Below, one piece after another: positions 1 to 64,000 of a stretch of 64,000 bases of DNA. Source of the DNA: the human T2T-CHM13v2.0 reference genome, Homo sapiens; the NCBI RefSeq assembly GCF_009914755.1, contig NC_060941.1. One strand, written 5' to 3'. A program made the translations under genes and the position numbers. The notes beneath the pieces are model-generated. The model had not been told where the DNA came from. It made no database searches and saw only the letters and a list, made by a program, of their open reading frames with translations. Within the stretch, counting starts at the first letter, position 1; every line of letters begins with the position of its first letter.

Positions 1-588
1 CAACCTTGAATTGATGGTTGTTAAATACTTAAATATTTTAAAACCTAATGTGTTCGATGAGGTCCCTTCTCCTTCCGGTATGACCATGCCAATTACAGGC
101 ATGTTCTGTGTATAATGTGTCTCATTTTGACATACCAGGCAGCAATGTGGATATGCTTGGAATCATTCTTGACTCTTCCCCCCTCCTCTCATATAACTAG
201 CCGAGTGGTGGTGAGACATCCTCCATCCTGCTTTTCTAGGAAAGGGTGAAGTTAGGGGGAGCAGAACAGGAGAGGGAGAGCACGGCAGATGCTGTGGGGT
301 GACAGTAACTGGCTGACTGATCTGTGAACACATGTGAAAGACCCTCGGGTATTCTCTAACTGGTTGAGACTTGGAAACAACGAGCAGGTGGAAATAGAGT
401 CAGAGCAATTTAAATACTTACAACGCATCTATATCCACAGGGTGGTGGGGCCTGGGGCACCTGGTTTCTTACATTTTCAGCATCACTTCTCGCTCCTCCA
501 ACACAAACACCCGTCCCCCCCCACCACCATGCCAATAGGTCTTTTCTCTAATCTTGAGAACACCCAATTCATTTCCACCTGTACTCTT

Positions 589-889
589 CCCCCACTCCCC
601 ACCCCCCGAGATGGAGTCTTGCTCTGTCACCCAGGCTGGAGTGAAGTGGTGCGGTCTTGGCTCACTGCAACCTCCGCCTCCCTGGTTCAAGCAATTCTCC
701 TGCCTCAGCCTCCTCGAGGAGCTGAGATTACAGGTGCACGCCACCATGCCCAGCTAATTTTTGTATTTTTAGTAGAGATGGGGTTTCACCATGTTGGCCA
801 GGCTGGTCTCCAACTCCTGACCTCCTGATTCCGCCCACCTTGGCCTCCCAAAGTGCTGGGATTACAGGCATGAGCCACCACGCCTAGCC
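589..889 (-). mobile_element. Alu (S-type) with a G-rich tail
   Basis: Dimeric Alu antisense; TSD TCCACCTGTACT(C/A)TT at 574-588 and 890-904. Confidence 0.93.
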
Positions 890-1784
890 TCCACCTGTAC
901 TATTTGGCTCATACTGTCCAACTATCTATACAGCCTTTCCCTTCTCCGGTGCTTATTGTATCTTACCTTAGCAATCCTTCAAGGCCCACTCCTATTTGCT
1001 ATATTTTTTTTCAACCAATCCCTGCCTCTGCTCTCAACATCTGCCACACTGTATTATCATCCACGTAGACATTTAATTGCATGCTGTCTCATATCATTAT
1101 TTCAGCGTTTCCCAAGTATTTATCTTGCCTGCCTAACTTGATTGTCTTCCCTCTGAGTTCAGGGGCTTGGTCATGAATATCTGCTGTTTTTTCTGTATGA
1201 GCCTTTATGCTTCCACAGACAGTAGAAGTTTTTGATACTTATTCGATGGGTAGATGAAGAGATAGAACGTAAATGTGGTGTTTGCACACTTCCTTGTATA
1301 TAATTCTGCCATAATGGTATCACTGATTTCTCATTATAACTCAAGTAGTTTTGCTAGATTGGAGATAGACTTTTCTGATGTGTTCATGCTCTTACTCCAT
1401 CACTGGGAAGGTATACAGTAGAGGGAAAATGCAAGTATACTGCCTACATAATCTTCAGGAAGTCAAGAGCTATCACTTCATCCAGTTTGCCACACCAGAA
1501 AGAGGGAAATAATAGCGGTGGGAGTGACAGTAATGATTAAGAGGCATTGTGGTCACTTCACACCATCCATAGGCTGTCTTTTTTTTTTTTTCTTTAGCTC
1601 CCCTCAAAGCACATGGACTAATAGAGTAACACAAACGAATTGGCATAATTCCTTCTCCTGCTATTGTTACTAGTTCAAGTGTGGGCACTTGCCCCAACTT
1701 GAGGCCAAGAGTATAGGGAGGATGTTTACTTGCTGCTTCTGGGAAGAAGCACTTTTACTAAATGAGACTTTCCCAAAGCTTTAC

Positions 1785-2085
1785 TTTTTTTTTTTTTTCT
1801 TTTTGAGGCAGGTTCTCACACTATCCCCAAGGCTGGAGTGCAGTTGGGATCTCAGCTCACTGCAACCTCCGCCTCCCAGGCTCAAGTGATTTTCGTGCCT
1901 CAGCCTCCTGAGTAGCCGGGACTGCAGGCGTGAGCCACCACGCCTGGCTAATTTTTGTATTTTTTAGTAGAGACGGAGTTACACCATGTTGCCCAGGCTG
2001 GTCTCGAACTCCTGAGCTCAGGCAGTCTGCCCGCCTCAGGCTCCCTAAGTGCTAGGATTACAGGCGTGAGCAACCGCTCCCGGCC
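1785..2085 (-). mobile_element. Alu (older, J-like)
   Basis: Poly-T tail, Alu body, TSD TCCCAAAGCTTTA at 1771-1783 and 2086-2098. Confidence 0.93.
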
Positions 2086-2659
2086 TCCCAAAGCTTTAGA
2101 TGAAGCTGACACTATGGAAACCTTGGCAGAAGATTAGAAAGAAACAAGTTCCTGATGGCATTGTTTAGCAGGCAAATCGATGTATCCCTGAAATCCAACA
2201 TCCAATCTGAAGTTAAATGAGCTTTACCGTTCAAGCCACTTAGAGTTGGACTTTTAGTTAACTTGCAACCGAATATAACCGGCACATATGTACTAACCAC
2301 AGTGATAATAATATCTGCACTACAAACTCACAATCGGGAGAGTAAAAGCTAATCACATATGTGAAACTGCTGTGTCAGCTTTATTATGCAAGTATTTGTT
2401 GCTGAGAGCCTCTTGGTTAAGATACCTTCCCTCAAGAGACAGAACTTGAAAAGAATCTTAAAGATGTGGAGGGCTTCGGTTGTTCATATCGGGATTTTAA
2501 AAAACGTCTCAACTGTGTATCAGAAAGCTTAAGACATTAAGATTCAAGCTGAACAGAACAGGAAATGCGGCAGATACTGTACATGACAAACTTTCTAGGA
2601 GGAAATGATTTACATAAAAGCTGGTGCCCAGCACAGGGTAAGTGCTAAATAACTGTTTT

Positions 2660-3190
2660 TAAATGTTATTTGGAAAAAAAAAAAAAAAGATTAATCATCC
2701 ATGGTACAAAATTTAAAAGTTACATAAGTATGGAGTCTCGCGTCTTCCCTGACCCCCACCCCCAGTCATCCAATATATTTTTCCAGAACTAGTCTGATCA
2801 TAACATATATACATATATAATTTTTTTCCTCACAAATGTCAGCATCCCAGACACTGTTCTGCATCATTTTTTTTTACAAATCACATAATGTATCTTGAAG
2901 GTCTTTCCATATCAGTGTCTAGAGAGCAGAGTCTATTTGTTTTTAAGAGCTGCAGACAACTTCAAGTGTGGCCCAACCATAATTTACGTTTCTATGAATT
3001 TAACCGGTGTTATCGTTGGACATTTTGACTGTTTCTGGCCGTTTGTGATGTCCAACAATGATGTAATGATTATCCTTGCAGGGACTTCACTTCGCAGGAG
3101 CAGAAGCCCATTTGCAGGATAAATTCTGAGTTGCGGAACTAGTGATTTACAGGGCAGAGGTGCAGTCTTTGTCTTAATTTCTGAATTCAC
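2660..3190 (-). mobile_element. Old L1M (L1ME-like) 3' fragment
   Basis: Resembles antisense L1ME 3' UTR (catggtacaaaatttaaaag..., ctttccatatcagt..., ggacattttgactgtttc); similar to 61290-61830. Confidence 0.55.
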
Positions 3191-3209
3191 GAATGTTGAA
3201 TGTGATGAA

Positions 3210-3850
3210 TTCGTGGGAAGCCCCGCAGGGAGCCTAAGCAGCTCTCCAGAGGCTGTGGTTGTCACGGATGATGATTGCGGGACCCGCAGACTGAGTCTCC
3301 AAGCGCTCCGCCCCGCCGCGCCCCTCTCCGCGGGTCCCACCGCGGACCCGCCCCTGCGCGCCCCGGGCCAGGAGCCCCTAGCTGCAGGACCAGGCACGTG
3401 CGATTCCACGTGAGCCTCCCGGCCGGCGCGCAGATGGGAAGTGCGCATGCGCCTACCGCCTGGAAAGTAGGTCAGACTCCTCCTCTCACGTGACCTGCTC
3501 CCCTTAGCTACCCTCGGCGCCTCCCCGCCGGGGCGCAGCCGGGATGCGCTCGGCAGCCAACGTGACGGGGCTGGGCGCGGGCGGCTCCGCGAGCGCCCAG
3601 CGCCCGCGAGGATTTGCCGGTTCTCCTCACACCCGAGCGCTCCGCTCAGAAGTCGGGCGGGCAAAAGGGAGCGCCTCGGGAAGTATCTGGGAGCCGGGCT
3701 GGAAATGAATGGGGCCCGGAAGCGAGCTCAAATCGCTGACACCTGGCACCGGGCTGCGTCCACTTTCATGCTTCCTAAGGCAGTTCTGCCTGCAAGAAGG
3801 GAACGCGCATCGCCTTTCAGTAGATCACACCGATCGTTTGCACGTTTGCA
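3210..3850. promoter_or_regulatory. Orphan CpG island: distal enhancer or promoter-like element
   Basis: Dense CpG. CACGTG at 3395, 3407 and 3487; GGAAGT 3437; NRF1 TGCGCATGCGC 3442-3452; RORE AAAGTAGGTCA 3464-3474. No credible associated CDS. Confidence 0.85.
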
Positions 3851-4052
3851 TTCTCAATTTCTGCACTATATAGGGCAACTCAGACATGAAAACAATCTTT
3901 GTAAGAAGAAGTGGAATGCTAATGGTTCCTGGAGTTTTGCAGGAATATTCCACCGGCCCCATTTCTAATCTCCCACTCACTCCCTCCCCAAAGACACTCC
4001 TACTAGAAAGCTTATCGGTAGATTTCTCACCTTCCACAAGAGACTTCAGGGG

Positions 4053-4054
<2 letters not shown>

Positions 4055-4084
<30 letters not shown>
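4055..4084 (+). repeat. (CTG)10 trinucleotide repeat
   Basis: Ten uninterrupted CTG units. Confidence 0.95.
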
Positions 4085-4086
<2 letters not shown>

Positions 4087-4199
4087 GGCTGGAGGGGGTT
4101 GGGAGCAGGGAACGAAGGCAGGTCTGAATTAGCTGAAGCTAAATTCTATATATCAGAAATAATTTTATTTATTGCCCCATTGCTTTCTGATTTTTAACT

Positions 4200-4430
4200 T
4201 GTTGCACAAATGACAGACTCTGCCTCAGTGAGTTGCAATCCAGTGGAGGGCACTAACAGGCAAAATCATGGGTTACAATGCAGTGGGCTATACATGTTTT
4301 AATAGAGGTGTGCCCAGGTGTTATATAAGCACAGTGGTGGGTACCCTGAGTCTTGAAGACTAAGTGGGAGTTAGCTGGCAGAGAAATAAGGCAGAGGGGG
4401 TGGAAAGTGTTCCAAACAAAGGGAATAACT
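4200..4430. mobile_element. L2 fragment
   Basis: L2-type words (gagtcttgaagac...gggagttagc...gttccaaacaaagggaa). Confidence 0.45.
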
Positions 4431-5564
4431 AATAGTTACATAATATTTTCCTCTAAGAAGTTTTTACTATAATTGTCTTAGTCATGCATATGGTTAGAAT
4501 ATGTATTGTTTACATTTATATTATTCTAAGACAGTCTTGAATGAACATTGTTGTGCATGAGGCTTCCCCCCTCCACTTTTAATAACCCCTAGGAGTGGGA
4601 TTGCTATATAAAAGACACAAATATTTTGTAACTTTTGATAAAGTATTGCCAAATTATTTTCAAAAATATGTTGTACTCATTTGTACCAATATTTAGCCTT
4701 CAGTCAGTAAATTGCCCGTTATTTCAAATCAATGAAGCCTTATGACATTAACACTTGATTCATTAGAATATGCCAGAAATCATAATACACATGCATTTCT
4801 GCTTTATATGACCCATGACAAAAGTCTAATTGAATTCAAGTTTAAAAATGGGAAAATATCGGATCAGTACATTTCATTCTTACAGGGAACACCTAACATG
4901 GACAAGGTGGGAGGTGGGGGCAGGAGTGAAAGTGGGACAAACTAAAGCCTCACCAAATGCCTGTCTCTGATTGCTCTTTTCTTACTGTACGTCTAGGGTA
5001 AGAGATAAAGCAGCTCACACAAGCCAGAACAAGCAAAGAGGTTTTCACACCCCTCTGCAAATGTCAGAACAGTAGCAGAATCAAAGGGACCTAGGGTTTG
5101 ACCTCTTCAGAGGTCACTTTAACTTGCAGCAGAAAAGCTGATCAGGTGTTGATGAATTTCTGGAAGCCTGCAAGCTTCCTAACTCAATTTCTGTTGGCAT
5201 CTGTATCTGCAAGAAGAAAACAATACTGTGACATTAGAACATTTGTGACGAAAGGTAATGTAAGTAATGTGGACAATGAAAGGAGAACGTATCTTGGTTT
5301 TGCCTGTATTAAGCTAGATCACTAAGGAAATCTGAAGCATGGAACAGAGTTATAACTTTTCAAACACATGGTTGTAGTTCATACTGCGGTTATTTTCCTA
5401 ATATCTATCCTTCACCTTGTGTATCAGTCTTATAATTTCAGCTGGTGGGGGGCCTTACCTCCTCTCTCAGTTCAGGGGTTGGGCTTGACGAAATTAACAA
5501 ATCAGGGTGGTCCCATTGTTTTTTGTTTCGTTTCGTTTGGGTTTTCTGTTTATTTATTTGCCTT

Positions 5565-6003
5565 TAAAATTTTATTATAATAACATTTAACATGAGATCT
5601 ACCCTTCTAAAATTTTTTAAGTGTGAAACATTATTGTTGATTATAGGTGCAATGTTGTACGGCAGATCTCTAGAACTTATTCATCTTGCTTGACTGAAAC
5701 TTTATGCCCACTAATTGGTAACTCCCCATTTTGTCCTCTCCCCAGCCCCTGGAAACCACCTTTCCACTTTTTGAGTCTTTGAATTTGACTATTTTGAGTT
5801 CCTCAGATAAGTGGAATCATGCAGTGTTTGTCTTTCTGTGACTGGCTTATTTCACTTAGCATAACGTATGCAAGGTTCATCTATCTCATTTTATATTGCA
5901 GAATTGCCTTCTTATTATGGTTGAATAGAATTCCATTGTATGTCTATACCATATTTGCTTTATGCATTCATCTGTTGATAGACATTTAGTTTGTTTCCAC
6001 CAT
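5565..6003 (-). mobile_element. L1MA/MB 3' end fragment
   Basis: acatgagatctaccc..., gatctctagaacttattcatcttgc..., gtggaatcatgcagtgtttgtctttctgtgactggcttatttcacttagcataa. Confidence 0.8.
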
Positions 6004-6449
6004 TCCTCTTTTTATGAGGATTGAAAGAGTTCCTGCAGCAGATGCACTTAGAAGAGTGCCTGACATATATTAAGAGTACATGAAGTATTCGTTGTTGTTA
6101 CTGTTGTTATTATTAGTGTAACAATGACTGGTTCAATCAGAGGAAAGCCTGGACTTGTTATAGTTACTCGATGCCATCCTTTCTCCTTGGACAGGAATGG
6201 AAGAGCAGGTATAACTACTGATGCCCTCTTTCCACCTCGAGAGGATCCAACCCAACCACACACCTGATAAACAGGGAGAAGCAGAGGAAGCTACACCCTG
6301 ATCAAACTACACTTGAAGCCTGTACTCCCTCTTGACCTTTGAGCTGTTTGAGCTAAATGCATCCCATTTGTTACCTTAATTATTAGAATTGGGTTTTCAG
6401 GTGTTTGTCAATGCAGACATCCTGATACCATGTCTAGGTCTTCATTTTA

Positions 6450-6743
6450 TTTTATTTATTTATTTTTAGACAGGGTGTCACTCTGTCACCCAGGATAGAG
6501 TGAAATGGCATGATCTCGGCTCACTGCAGCCTTGACCTCCCAGGCTAAAGCAATCCTCCCACCCCAGCCTCCCAAGTAGCTGGGACTACAGGCATGTACC
6601 ACCACACACAGCTAAGTTTTTTTGTAGAGATGGAGTTTTGCCATGTTGCCCAAGTGGGTCTTGAACTCCTGGGCTCAAGCAGTTCACCCACCTTGGCCTC
6701 CCAAAATGCTGGGATTACAGGCATGTGCCAGCACACCTAGCCC
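6450..6743 (-). mobile_element. AluJ
   Basis: Antisense Alu with J-type words (gcagccttgacctcc, ctcctgggctcaag); TSD aggt(c/t)ttcatttta. Confidence 0.9.
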
Positions 6744-6860
6744 AGGTTTTCATTTTAACTAAAGGGTCAAAATGATGACACAGACACTCCATTTTGAGCA
6801 TGCACTTGTTAAAGAATGGAATTAAATTTCACATCCGTAACAAATGAATAAAACATCCAA

Positions 6861-7249
6861 TGTATTAGTTTGCTAGAGCTGACATAACAAAATACCACTG
6901 ACTGGGTGGTTTAAACAGAAATTTATAGTCTTACAGTTCTGGAGGCTAGAAGTCCAAGATCAATGTGTCAGCAGGGTAGGTTTCTTCTTAGTCTCTCCTG
7001 GCCTTGTAGACAGCCATCTTCTTCCTGTTTCTTCACATGGTCTTCCCTCTTCATGTGTCTTTGTCCTAATTTCCTTTTCTTGTGAGGATACCAGTCATGT
7101 TGGATTAGGGCCTACCCCAATGACCTCATTTTAACTAAAGTATCTCTTCAATGACCTTATTTCCAAATATAGCCACATTCTGAGTACTGGGAGCTAGGAC
7201 TTCAACATATGAATGGGGCAGGGGAGGGGACACAATTCGGTCGATAACA
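6861..7249 (-). mobile_element. MaLR solo LTR (MLT1A-like)
   Basis: tgtattagtt... start, acagttctggaggctagaagtccaagatc, ggattagggcctaccc, ...gacacaattc...aaca end. Confidence 0.8.
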
Positions 7250-7872
7250 TCCAAAAAGGCATTAATAATATCATATGGATTATTTGATACCAGATCTTTA
7301 CCTTGATACAAATGCTGTTCTCCAAGTTTTTGTTTAGGGGCTAGGAAAGGAAGAGAGATTGAGAATACGAAAGCTCCTCTCTGAGAACAGATCCAGAAAA
7401 ACAGCATGTAATAAAGATTTGGCTAAGCCCACTCTCAAATATCTGTCCTGGAAGGACAATTCACATTGATGACAGGAAAGCTAATATAAAGATAACTTTG
7501 GTTATTTAACTCTTTGTGAGCCTCCGTGAGGATGGGCAACTTTGCTGAAGAATCTGTTTCAGGCTGATCTTTTTTTTCTCCGTTAACAATTCTTAGCTAA
7601 AGTTTTGGTGCTTTACTGAAGAATGGAATCTCATTTCTGGACATGGTTGAACAGCTGTTTCTGTGTTCTTTCTAATTTCAGTGAGGCAAGGCTCCAAAAA
7701 CGAATAGAAAGCTTGGTTTGCATTCTGAGGTTGGCCATTGAATTGAATGGTTTGTACTGCAGGAAAAAGCTGTGTGACATAGAAGTCACTTCCCCACTTT
7801 GGGCTCAGTTTCTCTTAATGTAAAATAAGACAGTTGGACTCCATGATTTCCAATGTTGTGTCCATCTATTCA

Positions 7873-8229
<357 letters not shown>

Positions 8230-8509
8230 TTATCATTCCCGAAACCCTTTCCTAGCATGCAAGTGTCTATTAAGCTCCATCTGCGTCAGGTATTCATGGC
8301 AGACAAGAAAGGTACATTTCTTTGAGAATCAGATGATCCATATCGCCCATTGTTGAGAACATCTGCCCATCTTTATTTCATTGCCTAAATTCCTTTTTCT
8401 TGGAGTGAGGAAAGAGACAGGGAAGAACAACTGTTTGTAGTAGCAGCCAGCATTGGAAAGAAAATATCTTTTTGTTGCTAGTCAGTGTACTAAAGATACA
8501 CACCTGGCT

Positions 8510-8655
8510 CCAGCTCAGAGGTTTGTAACCAGGGATGCGCATCAAAATTACCCCTGAAATTTCTAAAAGCACATGTCTGTAACTCTACTTCTCAAAATTT
8601 TGAATCAGTAAGTCTGAAGGAGGGCCTGAATCTGTGGAAAAGTCCTACAGATATA
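8510..8655. mobile_element. MER5-type DNA transposon fragment
   Basis: gcatcaaaattacccctg...gaatcagtaagtctg...gggcctgaatctg. Confidence 0.45.
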
Positions 8656-8751
8656 ATGCTATGGGTTTGGTCTAACCATTTCTTCATTTCCATTAAATCA
8701 CTCCCAGGTCCTTTTAGTCAGTTATACCAAATCACCTTGTGTTGCACATTA

Positions 8752-9238
<487 letters not shown>

Positions 9239-9920
9239 CTATGGAGCTTACATATTGTAAATAGCAACAAAAACTTAGTATGGTATTTGCGATAAATAGA
9301 GAGTAATATTTGATATCAGTGTTCTTTTTTAATCACCGAGGTACATTCTGGAATTACAGCACTAAAATAACAAAAGACTTGATTCCACCAACCCTCCTGG
9401 TGGGCTTATTTAAGCAAATTGTATTTGTTTGCCGAACTGTAAATAAAACAGGTTCTAGCCTTCCATTCCTTCAGACTTGCATTTCTGTAGCTGCATATGG
9501 AATTTGTTCTTATTAGACTCCAGTAAAGAGCGTCCAGGGATAGAAAAAGAGGAAACATTACTCAAAACACAAAACATAGTAAAACAAAGAATTGCCCATT
9601 TCTTTCAGAAGTCCAGCTCTTAGAGCAGTGGAACAAACAGACGTTGCGCAGTGAAACAGAACAGTCTTGACCCCCAGCTCCTTCTTGCCACTGGTAGTCT
9701 ACATGTGCAGCTGTACTTGTGACATTCCCTTCAGTACTCTTACCTGCCCAAAGGTGGTCATCACACTCATATGGCAGGTGGCTATGAGGATCAGAGTAGA
9801 GATGATACATGTGAAATGCTTGGCACGTAATGGGCACCCTCAAATAGTCACAGGCATCATTTTTATTATTTTCTTAGGAAAAAAAATAGGTGAACAAGCC
9901 AGGATTTACTGGTTTTTTTC

Positions 9921-10759
9921 TTTCAGAGTTTTATATTAATGAGATAAATTCAAAAGGAATTTGACGAAATTTGGAAGGTTCATATTTGCCTCTTTGTAAA
10001 TAGAGATGCCAACTCTGTAGTGGCTGCTTCTCTATAGATGAAGCACAAAATGTTAAGGTATACGTGACATTTTCAAAGGCATCAAAGGAACCCTGTACAA
10101 TGCCTCTGAACTACACATTAGCTGTGAATTGATGGCTTCACTTGAAATCTAATGAAAACTCAAACTCTCTAGATTTGAGTTGCTGCTACAACTTGGCACG
10201 ATCTTTTTCAATGTGGGGGAAATGTATCCAAATAGGATATGTAGTGTTTAAAATATCTCAGGTTCTTATAGAACCTAAGATTAGTAAGTACAAAGCAGGT
10301 GGCTGTAAACTGTACCCTGGTTGTTGTAAGGGAATGAGAGAAGAAAATTGAGCCCTTAAAAAGATTAACCTATTCAGGTTCTGAACCTGCTTGGGGACAA
10401 ACTCATATATCAACCTAAGAATCCAGACAAGTGGAAGAAGAAAGGAAGGAAGGGTTGTGATATTGAGATCAGACATTCAAACTCAAGGGGAGACTTTATA
10501 CTTATTAATGGTCCAGTCCCCAAAGAAGATAAAACTATCATAAATTTTTTGCACCAAATAACATAACATAAAAACATAACACAATTAATATAGTTGAAAT
10601 AACAGGTATATATACCAGCTATTTACTCTATAGAGAATACATTTTGTTTAAGTGCTGAAACGTTTATAAGAGTTACTCTTTTTTTCATAGTTTTATATCA
10701 ATGAGATAAATTCAAAAGGAAATCGACTAATTTTGGAAGGCTCATATTTGCCTCTTTGT
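9921..10759 (+). repeat. 77-bp direct repeat pair (9921-9997 and 10683-10759)
   Basis: Ungapped alignment with 7 mismatches, offset 762 bp. Confidence 0.9.
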
Positions 10760-11069
10760 CTTATTATGTCCCTAATATCACATATTGGGACTCAAATACA
10801 CATTTGATAAATTATCAGATGTGAGCATAGTGTTAGCAGTGGTTGACTCTGAAGATGAGGTTCAGAGTGATCTTAACTTTTTTATGTTCCTTTATATTGT
10901 TTGAATATTTTATAACCAACATGTATCATTTCTATAATGAAAAATAAGGTTATTTTCATTTAAAAAGAATACCTACTATTCCTGAACACTAACCATATTT
11001 AGGGGCAAATACTAAGCATGTGTCCTGATATATTTCATTTCATTCTCACAACAACACCTGAAGTAGAAT

Positions 11070-11505
11070 GTCAAAGATTGATAGTTTCCCTCCCCACACA
11101 TGTCTTTTCTCTACTACTTCTATAATCATAGAGGATTTAGGTCGACATGTGCCACCCAGCTGAAGACCACATTTCCCAGCCTTCCTTGCTGCTAAGTGTG
11201 GTCATAGGATGATTAATTGGATGTGAGTAAAACAGATGTGTTCAATTTCTGCTCCCTCTCCACCTTCTAACCTTTCTTGCTGCTAGAACATGAACCCAGT
11301 GAACGTGGTCGAGAACCCTATTCAACAAAGCTGAAGACAGCCACCCTTTAGGGGATGCAGACTAACAAGAGAGAGGAAACCTGTGTGCCTAGTACCATGG
11401 AGCCCCAGAGCAGCTGTGGACTGTGTATAATCAGACTATTGTGGAGGGAGAAATAAACTTCATCTTGTTTAAACTGTGTTAATTTGGTATCTGTTAAAGC
11501 AGCCA
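11070..11505 (+). mobile_element. Old MaLR LTR (MLT1I/J/K-like)
   Basis: acatttcccagccttccttgc...gtgtggtca, gagagaaataaacttcatcttgtttaa...tctgttaaagcagcc. Confidence 0.65.
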
Positions 11506-12119
11506 AATTAATCTTCTATTATTATTTTACATTGTGTAGCTTTTCTTACAAGAAATGTAACATTTCCCTTATGTTTTACAACCATAATTATTAAAAATAT
11601 TCAGACTTTATTTTATGTTGAATATATTTTAATGCTCACCAATAATGCTTATATGCCTCAACATCACAATCATGCCCAGGGCCCCTAATGATATCTTTCC
11701 ATTCCAGGAAAAATGTACAAGTGATATGTTTCCACAGTTCTTACATGCTTGAATGACAATTTGATTGCTTTTAGAATTCTTGAGTCGTACTCTTTTCCCT
11801 CTAAATCTCTAGGGACTCCTTTAAAAAAAATCTACTGGGCTAAAGAGAGAGTTGAGATATTTGAGAGCAGACTGATCATTTCTTCTTTTAAAGTAACTTG
11901 ATTTTTCTACTAGGGTACCTGTGGACTGTAAACTCTAGATAAATAACATCACAAATGTGACAGCATTGGTCAATATTTAATCATTTTTAAAAAACATTGT
12001 AGCCTCTTCAATATGTAGATTTCTGGCTCCTGTCATTCTATTTCCTTATTATATCATTTAATTTTTCTTTCTATTCATTTATCATCTTCAGAAACACCAA
12101 CTGTTATCTAACTGATTCA

Positions 12120-12420
12120 TCCCTTCAACAAGTGTTAAGTAAATGTGGGCTTAAAAATGTTGGCTCTTAATATTACTGTGTGCCAGGCATTGTTCTAGGT
12201 GCCAACACTAGAATAATGAATAGGATAGAAAGCATTTCTACTCCGTGGAGCATATCTTTTAGTGGGAAGAGAAAATAAGCAAACAGAAAACTAAGCAAGA
12301 TAATTTCAGATAGAGATATGTTTTAGGAAGAAAAACCAGGATGATATGATAGCATGACTGCCATGAACCAGTGGATCAAGGAAACTTCACTGAGCTGAAC
12401 CCTGAGTGACTTGAAAAAGC
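12120..12420. mobile_element. L2 fragment
   Basis: actgtgtgccaggcattgttctaggtgc...gataatttcagatag. Confidence 0.55.
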
Positions 12421-12759
12421 CTTTCATCCAAAGATCCTCAACCCCTCTTTCTCTGTCACACTCCATATCCACCCCACAGAAAATCCTGCTTAGGTGTTTG
12501 CGTTTTAAATTTGTGTTAATACTATTATTGTTGTGTGTGTGCTGAGGGCATCTGAAAGTACATTTCAAAATATATCTTGAATCAGACCACTTATCATCTC
12601 AGCTGCTACACCCTAGACCAGGCCGCTTTATTCATCAGCTTCTCTTCCTGCTTCCATGCTTGTGCCTACCCTCCACAGTGCACTTTATATCCAACAGTCA
12701 CAAAATTTCTGACAAATAAATTGTATCACGTGCACAAATCCTTATAATGGTTTCCTATG

Positions 12760-13455
12760 GCAGAGGAGTTATTTTCTAGCAGAAACCATTTATTCCTTCT
12801 TCCTTTAGTAACAAAATTACCCCGTTTTAGCTAGGCACATTTCCCAGCTTCCCTTGCAGCTAATTTTGACCATGTGACCATATTCTGGCCAATGGAATAT
12901 GAGTAGAAATGAGGTGAACAATTTCCAGGTTGTGCCCTCAAGAGGAAAAGGATTGTCCTCTCTTCCTTTCTCTCAGTTCTTTTGGCTGGAATATGGACCC
13001 ACGTGGTGGCAAGCTGCCCTCTGCTGTGTAGATGACAAACCCTGGGGGATGGTGGAAAAACAAGAAATGTGGCTCCTGATACTGTGGAAACCCTCGGGCT
13101 GCTTACCCTTAGATTGTTACATGTCAGAGGAATGAACTTCTGTATTATTTAAATCATCTAAGCTCTTTAGGGACATGAACAAAGATGATGTCTGCCACTT
13201 CTGAATCATGCCCTTAAAAGAAAAGATTGCCTTGCCTTTCCCTGTCTCTGCTGTGTGGGATGCAAACACAATGGCAGCAGGGGGCAGCCATCTTAGTTTC
13301 AGAAATGGAAGCACCATATTGAGGAGAGCAGAGCAACCCTGCAATCCCAGGCTGCCTATCTCTGGACAGTTATATGAGAAAGAAACAAACTTCTAACCTG
13401 TTGGAACCCCTCTACTTTCCAAGTCTCTGTTACAGCATCTTAGATTCTACCCAAC
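12760..13455 (+). mobile_element. Old MaLR LTR fragments (MLT1J/K-like)
   Basis: acatttcccagcttcccttgcagcta...gaccatgtgacc...ctggccaatggaatatgagtagaa; gagaaagaaacaaacttcta...ctctgttacagca. Confidence 0.65.
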
Positions 13456-14580
13456 TGGCGTCTTTTACTTAAAATTAAGTGAAATCTGAAGTTCTTAACA
13501 TGAAGAAGGGTATGCCTATCTCATGGGAGGTGAACAGCTATCACAGTATCTGCAAGAAAGTAAATACTAAAAGTATATCACTTTCCTTCATCTCCCTGCA
13601 CTTCACTCCGTACATCATTTTAATGCCTGGAACCCTAAAATCAGTGTAACCAAGTTTTAATGAGAAGCTAAATACCTGTAATTAGAAAAAATTGTTCTTA
13701 GGAGAATAGCATCACTACATAAGTATGTCAGAAGATACCTCACTATATTTTTGACATGACAAAGGTTCCAGGTTTTTGGGAAAGTGGGGCATTATTGATT
13801 TTATGCCTTACAACTGTCATCGTTTTACATCCAATCTATGCCTTAATCTTCTCACTCTTCTCAGAGTGCCTACAGGAATGAATTCATTAGACATTCAAGA
13901 GGAGAAGCTTGATGTGTTAGCACAGCATCGTGATACCAGCGCTTTTCTTAGACAGTTAAAGCCTGAGAATGTCAACCCACTGCTAGGGCATTAATTAAAT
14001 TGGGCAACGATCAGAGTCATGATTAGGACATTCGTGGAATAGCGAGGGGACGCCTCATCTCGCCCAGCCCCCAGCGGCTGCTGCCACAACAGGGAACAAA
14101 AGGAACCAACTGGGCTTTCATTAAACACCAAGGATGAGATATGCACTTTATATATATTGTTTCCTCCATTTCCTGCAAGGTTCCTATAAAATGGTCATTA
14201 CGTTCCCCATTTTAGTGATGAGACAATTGAGGCTTGGGAGACTTGGCTATTTGCCTAAGAATGCTGAACCAGGCAGTTATAAAGCCAGATTCTTTTCCAT
14301 GTCTGCATGTGTTAAAGCTCATGCTCCTTCTCTCCCCCTTCCTCATTCCTTCCCCACTCCCCAATTCCAGCCTCTGAAAATATAACAAAGAGAGGTGAGC
14401 TCTAGTTTGGGAATCAGGAGATGGCAATTCCAATTCCACCTCTGCTCATGGCGTTAGGCACTCAGGGCTTCAGTCTCCTCATCTGATGTGAACCTTCAGA
14501 CTCTTGCAGGAAGCAGGACGTGGAATCTGCAGCTGGTAAGGCGTCACCTAAACGGCTTCGTAATCAGCATATTAGACTGA

Positions 14581-14978
<398 letters not shown>

Positions 14979-15271
14979 ATTCATTACATTTTTATTAAAG
15001 ACCTCCTAGGTTCCTTATATTGTGTCTGGGTTACACTGATAAGACAAAACCTGTGATCCCTGACCTCATGGAGTTTACAGTTAAGTAGGAGGCCAAAGGT
15101 CAAAAGCAAACAGATGAAGAAACAGTTACTTTAAAAAGCATGCAGAAATAAACGAATAAGGCTTTGAGAAAAAGAGTAACACTACTTTAGAGAAGGCAGC
15201 TACTTCAGAAGGTGATGATTAGGCTGAGCTCTAAAGGATGAGAAGGAAGTAGCTGCTTTGGGAAAAGTGGC

Positions 15272-15706
15272 CGATATGGTTGGATATTTATTTGTCCCCT
15301 CCAAATCTCATGTTGAAATGTGATCCCCAGTGCTGGAGGTGGGGCCTGGTGGGAGGTGTTAGAATCATGGGGGCGGATCCCTCATGAATGGCTTGGAACT
15401 GTTTTTGCTATAATCAGTAAGTTCTTACTCTATGAGTTCACAGGAGATCTGGTTGTTTAAAAGAGCCTGGCAACCCCACCCCCCCACCCGCCTCTCTCTT
15501 GCTTCCTTTCTTTCCATGAGATATACTGGCTCCCCCTTTGCCTTTCACCATAATTGTAAGCTCCCTGAGGCCTTCACTAGAAATAGATCCTGGCACCACA
15601 CTTCCTGCACAGCCTGCAGAGCTGCAAGCTAAAACAAACCTCTTTTCTTTATAAATTACACAGTCTCAGGTATTCCTTTATAGCAGTACAAAAGTGGACT
15701 AACACA
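15272..15706 (+). mobile_element. MST (MaLR) solo LTR inserted in L2-like sequence
   Basis: gatatggtt...ccaaatctcatgttgaaatgtgatcccc...ggactaacaca; 5-bp TSD GTGGC at 15267-15271 and 15707-15711. Confidence 0.9.
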
Positions 15707-16189
15707 GTGGCAGAAAGAGCTTGAGGCAGAGGGAACAGCATATGTAAAGGCCCTGAGACTGGAAGGAACTTGACAGCTTTGAGAAACTGAGGCCTGAGCT
15801 AGTGAAGCCGGAAATACAGTCAGGGGTTAGAAGCTGCAAAGCAAGGCTTGAAAGCTGTGGGAAGTAGCTGACATTTTAACTGAAATGCAACAGAAAGCCA
15901 GAGAATTTTAAGTTCAGAAGAAGTAATTGACCCCTTTCCCTCTTTAATCCTACTCCCTTTTTGGGGTGAATTTTATTGATGTTTAACACACACTGGGAAG
16001 AGTCCACACATTGTAAGTGTTCAGCTCAATACATTTTAACCATGCAGAAATCCCTATTTAACCATCACGGAGATCAAGAAATAGAACATTATCCCAACTC
16101 CAGCATCTCTGATCATATTCCATTCCGTTCACTTACCCAACCCAGTCCTGTGCTGAAGCTAGCTCCTATGGCTTTTGAGTGCCAGTTAT

Positions 16190-16325
16190 CATAGATATGG
16201 TCATTATCTTGGTTATAGTAATGGCTTCATGGGTGTACACAGATGTCAAAATTTATCAAATTGTATACTTTATCATGTATAGTTTATTGTATGTCAATTA
16301 TACCTCAATAAAACTACCAAAGAGA
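16190..16325 (+). mobile_element. L1M 3' terminal fragment
   Basis: atgtcaaaatttatcaaattgtatacttt...tatgtcaattatacctcaataaaa. Confidence 0.7.
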
Positions 16326-16559
16326 AAAAAGTGCCTGAAACATGCTCAGTAAGCATTTGTTGAAAAGATAAATAAATATGGACTAGATTAGGAGTCTTCA
16401 AAGATGGTGGAAATCGAGAGTATCATTGGATATTTGCAGTCATTTTAGTCCTGTGTTCTCAGGTGACATTACCTGTTGGGGCTTTACATTTGTAGGAGAG
16501 TGAGATGCTAGAAAGATCATTTGGCACACAGTAATAGGTAATAAATATTCAAAATTCAT

Positions 16560-16810
16560 TACTTCCTATTTATTTCACTATGTTATACACTTATTTATGC
16601 TCTTGAGGTTATTTATCTATTGTATCTGTCTAGTAGAAATATCACATAATGCTATGCTATAGCACACACTTCTCCTACTCCATGTTAAGTGATGTCATGT
16701 TAGTAGGTTGAAATTGGCAATGGTTAGGAGTATTTACACCATGGACATTAGCCAGCATGGCTTTCTTGCTCAGAGGAGAGCCAGTCGTTAAACATTTATC
16801 AGGCCCCCAC
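16560..16810. mobile_element. hAT DNA transposon fragment (MER63-like)
   Basis: ggagtatttacaccatgga...ggagagccagtcgttaaacattta. Confidence 0.55.
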
Positions 16811-17685
16811 CCACCCTCAAGAGTATGATGGCTGCTAATCATACTCATAATCATAGGATATTTATATGCAAGCACATACCCTTTTACATCTGATTTCTTT
16901 GACCCTCTCCACATTACATTTGTGGGATTCATCAGCCGTGTTGTGTGAAGTGGATTCACTGAGGGTAAAACGAATAGCAGGGCTACAAAAATGAAAGAGG
17001 TGGACCCCAGTCAAGAGGTACATTTAGCTAGATTCCGCTACAGGAAAATACCTGATAATGCAGTTAGCAGGGGGAGGGACAGATTTGGGCTGGAACCCAA
17101 GGCAAATGGACCAGATTTCTGATGTCAAAGAGGAGTCATAGCTTCTGGGAAGGGTTATAGGACCTGGTATCACTTTGGAGGAGAAAAGACTGAGGACTGC
17201 ATGAAAGGTGAACTATATCTGGTCTTAGGAGGGGGCACTGGCTACAGGATTTGTAACTGATCGTTGGAGGATTAGGTGTTCAGGAAATGAACATATGGTA
17301 AAGGAGATGAGGCTCTTGTAGACAAGGCAGATTGCAGCCATGATATTAAGATGCCTTTTGCAGAAAGAACAGTATTATTGTAGGTCCTTGGTTTCAAAGC
17401 CTTCTTTGGTTTGAAAGAGGATGGGAAAGGTGACTAAACACACAGGAAGAGAAAGAGGAGGAAGCTTATCTCGATGGTAAAATTATACTGATAAAATATT
17501 GGGTGGGGAAAACCAGGATGAGGATTATAGGAGATAAAGGGGTTGATTTTTTTCAAGGTGCAATATACAAAATCCTGAATGAATTAAAAGAAGAGAAAAT
17601 ATTTCCATTCTTGTGTGTGTGTTTATCCATTCATATATTTGATATTTATGTTTCAGACTCATTCAAACTCAGTGCAATTGACTAA

Positions 17686-18246
<561 letters not shown>

Positions 18247-18400
18247 CATTTCTAATTTTTTCAACTGACTAGTACTCAACTGTAGAACTGTCTAGATTGC
18301 ATGATAACTAGTCAGGATAAGCTCTAATACTCATCTAGAAACTAGGACAGTGTTTTTGCAGTATGATAACAGAACCGCATAATATGTCGGAATAACCTTT

Positions 18401-18853
18401 TGTAGTGGGTTCTGTCCCTTCCAAAAGATATGTCCAAATCCTAACCCCTAGTACCTATGAATGTGACCTTATTTGGAAATAGGATCTTTGTAGCTGTAAT
18501 TAAGTTAAGGATGTCAAGATGAAATCATCTTGTATTTAGGGTGTACCATAAATCCAGTGACTGGTGTTCTTCCATAAGAGAAAGGAGAGGGATATTTCAG
18601 ACACACAGACACAGAGAAAAGGGCCATGTGCAGAGACTGCAGTGATGCAGCCACAAGCCAAAGAATGCCTGGGGCCAACAGAAGCTGGAAGAGGCAAGGG
18701 AGGATTCTGCCCTGGTGCCTTTGGAGGGAGCGTGGCCTTGCTTACACTTCAACTTCAGACTTCTGGCCTCCAGAACTGTGACAGAAAAGTTTCTGTTGTT
18801 TTCAGACACTGAGTTTATGGTAATTTGTTAGGGCAGCCATAGAAAACTACCCA
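18401..18853 (+). mobile_element. MaLR solo LTR (MLT1B/C-like)
   Basis: gaatgtgaccttatttggaaatagg..., gccacaagccaaagaatgcc...gaagctggaagaggcaagg, gacttctggcctccagaactgtga. Confidence 0.85.
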
Positions 18854-19078
18854 CCTTGTTAAAAAGGCAGATACTTCAACTCCATTCCAGACTATTCAAC
18901 AGGAATCTTTAGCCGCAGGACCAAGAATCTGCATTCTAACCAGCTCCTCTAAACTGTGGTATTATAAAGTTTGACAGCTACTGATAAAGAACAACTGAGT
19001 GTGGCTTTTGTCTTTCAGTGCTGAAATGATCCTGAATTGTAAGGTTTATGTTTTTTTTAATAAAAAAAAGAAAATCCA

Positions 19079-19390
19079 GGCCAGGCACGGTGGCTCATGC
19101 CTGTAATCCCAGCACTTTGGGAGGCCAAGGCAGGAGGATCACCTGAGGTTGGGAGTTCGAGACCAGCCTCACCAACATGAAGAAACCCCGTCTCTACTAA
19201 AAATACCAAAATTGGCTGGGCGTGATGGCACATGCCTGTAATCCCAGCTACTCGGGAGACTGAGGCAGGATAATCAATTGAACCCAGGAGGCGGAGGTTG
19301 CCGTGAGCCAAGATCGCGCCACTGGACTCCAGGCTGGGCAATAAGAATGAAACTCCATCTCCAAAAAAAAAAAAAAAAGCAAAAGAAAGA
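19079..19390 (+). mobile_element. AluS (Sp-like)
   Basis: gggagttcgagaccagcc...agaaaccccg; TSD aagaaaatcc. Confidence 0.93.
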
Positions 19391-20209
19391 AAGAAAATCC
19401 CATGGGCTGCCTGCCATCTTCTTAACAAAGAACCAGAATGGTTAGGCAATGGTATGAGATACCCAGATTACTAGTTTTCGGCGGCTTGTAACTACTTAAG
19501 CACTGACTGAGTAGCAACTGGACCCACAAGCCTACAAACACGACAGTAGGTCCCACTTGGACAGGAAGTTATTCTGACTCAGGGTGTGCAGAAACTAATA
19601 AGGAAGGAGAGCTGAATGGTCAGGGTTAAGTCACAGTAGGTAAACAGAAACCCAAGCTGGGGAGGTAATGGAGACTATGGGAAGCGCTGATAACAAACAC
19701 GACCAACATTCAGATTTGGATAAAAGCTGACAGCAAAGGAGGAAGGACCACATTACTGAACTCTGTAAACGATATTTTTCACTCCTTCAGGGGCAGGCAA
19801 ATAAGAAGAGTTGAAATGTGAGAGTTGGAAAAAACAATGCTTGGCAAACTGATCAGTTTAGATGACCCACCTTTCAATGACCCACCATGTTGGTGTTGCC
19901 CCAGTGAAATCTGTATATTTAAGCCTTCAAACAGTTACTGAATGTCTTCTATGTAGTGGGTATACTGTTTGGTGGAAGGACACATGTCAAGAAGAAAGAA
20001 CCACACCCTTGAGGAGCAGTCAGGGAGATGGACATGAAAGCAAAAGTGTTTTGCTTTGTGCTCCTGAGAGCACAAAGGAGGACTAACTTTTTCTGGGGGC
20101 ATCAGGAAGATTTCACCAAGGAAGGCAGCTGAGCGGAGCCCTGAAGATTGAAACAGCCATTCATCTGACCAGGACAGGAAAGCTAGCATGAAGCATGAGA
20201 GCACGCCAA

Positions 20210-20560
20210 CTCATATTTATTGAGCTTGTCCTTTGTGCCAGGCACTAGTCTAAGTTTTCCCTAGGTATTAATGCATCTAATCCTCATCTGTGAGCTTGGT
20301 ACAATTATTCTGCTCACTTCACAGTTGGGAAAACTGAAGCACCCAGAAGCTCAGTGACTTACCCAAAGTCACCCACCCAGCTAATTCATGGTGGAACCAG
20401 CATTGAGCTCCAGTGGTCTTGTTCCAGAGCTCCTTTTTGAGAACCACTGAGATAGACTTAGACTGAATTTTAGTTTCTGCTCCTTACTAGCTGTGTGACC
20501 TCAACATGTTACTCAACCTCTCAAAGCTTCAATATCCTCATCTACAAAATGAAGAATTCA
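20210..20560. mobile_element. MIR fragments (two orientations)
   Basis: gaaaactgaagcacccag...gtgacttacccaaagtcac; ttactagctgtgtgacctc...ctcatctacaaaatg. Confidence 0.7.
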
Positions 20561-20734
20561 GTGGGCATATGTACTTCTGTCTGCCTGGGGTTCGTTCCTC
20601 TTGGAAATTGCTCCTCCTTTCCCTCTAACCATCAGTGCCAGTTGGAATGGTCATGTTCTTAACAGCCCCATTACTAATTAATCCAAGAATAGACAGCTGA
20701 TCTAAGCTGGGCCTATCTAAACTCTTCTCTGAGA

Positions 20735-21004
20735 ATTTTTTTTCTCCTAGGCTGAAGTGCAGTGGTGCAATCTTGGCTCACTGCAACCTCCGCCTCCCAG
20801 GTTCAAGCGATTCTCGTGCCTTAGCCTCCTGAGTAGCTGGGATTACAGGTGCGAACCATTACAGTTGGATAATTTTGGTATTTTCAGTAGAGACAGGAGT
20901 TTGCCATGTTGGCCAGACTGGTCTCAAACTGGGCCTCAAGTGATCTGCCCACTTCGGCCTCCCAAAGTGCTGGGATTACAGGTGTCAGTCACCGTGCCTG
21001 GCCT
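20735..21004 (-). mobile_element. AluS, 3' end partly deleted
   Basis: Antisense Alu missing the last ~20 nt before the tail. Confidence 0.88.
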
Positions 21005-23195
21005 CTCTGGGATTTTTTAAACTAAAACTGAGAAAGAAAATTAGTCCCTCTCTGGTGGAGGAAAGGCAAATATGTAAAACTCCTGAGCTACTGGAAGTCA
21101 CATGCTCCAGTGTGTGGTAGAGGTTAAGTTTGCAGAGAATAAAAACAACACAAAAAGAGAAGGAAGAGACTGAAAAGGCTTTCAAAACTCCTGCATTTGC
21201 CTAAGCCAGTTCGACTTGGGTTTATGACATAGGAAAGAATTTTCATCAGTAAGAAATAGTAGTACCTGTTTCCTAGGGTTGTTTTAAAGATGGGTTACCA
21301 TGATGCATGCAAAGAATTTAGCACAGTGCCTAGCCCAGTCAGTAGTCAGCAAATAATAGTTCTTACTGTTACAATAATCAGTGGCATTCTTCCTCTAGTA
21401 AGCTTTGCATTCCAGAAAACTGGACAGCTTGTATTCAGACTGTGGTATTCCTGCCTGTGTAGACCGTACTGGCATTCCTCGCCCACTCCCTGCCTCCCTG
21501 ATGTACTCTTATTCTGTCTACAGAACCTTACTTGAAGCTCATCTATAAAGACTTCTTTGAGCCCTTTGGACAGAGTTAATCACTTTCCCACTCATACTCC
21601 CTTTTTCCTTATTTATCAATGATACCTATCACACTGAGATAGGTATTTGGTTAAGTTGCTATATCCCCACCTGACTGTAAGGCCTTTGTGACCATATTTC
21701 TCCTCCTTGCTTTAGTCCTCAGTGCCCAGCACAGTGCCTGGCCTAAGAAAGCCCTCCCATCAGTGTTGTGTGCATTGAGGAGCAGAGGACTAAGTTGTCG
21801 TCTCAGGAAAGCAGACCTGCTGAAAGCTCATCAATCTTAATGTTCCCTGCCTGACACCAAAAATGCATTAACAGATGGGGAATGGTGTGCTTGGAACCTA
21901 GTAAAAGTGAAGTCGAAAGAGTCAGGAATGCTGCCTCCAGTGCTGTACAAAGACCAGCAGATGCAATGCCTTTGAGGCAATAATAAGTAGGAAGAAAGTA
22001 ACCCTAGAATGTGTCTATTGATGTGTAAGATCTAAAACCACAGCGGGCCAAGCAAGACCCTTCAGGATGCTTCCTCCTGCTTCTCTCACCCTGGCTGCAA
22101 GTCCCTGGGATGGAAACATTCACATCCACATGCTCAATTGGAAAGAAGTACTCGGCAAGGCTATGCGCACCCGGCTGGCACTGCCTGATGTCATTAAAGT
22201 CATGCGATTCACTCCCCTTGCTCTGATTCCACGCTCAGCAAGAAAGCTCCCATGGAGAGTATCCCTACAGGGCAGGGAACACATTGTCCAGCTGACACAA
22301 ATTTTTAAGTATTGCTTGAAGTTCAACACGCCTGGCATGCTCCTTAGAAAGACCTCCTTTTTAAAGGAAAGCTATGCCGGGCTAATCTGGTTGCACATGG
22401 TACATGCCAGTGTCTGAGTCAAACCAGTTGCCTTGGGCTCTATAATTGGATCAATTACCAATGTTCCAACAAAGATACTCATTTACAGGTATAAGGTTAG
22501 CCAATCACTTATGAGATGGCTCCTGTGAGACTCCACCCAATGCAGAAACTTCAAAGAAAATGGTGACAATGTCTATGAATCAGAACCTTTGTTTTGGGAT
22601 TAAGACACAATAAAGGGAGGGAAGTTGGTCCTGATGCCCTACATGATGACAGGCCATTGTTCAAGTTCTCCCCAGGTTTTCAGGATGCATTGGTCATGAA
22701 AATACTTGGTCCACCAGAGCATGCATATACCCTCAGCATGGTTTTGTGGTCTTGCTCTCCACTTGCTTAGCTTAAAAATAAACTCTGATCACCTGAGGAT
22801 ACCTGGTCTTATATTTCCCATGCACATAAAAGAGCCTGAAGTGCAGCTTAGAAATTATATATAATTTTTAATTTTGATTTTCAAGTTATATTTTAGAATG
22901 TGGTTGATGTCAGTCAGTTTCACTCAGCCTAATTGACATTGGATCCTAAGCAAATTAAAGACTAGATTCTGAGTCATGGTGATTTTCTGCCTCTACAGCT
23001 CAACTGTCTCTACCTTCAGTTGCATTTACTAGACTTGAAATAATTTTAAAGTGTTAGTTAATCCACAAACTTCTATTCCTTCACCCTTTATGAAGATATA
23101 GGAAATATCTATTCTTTCCTGACTCTGGCTGAGTGGCTATTTGGAATCTGCTATATTTGATTTTTTTTATTGAACTTCAAACTTGTGTTTTTTGG

Positions 23196-23419
23196 TTTTT
23201 TTTAAATTATACTTTAAGTTTTAGGGTACATGTGCACAACGTGCAGGTTAGTTACATATGTATACATGTGCCATGTTGGTGTGCTGCACCCAGTAACTCG
23301 TCATTTAACATTAGGTATATCTCCAAATGCTATCCCTCCCCCCTCCCCCCACCCCGCAACAGGCCCCGGTGTGTGATGTTCCCCTTCCTGTGTCCATGTG
23401 TTCTCATTGTTCAATTCCC
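23196..23419 (-). mobile_element. Young L1PA 3' end, heavily 5'-truncated (~225 bp)
   Basis: Near-consensus ttatactttaagttttagggtacatgtgcacaacgtgcagg...ctcattgttcaattccc. Confidence 0.92.
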
Positions 23420-23619
23420 CTTTTGGAGACTGGGAGCAATAGAATGTAGCTGCCCCTGGTGAGAGAAAAGGGTGAGAAGAAAAAAGGATGTGTGTTTGGA
23501 TGAAAAGTAGCTTCTAATATCATGGACTACATCAACAGTTTTGCAGATTCATAAGTGGGAGCATCTCTGCAAAGGAGCAGAGAAACCAGAAAATGCAAAA
23601 AAGCCCCAAATAGCAAGCC

Positions 23620-24100
23620 CTCACATTTGTTTAGCGCTTCACAATGTACCAAGCACCTCCACATGAGTTATCTCATTTAATCCTCCTAGCAACTCTGCAA
23701 GCTGGGAAGCACAGGCATTAGTTTATATTTCACACAAAGAAACTTGAGATCAGAGAGGTTATCCAAGGTCACGGGACAGAAGCAGGATTTGAACCAGTTA
23801 CAAACGGAGTAAGCTTATTGAATGAATGTTTGTCCTTCATTTACTGGAGCAAGGTTAAGAGTGCAAGCACTGGAGTCAAGCAGACCTGTTTTCAACTCAT
23901 AGCTTCTCCATGTATTAGCTAGCCATAGGATCATGACAAGTCACTAATTTCTCTGGGCCTCACTGTCCTCATCTGAAAAATGGGAATAATGAAATATACC
24001 CTATATCATTGTCCCAAGTAATACATAAGATAATATATTTAACAGGTCTAATGTTGCTCCAGAACACAGTTAAACACACAATAATTTATGCCTTCTTCAT
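23620..24100. mobile_element. MIR fragments
   Basis: atctcatttaatcctc...agagaggttatccaaggtcac; ctctgggcctcactgtcctcatctgaaaaatgggaataa. Confidence 0.7.
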
Positions 24101-25694
24101 GCTGTTGTTGGCATTTGTTGTAGTAGTAGAAGTAGTAATAGTGGCAGGTGTCAATGTATATCTGGCCCCAAATCCTGCGTTCATTCTATGCAACACACTG
24201 CACTGATTTTTTTTTCTTCTCCTTTTGCCACGCGTATTTTTTCTTTCTCTTTTATACAGTTTTCTTTCATCCTCCTTCCTATCACATGTATAGAAATCCT
24301 ACCATCCTCTGATTTGAAACACACATACAGACACATGCCTGATTTAGTACCTCTTCTACCGATCTACCTGTCTTAGTCTTTCCCACTCATTTACCCAAAC
24401 AATACAGGGCTCAGGGAAAGGACGGGGAAGCCTCAAGGAAAGCACAGGGAAGGACTCATGCTCCTTTACATAAGTCAGTCTCAGAGGAGGGCTTGGCATT
24501 CCCAACAAATGTTTTATTGTTTTGGTTTCCATGATCCTACACCAAGTGAAGAGATTTGAGGGTCTCCAGTAGTTAAGCTAATTAGATATAATTTTCCTTT
24601 TTGGTGCTTTAGCTGAGTTAGAGGTTTCAGGAAGGAGAGAAGGAAGAAGCCTGGGTTAGGCATATCTAGCCTAACTCCCACGTGATGCCTTTCACTTCTG
24701 AATTAATTCCCTGGATAAAGTACCCTTTCTGACAACGAGATAAACAGGTTCATCCAGAGGTTTGGCTCACTAGACTATAAAGCCCTTCATAACCACAGTG
24801 CTCGTCTCCATCCACCCCAGGCTCCTAGCCCCAAGTAGGCTACAGTGGCAGGCATTGTGTGCTCAACAAGGCTTCACACCCACTGGGAATCTGAAACATA
24901 AACACTGCTTACGCTGCAAAGTTCTCTCTGCAGACCTGCAAGGCTGGTGCCAAAATGGCTGCCTCACGTCTGCCCCCACCGGGCTGCACAAAGGACTCCC
25001 CACCCAATCTCACTATCAAAACCTCTGAAATGACAGGACAGGTGGCAACCACTGGCTGGGCAAAAGGCTGATTTCCAGAACTTCAGAGGAGAGCTGTGCT
25101 GGCATCCTTTAAGAAGTTGATTCTGGGGAACGTTTCTTCTATGGTCATTCCTATTTTTAGGACAGTTTTAAACCTCCAGAGCTTCTGCTATTCCTTTCTC
25201 CTTGAAGGGCCAACTGAAGGGTTTTTCAGTGGCTTGTCAAATGTTCTTTATCTAGTATTTGTTTGTTCGAATTTCTCTAACAAAGAGGTTTAGTTTTGAC
25301 TTACTGTTTAAGCACATGCAGGTTAAGACAGGAGCACTGAGGCATTACTAGTTGTAACCAAAGACATCCAATAGGCTTAATTATTTGCTCATACACAAAA
25401 AAGCAAATTGGATAATGCCTCTGCTTTTGGCTCTTATCTAACTTAATGTGGACAACTTTGTAGAGGTCTTGTCAACAAACTGAATGAGCCACTGAAAGTG
25501 AGGCATTCATTTTAGCCGTAAACTTTGGTGAACTTTTTTCTGTTGCTGGATATGAATCAGATCCCAGGAAACTTAGAAAGAACATAGAAATAGCATTATT
25601 CTGTCCTTAGTGATAAAATACCCATTTTTCCTCGGGATCAAAAGTTTGGGTCACCCACAAATACACAGTCAAATAATTGTCAGCAATAACATCA

Positions 25695-26069
<375 letters not shown>

Positions 26070-26079
26070 TCAAGGGGGA

Positions 26080-27090
26080 AATGAAAGTCTAAAACAATTG
26101 GATATCCCCATGAGTAAAACCAACCTTAATCCTTACCTCATAGTATACACAAAAATTAATTTGAAATGGGTCATAAGGCTAAATGAAAAAGCTTAAACTA
26201 TGAAAGTTATAAAGGAAAGTATAGGAGAATATCTCCAGAACTCAGGAGTAGTCAAAAGTTTCCTAGTTCATAGCAAGCAATAATCATGAAAAACAAATTG
26301 ATAAATTGAACTTTGTCAAAATTAAAAACTGCTCATGGAAAGACGTTATTATAAAAACTAATCAGCAAGCCACAGATTGGAAGAAAATATTCACAACACA
26401 CAAACATCTGACAAAGAGACTATCCAAAGTATATAAAAGAACTCCTAAAATTCAGTAATCAAAAGATAACCAAATTCAAAAATGGGCAAGAGACTTGAAC
26501 AGGAAGATGTACAAGCTACTAAGAAGCACATGAAGTAGCACATGCCATCATTTTTCATCAGGAAAATTCAGATGAAAGGTCCATTGAGAACTGACTATCC
26601 ACCCACTAGAATGGCTACAAGTTTTAAGAGAAACTGACACCACTAAATATTGGTGAGGCGCTAGAACAACCAGAACTCTCATATACTGCTGCTGGAAATG
26701 CAGGACAATTTACCTGCTTCAGAAGACTATAGAAGAGCTTCTTCTAAAGTAAAACACACATCTTTTCTATGATCCAGTAATCCTACTCCTATTTGTTTAT
26801 CCAAGAGAAAGGAAAGCATGTGTTCACAAAAGAACTCAGACAAGAATTCTCATAAACATTTTATTCATGCCTAAAAACTGGAAACAACCCAAATGTCCAC
26901 CAATACAACAGATAAACTTTTGTATATTCATAGAGCGGAATACTACTCACTAATATAAAGAAATGAACTATATGCAACATTGGTGAATGTCTAAAATACT
27001 GTGCAGAGTGAAAGAAGCTACACACAAGAGAGTATATACAGTATGATTTCACTTGTATGAAATTATAAAACAAGCAAAATGAATCTATGG
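26080..27090 (+). mobile_element. L1M ORF2 3' region / 3'UTR fragment
   Basis: tatacacaaaaattaatttgaaatgggtca..., cacccactagaatggcta, ctggaaacaacccaaatgtcc, gtatgatttcacttgtatgaaat. Confidence 0.8.
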
Positions 27091-27094
27091 TGTA

Positions 27095-27240
27095 AGGAGG
27101 CCATGTAAAGAGAAAGAGAAGGCCAGCCAGCCCAGTATCCCAGCTGAGCCTAACCTAGATTGCAGAATAATGAGAAATAATAAAATGATTGTTGTTTTAA
27201 GCCACTAGGTTTTGGAGTGATCTGTTACACAGCAATCAAT
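27095..27240 (+). mobile_element. MLT1 LTR 3' fragment
   Basis: ttgttgttttaagccactaggttttggagtgatctgttacacagcaat. Confidence 0.65.
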
Positions 27241-28699
27241 AATCAGCATCATTGCTTTCCTCATGGAATTGTCAGAAGTATGTGATATGACACATATGGA
27301 AGGGCTCTGTAAGTGGACAAGTGCTAAGCACTTGTGAGCGGCAGTTATCTCTGGGCATATGTGCAGATTGGGGTTAGTGCTCATTAGGGATATGTCCATT
27401 TGAGAATTAACCTGTGGAATTCAGAGGGTCTTACTACCCAACCAATATAACCTTTGGTTTCTTCTATCCCTCTCCTTCCTCTTGAGCAGCCATCCACAAC
27501 TGCTTCTGGGGAAGAGAGAGAGAGAAAGAGAAAGAAAGATGTTCATGGTTTGTTAAAAAAATAAAAGAAAATAACATTTACAAATGGCCAGAGTAGAAAA
27601 GATGTACCAATTTCATTTATCTTGTTAAGGAATGGGGCTAGATTGAAGATTAGCCAATGCTTATAATTTTTGAGGCTCTAAGAAATACCTTTGAAGTTAG
27701 AGAAGGATGGAGAGAAGTGAGAGGGAGTCACCATGGTCTAAGGGGCTGGTCCTCAATCTGGTCCGTGACATGTTGATCAGGCTCAGGGAAATTAAATTAA
27801 ATGAACCAAATTCCCAAGAAACTGCTTGATCAACCAGAACGCCAGTTTATCCACTTGCAATGAGAAATGCAATTTCCAAGCCACAGTATTTGGTTCTGTC
27901 AGGTGGTAAGGAGAAGATTACCCTGGGAAACCAGATTACTTGACCTGGTAAGAGTTTCATGTCTGGAAACATGGGGAAGTGAGGACATGCGGAGAATCAT
28001 GAGCAGGTGGAGCACTTTGGGCGTGCTGAGTAATGTCAGTGGACTGTTACACAAAGCTTAGGTAACGCATCTTTCATGCACCTGGAATCTGCAATCTAAC
28101 AGATTTCTAACCAGGCTGAGAGGATGCTCTCAGTCCTGCCAGTTTATGGACTTACAGGGATGTAAGGAACTCAAGACAGGGAAATAGCCTCTGTCTCCAA
28201 AAGGATAGCGGAGATGAGGTCCCTTTTTTATTTTTTAAAAAAACAATATAATATAATTGATGGATTCAGACCGTTCACGAGAGACTATTACCTCCACGCC
28301 CAGCTCAGGCACCTTCTCTAGAATCCCTTTCCTAATAATGTAAGTGCCCCTGTCACCTCCATCTATCCATTTTTGTTCTTTTAAGCCTATTTTATATTAT
28401 TTGCTTATATGCCAAACCCTAAACGATGAGTTCTTGAAGGTTAAAATTATGTTTTATTCATCTTTTTTCACTAGCCCCCGCATAGTCGCTGGCATACATA
28501 CCGTGGTGCTCAATAAATGCATGTGGCATTAACTAAAAGTTTGCTGTTTCTGGAATTCGTCTGAAACCTGAAACACTGCAACAACATCTCACTTAGAATG
28601 TTGCCTTACCCTTTTGCCATAATTTTAGAGTGAGGAAGTAGAGGTCACTAGATTACGTGTCCTTTTATGAAGAACCTACAGCTCAGGGCAGAAAGGCAC

Positions 28700-29200
28700 T
28701 TGCCGGAATCACCCTGCCAGGGAACTCTGAACCCCGCTGCGCCGCCGCTCCTGATCTCTGGGGTTTCAGGCGCCTCCTCTCTTACAACCCTCTCCTGGGG
28801 AAGTAAACCCCATCAAGACACCACCACATCCTTCCCCAGCGACTCAGCCTGGGGTCACAAAGGCCTTTACGTCCCACTGAAAAACGGTTTTCTTTCATTT
28901 GTGCCCATTCGTTCTTGCAGCCCCTTCCCCAGATCGAAGACTAGGGTCTTAGTAAGGAGAGGTAAGGAGGGAGGGGAAGAACCTGCCTGGCCCCCCGCGG
29001 AGCTCTGCAGGGGGCGTCGCGGCTGCACGCCAGCGCCCGCACCACCCCAGGCGGGAAGGGAGTTATCACACAGGGGGTCGCACGCAGATCTCGGGGACCG
29101 TGGGTGCCACGAGGTCAAACTGGCAGAGGGAGACGCTGCAGCTGCTGTAACAGCAAGGAAAGCCGAAGCCCCCTTAGGGGATACTTTACAAAATTATTTT
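28700..29200. promoter_or_regulatory. CpG-rich segment ~1 kb upstream of the HLF promoter
   Basis: Local CpG retention; CTCF-like TCTGCAGGGGGCGT at 29004-29017. Confidence 0.5.
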
Positions 29201-29552
29201 AATCACCGTGCAAACCTAATAACTTGACCCAAGCGCAATCACCTGTATTCACCCAGAGTAAATATTCCTAAAATCCCGTTCAGTGTGTCTGTGTCTCTCC
29301 CGCCTCTTTCCGTTTCAGGCAAATGTCTACCCCCCCTCTCCCCCCACCGTTAACACCTCTCTGCAGCGTGGGAAACAGTGCCCAGCAGCTCAGTCCTCCG
29401 CTTCCCGCTCTGCTTTTTGCATCCCATTCGGACTTATAGGAAGTAGTTATTTTTTGGTGGTGGTGGAAACTGGGCAAGAAAGAAGACGCTAAGCTTGGCC
29501 GGGGCCAGGAGAAATATTGAGAAGGGTCGTTACCTTCCATCCGATCTAAACC

Positions 29553-29716
29553 AATCATCTCAAACTTGGCTACTCTTTGGAACCACCTGGGGAGCTTTAA
29601 AAATTATGGACGCCCTGATAGCACCGCAGAGGTTCTGATCTAATTGATCTGGGATGCGGCCTGGGTATCGCGATTTTTTTAAAACTCCTCAGGTTATTCC
29701 CAGCTTGAAAACTATG
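29553..29716. mobile_element. MER5A DNA transposon next to the HLF promoter
   Basis: tctcaaacttggc...accacctggggagctttaaaaa...agaggttctgatctaattgatctggg...ttgaaaact. Confidence 0.75.
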
Positions 29717-30491
29717 GATATAAATTTCTCATTCCTCTTCCCACCCAGACCAAAAAAAAAAAAAAAAATCTAAGCCTAAGTTGATGGCCCAGGGAATCTG
29801 GCACCTGCTCCCCTGCAACCAGCCAGTGCTGCAAGGTCCCCGAAAATCGGCGCGAGCGGCGACGCTAAACACGCGGCGGCGGGGCGAGCGGGCCAGGCGG
29901 GCGGTGCCGCGCGTGGCCCCGCCCCCGCACGCCTATGGGCGCGAGGTGCGGGCCCTGACGTCACTCTTGTCAGGGCCGCGGCACATGGGCGGCCGGATGC
30001 GCTGAGCCCGGCGCTGCGGGGCCGCGGAGCGCTGGGGAGCAGCGGCCGCCGGCGCGGGGAGGGGGGTGGGGTGGGACGGCGCACCGCCTCCGGTGCTGGC
30101 ACTAGGGGCTGGGGTCGGCGCGGTGTCTTCTGCCCTTCTGCAGCCGTCGACATTTTTTTTTCTTTCTTTTTTTCAATTTTGAACATTTTGCAAAACGAGG
30201 GGTTCGAGGCAGGTGAGAGCATCCTGCACGTCGCCGGGGAGCCCGCGGGCACTTGGCGCGCTCTCCTGGGACCGTCTGCACTGGAAACCCGAAAGTTTTT
30301 TTTTAATATATATTTTTATGCAGATGTATTTATAAAGATATAAGTAATTTTTTTCTTCCCTTTTCTCCACCGCCTTGAGAGCGAGTACTTTTGGCAAAGG
30401 ACGGAGGAAAAGCTCAGCAACATTTTAGGGGGCGGTTGTTTCTTTCTTTCTTATTTCTTTTTTTAAGGGGAAAAAATTTGAGTGCATCGCG

Positions 30492-30606
30492 ATGGAGAAA
30501 ATGTCCCGACCGCTCCCCCTGAATCCCACCTTTATCCCGCCTCCCTACGGCGTGCTCAGGTCCCTGCTGGAGAACCCGCTGAAGCTCCCCCTTCACCACG
30601 AAGACG
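30492..30606 (+). CDS. HLF: HLF coding exon 1 (codons 1-38 plus 1 nt)
   Basis: Translates MEKMSRPLPLNPTFIPPPYGVLRSLLENPLKLPLHHED, the recognisable HLF N-terminus. Strong Kozak gcgATGg, in-frame upstream stop TAG at 30426, donor G|GTGAGC at 30606/30607 (phase 1). Confidence 0.97.
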
Positions 30607-31099
30607 GTGAGCGCTGCCGCGGCCCCGCTCCGGGAAGGGACGACGCTCCGGGGGTCCCCCTCCGCGGCCGGGCACGCCCGCTGGAGCATCCCCCAACCCC
30701 GCTCCCGCCCTGTCCCGCGGCGCCCCGGCCCCGCGCTGATGAAATTGAGGAGCTCACCCAGCACCCTTCCTCCCCTTCCTCCTCCTCCATGAAAGGGGAG
30801 GGACCCCTCCTGAGCTACATTTAAAAGAGCTTCGGGCACCCGGCCTCCCTGGGTCCCGCTCCTGCGGCGCGGGTGGGAGGTGTAACTTGACAGGTCAGGA
30901 TCGTTCCCTAGAACGAGGCACACCCGCACGCAGAGCGAGCCCGCCTGCGGAGGGCAGAGCCTCCCGGGCTGGGGAGGAGAAACCCTGGGGCCTGGTTCTG
31001 TGCGGGGCAGGGGGCGGGGGTCGGCTTGAGGGAGGGGGTTTCACTGCGTAGCCTGGGTTTTGGGGTTGTGTTACAGCTTCTGTTACTGGTTAGTATTTG

Positions 31100-31322
31100 G
31101 AACTCACGAGGTGTGAGAGAAGACTCGTTTTCTTCTGGTGAAGGGTAGCTGAGAAAGCGGGGTGGGGGCTGGGGCCGGTGGGGGGAGTGGTCTCTCGGCG
31201 GGAAGCCGTGCACGCCTCCAGCGTTGACACTTTCCCGGTGCACTTTTTCTGGTGGGAGGGGAGAGCGGAGCAGGCTCACGTGTAACCGCGCAGGAGCCTC
31301 CTCTGGCTTGAGCCCTTTCTTG
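31100..31322 (+). other. HLF: Candidate alternative non-coding first exon of HLF (5' end uncertain)
   Basis: Strong donor TG|GTAAGT after 31322 in the 3' part of the CpG island, no ATG in the ~220 nt before it, E-box at 31277. Fits the reported two-promoter architecture of rodent Hlf. Confidence 0.6.
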
Positions 31323-32757
31323 GTAAGTCCCAAACCTTCCCAAGACAACCTTGGCCTTAGCAGTAGAGGAGGGGTACGTGTGATGAGGCCCCAAACCCGG
31401 CTAAGTGATGCCACGGATTTGGGTTGATGCGATTTCATGCCTTCGGTATCACAGTAGCAAATGCGAACCGTGCGGCTCACAGTGTAAAGTTCTGAAAGGT
31501 TATTTGGCTACAAATAGCTTGGGAGTACTTGCACCTTCTTTTCTAGGAGAGGACAACCTGTTGCATTGCAAGAGTTTGCAATCTGCAGATGATAGCCAGG
31601 GACCCCTCCCTAACTATCCTTTAAGGAAGAGCATTTGGGAGGAAGGGGCTGCCTGCAGGCTTTTGCATCTGTGGGTGTTTTAAGTCAGATTTTCAGATGA
31701 GATGGTAGAGGGTTAGAATGGATGGCAGTGGAGGCTGTGTTTCTCTGAAGATGAAACTCAGAAGCAAATTCCTTAATCCCAGATTCCACCCACGACTGAA
31801 TACTAGAATTGGCAAGATCCGGAATGCTTGTTAAAGACCTAATGGGCGAGCAGTACTTCCAGGTAGCAAATAGCTGCATACTTCCAACATAAATGTATAG
31901 AATAACTCACCTTTTCCAATAGCTCTGCTTTTGAAAGGTTTTGTAAATGCATACTCTTTGTAAATTGGATCATACTCAAATGTTTGGAGAAGAGAAGGAA
32001 GAAAACACTTTGTATTTTTTTAAACTCCTTTTGTAAAAATCAGTGTGCCCCAGTGGCTTTAGAAGCAAACACATGTGAGCTCAGAAAGTTCTCATTCTCT
32101 GCCAACATGAGGCATTGGTCAAGTTCCCTCAAGTCTCAGAGCCTCCGAGTCTTTGTTGTAAATGGAGGTAATTGTTATTTTGCAAGTTTATTGTGAGATT
32201 TTTGAGATAATATATGGAAAGAACCAGGTATCCAGTAGGTACTCTAAACATGATGTTAAAGAAGGGTGGAAGGTCCCTGCTTTACCAAAATTAAGACCAC
32301 TAACTCACTGGCTTTGTAAGTCTGAATGACCTCCTATTGCTGCTGTGATGAATTCCTGGAAGATAATTCAAGCCTGGTTATTGGCTGTTGTTTTCTTAAA
32401 AATGACAGCAGTTGTATATAATCACAGATGTTATATTCCTATTTTAGGTTTAAGTTATTACTCTTCTCAAATAATGTGCTGAGACTGTTCTCTGGTTTTT
32501 ATCCTAGATCAGCCTGTAGCCCTGCCCCAAGGACTAGTGCCTTCTTTCCAAAGTAAATAGGAAGATGTTGAAAAACAGGCAGAGATCCACGTCCTGCCTG
32601 AACTTTTAACTCTAGATCTACAAAAGACAGCAGCCAGAGAAGGACCCTGCCATTCGTGAGAAATAGTCTTATAACAGGCCAGGAAAAGTGATAAAAGAGC
32701 GGTATTGTTTTTCTTTTCTTTCTTTTTTTTTAAGTCCAGCTTTCCCTTCTTCTGCAG

Positions 32758-33093
32758 CATTTAGTAAAGATAAAGACAAGGAAAAGAAGCTGGATGATGA
32801 GAGTAACAGCCCGACGGTCCCCCAGTCGGCATTCCTGGGGCCTACCTTATGGGACAAAACCCTTCCCTATGACGGAGATACTTTCCAGTTGGAATACATG
32901 GACCTGGAGGAGTTTTTGTCAGAAAATGGCATTCCCCCCAGCCCATCTCAGCATGACCACAGCCCTCACCCTCCTGGGCTGCAGCCAGCTTCCTCGGCTG
33001 CCCCCTCGGTCATGGACCTCAGCAGCCGGGCCTCTGCACCCCTTCACCCTGGCATCCCATCTCCGAACTGTATGCAGAGCCCCATCAGACCAG
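32758..33093 (+). CDS. HLF: HLF coding exon 2 (336 nt, phase 1-1; transactivation region)
   Basis: Long polypyrimidine tract and tctgcAG acceptor (32756-32757). Joins exon 1 in frame (G+CA = Ala39) giving AFSKDKDKEKKLDDESNSPTVPQSAFLGPTLWDKTLPYDGDTFQLEYMDLEEFLSENG...SPIRP, with the PAR-family LWDKTLPYDG..F.LEYMDL.EFL.ENG motif. Donor AG|GTAAGT after 33093. Confidence 0.97.
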
Positions 33094-33259
33094 GTAAGTG
33101 CCCTGAAGATTCTCCCTTCAGAAAGGGAGGAGGAGGGTGAATGGGACAGGCAAGGTAGAGTTAGCATAAACATCTTAACACTCAGGTTTTAGCAAAGATC
33201 CTAAGAGAGGTACCTTCTTCTGCTCCACTCCTGGCAGAGGCTCTCCCACTTTAATGAGC

Positions 33260-33425
33260 ATCCATATCACTCATCTGGAGAGTCCGGTAAATACAGACTC
33301 TTTGTATCTACCCCTAGAAATTCTGATTTTGCAAGTCTGGAATGAGGGCCCAGGAATATGCATTTTAACCAGCTCCCCCATGGGATTCTAATGCAGCTGA
33401 TCCAAGGGCTGCAGTTTAAGAAATA
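33260..33425. mobile_element. MER5-type fragment in intron 2
   Basis: cctagaaattctgatttt...gtctggaatgagggcccaggaatatgcattttaaccagctcccc. Confidence 0.7.
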
Positions 33426-35620
33426 ACTTACAGTTAATGATTTGGATAATTTAAGCCTCCATCGCATCTTGTATCTCTTTTCCTCATTCCCTAAACACGT
33501 AGATAACAGGTAGACTCTCAATAGGGTTTGGTTTACCTATATTCACTCTTGTCTGTCCTGAAGGAAAAAAAATGTGAGTAGGGATATGGGGCAGGTATTT
33601 TTTTTTTCCATCCTTTTCATCTTGTTTTGTCATTAGCTGAGAAGTAGAATCTAAAAGCAGGCTCTCATATTGTGTTTCTGAGCCTTCTTCAGGACCAGAC
33701 TCCATCTCTCTCGTTGCTATTCCCATAAACCCAACTGTTCTTATCTTTTTTTTTTTTTCATTTTCATCTGTCTATCACACTCAGTCCACCTGTATCAAAG
33801 CCCACAAGGCTGCAAGGTCAGCTGTAAATGATCTTGAAATAGTACACAAAAATATCACCTGAAATGACCAGTACTTCAAAACCCACTGCTAATGCTCAGA
33901 TATAAACACAGATTGAAGGAGCTTTGAATTCATGCCTTTAGCACCCTGTAGTACCAAATGAACAGGAAGAAAGACGATTTCATGTGCACAGGTAACCAGG
34001 AACAAAGATTCAGCCAGATAAATCATCCGGAAGGTCACAGAGCTGAGGGCCTTAGCTGTGGGGGAAGACAGAAAGCAGGACAATGCGAAACTTGTGCTAG
34101 AGATTGTTACTGAACTCCGTGTCCTCGACTCTTGTAGAAATTTCTGTGGCACATGGAGCAAGATTTAAATGGAAGGAAATGATGTAAAGGAGGAAGAGAA
34201 TACCCCTGCCTCGATATATTCATATTGAAGTTCCTCCTTTCAGACCTCTGTGTGCTGGCCCCTTCTCCAAAATTCACTTTGAATTATAACTCAAGGCCAC
34301 TGGCTGGAATGGAATTAATTCTTAGCCTCCAGCCACCCCTGGAGGCTGTGGGAGCTTGGGAAAACACGCCTTTATGTGATCCTGATCCCCTGCTACTTAG
34401 AATGTGCGGTACCACTATCTTCAATTTTTTTGTAGGAACAAGCAACAAAATGAATAACCCTTCAAAGTGGGAAAACAGCCAGGAGAGAAGGGAACAGAGC
34501 CCCAGTGAGAGACACAGTTATGCCTCGGTCATTGTGCTCTGTAGACTGAGAATCACCACTTTGTAGCTGTGTGACCTTAGAAAGCAACATCATTTCTTGG
34601 AGCCTCAGTTTCCTTTTTTGTAGAAGGATACAATTTCTATTTGATTGAGTTATTGTGAAAATTAGAGATAATACGTATAAAGGGTCAACTGATTAGCAAT
34701 GAGTCTTCTATTTGTGGAAGCAATTGTGATCATTGTTGTATGTGTCAACTTTTATTACTTATTTCAATCCCTGTCTTCTGAAATATCTTCGTAAGGTAAC
34801 TAGGTACTGTATATAACCCTTCCTCTGGAGAGAAATGTCAGGAGATTTTGCCCAGTAGTTACTGGATTGGGGTATTTTGACCAACACTTGTAATCAACTG
34901 ACAAGTATTTCTTAGTCCCCTACCAAATTTAGGATGTGTACCATGTTAGGAATACTATATTTTTTCCCAGGAGACCTGCACATATTGGGTGTTCACACCT
35001 TGGTTCCTACTGAGAGTCAAAAATTGGGGTTTTGGGATTTGAAGCAGCTTGAAAACTCATTTGTCAGAGCTCATTAGAGTCAGTATTGATCAGTGACTCT
35101 CAGAAGGCTTGGAATGCCCAATCAGAGTTGCAATGCATAGCAAAGAACTCCTGAGTTTCAGGGGATGTCATTTTGTAAGGTTCTGGTGGAAAGACACTGG
35201 GATCAAAGGGAACACTGAGGGTCTAGAAATAAGTTCTCCATTTAAATGTCTTATTTTAAATAATGGAAACACACTTCAACATAGTTTCCTTCTTGGAGTT
35301 GAAAACTCGATAGTCCTCATAGAAAAGGAAAAAAGTTAAACCTCGTCTTCAAATACCAAACTCAGGTAAAATAACACTCTGCTGTTCATAGATTGTTGAT
35401 CATTATAAAGATGCAAAATAAAATTCTAAGAGATGTTGGCCTGATGGATGGATATTGCAAGCAAACCTGAAAAAGGAGAAAGTTCTTGATTATTCTGTGT
35501 GGCTCACAGGAGTGACCAGAATAGAAGTACCAAGTTAATCTTGAGGAAAATAAGTCCTCAGAAGGGAAGAGCACAGATGTAGCCTTGGTCATTCTGGGAG
35601 CTGTATAATTTCAGTCTTGA

Positions 35621-36121
<501 letters not shown>

Positions 36122-36516
36122 TCTAGAACTTCAATTTGGACAGCAAAATCTGGACTTACTTTAGGACCCTGTCACACGCATGGATAAACTACCTGCAATG
36201 CTTTATGGCAAAACTTTTAAGAAGGTCAGGGGACATTGGGTTGCCAAGAAGAAATAGAATATTAATAAGAGCATAATTATACACTTTAGTTAATAAAACT
36301 AAGCCATCAGGCTAATCAGGAGATAATTGCAGAGTAGTTTACCAAACAATTGTTTTTGGCTATTCACTCAGCATGCATCTTTTGAGCTATGCTCCGTTGT
36401 GGTGTTAGTGCTTCTTGTTTGGTTGAAGGGCAATGAAACCATGAGCTGATAAAGTATGCATTTCTAGGTCTACCCCAAGGATGTCTTGGAATGACAAGGT
36501 GAGCATTCTTGTGAAT

Positions 36517-36838
36517 ATTTATTTATTTATTTACTTATTTGTTTATTTATTTTTGAGATGGAGTCTAGCTCCATCACCCAGGCTGGAGTGCAGTGACACA
36601 ATCTTGGCTCGCTGCAACCTCCACCTCCGGGGTCCAAGCTATTTTCCTGCTTCAGCCTCTCTAGTAGCTGGGATTACAGGCATTCACCACCATGCCCGGC
36701 TAATTTTTGTATTTTTAGTAGAGACGGGGTTTCACCATGTTGGCCAGGCTGGTCTCAAACTCTTGACCTCAAGTGATCCGCACCCCCTCGGCCTCCCAAA
36801 GTGCTGGGATTACAGGCATGAGCCACCACAACCTGGCC
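36517..36838 (-). mobile_element. AluS with (TTTA)n tail
   Basis: Antisense Alu; TSD att(c/t)ttgtgaatt. Confidence 0.93.
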
Positions 36839-39584
36839 CATTTTTGTGAATTCTCATACTATTTACCATGACTGCCCCAACCCCTTTCTTATCTTGAGCA
36901 CCCCATCCCTATTCCTCTAACTGTCTGATCAAAGAATGAATCAAATATCTGAAGAAATCCAGTTTTCTTTCAAGAAACAATCCAGGGATTCATTAAAACC
37001 TGTTGTGGCTATTGTGGGATCACCAAGCTTTCTGGGCTGACATCTTAATGAAGGGAAGAGTAGTGGTTCTTGGAGGCCAGAGCTAACTGCAGGGGCTCCT
37101 CGGTCATCCAAGGTGCAGTGTCCTGAATGTTCCTAGGCCAGCAGAGATGACAGGAGTCATTCTGATGACTTCAATGTTTGCATTTTAGATACTGTCAGAG
37201 GTGGGATGTGGGGGTGCTCTCCTGGAGGGACGAATATGTGCTGGGTACTGGAAAAAGAAGAATCTGTTTGCCATGAGAATTGAGCGATTGCTTTAAGGAC
37301 AGCCATCCCTTTAGGGAAAGTCATCTATAGCAGACAAAGGCAGAGTTATTTTTATATTACATGCTTGTAAAGCCAGATTTGAAATTATTTCCTCTGGTGG
37401 TTTTTCTTTGAATAGCTGGGGGGTGTCCTACCACTGTTAGGCCCATATTCCGCTGAGAATTAAGAAGGCTGTCTTTCTAGTTCTGAGCACGGAGACTGGG
37501 TTATGATGAAGGCTGGTTACAGAGTAAAGTGAAAACCCTTCCATGTGGTTGTGTGTGGGAAAAGGATGGCATAAGTGGGTGGCACAAAAGGAGCGGGGGT
37601 GGGGGAGAACCCATTGTACCTTTGCAATATGGAGTTTGTATTCTGTTTCTGCCGACCTTCCTTGTGAGAAGGTTTGGGTATGGAAGGAAAACGCTGGCCT
37701 GGGAATCTGAGTAATGATGGAGGGAAGTTCTGTGCAGGTGATTCTGGGTTTATGGAAGGTCAGAGGATTCTCTTACTTTTCCCAATATTATGAGGTGAAG
37801 CTCCGCTTAAGGGCGTGCAGTTCGTGTATCTTTCCAGTCCAGCAGACTGATAATGTCTGCAGGTTGGGAGCGCCATGACTGATAGTAGCTGTGCCCGGTG
37901 TCTCAAGCATCTTGGAAGTGCTGTTCATTCATCAGGGGCTAGGAGATCCTGAAGGGGAGGGAGTCTGCATGGTTCTGGAGACAGGTAGACATTTTTCTGT
38001 TTCTTGTAGAGTTTATCTTCTCCACGGATCCCTGTAGAGGACAGGCTTGCTGACATTCACAGGATAGTAGTCCCAAGCCTGTGGCAAAAGGTATTTTTGG
38101 GTATGTCTGGAAAGCAAGGCAACTTGGTGGTTAGGATTGTAGGCTCTGGGCTCAGGGGCTTGGGTTTACATCCTGGACCCACCCCTGGCTTGCCGTGTAA
38201 CTTTGTGTCAATTTCTTAACCCTTTAAGCCTCAGTTTACTCGTCAATACAATGGAAATTATAAATGGTCCCTCTCCCTTGGGGTTTTGGCAGGGTTAAAT
38301 AAGATCGCATGTGACAAGTCTGGCCAGTGTGTATTGCACGAGTACTGGGTGCATTCAGCTGTTATGGTGTCAGTGGCATGAGGTACAGAAAGGAATGACT
38401 GGATTCCCAATCCCTGTTTTCTATTTAGGGATTTATTTATCCAGTCCCCTTCCCTCTGCAAAAATAGGACATGCTTTCATGCATTTTTTTTCTTTCCCAT
38501 CATGTCCAACACTTACAGCCTGACCTTTCTCTTCCTTCTGGGTTGGGACGAATCGGTTCCCTGATGTTAACCCCGCAGCATGGCTTCTGGGTTACCAACT
38601 CCTGTTTTGCCAATGTGGAAACAGCCACTGTCTGGGTGCCCAGTCCCCCAGCTCTCGTGTGAGCCCTGGCAACCCTGGCTGCCTGCCTGCATGACCGTGT
38701 GCTCCAGGCACGTGGCTGTGCCCTGTGGAGCTTGCCCAACGCTGTGTGGTGTGCTGGCTTGCTTTTTTTTTTTTTTTCCCTCCTCCCCCTCGCTTCCCTT
38801 CCCAGGAGAATGACAGCAAGTGCCAGCAAGCAATTGTAATCCTGACCCTGGCATGAGAAAGCTGAGCTCTGGAGGGCAGTTCAGATGCCAGGGAAACCTG
38901 TTCTGTCCAACATTCTAGCCAGACCCCAAACCTGGCCCTCTCTCCTGCCTGTCTGCCCAGAGGCCCTGTCTTCTCTGCACTGCTGCGGTGGGCAGGATTC
39001 CTGGAGGCCAGCTCCTGCCAAGGGTCTTGGCAGAGTCTTTCCAGTTCAGCACTGTGCCTACCAGACTAGAAAAATAGCAATATAAAGACAGAATTAGGTG
39101 GAGGAGAAGGAAAGGGGGTGGGGGAGGTGGGAAGAAAAAAACCCTTGATAACATCCTAATGTAGAAAGCCAGAGGAGGGGAAGACAGCCGTGATTTATTA
39201 GGTTTCTCAGAAACCTCTCTTCCAATTAGCACTAATCACTTTTACCCAGGAATCGTTTTTTATGTCTCAGCAATGAAAATGGAGGTAAGAGGGAAGGTAG
39301 TAGAGAAAGTAATAAGATGAAAAAAAGTAGAAAATAACATATTAGAGAGGTACAGGGCCTGTGTTTGATTCTGTAATGGGTGTGGGTGAGAATATTGGTC
39401 ACAGCTAATATTGATTATAGTATTTGGCCCTCCCCCAGCAAATGTCTTGTCCTAAAGCTACTAAACCACTGTTTTTCTATAAATTTAAATTTCCCTCAGA
39501 CTTAGGTGCCTCTGTCTCACCATGCACAATGTCTGTCAGAATGTCCTGTGTTTGAGACACCAGTCTATACGGGCAATATAGCAG

Positions 39585-39830
39585 TAATGTTTTTTAGAGC
39601 ACAGAATTGAATAAACAAAACAGCCTGAGTGTGAATCCTGACTTTGCCACTCATTAGCTGCTCACGATCTCAGGCAAGTCATTTAAATGCTCTGAGCTTT
39701 CAGTTTCTCATCCGGAACTTTGGAATAATCATTGGACCTGCCTCATAGGACTGTTGAAGGTCATATGAGCCAATGCATGCAGAGTAATTGTCACAGTGCC
39801 TCGCACACAGCAAGTGCTTAATAACAGCTG
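39585..39830 (+). mobile_element. MIR
   Basis: gaatcctgactttgccactcattagctg...ggcaagtcatttaa...cagtttctcatc. Confidence 0.7.
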
Positions 39831-40072
39831 CTGCAAGCAGCACCTTCACCACCATCTAATCTCATTTCCCATGGGAGGACCAAGCGTGGGGCTCAGAAAG
39901 AGTCTTGATACTTTTCCCTTCCTAGCTAATTAAGAACACTGGTCAAGAAATTTGGATTTCTCTCCTGCTTCTCTGCCAAGTCTTGCTTGCCCTTCTCTTA
40001 GCCTTTGAATTTTAGGTGACCTTGAGTAGCTAACTGTACCCTTTACTCATTCTTCCTGGCTCATGGGATTAA

Positions 40073-40417
<345 letters not shown>

Positions 40418-40818
40418 TAGATTTCTTCCATGTCATATTTGCTAATAGATCAGTCAGTTACTGCTACCATTGAATTTTTAACAATAGACATTAATAATTA
40501 TATTTAAAGGCAATATAGTGACCTTGGGGGTAAGGAAACCATAAAGGTATGTTATGGTGTTTCAGAAGGAGAAGGTTCAGTTTATCCTCCGGCTTGCAAG
40601 CAAGACTTTACATAAGCATTCCAGAATAATAATTCCTCCTCTCCCCAAGGGGTTCTTTAATGAGTAAATCCTTAATCTTTCTGAACCTTGATTGTCTCTT
40701 CTGCAAAGCAACATCCTTGTTGGGTTTTTGTGAGCTTTCTAAAGCTACTGTGCAAGAAAGATCCAGCTTGGTGCCCTGTACATAGTAGCCAAGCCTTTAC
40801 CATAAGTCAGTTCAGTTA

Positions 40819-41135
<317 letters not shown>

Positions 41136-42238
41136 AGCAACAGAGGAGGTTTTAGGAGGCGAAGAGCAAGGTGTATGGTCCCAGAAATAGCATCTGTTTT
41201 TGCTCTGTGCTTTGGTGTTTTGATTTGTGCACCCTGAGGAAGAGAGACAAGAGTACAATTTGGCTGCTAGTTTCAAGAGACAGTGATTTAGTAGGGAAGA
41301 TAAGACTTTTAGGCAAAGTGATGAGTGACAGGACAAACTAGCATGTTCTCAGTGTCAAATGACGGGTATATAGAGGCCTCCAATATCTGCTGAAAAGAGG
41401 AGGTTGAAAGATTAATCAAGAAAATGAATATAAATAAGGGAGCAGTATAGCCAATAAGAGCTGCCAGACCTCACAGGAAGAAGCCTTTGCTCAAGGCAAA
41501 GGTGCCTGGGGCGAGGCTTCTTGGAAGAGTTGTAGCCTGTGATGGGCCCGGAAGGAGGGGTGAGAGAGCCAGATTGGAGAGGTTAATGCCCCACAAAGTT
41601 ATAGAGGCAGGAATGCCCACAGGGTGTTTTAGGCAACAGGGTGTAGATCCAATTTGGCTGGTGCAGAAAATTCATATGAAGGAGTCAGGGAGATGAGTCA
41701 GAGAGGTTGGTGCCAGTCAGGCTGACAACTTCATGAGTACCAGGCTGCAGAGCTTGAACTTTATCCAGTAGGCAATAGGGAGCCATTGAAGGTTTTTCAG
41801 CAGGAAAGTGCATGTGAACATTTCCACTTGAGTTCAAGGTTGGATTTGAAACATTTTTAGAAACTTGACAATAGTTTCCTCTGGCAAGCCAGGATTTCCT
41901 TATTTTTATTATTTTGAAGATAAATACTCTCCCTTGAACATCAAACAGCTTTTCAAAACACGATGTTCTAATGATCTAGAGAAAGTAATTCAAAAACACA
42001 GGGTTTAGGTTTCATTTATAAAACCCATAATTTTGGTGATTGGGGGAAACACTCTTTGGCAAGGAAATAGTTTGAGGGATTTGACTGGTTCAGAATTTAA
42101 AAGTCCAAAAGCAGGCCTGGTCTCATAGGAGTAGAAAAATAGATTTTAATAAACCCAACTCATTAACGTTCATCACTTTTAAATGCCTCTATTTTATACA
42201 GCTTACTAGGTTTGCAAATAAGTATATTGAACCAGATG

Positions 42239-42239
<1 letters not shown>

Positions 42240-42275
<36 letters not shown>

Positions 42276-42287
42276 CATGTGTACGTG
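42240..42287. repeat. (TG)15(CG)3-containing alternating purine-pyrimidine tract
   Basis: 48 bp of uninterrupted alternation. Confidence 0.9.
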
Positions 42288-44452
42288 GGCATGCGTGCAT
42301 TTGGGTTTGTGGGTGGGGGTGGGAAGGTTAATGTCTCAGTGATACAAATAGTACCTGATTGTAAGGATTACCTGGGGCAGTAATATCAAGCTAAAAATAC
42401 TTAGCCAAGTTTCTGGCTAGCTTAAATAAGTTTTACTCCTGGGAAACAAAGGAGTCATTATTACAGTTTTGCATTCTTGAGTCCTGACCTTGTATTTGTG
42501 GCTCCCTTCTTCCCTGAAAACAGAACTGTACATCATGCTTAGATATGGGATGTGTGTGTGTGTGTTTCATATTGGGAGTACTAGTAAAGGAAAGGGACAT
42601 TGTGGGAGGGGATCGGATTGGGGGGGGGTTGGACTGCTGAATGTCAAGTGCATGAAATGACTTGCTCAAGCACCCCCTGAAGTGTGCTCTGATATCAAGC
42701 CAAGATTTCAGAAGGCTGAAAGAGTTGCCATAACCCAATCTAGTTCACTTAAATAGAAAATAGCTGTCAAGGTGGGCAATTTCACCTCCAGCTACATAGA
42801 GTAGACAATTACAGGAGTGTTGGCAGAATCGAGTGTCTGCTGGGGGAGAAACTATAGTATTTGTTTCTGTTAAATTGGCTTGTGGTGGGTACAGACTCCA
42901 TGACCGAATGTGGAAATTCCTAAAATGTTGGTTTTCCTTCTTTTCTGACTTTTACAAACTAATGTTACTCTCTTAACTCACTACCCATCCAATCTCATTT
43001 TCTTTCCTGAAAAACTACACAGCTCCCCTGTCACACAGGGTTCGTAAAAGTTTCGTTTTTAGAAGTTTAATCTGGGATTTGTTTCCTTAATGATCTTTGG
43101 AAGAATGCTTTGGAATTTGAGGTCTTATAATGAGACATGGCTTGTGGCTATTAAACCCTGTTGCCTCTCAAATTTTGCCTGGGAGACCCTAGATTCCTAA
43201 AAACAATGAGTGCATGCTACAGAAAGATGCTTCAGGGAGCTACAACACTAAATCATCTGTGACAAAATGTTCTCTTAGAAAGTGGAATTGCATAAATGGA
43301 TCAGCAGAAATAAATGCTTTGGCAGAAATTCCTTGAGTGGGGAAGAGCAATGCTTTCTTTTCTAATTAGCTCTGGGTAACAGTCTGCTGTGGTGTCTTTG
43401 CTGTGGAACCCAGGCATGGACAGTAGAGCAGGAAAGTCTCATCACTGCTCTCTAAGTGCTTCTGCACTTAATGGAAAGAGTTAAGCACGCCTGTCCATTT
43501 GTACCCAATAAATGCCTCTTGAATTGATTTGAGTGGGAAAAGCGAAGGTTTGTTTGGGGGAAGGATGCCACCAGGCCCTGACCAATGGGAATCAATGCAG
43601 CAAACCAGATGAACAAGATCATCTAGATATGCAGTAATCAGATTACCCAGAACAGAAATCTCAATACCCCAAGATATGAGGGGTTATTTTAAGGATAGTG
43701 GCAAACAGTTAAACTCAGCCTGCCCTGAGGATTGAGCAGAAGACTGAATTCACCTTAGTCATTATGATGTGGGCTGAGTTAGTAACACTGAAGGAGACCA
43801 TGCAGGCTTTTACTAGAGAACTATGAAAACAGGACAGAGATCTCAGATCCAATTAGTACTGGATCAAAATAGTATTGTTTTTAAAAGGCCAAAGGCCATT
43901 GAAAGATTTATAGAGGAAAGAGTAAGTAATATAAAATGTAAAGATGGAAATAAAGCCTTGAAAGAGTTCCTGAAGACAAGAAGAGAGAAATTTGCAGAAC
44001 TGACCTTGTAAGAATTTCATAAAATTCATTTCATTATGATTGATTTCTTTGTATTAGTACACCTTCCTGGGGAAGTGAGTATCTTTTTTCCTCATAAAAT
44101 CTAAAGCATGTTTATTTCAAATGGGCAGTGACAACTAAATGATTTAAAAATAATATTTATATTCATGTCAAAAAAGTTATTTTTAACATTATAAGTGAAA
44201 TTTACCCAAACATAGTAGGCCAGATAATGATATTTAGTTATTGGCTTCCTGGAAGACTGATGACAGGAAGATTCAGTATTACACAAACTAGGTATAAAGA
44301 AGCAATTTAGGTCTACTTATTTTATTTCTCCTTTGAACCTCTCACTTGCCTGACAGTAGCATTGCATTGATTGAGATTTTATGATCATTTTATCTTGAAT
44401 TGGTTAAACTAAAATTTATATCTTTGTCTTCTTTATAAAGAAAGATATTACT

Positions 44453-44605
44453 AGCTGGGCACAGTGGCTCACACCTGTAATCCCAGTGCTTTGGGTGGCC
44501 AAGGTGGGAAGATCACTTGAGGCCAAGAGTTCAAGACCAACCTGGGTAACCGAGTGAGACCCCATCTCTACATTATATATATATATTTTTAATTTAAAAA
44601 GAAAA
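44453..44605 (+). mobile_element. Alu monomer (FLAM-like) with (AT)n tail
   Basis: Left-arm sequence only; TSD aaa(g/a)atattac. Confidence 0.8.
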
Positions 44606-46213
44606 AATATTACCAAACAGATTAATTATGCAAACATAATTTTGGGACACAGAGTTAACTTGAGGACAAAATAGTTTTTAAAGATTTTAACTGTGTATAT
44701 ATAAATTAATATCCTGAACCACAAGTGCGTATTAGTGAATAGCAAAAGAATTTTTTTCATTCTGACATTTCAGTAATTCAGATTAGCATTCCCACCAAAT
44801 TGTTGCCAGTTATCTCCATCTGTCCCCTTCTCCATTCCCCCCCACCACTCAATTTTCATATCTTTAAAATTAAATTTTCATATAAGTATATGGAACCAAA
44901 ATATTATTTTCATTCATTTACCTGCCACCAGAGAGGATGTCATCAGCCAACCCGCAAAGGTGGTGGGATCTACCAGCCATATAACTCTTCTGCATTTGTT
45001 CCCTCCATTGTAAGTGAGGGTGCTGATACCTGCTTCAGAGGATTCCTGGAGAAGTAAATGAGATGATACATGTACAGCACTTAGAACAGTGCTCAGTATA
45101 TAAATGGCAGCTTTCAGCAGTTTTATTTTTATTCTACAATTACTATTCCTTCTCTTCTTCCACCTCCATGGCTATTTTATGGACACTTAAGTAGGAACAC
45201 ATCTTGTGTTACAGCAATGCTATAGCAGTGATGGCCTGGAAACTGCTTTTGAGTTATTGCAGGGAAGAAAGGATCAGGAAGAGATACAGCAGGTGAGCAC
45301 CCTGTGTTTTTACACCTGTGAGAAGATACATCCCACCTCAAACACCATTTGTGGTCCTATCACCCTAGCATGTCACAGTGTAATTGCCTGCTTTCTTGGA
45401 TAGCTCTTTGAATAGATGTATGCTCTGTGAGCCCTGGCTGTGTCTTCCATCTCCATATGCCCTGCTGTGCCTGCATATGTCTTCTGGTGCTATGCCTGGA
45501 AGATCTTGAGTGGGTAAGGGTGAAAGGGAATTTAGAATACATTTCCTTTGGTGCTCTAGAGCCTTTCCAACATACTGCCAGATTTGTGTTTTAGGTTTCT
45601 TCTTTTTACCCTTGGTGACACTTCTGGGCCATAAAGTAGTGAACTGGCTGTCCTCTAGTTGTTGATGGGCTCTTGAGTGATGTGGAGGCAGGATAATGGG
45701 TTTTCAATGGTCACAAAACTCCCTGGCCTTCTGCTCTCCTTAGTGTGAGTCTCTCAAATACATAATTCTTAACTCTCCTTTCTCTGTACCAGAGGGAAAC
45801 GTGGCAGAGAGGGGTCCAGATAGGAAAGAATGGACTCTTCTGCTGAAGTGAAATGGAAATACAAGGAAATTGTAAAAACAAAAATAGATTATTTGGAAGA
45901 AATGTCTAAAAACGGTTTTTACACAAAGGGGACAACTAGAAGTTGATCGATTTAAGAATTGAGATTAACCTGGTATGACTTTGGTTTCCAGCTAGATTAC
46001 AGCTGTGGGGTTCTTGGCCCTTGGCATGGGTCACGCTTGATACAGTATGTTGTGCACTGTACATGTGGATGTGGCAGGGTAAGGCTTTTAAAGGTACAGC
46101 AGTCTTGAGGGATTACAAAGTACATCAGCATGAAACTAGGCAAGATTTTAGCCTCTTGTGAGGGATGTTGAATTTCAGCTAAAGCTCCCTCAGCATATTT
46201 TTGTATCCCATCA

Positions 46214-46558
<345 letters not shown>

Positions 46559-49500
46559 TTATAAAAGAGTGAACACAATGCTCCTAAGTTTAAATCAGAT
46601 AAATTCAGTATGAAATCATAGCAATAGCCATTATGTGTTAAAACCAGCATTGTCCTAAACACTGACTGTAAGTAGTTGTAGCAAATCAACTCATATTAGA
46701 AATGATATTGGTCCCTGGAATTTAGTCTGTTCCCAAGAGGACTGAATGTTGTGAATACATTGCCAAAGTATGTTTTCTTTTTTTCTCCATCAGCCCTTCC
46801 ATTCTGACTACAGGCAGCTTAAAAATAAATTTGGGCATATCTCAGTGGCCAAAAACCATGGAGATCAGGATGAAATCATTTTCAAGGCAGAAATAACAGG
46901 CGTTGATAAAGATATTCAGAGAAACACAGTCCTAATAGCATCGGCACGTGATTGTGGGGCCCTTTAGTCACCAAGCTAAATTGAATTTGGAATCAGGGGT
47001 CTACTGAAAAGCCAGGAAACTTTTGAGCAAGTCACTTGAATTCTGAGCCCCCATTTCCTCATCCAGAACATGATGGCCTATTTTGCAGGATTGTCATGCA
47101 AGTTAAATTACATTAAACAAGCTATCAGTAAAAAGGATGTGGGACTGTGCCTACTCGGATTGTCACCCAGTGAGTTTTAATTCGGAGTCCGAATCTGGTA
47201 TTTAAAGGCCACGTTCTAAAATGCACTTGTAGTTAATATCTTTGGAGTCTTGCTTCCAGGTTTTTGAGTTGCTGGACTGGGTCTTTGTAAGCTCCGTGAT
47301 GCTGCTTTGGGAACACAAGAGATCTAATCTGTAGTCCTGGCTATGCTATTAATTGCAAGTATAACCTTAGGTGTTCAGCTTCTCTGGCTTTTACTTCTTC
47401 ATCTGTAAAATGGGAATAATCTACGTCCTTCTAACTTACAAGTATGTCATAATAGAAAACTGACCAAACAGTTTACATCAGTGTCCATTATTATTTCCAT
47501 TGGCTTTTAGGCGGCAAGAGATGGAAAACACGTAGCAACAATTTCAAAGGTAGGCCAGTTCCAAAGAGCACTGAACTTGGAGTCAGCCAATCTAGGTTCT
47601 AAAGCCAGTTTGTCAGCATTAGATGTCTCTGGACAGGACAGGTCACCAAATCTCTCAAAGCCTAATTTTTCTTGTCTATAAAATGTAGGTGCTGTTTCTA
47701 GCTCTACGACTCTGTGTTCAAAGACTACTATGTGCTGGAAGACGACTAACATTCACATTTTGGTGAATGTCTAAAAAAATTTAAAGCCTCTTGGGGGTAA
47801 TGGAGCTGCTCCCAAGCCAAGTAGTAGATGGATTAAGAATCTGACATTCTTCCACTCATAAAGGATGACAGAGTTTAAAAACTAACGCTGAAAAGCAAAA
47901 AACATTTGACACCTTTTGGAATAAAAAAATCAACAATAATCAAGCTAGTTACTTCCTTAAAAAATGGTCTTCATGCCGAATGGAAACCACCAGATTCTCT
48001 CTGGTGTTCAGCATTCCAGAACAACCCTGAAAATAAATTATCTGGCTGGAATCATTGCTCCAACGGTTGGATTTCTTAGTGGTCGTTTACTAGCCAGACA
48101 AAATAATTTTTTTATAAAGAAAAGAAAAAAAAAAGGAAAGCCCACAGAAGGAAACACCCCAGGGCCCACTGCTGGCTCTTTTGATGGCAACTTTTCTAGG
48201 AGGACAGTGGCCAGAGGGGGCCTTTGGCTGCTCCTCTAGGTGGCTGGAGTCAGGTTTGTAGGACCTGCCTGTGATAGTAGGTTTCATCTTGCAACTGGCT
48301 CTGATGGATTAGTAGGTGCCTGAGAAGTCATTTTGAAAGGGTCTGAGGCTCGGTCTGGGCTCAGTGAAGAGTTCTGTGATTAATTAGTGATGTCTGCCCT
48401 TGGCTTGGGTGGGGCAGTACTGGTGCCTGGTGTTTTCTGTCCTGCCAGAGCAGGTTTGGAAGATCCTTTAGTAGTTGTCCTTCTACTGGGCAGCAGATCA
48501 AGGACTCAGGCCGGTGTTGCTTCCGATGTCCTGGAAAAGTGTTTTCTGAGCCTCCAGCACATAATGTTTTACTCTCTGAAGGAGGCTTATTCTGATTAGC
48601 TTAACAGAGGGTATGGAAGAAAGGAAGTCTATTGATTCAGCTCCTTGGTCACGAGACAGGAATTGCAAGGTGGAGGGAAGCTGTAATTCCAACACGTAAG
48701 TCCATGGATACTCCAGTAAAGCACAGGCATAGGTGCCACTGATCCAGCAGAGGCAGCCACAAACCACAGGCCCTGGTAAGCTGCCTGTGGCCAGAGGTCA
48801 TGGCTGCAGATTCCAGGGAAACTGCGTCCTCGGTAGGCAGTCAGCCGTACACTCCATACTTGCGATTCTTGATATTTGAAATCAAAATCAAAGTGCAGCC
48901 ACTTTCTTTAAGGAAGCTTTGGAGAACTTGCCAGTCTGTTTAGGATTGAAGGTGATTCTCAGTTATCCATGCTAAAGGAACAGATAATCTGAAGTTTATT
49001 TCTCCTCAGCTGTGGAACGTGCTTTGCGTTTTTGTGCTGTTGATCTGCTTTCCTGGTAAGGTTTGAACTCTTCAGATTTTTCTTTCTATAAAGAACGGTT
49101 GAGGGGGAGTGTAGTGCTTTTTGCAGCTCCCCCAGTATGTTTCTAACATAGCCAGCCAAATGTCTCTGAGCCCTTCCAGCCTCCTAACTTTAAATCCATG
49201 AACTGCACCAGGGAAATAATCAACCAGTTGCAATTTGTTGAGCACTTACTGTGTGCTCCCTGGGATCCAGGTAACTGTGTGACAAGGACTTGATCCAAGA
49301 GTGTGTTGGGCAATAGGGTGAAGTGGGCTCCAGGTTAAACATTGGCTATAGGGATTTACAAAAGAGTTCACTGAGAGTGGGCCTGACTTCCTCTGCTACT
49401 GCTGTTTCCTGTTGTTTCCAGTAACTGCACTTGAGCTCTGCATACGGTTAACTTTCAATTATCCTGAGGCTGATTAACTGGTTTGCAGATTAACCAAGGT

Positions 49501-52500
49501 GAAGGCTCACCTGGGCCTGGGAGTCGCTCATCAACTCAGCTGCTCCATAATTAGCTGGTGATGGCTGATTGCCTGCCCCATGGTTGGGAAGCCTGGGCAC
49601 TGGGCGACTGCAGGGGAGGGGGACCAAGGGATGACTTCTTCCAGGACCTTCTACTCTCTCCAACCAGAGGTGCCCTCTAGCCCTGTAAACTTCTGCATTC
49701 TCCAGCACAGTTCCTGAGAGGTTCAGAAGTTACCTGGGTCCTGGTGCTCTGCTCCTGCTACCTTTCAGCTCCTGCCCCCAACACCCTGTTCAAATTGGGA
49801 ACAAGTTGACCACAGGGCACAGTGAATTTGAAAGTCCGGAGATTAAGTCATATGTTGAAAGAGGGCCCAGTGAGCAGGGGCCACTAATCCCCTTTCTTCC
49901 TCAACCTAGGAACCTCCTCCCTTCCCAAGATATAGATATATATAGATTGAGACCCTGAGCAATGGATCTCTTTTGAGGCCAGTGGAGACCAAGACCACTG
50001 AAGCAAGGAGTCAGGGACTGCCCACAACAGCAAAGCTCCCCAGAGTCCAGGCCACCCCATGGTGATTGTTTGGGTTCCCTGTGATTGCCTCCCATGGCTG
50101 CCCTCGTTCATAGAGAGTTGACTGCATTTGCCTGGGTCCCTGTGGGGTGAGAGTATGGAAGTATGTGTATTAGTCACACCTTACACCAGACCAGAAGATA
50201 TACAGTTTAACCTAGGAGTCAAGCTCCTGCTATATTTGGAATGGTCTCAGTTTTGAGACGTGGTACCTTGGATCCCAGGTATATCCAAAGTCTTGAGAGT
50301 GTCCATTGAGGACTTTGGTCTGTAGCCACCAAGAAAGAGTAAACATTTGTGCAGGATCATGTTTGATGGGATTCCATGGATTGTTTTCATTTCTTAAGCA
50401 GCATTCCCCTGAGCCTTTGACATGTCTTTCCATCTCTGGCTGTGTTCTCACTTGCATTTGCCAGGCCTGCAATGCCTCTGCCTTGATACAACACAGTGTG
50501 CCAGCAGCTGCAGTCCCTTTTCAGCCAGGGCCATGGGTTTCCTTGGGTCCTTCTCTCTGGCTCACGTTTTCCAGGGCTGTTGGTGTGTACAGTCTAGAGA
50601 TCACATTTTATTAACACAAAGAAATCTGCTTGGGCTGCCTGGCTCTTGCAGTCACGTGGAGAGAAATGTGTTCCTTTGGTCCTTCAGCCTGCAGCACTCT
50701 GTGCAAAATACAGCAGAGAGCTGGGCACTGGGCCAAGCTTACATTTCACTTCGGAACACACTTTCGCATCACTCCTTGGCAGAACATCCACGGTGGTGTC
50801 TATTTGGGGAGTAAGTTAGAGAAGTGTTGTTTGCCTCTTATGAGTGTCGAGAGATAGGACCTTTAGAAAATGTTTTACTTTTGCGCCTGTCTTCATCTTC
50901 TTCGCGGTGCCCAGGTACTGAGGTGATCCAGCTAAATGTGGCAGTGATGCCTGAGAGAAGCCCCTTCCTTCCTCGGGCCACCCTTTTCTCTTGCAAAATC
51001 AGTAAACAGAGCCAGGACTGCCTGGGACAGGGAAACTTAGGCCAAGGTAATAACATCAAAACCAAAGTCCTGGAACTCTTGAGTAAGCTAGTTACCCTCC
51101 CAGATAAAACAACTTTGTTGTCCAAATCTTCTTTCCAAAGATCTAAGACCTTTCTAATGTTGGTCCAAGGCCAGCCATGGAAGGAAGGAACTTCAGCAAG
51201 CCGCCTGGAATGGCAAACACTGTTAAAATAAACAAATGGACCTTTGCCATTTGGTTTTCCCTGACTTGTCTATTTTTATTTCTTTTCTCCCCCCACCCTT
51301 GTACTTTACCTCTCGATAGTACCCCCCTTTCTCCACCCCTACTCCCATTCTCATCTCACTTTTCTCAGGGGCCAAGCTGGCTGTTTTGCCTTCAGTAAAA
51401 CAAATATCTAATTTCAAAAAGAGGAATTAGGAGAAAGAGGTGGTATAATTCATTTCTTGGGGTAATCTCGCTTCCCTCAGCTCCTCTATTGTCTGTTCTT
51501 GTAGGTGGCCACCTGAAGCTTGACTTGCTTTTGAAAATAAAGTTGGTTTTGGAATTTTAAACCTTCCTTAGGAAAGACTTGAATGGTTAGAAAACAAAGA
51601 TTTATTGGAATAATAATGACGTTTCTTTTCTCAATGAAATAGACCCCTCTCATAACAAACGGTTGAAAATAAACTCTTTTTCCCCATCACACCAAGCCAT
51701 AAATTCCATAAGGATTTCCCAGCGCCAAGCCTTATTCAGAGTCTTATATTTACTGCTTTGGAATGTTACTTTTGCCATCAGTATCATCCAGCCAAGCAAC
51801 AACCAATCAAGACTTACAGAAACTTTTCCAGCTAGATGCATGTGCCAGGCTGCTTCTTCCTTCCATGATGGAAGGCCTCCCTTGTCATAGAGGATGCCCA
51901 AAATCTCAGGGACTGGGATACAGCCTCCTGCCAGTCTGTGGGTACAGTCTTTGCTTACTCTGCAGAAGGGAGGTGACAGAAACCCATTCCACCTGTCTCA
52001 GAAACCTGCTGGTAATTAACTTTAAAAATAATGCCAAGTTCTCACGTGGCTGGTAGATGCATTAGCTCAATCAGGGGGGAGGCAGGGGAGAAGCATGCTG
52101 CTTCAAAGAGTAATACTGTTGCAATCACATTAGTCATTCCAGGGGAGGTTAGATAAGGTTATTGAAAAGGTGAAGTCACCCTGTACATTGAAAGAGGTCT
52201 TCTGAAAGTGTTGAGAAATAGTTGAAGTTCAGAAGTTTTATTTGGAGCTTTGCTCCCCCTTCCCCTTGTAAATAAGACCAGTATTTTTTAAAAGCCACAT
52301 TTTCTTTGTTTGATCGATGAACACTCTCATAGTTGATGATTGAGAGTCATCTACAGCCAGTATCAAGGGTCAGTTCTGCATTACTCGTGTAGATTATCTC
52401 TTTGGTATACTAGCCATGGTCAATGTGTAAGCCCTGGCCAGTTGCCACCCAGCATAACAACACCATAAGGCATCTACCCCCTGCCTGCACTTGGGAAGTG

Positions 52501-53120
52501 TTCAGGGAATGTAATTTCATTTTATAATTAAGTGAAACAATGCACAGTGCATTTCCTTGGTGGATTCTAACAGCAGGACAGTTATTATTCAGAAAGGACT
52601 GTGTCTGGACTACTTTGAGAATCAGTAGTTTAAGTTGTTGCACCTGTGTTTGGCCTATCCTCATACCAGTGTAAATACTTCAATCCTGCAAGATTTTCTC
52701 ATTTTGCATAAAACAGGTGAAGGTTTGTTGAAGTCCATCTTCCAAACTCCCAAAGTACTCTGGATACCTTGGTAGGTCCTTGTGGACTCCCTGTTGTTGA
52801 CTTGCAGGTTTCCCAGAGGTGGGGACTGGCTTTTATCTCCAGCACCTAGGCAGCTGCTTTGTACCAGAGTTGATATACAGGAAACATTTGTTGAGTGAAT
52901 GAAGTAACAAAGATACTAATTTCATTAGAAATGGTTTGAAATGAGTGCTTGTGTTGGCAGAATTTTGTCCAACATGGTTGGTCTTTGCAAAGGGTTATGA
53001 TAGTATGATGCACGCCTTTGGGCCAGATGTGAGTCAGGATGGTCTTGGAGGAGGCGAAGTGCAGATATACCCCTGCTGATAGGCTCCTCATAATACTTCA
53101 GTGAGCTGTTTTTCTCGTGA

Positions 53121-53443
<323 letters not shown>

Positions 53444-53475
53444 AGTTTCACTGTTTTCTGATTGGTAAACATTCA

Positions 53476-53780
<305 letters not shown>

Positions 53781-55164
53781 AGATTCAAGAATGAAGAGTG
53801 TTTTCAGAGAAGAGGATTTAGATGCTTACAAATAAAAGTGGATATTGACCCCCCAATTTTCCACCCTTTAATCACAGAGACATGATTGGAAGTCAGCAGC
53901 TCCAGCCTGCATGTTCCCAGATCACCTGTAAGAGTTCTTAAAACTCATCCCACAGGTTCTTAATTGGGATTTTTAACTGGGTAAGTAGAGAAGCTCCATG
54001 TTGGGTGTGGGGAAGGGAGGATGCAGATGGATATAAATTTTTTTAAAAAAACATCAACTTATGTTTCTTTGGTTAATAGATGCAGGAGAATGCCTCTTCT
54101 CTCCATGTGGCATGTCAGGGTATAGCTTCTTTGAGCACAGGATTTGGTTTACAGAATGGCATGTCTCCCCATGCCAGCCAGTGATAAGGGGCACTAAAAC
54201 AGACTTGGCCTTGCTAAAGGCTTCCAAGCACCAGGCCATGAGCAGTTGACCCCACCACAGAGGTATGTACAGCTGGCAGGAAGCTGCCCTTCTGGTTCAC
54301 TGACTCAAGAGTTGGAGCAGATTGATCCCTGGATTTGCAGTGCCCTCAATATCGCTGCACAGAATTCATTCTATGTACCCCAGGCCCTATGTGCCCACAG
54401 CAGGAAATATAGTGTGAGCCTCTGGCAATATCCAGAGTTGCTTGAGCCTCCTCACATTTGCTTCTCCTATTCAGTTTAGTGTGCCTCAGTTTACTAATAT
54501 GCTGGGGAAAATAACACCCCTCTTGCCAAGGTGAGATAGCAGAGTTCTCTGCATAAAATAGTGCATAAAATTATTCCTATGACAAGGCATTTGAAAAATT
54601 ACTTTGAGAATGACTTAAAATACAGAACAATTTTTTTAAATGTGGCAAACATCCTTATTCTTATCACCCAGAATTAACAATTCAGTACAGTTGCCATATA
54701 TTCATATATAAATTTACCTATATATTCATATGTGAATCTAGACATTGCAGATTCACTTGGGGGTCTCAGGGAACTTTTTATAAAAAGAAATGCATTTAGT
54801 TCGTAAGGCCTGATTGAGATAATTCCAAGTCTGTTTTCTCAGCTCTTAATCCTTCCTAACACTTTGCATTCATTGTATTAATAAATAAGCCTGTTTTCAG
54901 CCTAGTTAGAAAAAAAAAGGCCAGCCTCATTCATTAGAATTCTGCGTTCCCTTTGGTTATTCTTTGTTGGAGAGAAGGGGGCTCACTGGTACAGAATTCC
55001 AAGATATTTCGCTTTGGAATGTGAAAGGAGTCTCTCTTGACAACCCAAGGAGAACCTGCCTCAGAATGATCTTTCTTCCTCAGTGCTGAAAAAGAAAACC
55101 AGACAAATAAGCACAACCAACATTAACAGAAGGCCTTGGTACAGCCTCAAGAATTAAAGTGCTG

Positions 55165-58100
55165 TACTCTATGGAAAACAGTGTGGAGGTTCCTCAGAAA
55201 ACTAGAAATAGATCTACCATATGACCCAGCAGTGCCACTGCTGGGTGTACAGCTGTACTTCGTTTTATCGGACTTTACCATATTACACTTTGCCGATAGT
55301 GTGTTTATTAAAAATTGAAGGTTTGTGGTAACCCTGCATTGCACAAGCCTTTTGGCACTATTTTTCCAACAGTATGTGTTCACTTGGTGTCTCTGTCATA
55401 TTGTGGTGGTTCTAGCAATATTTCAAGTTTTTCATTATTATTATATGTGCTATGTTGATCTATGATCAGTGATCTTTGATGTTACTATTGTTATTGTTTG
55501 GGGGCACCATGAGCCACACCCATATAAGATGGTGAACTTCATAAATGTTACGTATGTTCTTCTGACTGCTTCACCAACTGGCCGTTCTCCCATTTCTCTC
55601 CCTCTCCTTGGGATTCCTGTTCCCTGAGACACAACAATATTGAAAGTAGGCCAATTAATAACCCTATAATGGCCTCTAAGCACTCAAGTGAACAGAAGAG
55701 TCGCAGGTCTCTCACTTTAAGTCAAAAGCTAGAAATGAGTAAGCTTAATTTTGAAGGTAGGTCGAAAGCCAAGACAGGCCAAAAGCTAGGCTTCTTGAGC
55801 CAAACAGTTAGCTGCATTGTGAATGCAAAGGAAAAGTTCTTGAAGGAAATTCAAAGCACTACTCCAGTGAACACACAAATGATTAGAAAGTGAAACAGCC
55901 GTATTGCTGATATGAAGAAAGTTTGAGTGTCCTGGATAGAAGATTAAACCATCCACAACATTCCCTTAAGCCAAAGCCTAATCCAGAGCCAGGGCCTAAC
56001 TCTCTTCAATTCTGTGAAGGCTGAGAGAGGTAAGGAAGCTACAGAAGAAAGGTTTGAGCTAGCAGAGGTTGGTTCATGAGGTTTAAGGAAAGAAGCCATC
56101 TCTATAACAAAAAGGTGCAAGGTGAAGCACCAAGAAATGATGTAGACACTGCAGCAAATTTTCCAAAAGATCTAGCTAAGATCATTGATGAAGGTGGCTA
56201 TACTAAACAACAGAGTTTCAATATAGACTACACAGCCTTATATTGGAAGAAGACACCATGTAAAAGTTATAGCTGGAGATAAATCCATGCCTGGCATCGA
56301 AGGACAGGCTGACTTTTGTTAGTGGGCAATGTAGTGGGTGACTTTAAGTTGAAGCCAGTGCTCATTCACTGTTCCAAAAATCCTAGGGTCTTTGAGAATT
56401 ATACTAAATCTACTCTTCCTGTGCTCTGTAAATGGAACAGCAAAGCCTGGATAACAGCACATCTGTTTACAGCATGGTTTGCTGAATATTTTGAGCCCAC
56501 TGTTAAGACCTACTGCTCAGGAAAAAAAATCCTTTCAAAATATTACTGCTTATTGGCAGTGTACCTGTTATCCAAAAACTCTGATGGAGATGTACAAGAA
56601 GATTAATGTTATTTTCATGCCTGCTAACACATTTATTCTTCAGCCTATGGATCAAGGAATAATTTTGACTGTCAAATCTCATTACTTAAGAAATTTACTT
56701 TTTAAGACAATAGCTGCCATTGATAGTGATTCCTTTGATAGATCTAGGCAAAGTAAATCAAAAGCCTTCTGAAAGGATTCACCACTCTAGAAGCCGTTAA
56801 AAACATTCATGATTCATGGGAAGGGACATTAATTAACTCCAACATAAACTGAAGTTAGTAGGAGTTGATTGCAACCCTTATAGTGGATGACTTTGAGGAC
56901 TTCAAGGTTTCAGTGGAGGAAATAACTTTAGATGTGGCGGAAATAGCAAGAGATCTAGAATTAGAAGTAGAACTTGAAGATGTGACTGAATTGCTGCAAT
57001 CTCATGATAAAACTTGAATGGATGAGGAATTGTTTCTTGCAGATGAACAAAGGAAGTGCTTTCCTGAGATGGAATCTACTCCTAGTGATGATGCTGTGAA
57101 CATTGTTGAAATGCCAGCAAAGGATTTAGAATATTACATAAACTTAGTTGGTATAGCAGTGGCAGGGTTTGAGAGGATCGACTCCAATTTTGAAAGAGGT
57201 TCTACTGTGAGTAAAATGCTATCAAATAGCACCGCGTGCTACAGAAAAATGTTTCCTGAAAGGAAGAGTCAATTGATGCAGCAAACTTCATTGTCGTGTT
57301 ATTTTAAGAAACTGCCACAACCACCCCAACCTTCAGCAAACACCACCCTGATCGATTAGTAGCCACCAACATTAAGGCAAGACCCATCATAAGTAGAAAT
57401 GGCCCACTAAAGGCTCAGGTGATCTTTACCATTGTTTAGCAATATAGTATTCTTAAGGCATGTACATTGTTTTTAGTCATAATGGTATTACACACTTAAT
57501 AGATTACAGTATAGCATAAACATAAATTTTATATGCACTGGGAAACCAAAAAAAAAATGATGTGACTTGCTTTATTGGATTCTTAGCTTTATTGCAGTGG
57601 TCTAGAACCGGTCCTGCAATATCTGTGAGGTATGCCTTTATATCCAAAGGAATAGAAATCAGTCTTTCAAAGAGATACCGGCATTCCATGTTTATTGCAG
57701 CACTATTCACAGTAGCCAAGGAATGGAATCAACCTAAGTGTCCATCAGTGGGTGAATGGACAAAGAAAATATGGCATACATACACAATGGAATACTATTC
57801 CACCATAAAAAAGAATGAAATTCTATCACTTGCAGCAACATAGATGGAATTGGAGGTCATTTATGTTAAGTGAAATAAGCCATTCACAGGAAGACAAATA
57901 TTGTATGTTCTTATTCAAATTGGGAGCTAAAAAGGTTGATCTCATGGAGGTAGACAGTAGAATGATGGTTACCAGAGGCTGGGAAGGTTAGCGGGGGCTG
58001 GGATGTGGGATTTAGAGAGGTTAGTTAAGAGGTACAAAAACACAGACGAAATAAGTTCAAGTGTTCAATAGCTACAGTAGGGTGACTATAGTTAACAAGG

Positions 58101-58260
58101 ATTTATTGTATATTTCAGAATACATAGAAGATTTGAAATGGTCCCTTCACAAAGAAATGATCAATGATCCCAGTTACTCTGATTTGATCATTACACATTA
58201 TATGCATGTATCAAAATATCCCATGTACTATATTAATATATACATTTTTTTAATTAAGAT
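55165..58260 (+). mobile_element. L1MA 3' fragment interrupted by Tigger1 (55165-55249 and 57639-58260)
   Basis: ctatggaaaacagtgtggaggttcctc...ctgctgggtgTA resumes as TAtatccaaagg...caacctaagtgtccatca...atcattacacatta. Confidence 0.85.
55250..57638 (+). mobile_element. Near full-length Tigger1 (TcMar/pogo) DNA transposon with decayed transposase
   Basis: Degenerate termini (cagctgtacttcg... / ...gaggtatgcctt), TA TSDs at 55248-55249 and 57639-57640, 2389 bp. ORF fragments [23 protein letters not shown]..., ...[11 protein letters not shown]...WNSKAW..., LQPMDQGII, MDEELFL... match the Tigger1/TIGD1 transposase, broken by stops and frameshifts. Confidence 0.93.
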
Positions 58261-58489
58261 TTGAGGTGCTATATGTGCCTGAGGAGTTATAGGGGATGCC
58301 GGTGGAACGACCATTACATGTGGCAGCTGGACTGGGCAACGGCCGATCGCCACTGTGCTCTGAGGAGAGAAGGCAGAGCTTCCCCCTTTATCTGCTGGCT
58401 GGTGAAGTCCTGAGAACCGGGCAGTCAGCTAAGCACCAAGTTTTCTCTGACTACAGAGCTCCTATCAAACGGATGGGTAGAAAAGGAAT

Positions 58490-58750
58490 GTTGTCATAAT
58501 AGCTAACCCTTCTTTAGTGCTTCTTATAGTCTGGGCACTGGACTGAGGTTTATATGTGTTATATCATTAAAACTCAATCTCTGGGAATGACTGTTAGTAC
58601 TTGGTAGGTATACTATTATTATTGTCGTTTTACAGATGAGAAAACTGAGGCCCAGAGAAAGTGAGCAAAATGGTGCTGGGGGCGATTAATAGGTGGCAGG
58701 GCTGGAACATGAAGCCACAGTCTGGCACCAAAGCCCATTCATGGAGCCCC
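58490..58750 (-). mobile_element. MIR
   Basis: ttttacagatgagaaaactgaggcccagagaaagtga core. Confidence 0.8.
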
Positions 58751-61232
58751 AACTCAATGGGCTGCTTCTCAGTAGAAGGCTTTGCCTTGTGGAAGGTAGT
58801 AGAATGTCTAAAATCATCAGAACACCTGTGTGGATGGTACAACACGGTGACAGATATGTACCAGGGACCTAGATGTGGAGGGAGTGAGGAGGAAAGGAGC
58901 AACATATGCACCTCTGGGGAGGCCCTAAGGTCTCCTCAGCCAATTCCTAGGGAATTTAATTTTAAAGGACACAGAGAGGGTAGTTTTTAACACAGGTTTT
59001 ACTTTTAAGTCATGAGGGATGACTTTCTAAGCCACAGTTCCTTCTGATACGGTCTTAAAAGAGAAGCACCATGAAGTGATAAACACATCAGTCCAGGAAG
59101 ATTTAGAGACAGCCTAGTAGAGGAGGATTGGAAACAGTGTGGCTGTGTCCCTGAGGGTGCTGGTGCTAAACCCACGGCACAGTCCATATCAGTCAAAGCT
59201 TCATTCTCCTTGTGCCCACACTATGCTGATCTGCCCCAGTGCAACAGGGAGACGCATATGGTCAAGAGAATGTGTCTTTCACGAATAGATTTTCTCCTTC
59301 GACCATGGTGAGAAGTCCTTGTAAAGAAGCATACATGAATATATGGATGTGTTGGGCATCAGCTGTGCGTGTGGCCCTCAGCCAGGTGAGTGGAGGAAGT
59401 TGGAGGCATTCAGTGTTCACCTCCATGTGCTTTTCAGAGACATACCTGGTGAGCTGTCTGCAGATACACAGCGTAGGGGGAGAGATACGCACGTGAAAGC
59501 AGCACAGGGCATGTAGCTAGCACTTGGTAAATATTAGTTTCCTTCCCCTTTCTGTGTGTAAGGCAAGTTGTACGAGCAAAGCATCCGCAGCTCAGAATGC
59601 AAAAATAGATCTCCATGTGGGGATGTGGCCTCTTTTCCCCAAGTGTGGACCAGATGTCAGGCCGCCTTGTGAGTACTCAAGGAATGTTACGGCTTCCTTC
59701 TTCAGGACTTCACTGCTTCTCTCCATATGGAGAAGGCTCCCTTTCCATGCACTTCCTGGATCTGAAAAACAAGAACAAGAAAGAGGATGGCTCTAAAGTC
59801 TCAGGAAATGGACCTTTCTATATCCTCCCTTTTAAAAAGCATTTGTATGTAGGTTTTTTAGGTCTTGCTGTCAAGTCGGATACACAGCTGTCATCTGTTA
59901 TATCGGTGATTTAATAACATAATAAAAATTTATAGAGAACCACAAGCTCATGGATGTTTGTTTTGGAGTGCATTTATTCATCATTAGTATGGGTATTTTT
60001 AATCATTTACTGAGGGCCTAGCAAGGTGCTGGTAATTCAGAGATAAGGAAGATGTCATCCTTTAAACTTGAGAAGCTTATGAATGGCGAAGAGATATAAT
60101 TAATTGTGAATGGAGTGTGGTAGATAGCATCAGGTTGTATATGAGGTAGAATCAGGAAAGCAAGAATGGCCAGCTCTGAATAGAGTGAGGAGGGAAGATC
60201 GGAGATGATCCTTGAGTTGTGTCTTGAAGAATGAGCAAAAATTATATTCATGGAAAGAAAGGATACAATATAAGTGACTTGTTGAGTTTTTCTTGGCTGA
60301 TACTAAGAATGAATTTTCATTAAATATGCACCAGTAATTCACAGGAAATGATCAGGTCAGAATGTTATGGGACATTGGTCTGAAATATAATGAGAGGGGA
60401 AAAAAACAGAAAATTTAAAACGTTTATTTATGATGGCTAATATTCAGAGGGGCTAACTCCCTCCTGCCCAGATAAGGAGAACTTTGCCGCCTGGCAAGGG
60501 ACCTGCGGCTCTGCACTGCCAGGGCAACAGAACCACACGTCTCAAACGTGGTGTTTAAAGAAGATGTTGGAAGGTTAGAGGCGGTGTAATGGATGGGATT
60601 TGACAGTTGCTGTGGCAACACACCCACTTCCAGAACATTAGTGTTAGTGGGAGGGCAGGCAAACTCGTGGTACTTGCCCTGGGCTGCCCTATGTCCCGTA
60701 CCACCTGTTCTATGCCAAAGGTATGAACAAATTCAAAAGGACAAATGCCTCACATGGCTGATGGCTGCCTGCCTTTGTAGAACTGACCCTGGAATAAGAT
60801 AAGAAGATGAGTAAATCAGAGAAAAGACAACAGGGAAATAGCGTGGAGGAGGAGGGGGAGGCCAGAGCAAGCAGTGTTAACTCCTTTCAGGTCAACATTT
60901 CCCAGGGTTATATTAGAATGTATTGACTAACTGGTAGATTTTTATGGGGAAAAAATGCATATGGCATCTGTGTGTCTAAAATGCCCTTGATAGAAGCAGT
61001 AGTGTAGAATGCTTTGGGGCATAAATAGTCCTTAGAGTAGCAAAAAGACAGGTTAATGCAAAATTGGTTGGACAGGTTTTGGTTGGAGGCCTGAGTGATT
61101 GCCTCCGGAGCACCACCTTCTGGGGAGTCATGGGTATGACATGGTGTGAATATTCCTGAGGTGTGGGTGGTTGGTTTCCTTACAAGGTAGGGTTTGCAAG
61201 CTCCTTACATCCACAGGGGCTGTTTCCTCTGG

Positions 61233-61960
61233 ACCAGTCGTTCTCAATCTTGGCCTCACATGAGAATTACCAGTGATTTTTTTAAAAGAAATTTAAACAT
61301 TTTATTACAAAATTAATATACGATTGTTGTAAAATAGGACTGTATAAAGAGTAACTTGAGTTCCCATATTCCATTTCCAGATTTAACTGTCCACAGTTTC
61401 TGCGTACTCTTCCAGACGTTCCCTTTGTGTTTATAAGCATTTATATACATATATATGGGGGTGGGTGTGTATATATTGTGTGTATGGAAATATGGAAATA
61501 TATGTATATGCATACAATACATAGTGTTATGCATCTTGCCTTTTTCATTCAATATTTTTTGGAGATTTTTCCATATTAATACATATAGATCTGCCGGCTG
61601 CATAGAACCTATGATCTGGATATGCTATAATTTACTTAACAATGCCTCTAGGGATTTAGATTGTTTTCATCGTTGGATTCCATTCTTTGTACACTTGTGT
61701 GGTATATCTAAAGTTTTCATTCCTAGATGTGGAATTGCTGGATCAAAGTGTGTAGGCTCCAAAAGAATTGAACTAGTTCACACTCCCACTAAAAGTGTGT
61801 GAGAAAGCTGTTTCCTCTTCCATTCAAAAAAATTTTTTTTTTTTTTTACAGAGCCCAGGCCCCATTTTCAGATCTTCTGGGTGAGGTTGGAGGGGAGCTA
61901 AGTATCTGTACTTTTACAGAGCTCCACAGGTGAGGCTGATCTGTAACCAGGGTTGAGAAC
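61233..61960. mobile_element. MER5A split by an old antisense L1M fragment (~61290-61830)
   Basis: cagtcgttctcaatcttggc...gaattacc left end, gctccacaggtga...ccagggttgagaact right end, L1ME-like 3'UTR between. Confidence 0.6.
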
Positions 61961-62724
61961 TTACATATGTTCTTATCTATGGCCTTAGATAGAGGGTGTA
62001 AAATTAGGAGACGCAGCTCCCACTGATGATGCCTGGGTCATGTCCTTTCAGATCCAAATTGCAAGATCTCCTTTAATGTGGTTAATTGGGAGAAATTGAA
62101 TGACCCATTTCTTCTGAAATTTCTGTTAAACTGGAGGTCTTTATTTAGACAAATGTAAACATTAATCCATCTTTATTAAGATAATGTATGATTAAAGCAA
62201 CAAGGTACCATCTAGGTTCTGTTTGATACTTTTCTTGTTATTCTGTAGTTATTTGTTCATAAACCATTTTTTCTTCTTATAGGCTTTCAAGGAAGAATTA
62301 TCTAATTCCTTTTGGTGTGGCCTCAGATTTCATTAGCAGTAGGTAGAGTTTGTAGTTATTGAAAGTCTTTCTCTTATTTCAGTTTGAAATGTTCCCAGGT
62401 TGGCACATAGCTTTGGGAACTGGAAGTGTCTCTTTTCCCTTGCTTAGGTAGCCTCAATAGATTGAAAGAAAATGGACATCTCTTCTTCAGAAAACCTGTT
62501 CTAAGAATTATCCATCTTAGGAAATTAGGGTGGTTATTGCTCTTCTTTACTGCCTGCCTGAAAAAAATTTCCCAGCCCTCATTTCTTTCATCCTTTCCTT
62601 TGAGGCCATGACTTGTCACCCTCTGCTGTGTTCCTCTGTCCCCTGAGCAGCTGTAAGGGGTGAGAGTCACCTACCCTCACCCCTTACACTCCCACCAACC
62701 TGAGGACCACGTGTCTTCATCTAA

Positions 62725-63067
<343 letters not shown>

Positions 63068-64000
63068 TGAAGAAACTGAGTCCTGTCTACTCCCACCCAG
63101 CATTTGCCTGGCATATCTTCACAGTTGGTCTCCTTATCAACCAACTGACTCCCATGATTAGGTCAGATTAGATCCCCTGTTCAGGGGATTTATGTGGGGA
63201 ACTACACACTGATTGGGACAGGATTTTGTCAATGTACTCAAATGACAAAGGACTTCAGAGATGTTGGAATATTCTTGGTCTACCCAAAGGTTGCAGACCA
63301 CGGTGGCATTTCCTTCTTATATAGGTCCTGGTGGGCATGGGCTTGAGAAGCTGAAAGAAGACGCATGGAACTCAGAATCTGATCTTTTGATGATGACTTC
63401 ATATATATGGTCTGTTTACCCACGAGGCACACAAACCTTACCTTATGCCTGTGAAATATAAAGGCAGATTTTTGTCCCATGAAGGTTTCTCCATAGACTA
63501 CATTAAGCAGGAGACAGATGGGTTTAGCTTGGCTAATCTTAGTGCAAGCTGGAAAATTTCAGTTTTTCTGAAACAACATATTTCTAAGAAATTGTCTGGT
63601 CTAGAATGTTATTCTAGTGTATGTTAGGGATCTGTATGACTGTAAAGCAAGGCTGAATTACTGCAGGCCTATAAATATGTGTGAAAATTTACCTACTTCT
63701 CCCTACCAACATGGAGGTGGAAAGAAGTAGGTTTAATAAACCCCATTTTTATTACGTGTGTAAATCAGTGGCTGTTTGGCCATTTTTCTCCTATGTAGGA
63801 CTTGAATTTATATGAGAAAACTTGAGTGTATGCCTTTTCCCAAGTCTTGGCTTGCATCTGAATGTAAAAATCAGATGCATGCTCAATGAATGTTAATTCA
63901 GATTATAGATAGCTATAAACTATATAGGCTGCTCTGTGGTCTTTCCTTTCCCTCTGCCTGCATGACTGAAGACCAAACTGTCACTTCCTTATAATCTAGT

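What the first reader, a model, noticed from the sequence alone, without database searches (positions are those of the whole stretch)
3395..3564. Compact circadian logic module in an orphan CpG island 26.5 kb upstream of HLF: tandem E-boxes, NRF1/ETS, perfect RORE and a third E-box
Seen: CACGTG (3395-3400), a 6-bp spacer, CACGTG (3407-3412); GGAAGT overlapping TGCGCATGCGC (3437-3452); AAAGTAGGTCA (3464-3474), a perfect WAWNTRGGTCA match; TCACGTGAC (3486-3494); AACGTG (3559-3564). Established: tandem E-boxes 6-7 bp apart mark strong cooperative CLOCK:BMAL1 sites, ROREs bind REV-ERB/ROR (from memory the same 11-mer is in the Bmal1 promoter), TCACGTGA suits BHLHE40/41, USF and TFE factors, and HLF is a clock output gene. 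Inference: a distal element integrating the BMAL1 arm and the ROR/REV-ERB arm of the clock to set HLF phase and amplitude, possibly also firing an unannotated eRNA/lncRNA. Whether it is already described cannot be checked here.
Basis: partly seen in the sequence, partly recalled or inferred. Interest (0 to 1): 0.8.

Follow-up and report, generated by a model that had tools for sequence, protein, structure and literature searches.

The report
Known clock-bound element upstream of HLF

Summary
Every motif is at the stated coordinates, in a 700-bp CpG island at 3151-3850. The cluster far exceeds local shuffles: a tandem CACGTG pair arose in 0 of 5000. Tandem E-box plus RORE within 30-60 bp occurs once in this 3.1-Gb genome.

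The element is not new. Mouse tables list a CpG-island site about 27 kb upstream of Hlf:
- 10th row of the BMAL1 liver table, flagged E1-E2, conservation 0.985, peak at ZT6.
- CLOCK:BMAL1 peak P0031.
- BMAL1 peak in muscle and in a liver/cortex study.
- 3rd strongest REV-ERBalpha peak in brain.

The mouse motif coordinates reproduce the human layout. Both have a 6-bp spacer with identical flanks. The third E-box is an identical 10-mer, 93 bp from the first in mouse and 92 bp in human.

The RORE 11-mer equals the proximal BMAL1-promoter RORE.

Still unshown: occupancy in human, RORE conservation and function, NRF1/ETS use, contact with HLF, any transcript from the island.

Verdict: observation confirmed, interpretation partly supported, already known from datasets, never dissected.

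The parts
3151..3850 (.). CpG island with no RefSeq gene: 700 bp, GC 0.65, CpG o/e 0.93, 69 CpG. Contains the RefSeq 'silencer' 3210-3679.
   Evidence: Single-copy in the genome. The mouse counterpart is annotated 'Intergenic / CpG' by HOMER. No Rfam family. No Pfam domain in 3 ORFs tested.
3395..3412 (+). Tandem E-box of the E1-E2 type, here two perfect sites: CACGTG, cgattc, CACGTG, with a 6-bp spacer.
   Evidence: 0 of 5000 island shuffles give such a pair. Mouse has CACGTGGA and CACGTGCC 12 bp apart start to start, with the same flanks on the other strand. The mouse site is flagged #E1-E2 = 1 and 2 E1-E2.
3437..3442 (+). GGAAGT, an ETS-like core.
   Evidence: At least 2 copies in the island in 68 of 5000 shuffles. 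No binding or conservation data seen.
3443..3452 (.). GCGCATGCGC, a perfect NRF1-type palindrome.
   Evidence: only one in the window. 18 of 5000 island shuffles. No binding or conservation data seen.
3464..3474 (+). RORE / RevRE monomer site AAAGTAGGTCA.
   Evidence: only match in the window. The 11-mer is identical to the proximal RORE of the BMAL1 promoter. A REV-ERBalpha ChIP-seq peak lies at the mouse locus. Conservation of the RORE itself is not testable here.
3486..3496 (.). Third E-box, TCACGTGACC, with palindromic flanks. An AGGTCA half-site on the minus strand (3491-3496) overlaps it.
   Evidence: Mouse has the identical 10-mer GGTCACGTGA on its + strand, 93 bp from E1 against 92 bp in human. 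HOMER scored it as a Bhlhe40-type motif.
3559..3567 (+). AACGTG E'-box-like hexamer overlapping a TGACG half-CRE.
   Evidence: Not above chance: 363 of 5000 shuffles. A weak part of the finding.
3308..3660 (.). Four GC boxes (Sp1 type): CCGCCC at 3308 and 3348, GGGCGG at 3579 and 3655.
   Evidence: An Sp1 motif is reported as enriched at BMAL1 sites (Rey 2011, passages).

Best explanation
Window 3395-3564 (T2T chr17:56,113,395-56,113,564) is the human counterpart of the mouse 'Hlf -27 kb' CpG-island site. That site is among the most strongly and rhythmically occupied CLOCK:BMAL1 sites in the mouse genome.

Proposed mechanism:
1. Two CLOCK:BMAL1 heterodimers bind cooperatively to the tandem E-box with its 6-bp spacer. 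A further dimer binds the third E-box 92 bp downstream. Occupancy peaks around ZT6. This is shown for the mouse site and for E1-E2 elements in general, and inferred for human.
2. The unmethylated island, with GC boxes and NRF1/ETS motifs, keeps the CpG-containing E-boxes accessible in many tissues. This is inferred.
3. The element acts on the HLF promoter 26.5 kb downstream as a distal, promoter-like enhancer. This is inferred from proximity and from HLF being a clock output gene. It has not been demonstrated.
4. REV-ERBalpha also occupies the site in mouse. It may do so through the BMAL1-type RORE that lies between the E-boxes. That would add daytime repression and help place Hlf mRNA later (ZT12.6) than Dbp (ZT9.05). 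This is inferred and is the weakest step.
For: Sequence:
- Motifs are exact, lie in a CpG island, exceed local chance, and the region is single-copy.
- The composite of tandem E-box plus RORE is unique in the genome.

Mouse occupancy:
- Rey 2011, PMC3043000, supplement file 1 part 1. The row is chr11:90279481-90279531, -27275 from Hlf, #E1-E2 = 1, conservation 0.985. Tags at ZT2 to ZT22 are 122, 212, 153, 64, 23, 84. It is the 10th row of a table of 2,049 sites ordered by tag number.
- Trott & Menet 2018, PMC5771620, supplement file 1. CLOCKBMAL1_P0031 is at chr11:90417817-90418426.
- Dyar 2018, PMC6105032, S2 Data sheet BMAL1_E-boxes. A muscle BMAL1 peak at chr11:90417912-90418415 is annotated 'Intergenic / CpG', -27247 from Hlf.
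- PNAS 2025, PMC12685114, supplementary tables. A BMAL1 region at chr11:90417438-90418814 has 8 E-boxes and 2 E1-E2. It is labelled 'Distal Intergenic' and 'dELS,CTCF-bound', and one sheet classes it 'Circadian driven'.
- Vanderheyden 2021, PMC8162199, Table 1. REV-ERBalpha ChIP-seq in the VTA: the peak at -27206 from Hlf is 3rd of the top 20.

Orthology from the published mouse motif coordinates:
- Two CACGTG lie 12 bp apart start to start. Their flanks read GGCACGTG and TCCACGTG on the gene strand, as in human.
- The third E-box is the identical 10-mer, 93 bp from the first in mouse against 92 bp in human.
- Distance to the TSS is 27.2 kb in mouse against 26.5 kb in human.

Mechanism (Rey 2011 passages): E1-E2 sites with 6-7 bp spacers are bound by two heterodimers cooperatively and transactivate more strongly. 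An E1-E1 version is as active as wild type.

RORE: the 11-mer is identical to the BMAL1-promoter RORE used as an EMSA probe.

General pattern: BMAL1 peaks shared by three tissues are enriched for E-box, RORE and D-box motifs (Beytebiere 2019 passage).

Phases: mRNA phase is 12.57 for Hlf, 9.05 for Dbp, 11.4 for Tef.
Against: - I saw no human ChIP, CAGE or contact data. The tools hold no mammalian genome other than this one, so orthology rests on published motif coordinates, not on an alignment.
- No paper I found shows contact with, or an effect on, HLF. Trott & Menet left the peak unassigned as 'intergenic-10kbmore'. The HLF enhancers perturbed by CRISPR in kidney cancer lie in a view that starts only about 7 kb upstream of the gene (the TSS position is recalled).
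- RefSeq labels 3210-3679 a silencer. That shows no activating activity in that assay. The source assay is not given to me.
- The REV-ERBalpha top-20 list looks like a BMAL1 list. 9 of 20 rows match a BMAL1 row within 100 bp of distance to TSS, with two gene aliases from my recall. REV-ERB may therefore be there by co-occupancy rather than through the RORE. Beytebiere 2019 reports lower REV-ERB binding at common BMAL1 peaks despite RORE enrichment.
- I did not read the column headers of the 2025 tables. Some statistics in those rows are not significant (for example 0.145), and I cannot say what they measure.
- USF, MAX-family, TFE and BHLHE40 proteins bind the same CACGTG sites (established knowledge).
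Confidence: 0.7

Rival explanations
1. The island is a generic CpG-island promoter of an unannotated non-coding transcript. Its E-boxes serve mainly USF, MAX-family, TFE or BHLHE40 factors. Clock-factor occupancy is real but has little effect on HLF.
For: The motif set (NRF1 palindrome, ETS core, GC boxes, CACGTG) is typical of CpG-island promoters (established knowledge; motifs). The third E-box, TCACGTGACC, has the flanks preferred by USF, TFE and BHLHE40, and HOMER scored it as Bhlhe40. ATAC-STARR 'silent' regions are about 75% promoters, if that is the source of the RefSeq label, which is my inference.
Against: RefSeq lists no transcript here (hub table). In 2011 Hlf was the nearest feature in the mouse table, which also lists lincRNAs and processed transcripts. 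The mouse cCRE class given is distal enhancer-like, not promoter-like. There is no splice-donor consensus GGTRAGT on either strand of the island. No RNA family or protein domain was found. Rank-10 rhythmic BMAL1 occupancy beside a clock output gene is unlikely to be idle.
Confidence: 0.15
2. The RORE arm is not functional. REV-ERBalpha signal at the site reflects co-occupancy, tethering or a highly ChIP-able clock hot-spot, and the AAAGTAGGTCA is a chance match.
For: One RORE match per 64 kb is what chance gives (1 against 1.91 expected). The REV-ERBalpha top-20 list largely repeats strong BMAL1 sites. The ChIP-seq list as described carries no knockout control. REV-ERB binding is reported as lower at common BMAL1 peaks despite RORE enrichment. 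Conservation of the RORE could not be checked.
Against: Within the island a RORE arises in only 3 of 5000 shuffles. The 11-mer, and by direct comparison of the strings the flanking G on each side, equals the proven BMAL1 RORE. It sits 13 bp before the third E-box, inside a block whose E-box spacing is conserved to 1 bp between human and mouse. The REV-ERBalpha peak is the third strongest in that dataset.
Confidence: 0.4
3. In most human cell types the island is a poised or repressive element (bivalent CpG island or silencer) rather than an activator, as the RefSeq label says.
For: RefSeq silencer 3210-3679 (hub table). ATAC-STARR silent regions are enriched for H3K27me3 with H3K4me3 and for SP/KLF motifs. 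BHLHE40/41 and REV-ERB are repressors that fit the motifs (established knowledge).
Against: The source and cell type of the label are unknown to me. The authors of the likely source say such calls need validation and mostly mark promoters. This reading is compatible with clock-driven activation in tissues that express HLF, so it is not a true alternative.
Confidence: 0.1

Closest known systems
E1-E2 tandem E-box elements of core clock and PAR-bZIP genes (Dbp promoter and intron 2, Per2, Nr1d1 including its -8 kb site, Tef promoter)
   Same: A canonical CACGTG is paired with a second E-box 6-7 bp away. In mouse these sites show very strong, rhythmic BMAL1 occupancy peaking near ZT6 and high conservation. 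The human TEF island shows a like arrangement, GCACGTGCG followed by N6 and CTCGTG, plus CTCCACGTGACC.
   Different: Both boxes here are perfect CACGTG (E1-E1). The site lies 26.5 kb from the gene in an island with no annotated gene, not at a promoter or intron. There is no alignable DNA similarity to the TEF or DBP regulatory DNA: the best BLAST E is 0.004 for a 69-bp GC-rich stretch.
BMAL1 (ARNTL) promoter RORE pair
   Same: The 11-mer AAAGTAGGTCA is identical, and a flanking G on each side is shared. The BMAL1 copy is a published REV-ERB/ROR probe.
   Different: BMAL1 has two ROREs 25 bp apart and no E-box logic. Here a single RORE sits between E-boxes. A second AGGTCA (3491-3496, minus strand) lacks the A/T-rich extension.
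Combinatorial phase control at Cry1 (E-box and D-box promoter plus intronic RORE)
   Same: Day-time and night-time elements are combined to delay the phase of a CLOCK:BMAL1 target. The model is described in Trott & Menet 2018 (passage).
   Different: At Cry1 the elements are separate and were tested functionally (recalled). Here the E-boxes and the RORE lie within 100 bp and nothing has been tested.

Membership tests
E1-E2 CLOCK:BMAL1 response element | Canonical E-box CACGTG (E1) | tested here: met
   3395-3400 and 3407-3412.
E1-E2 CLOCK:BMAL1 response element | Second E-box or E-box-like site 6-7 bp from the first | tested here: met
   6-bp spacer cgattc. 0 of 5000 island shuffles. Spacer rule from Rey 2011.
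E1-E2 CLOCK:BMAL1 response element | Rhythmic BMAL1/CLOCK occupancy in vivo, peak ZT4-8 | tested here: inconclusive
   Met for the mouse counterpart in four published datasets. No human data could be examined.
E1-E2 CLOCK:BMAL1 response element | Evolutionary conservation of the tandem | tested here: met
   Human and mouse have the same spacing and flanks, from published mouse motif coordinates. PhastCons-based score 0.985 in Rey's table. No alignment of my own was possible.
E1-E2 CLOCK:BMAL1 response element | Cooperative binding of two heterodimers and spacing-dependent transactivation at this site | not testable with these tools
   Shown for Dbp and Per2 sites only.
RORE / RevRE (REV-ERB and ROR monomer site) | A/T-rich 5' extension plus RGGTCA (WAWNTRGGTCA) | tested here: met
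   AAAGTAGGTCA 3464-3474. Identical to the BMAL1 RORE.
RORE / RevRE (REV-ERB and ROR monomer site) | REV-ERB or ROR occupancy that depends on the site | tested here: inconclusive
   A REV-ERBalpha peak lies at the mouse locus, but the list resembles a BMAL1 list and no site-level or knockout control was seen.
RORE / RevRE (REV-ERB and ROR monomer site) | Conservation of the RORE in other mammals | not testable with these tools
   No mouse sequence is available. The held part of Dyar's S2 Data lists only E-box-type motifs, and the file is cut.
CpG-island promoter (NRF1/ETS type) | CpG island criteria | tested here: met
   GC 0.65, o/e 0.93, 700 bp.
CpG-island promoter (NRF1/ETS type) | A transcription start site or transcript | tested here: not met
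   No RefSeq transcript (hub table). No Rfam or Pfam signal. No GGTRAGT donor in the island. The mouse cCRE class is dELS. CAGE or PRO-seq data were not available, so an unstable RNA is not excluded.
Transcriptional silencer (RefSeq functional element) | Repression of a reporter or of the target gene | not tested
   I have only the label from the hub table. The likely assay type calls mostly promoters silent.

The most novel reading that the evidence does not exclude
The island is a self-contained phase-setting module. A BMAL1-type RORE lies between a cooperative E1-E1 tandem and a third E-box. This lets REV-ERB/ROR gate CLOCK:BMAL1 output within 100 bp, which delays HLF by about 3.5 h relative to DBP. 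The module reaches the HLF promoter through a CTCF-anchored loop. Both mouse elements are labelled CTCF-bound, and convergent CTCF-like motifs lie at 4240 (+) and 30255 (-). The island may also fire an unannotated clock-driven RNA.
Probability: 0.3. Interest if true: 0.5.

Novelty: already known. Interest (0 to 1): 0.3.

Why it matters
HLF is one of three PAR-bZIP clock output factors and also marks blood stem cells. Its strongest clock-factor site lies 26.5 kb away in an island with no annotated gene, and studies that assign peaks by distance drop it.

The finding correctly read this site from sequence alone. The practical value is modest but real. The human coordinates, the motif map and the human-mouse correspondence give a compact natural test-bed. 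It can test how E-box and RORE inputs combine to set phase, and whether a distal CpG island can drive a clock output gene. It does not reveal a new kind of element.

Tried and rejected
- RNA gene in the island: the only Rfam match there is a bacterial sRNA model at E 0.12, taken as chance.
- Coding gene: 7 ORFs of 40 aa or more overlap 3100-4400. The 3 longest have no Pfam match. I did not run database searches on them.
- Repeat or duplication: the region is single-copy.
- Ancient paralogy with TEF or DBP regulatory DNA. I located TEF and DBP with the HLF exon-2 protein and fetched 30 kb and 16 kb. I found only weak GC-rich matches (best E 0.004), so I reject homology at the DNA level. Motif-level likeness remains.
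- D-box TTAYGTAA in window 1-31000: none.
- Contact evidence: searches for Hlf with Hi-C, BMAL1, enhancer and circadian gave 5 papers. The two I opened for this mention HLF only in general text or references.
- Explicit descriptions: 'upstream of Hlf' with BMAL1 gave 0 papers. HLF with 'orphan CpG island' and circadian gave 0. Six phrase variants gave 11 papers, none on this site.
- The kidney-cancer HLF enhancers lie elsewhere.
- ATAC-STARR with silencers and BHLHE40 gave only a review.
- Paquet 2008 shows an E1-E2 site for human HLF in a figure I could not see. Its scan was limited to 2 kb around transcription units, so it is probably another site.
- Supplements I could not see: Rey's figure S2 (PDF), Dyar's S1 Table (too large) and the cut part of S2 Data. 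These may hold REV-ERBalpha peaks or RORE hits at this site.

Full report
**1. What is there**

I read 2900-4100.
- CACGTG at 3395-3400 and 3407-3412, with the 6-bp spacer cgattc.
- GGAAGT at 3437-3442, running into TGCGCATGCGC at 3442-3452.
- AAAGTAGGTCA at 3464-3474, a full match to WAWNTRGGTCA.
- TCACGTGAC at 3486-3494.
- AACGTG at 3559-3564.

The motifs sit in a CpG island at 3151-3850 (700 bp, GC 0.65, CpG o/e 0.93, 69 CpG). The only other islands in the window are at the HLF promoter and first intron, plus one short one. The cluster centre is 26.5 kb before the HLF start at 29963. The 401 bp at 3300-3700 occur once in the 3.12-Gb assembly, so this is not a repeat or a duplicated promoter.

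**2. Is it more than chance?**

Window level, 100 shuffles each:
- CACGTG occurs 14 times against 2.88 expected; 0 of 100 shuffles reach 14.
- The NRF1 palindrome occurs once against 0.17; 16 of 100.
- The RORE pattern occurs once against 1.91; 83 of 100. The RORE is unremarkable by number. Only its position is notable.

Island level, 5000 dinucleotide shuffles of 3201-3800:
- Three CACGTG: 0 of 5000.
- Strict tandem pair: 0 of 5000.
- RORE: 3 of 5000.
- GCGCATGCGC: 18 of 5000.
- TCACGTGA: 11 of 5000.
- Two GGAAGT: 68 of 5000.
- CACGTT/AACGTG: 363 of 5000. The AACGTG at 3559 carries no weight.

Genome level:
- Perfect tandem E-boxes with a 6-7 bp spacer have 206 places, against 704 for the reversed control. 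Many of the 50 places listed are TG/TA simple sequence.
- Adding a third CACGTG 50-80 bp on leaves 37 strand matches, mostly simple repeats.
- Tandem E-box plus RORE 30-60 bp on occurs once, here, with control 0.

These patterns were defined after seeing the sequence. NRF1, ETS and E-box motifs are common in CpG-island promoters (established knowledge). The statistics therefore say the cluster is not random sequence. They do not say which factor uses it.

**3. What it is: published mouse data**

The tools hold no mouse genome, so I searched papers and their tables.

- Rey et al. 2011 (PMC3043000; passages, supplement file 1 part 1). This study reports 2,049 BMAL1 sites in mouse liver. The 10th row of the table is chr11:90279481-90279531, -27275 from Hlf, with #E1-E2 = 1 and conservation 0.985. 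Tags from ZT2 to ZT22 are 122, 212, 153, 64, 23, 84. It sits between Gm129 and Per2 in the list. The figure S2 legend speaks of three BMAL1 sites at Hlf.
- Trott & Menet 2018 (PMC5771620; supplement file 1). It lists CLOCKBMAL1_P0031 at chr11:90417817-90418426, labelled '9_Intergenic, intergenic-10kbmore, Hlf'. The peaks come from Koike 2012 according to the legends. I did not verify that the number is a rank.
- Dyar et al. 2018 (PMC6105032; S2 Data sheet 'BMAL1_E-boxes'). It lists a skeletal-muscle BMAL1 peak at chr11:90417912-90418415, summit 90418134, annotated 'Intergenic / CpG', -27247 from Hlf.
- A 2025 PNAS study (PMC12685114; tables). It lists a BMAL1 region at chr11:90417438-90418814 with 8 E-boxes and 2 E1-E2 motifs. 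The 400-bp windows are labelled 'Distal Intergenic' and 'dELS,CTCF-bound', and one sheet classes the site 'Circadian driven (C_A)'. I did not read the column headers, so I use only these labels.
- Vanderheyden et al. 2021 (PMC8162199; Table 1). It lists a REV-ERBalpha ChIP-seq peak in the ventral tegmental area at -27206 from Hlf, third of the top 20.

**4. Is the mouse site the same element?**

Dyar's sheet gives motif strings and coordinates on the mouse + strand. Hlf is on the other strand.
- CACGTGGA starts at 90418191 and CACGTGCC at 90418203. That is 12 bp start to start, hence a 6-bp spacer.
- GGTCACGTGA starts at 90418107.

Read on the gene strand, the tandem is GGCACGTG, then four bases that the table does not give, then TCCACGTG. 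The human sequence reads GGCACGTG-cgat-TCCACGTG. The third box is TCACGTGACC, identical to human 3486-3495.

The first-to-third E-box distance is 93 bp in mouse and 92 bp in human. The distance to the TSS is 27.2 kb against 26.5 kb. Both are CpG islands.

I take this as strong evidence of orthology and of motif-level conservation of the three E-boxes. It is not an alignment. It says nothing about the RORE, NRF1 or ETS motifs.

**5. The RORE**

A pattern search of the genome found AAAGTAGGTTA-N25-AAAGTAGGTCA at C11:13370507-13370553. That string is identical to the published Bmal1 promoter fragment -88 to -22 (Onishi & Kawano 2012, PMC3479213, passage). It contains the human BMAL1 RORE EMSA probe of Crumbley & Burris 2011 (PMC3066191). 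The recollection is correct.

Whether REV-ERB uses this RORE is open.
- 9 of the 20 top REV-ERBalpha rows match a strong BMAL1 row within 100 bp of distance to TSS. Two gene aliases in that comparison are from my recall.
- The ChIP-seq list is described without a knockout control.
- Beytebiere 2019 notes RORE enrichment but lower REV-ERB binding at BMAL1 peaks common to three tissues.

**6. How it most likely works**

Shown:
- The motif anatomy.
- Strong, rhythmic BMAL1/CLOCK occupancy of the mouse counterpart in liver, and occupancy in muscle and in a liver/cortex set.
- REV-ERBalpha signal at the mouse counterpart.
- For E1-E2 elements in general, cooperative binding of two heterodimers at 6-7 bp spacing, with an E1-E1 version as active as wild type.

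Inferred:
- The human site is occupied in the same way.
- It acts on HLF.
- The island state keeps the CpG-containing E-boxes open.
- REV-ERB at the RORE delays HLF. In Rey's table the mRNA phase is 12.57 for Hlf, 9.05 for Dbp and 11.4 for Tef.

The link to HLF rests on proximity alone in every paper I saw.

**7. Rivals**

- A generic island promoter for an unannotated RNA used mainly by USF, MAX-family, TFE or BHLHE40 factors. Against it: no RefSeq transcript, the dELS class in mouse, no donor consensus, and no RNA family or protein domain.
- A non-functional RORE, discussed in section 5.
- A poised or repressive island, as the RefSeq 'silencer' label at 3210-3679 suggests. I do not know the source of that label. 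If it is ATAC-STARR-seq, which is my inference, about 75% of such 'silent' regions are promoters, often bivalent, and the authors ask for validation. This reading can coexist with clock activation in tissues that express HLF.

**8. Comparison with known systems**

The element works like the E1-E2 elements of Dbp, Per2, Nr1d1 and Tef. It meets the sequence criteria for that class. It differs in three ways: both boxes are perfect, it lies 26.5 kb from the gene, and it sits in an island with no annotated gene.

I tested for ancient paralogy with TEF and DBP regulatory DNA and found none. The TEF island does carry similar E-box flanks.

The RORE equals one of the BMAL1 pair but stands alone.

**9. 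Novelty**

The site, its BMAL1/CLOCK and REV-ERBalpha occupancy, its E1-E2 content and its conservation have been in print since 2011, mainly in tables. My searches found no paper that dissects it or names it in the text. The library lacks most subscription journals, and some supplements could not be read.

I rate it already known, with interest 0.3. The motif-level human map and the E-box/RORE arrangement make a useful, testable model but not a new kind of element.

Noticed in passing
window 50653-50658 (inside RefSeq enhancer 49100-51536): A CACGTG lies at +20.7 kb in HLF intron sequence. Mouse tables list a CLOCK:BMAL1 peak in an Hlf intron about 21 kb from the TSS (P0144 at chr11:90369677-90370056; region 90369518-90370131). 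It is probably the human counterpart.
   Followed up: partly
window 31277-31282: A CACGTG (gctCACGTGtaacc) lies at +1.3 kb, inside the alternative exon 31229-31322 and the intron-1 CpG island. A mouse BMAL1 region at chr11:90389283-90389838 lies at a similar offset from the Hlf TSS.
   Followed up: no
whole window: CACGTG occurs 14 times against 2.9 expected. Only one copy (40982) lies in a masked repeat. The whole HLF locus looks E-box rich, with two more copies at 12727 and 13000 (-17 kb).
   Followed up: partly
window 4240-4254 (+) and 30255-30269 (-): Two CTCF-like motifs (1 and 2 mismatches) lie in convergent orientation. One is just past the island and one is in the HLF promoter island. 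The mouse table labels both elements 'CTCF-bound'. Window-wide the motif is not enriched: 9 against 5.94 expected, and 14 of 100 shuffles reach 9.
   Followed up: partly
window 29956-29963: A full palindromic CRE, TGACGTCA, ends exactly at the annotated HLF start (29963). There is no canonical E-box in 29800-30000, only CACCTG and CACATG, although mouse tables list a BMAL1 site at -44.
   Followed up: no
window 4054-4083: A (GCT)10 microsatellite lies 200 bp past the island. It reads as a run of 10 alanines in a 103-aa ORF (3886-4197) that has no Pfam match.
   Followed up: partly
window 3866-3875: A TATA-like string, ctatataggg, lies just past the island, 12 bp before the ATG of that ORF. There is no evidence that it is used.
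   Followed up: no
window 2000-2084 (-): A partial match to metazoan SRP RNA (28 bits, below the gathering score) falls inside the masked stretch 1822-2097. It is most likely an Alu fragment.
   Followed up: no
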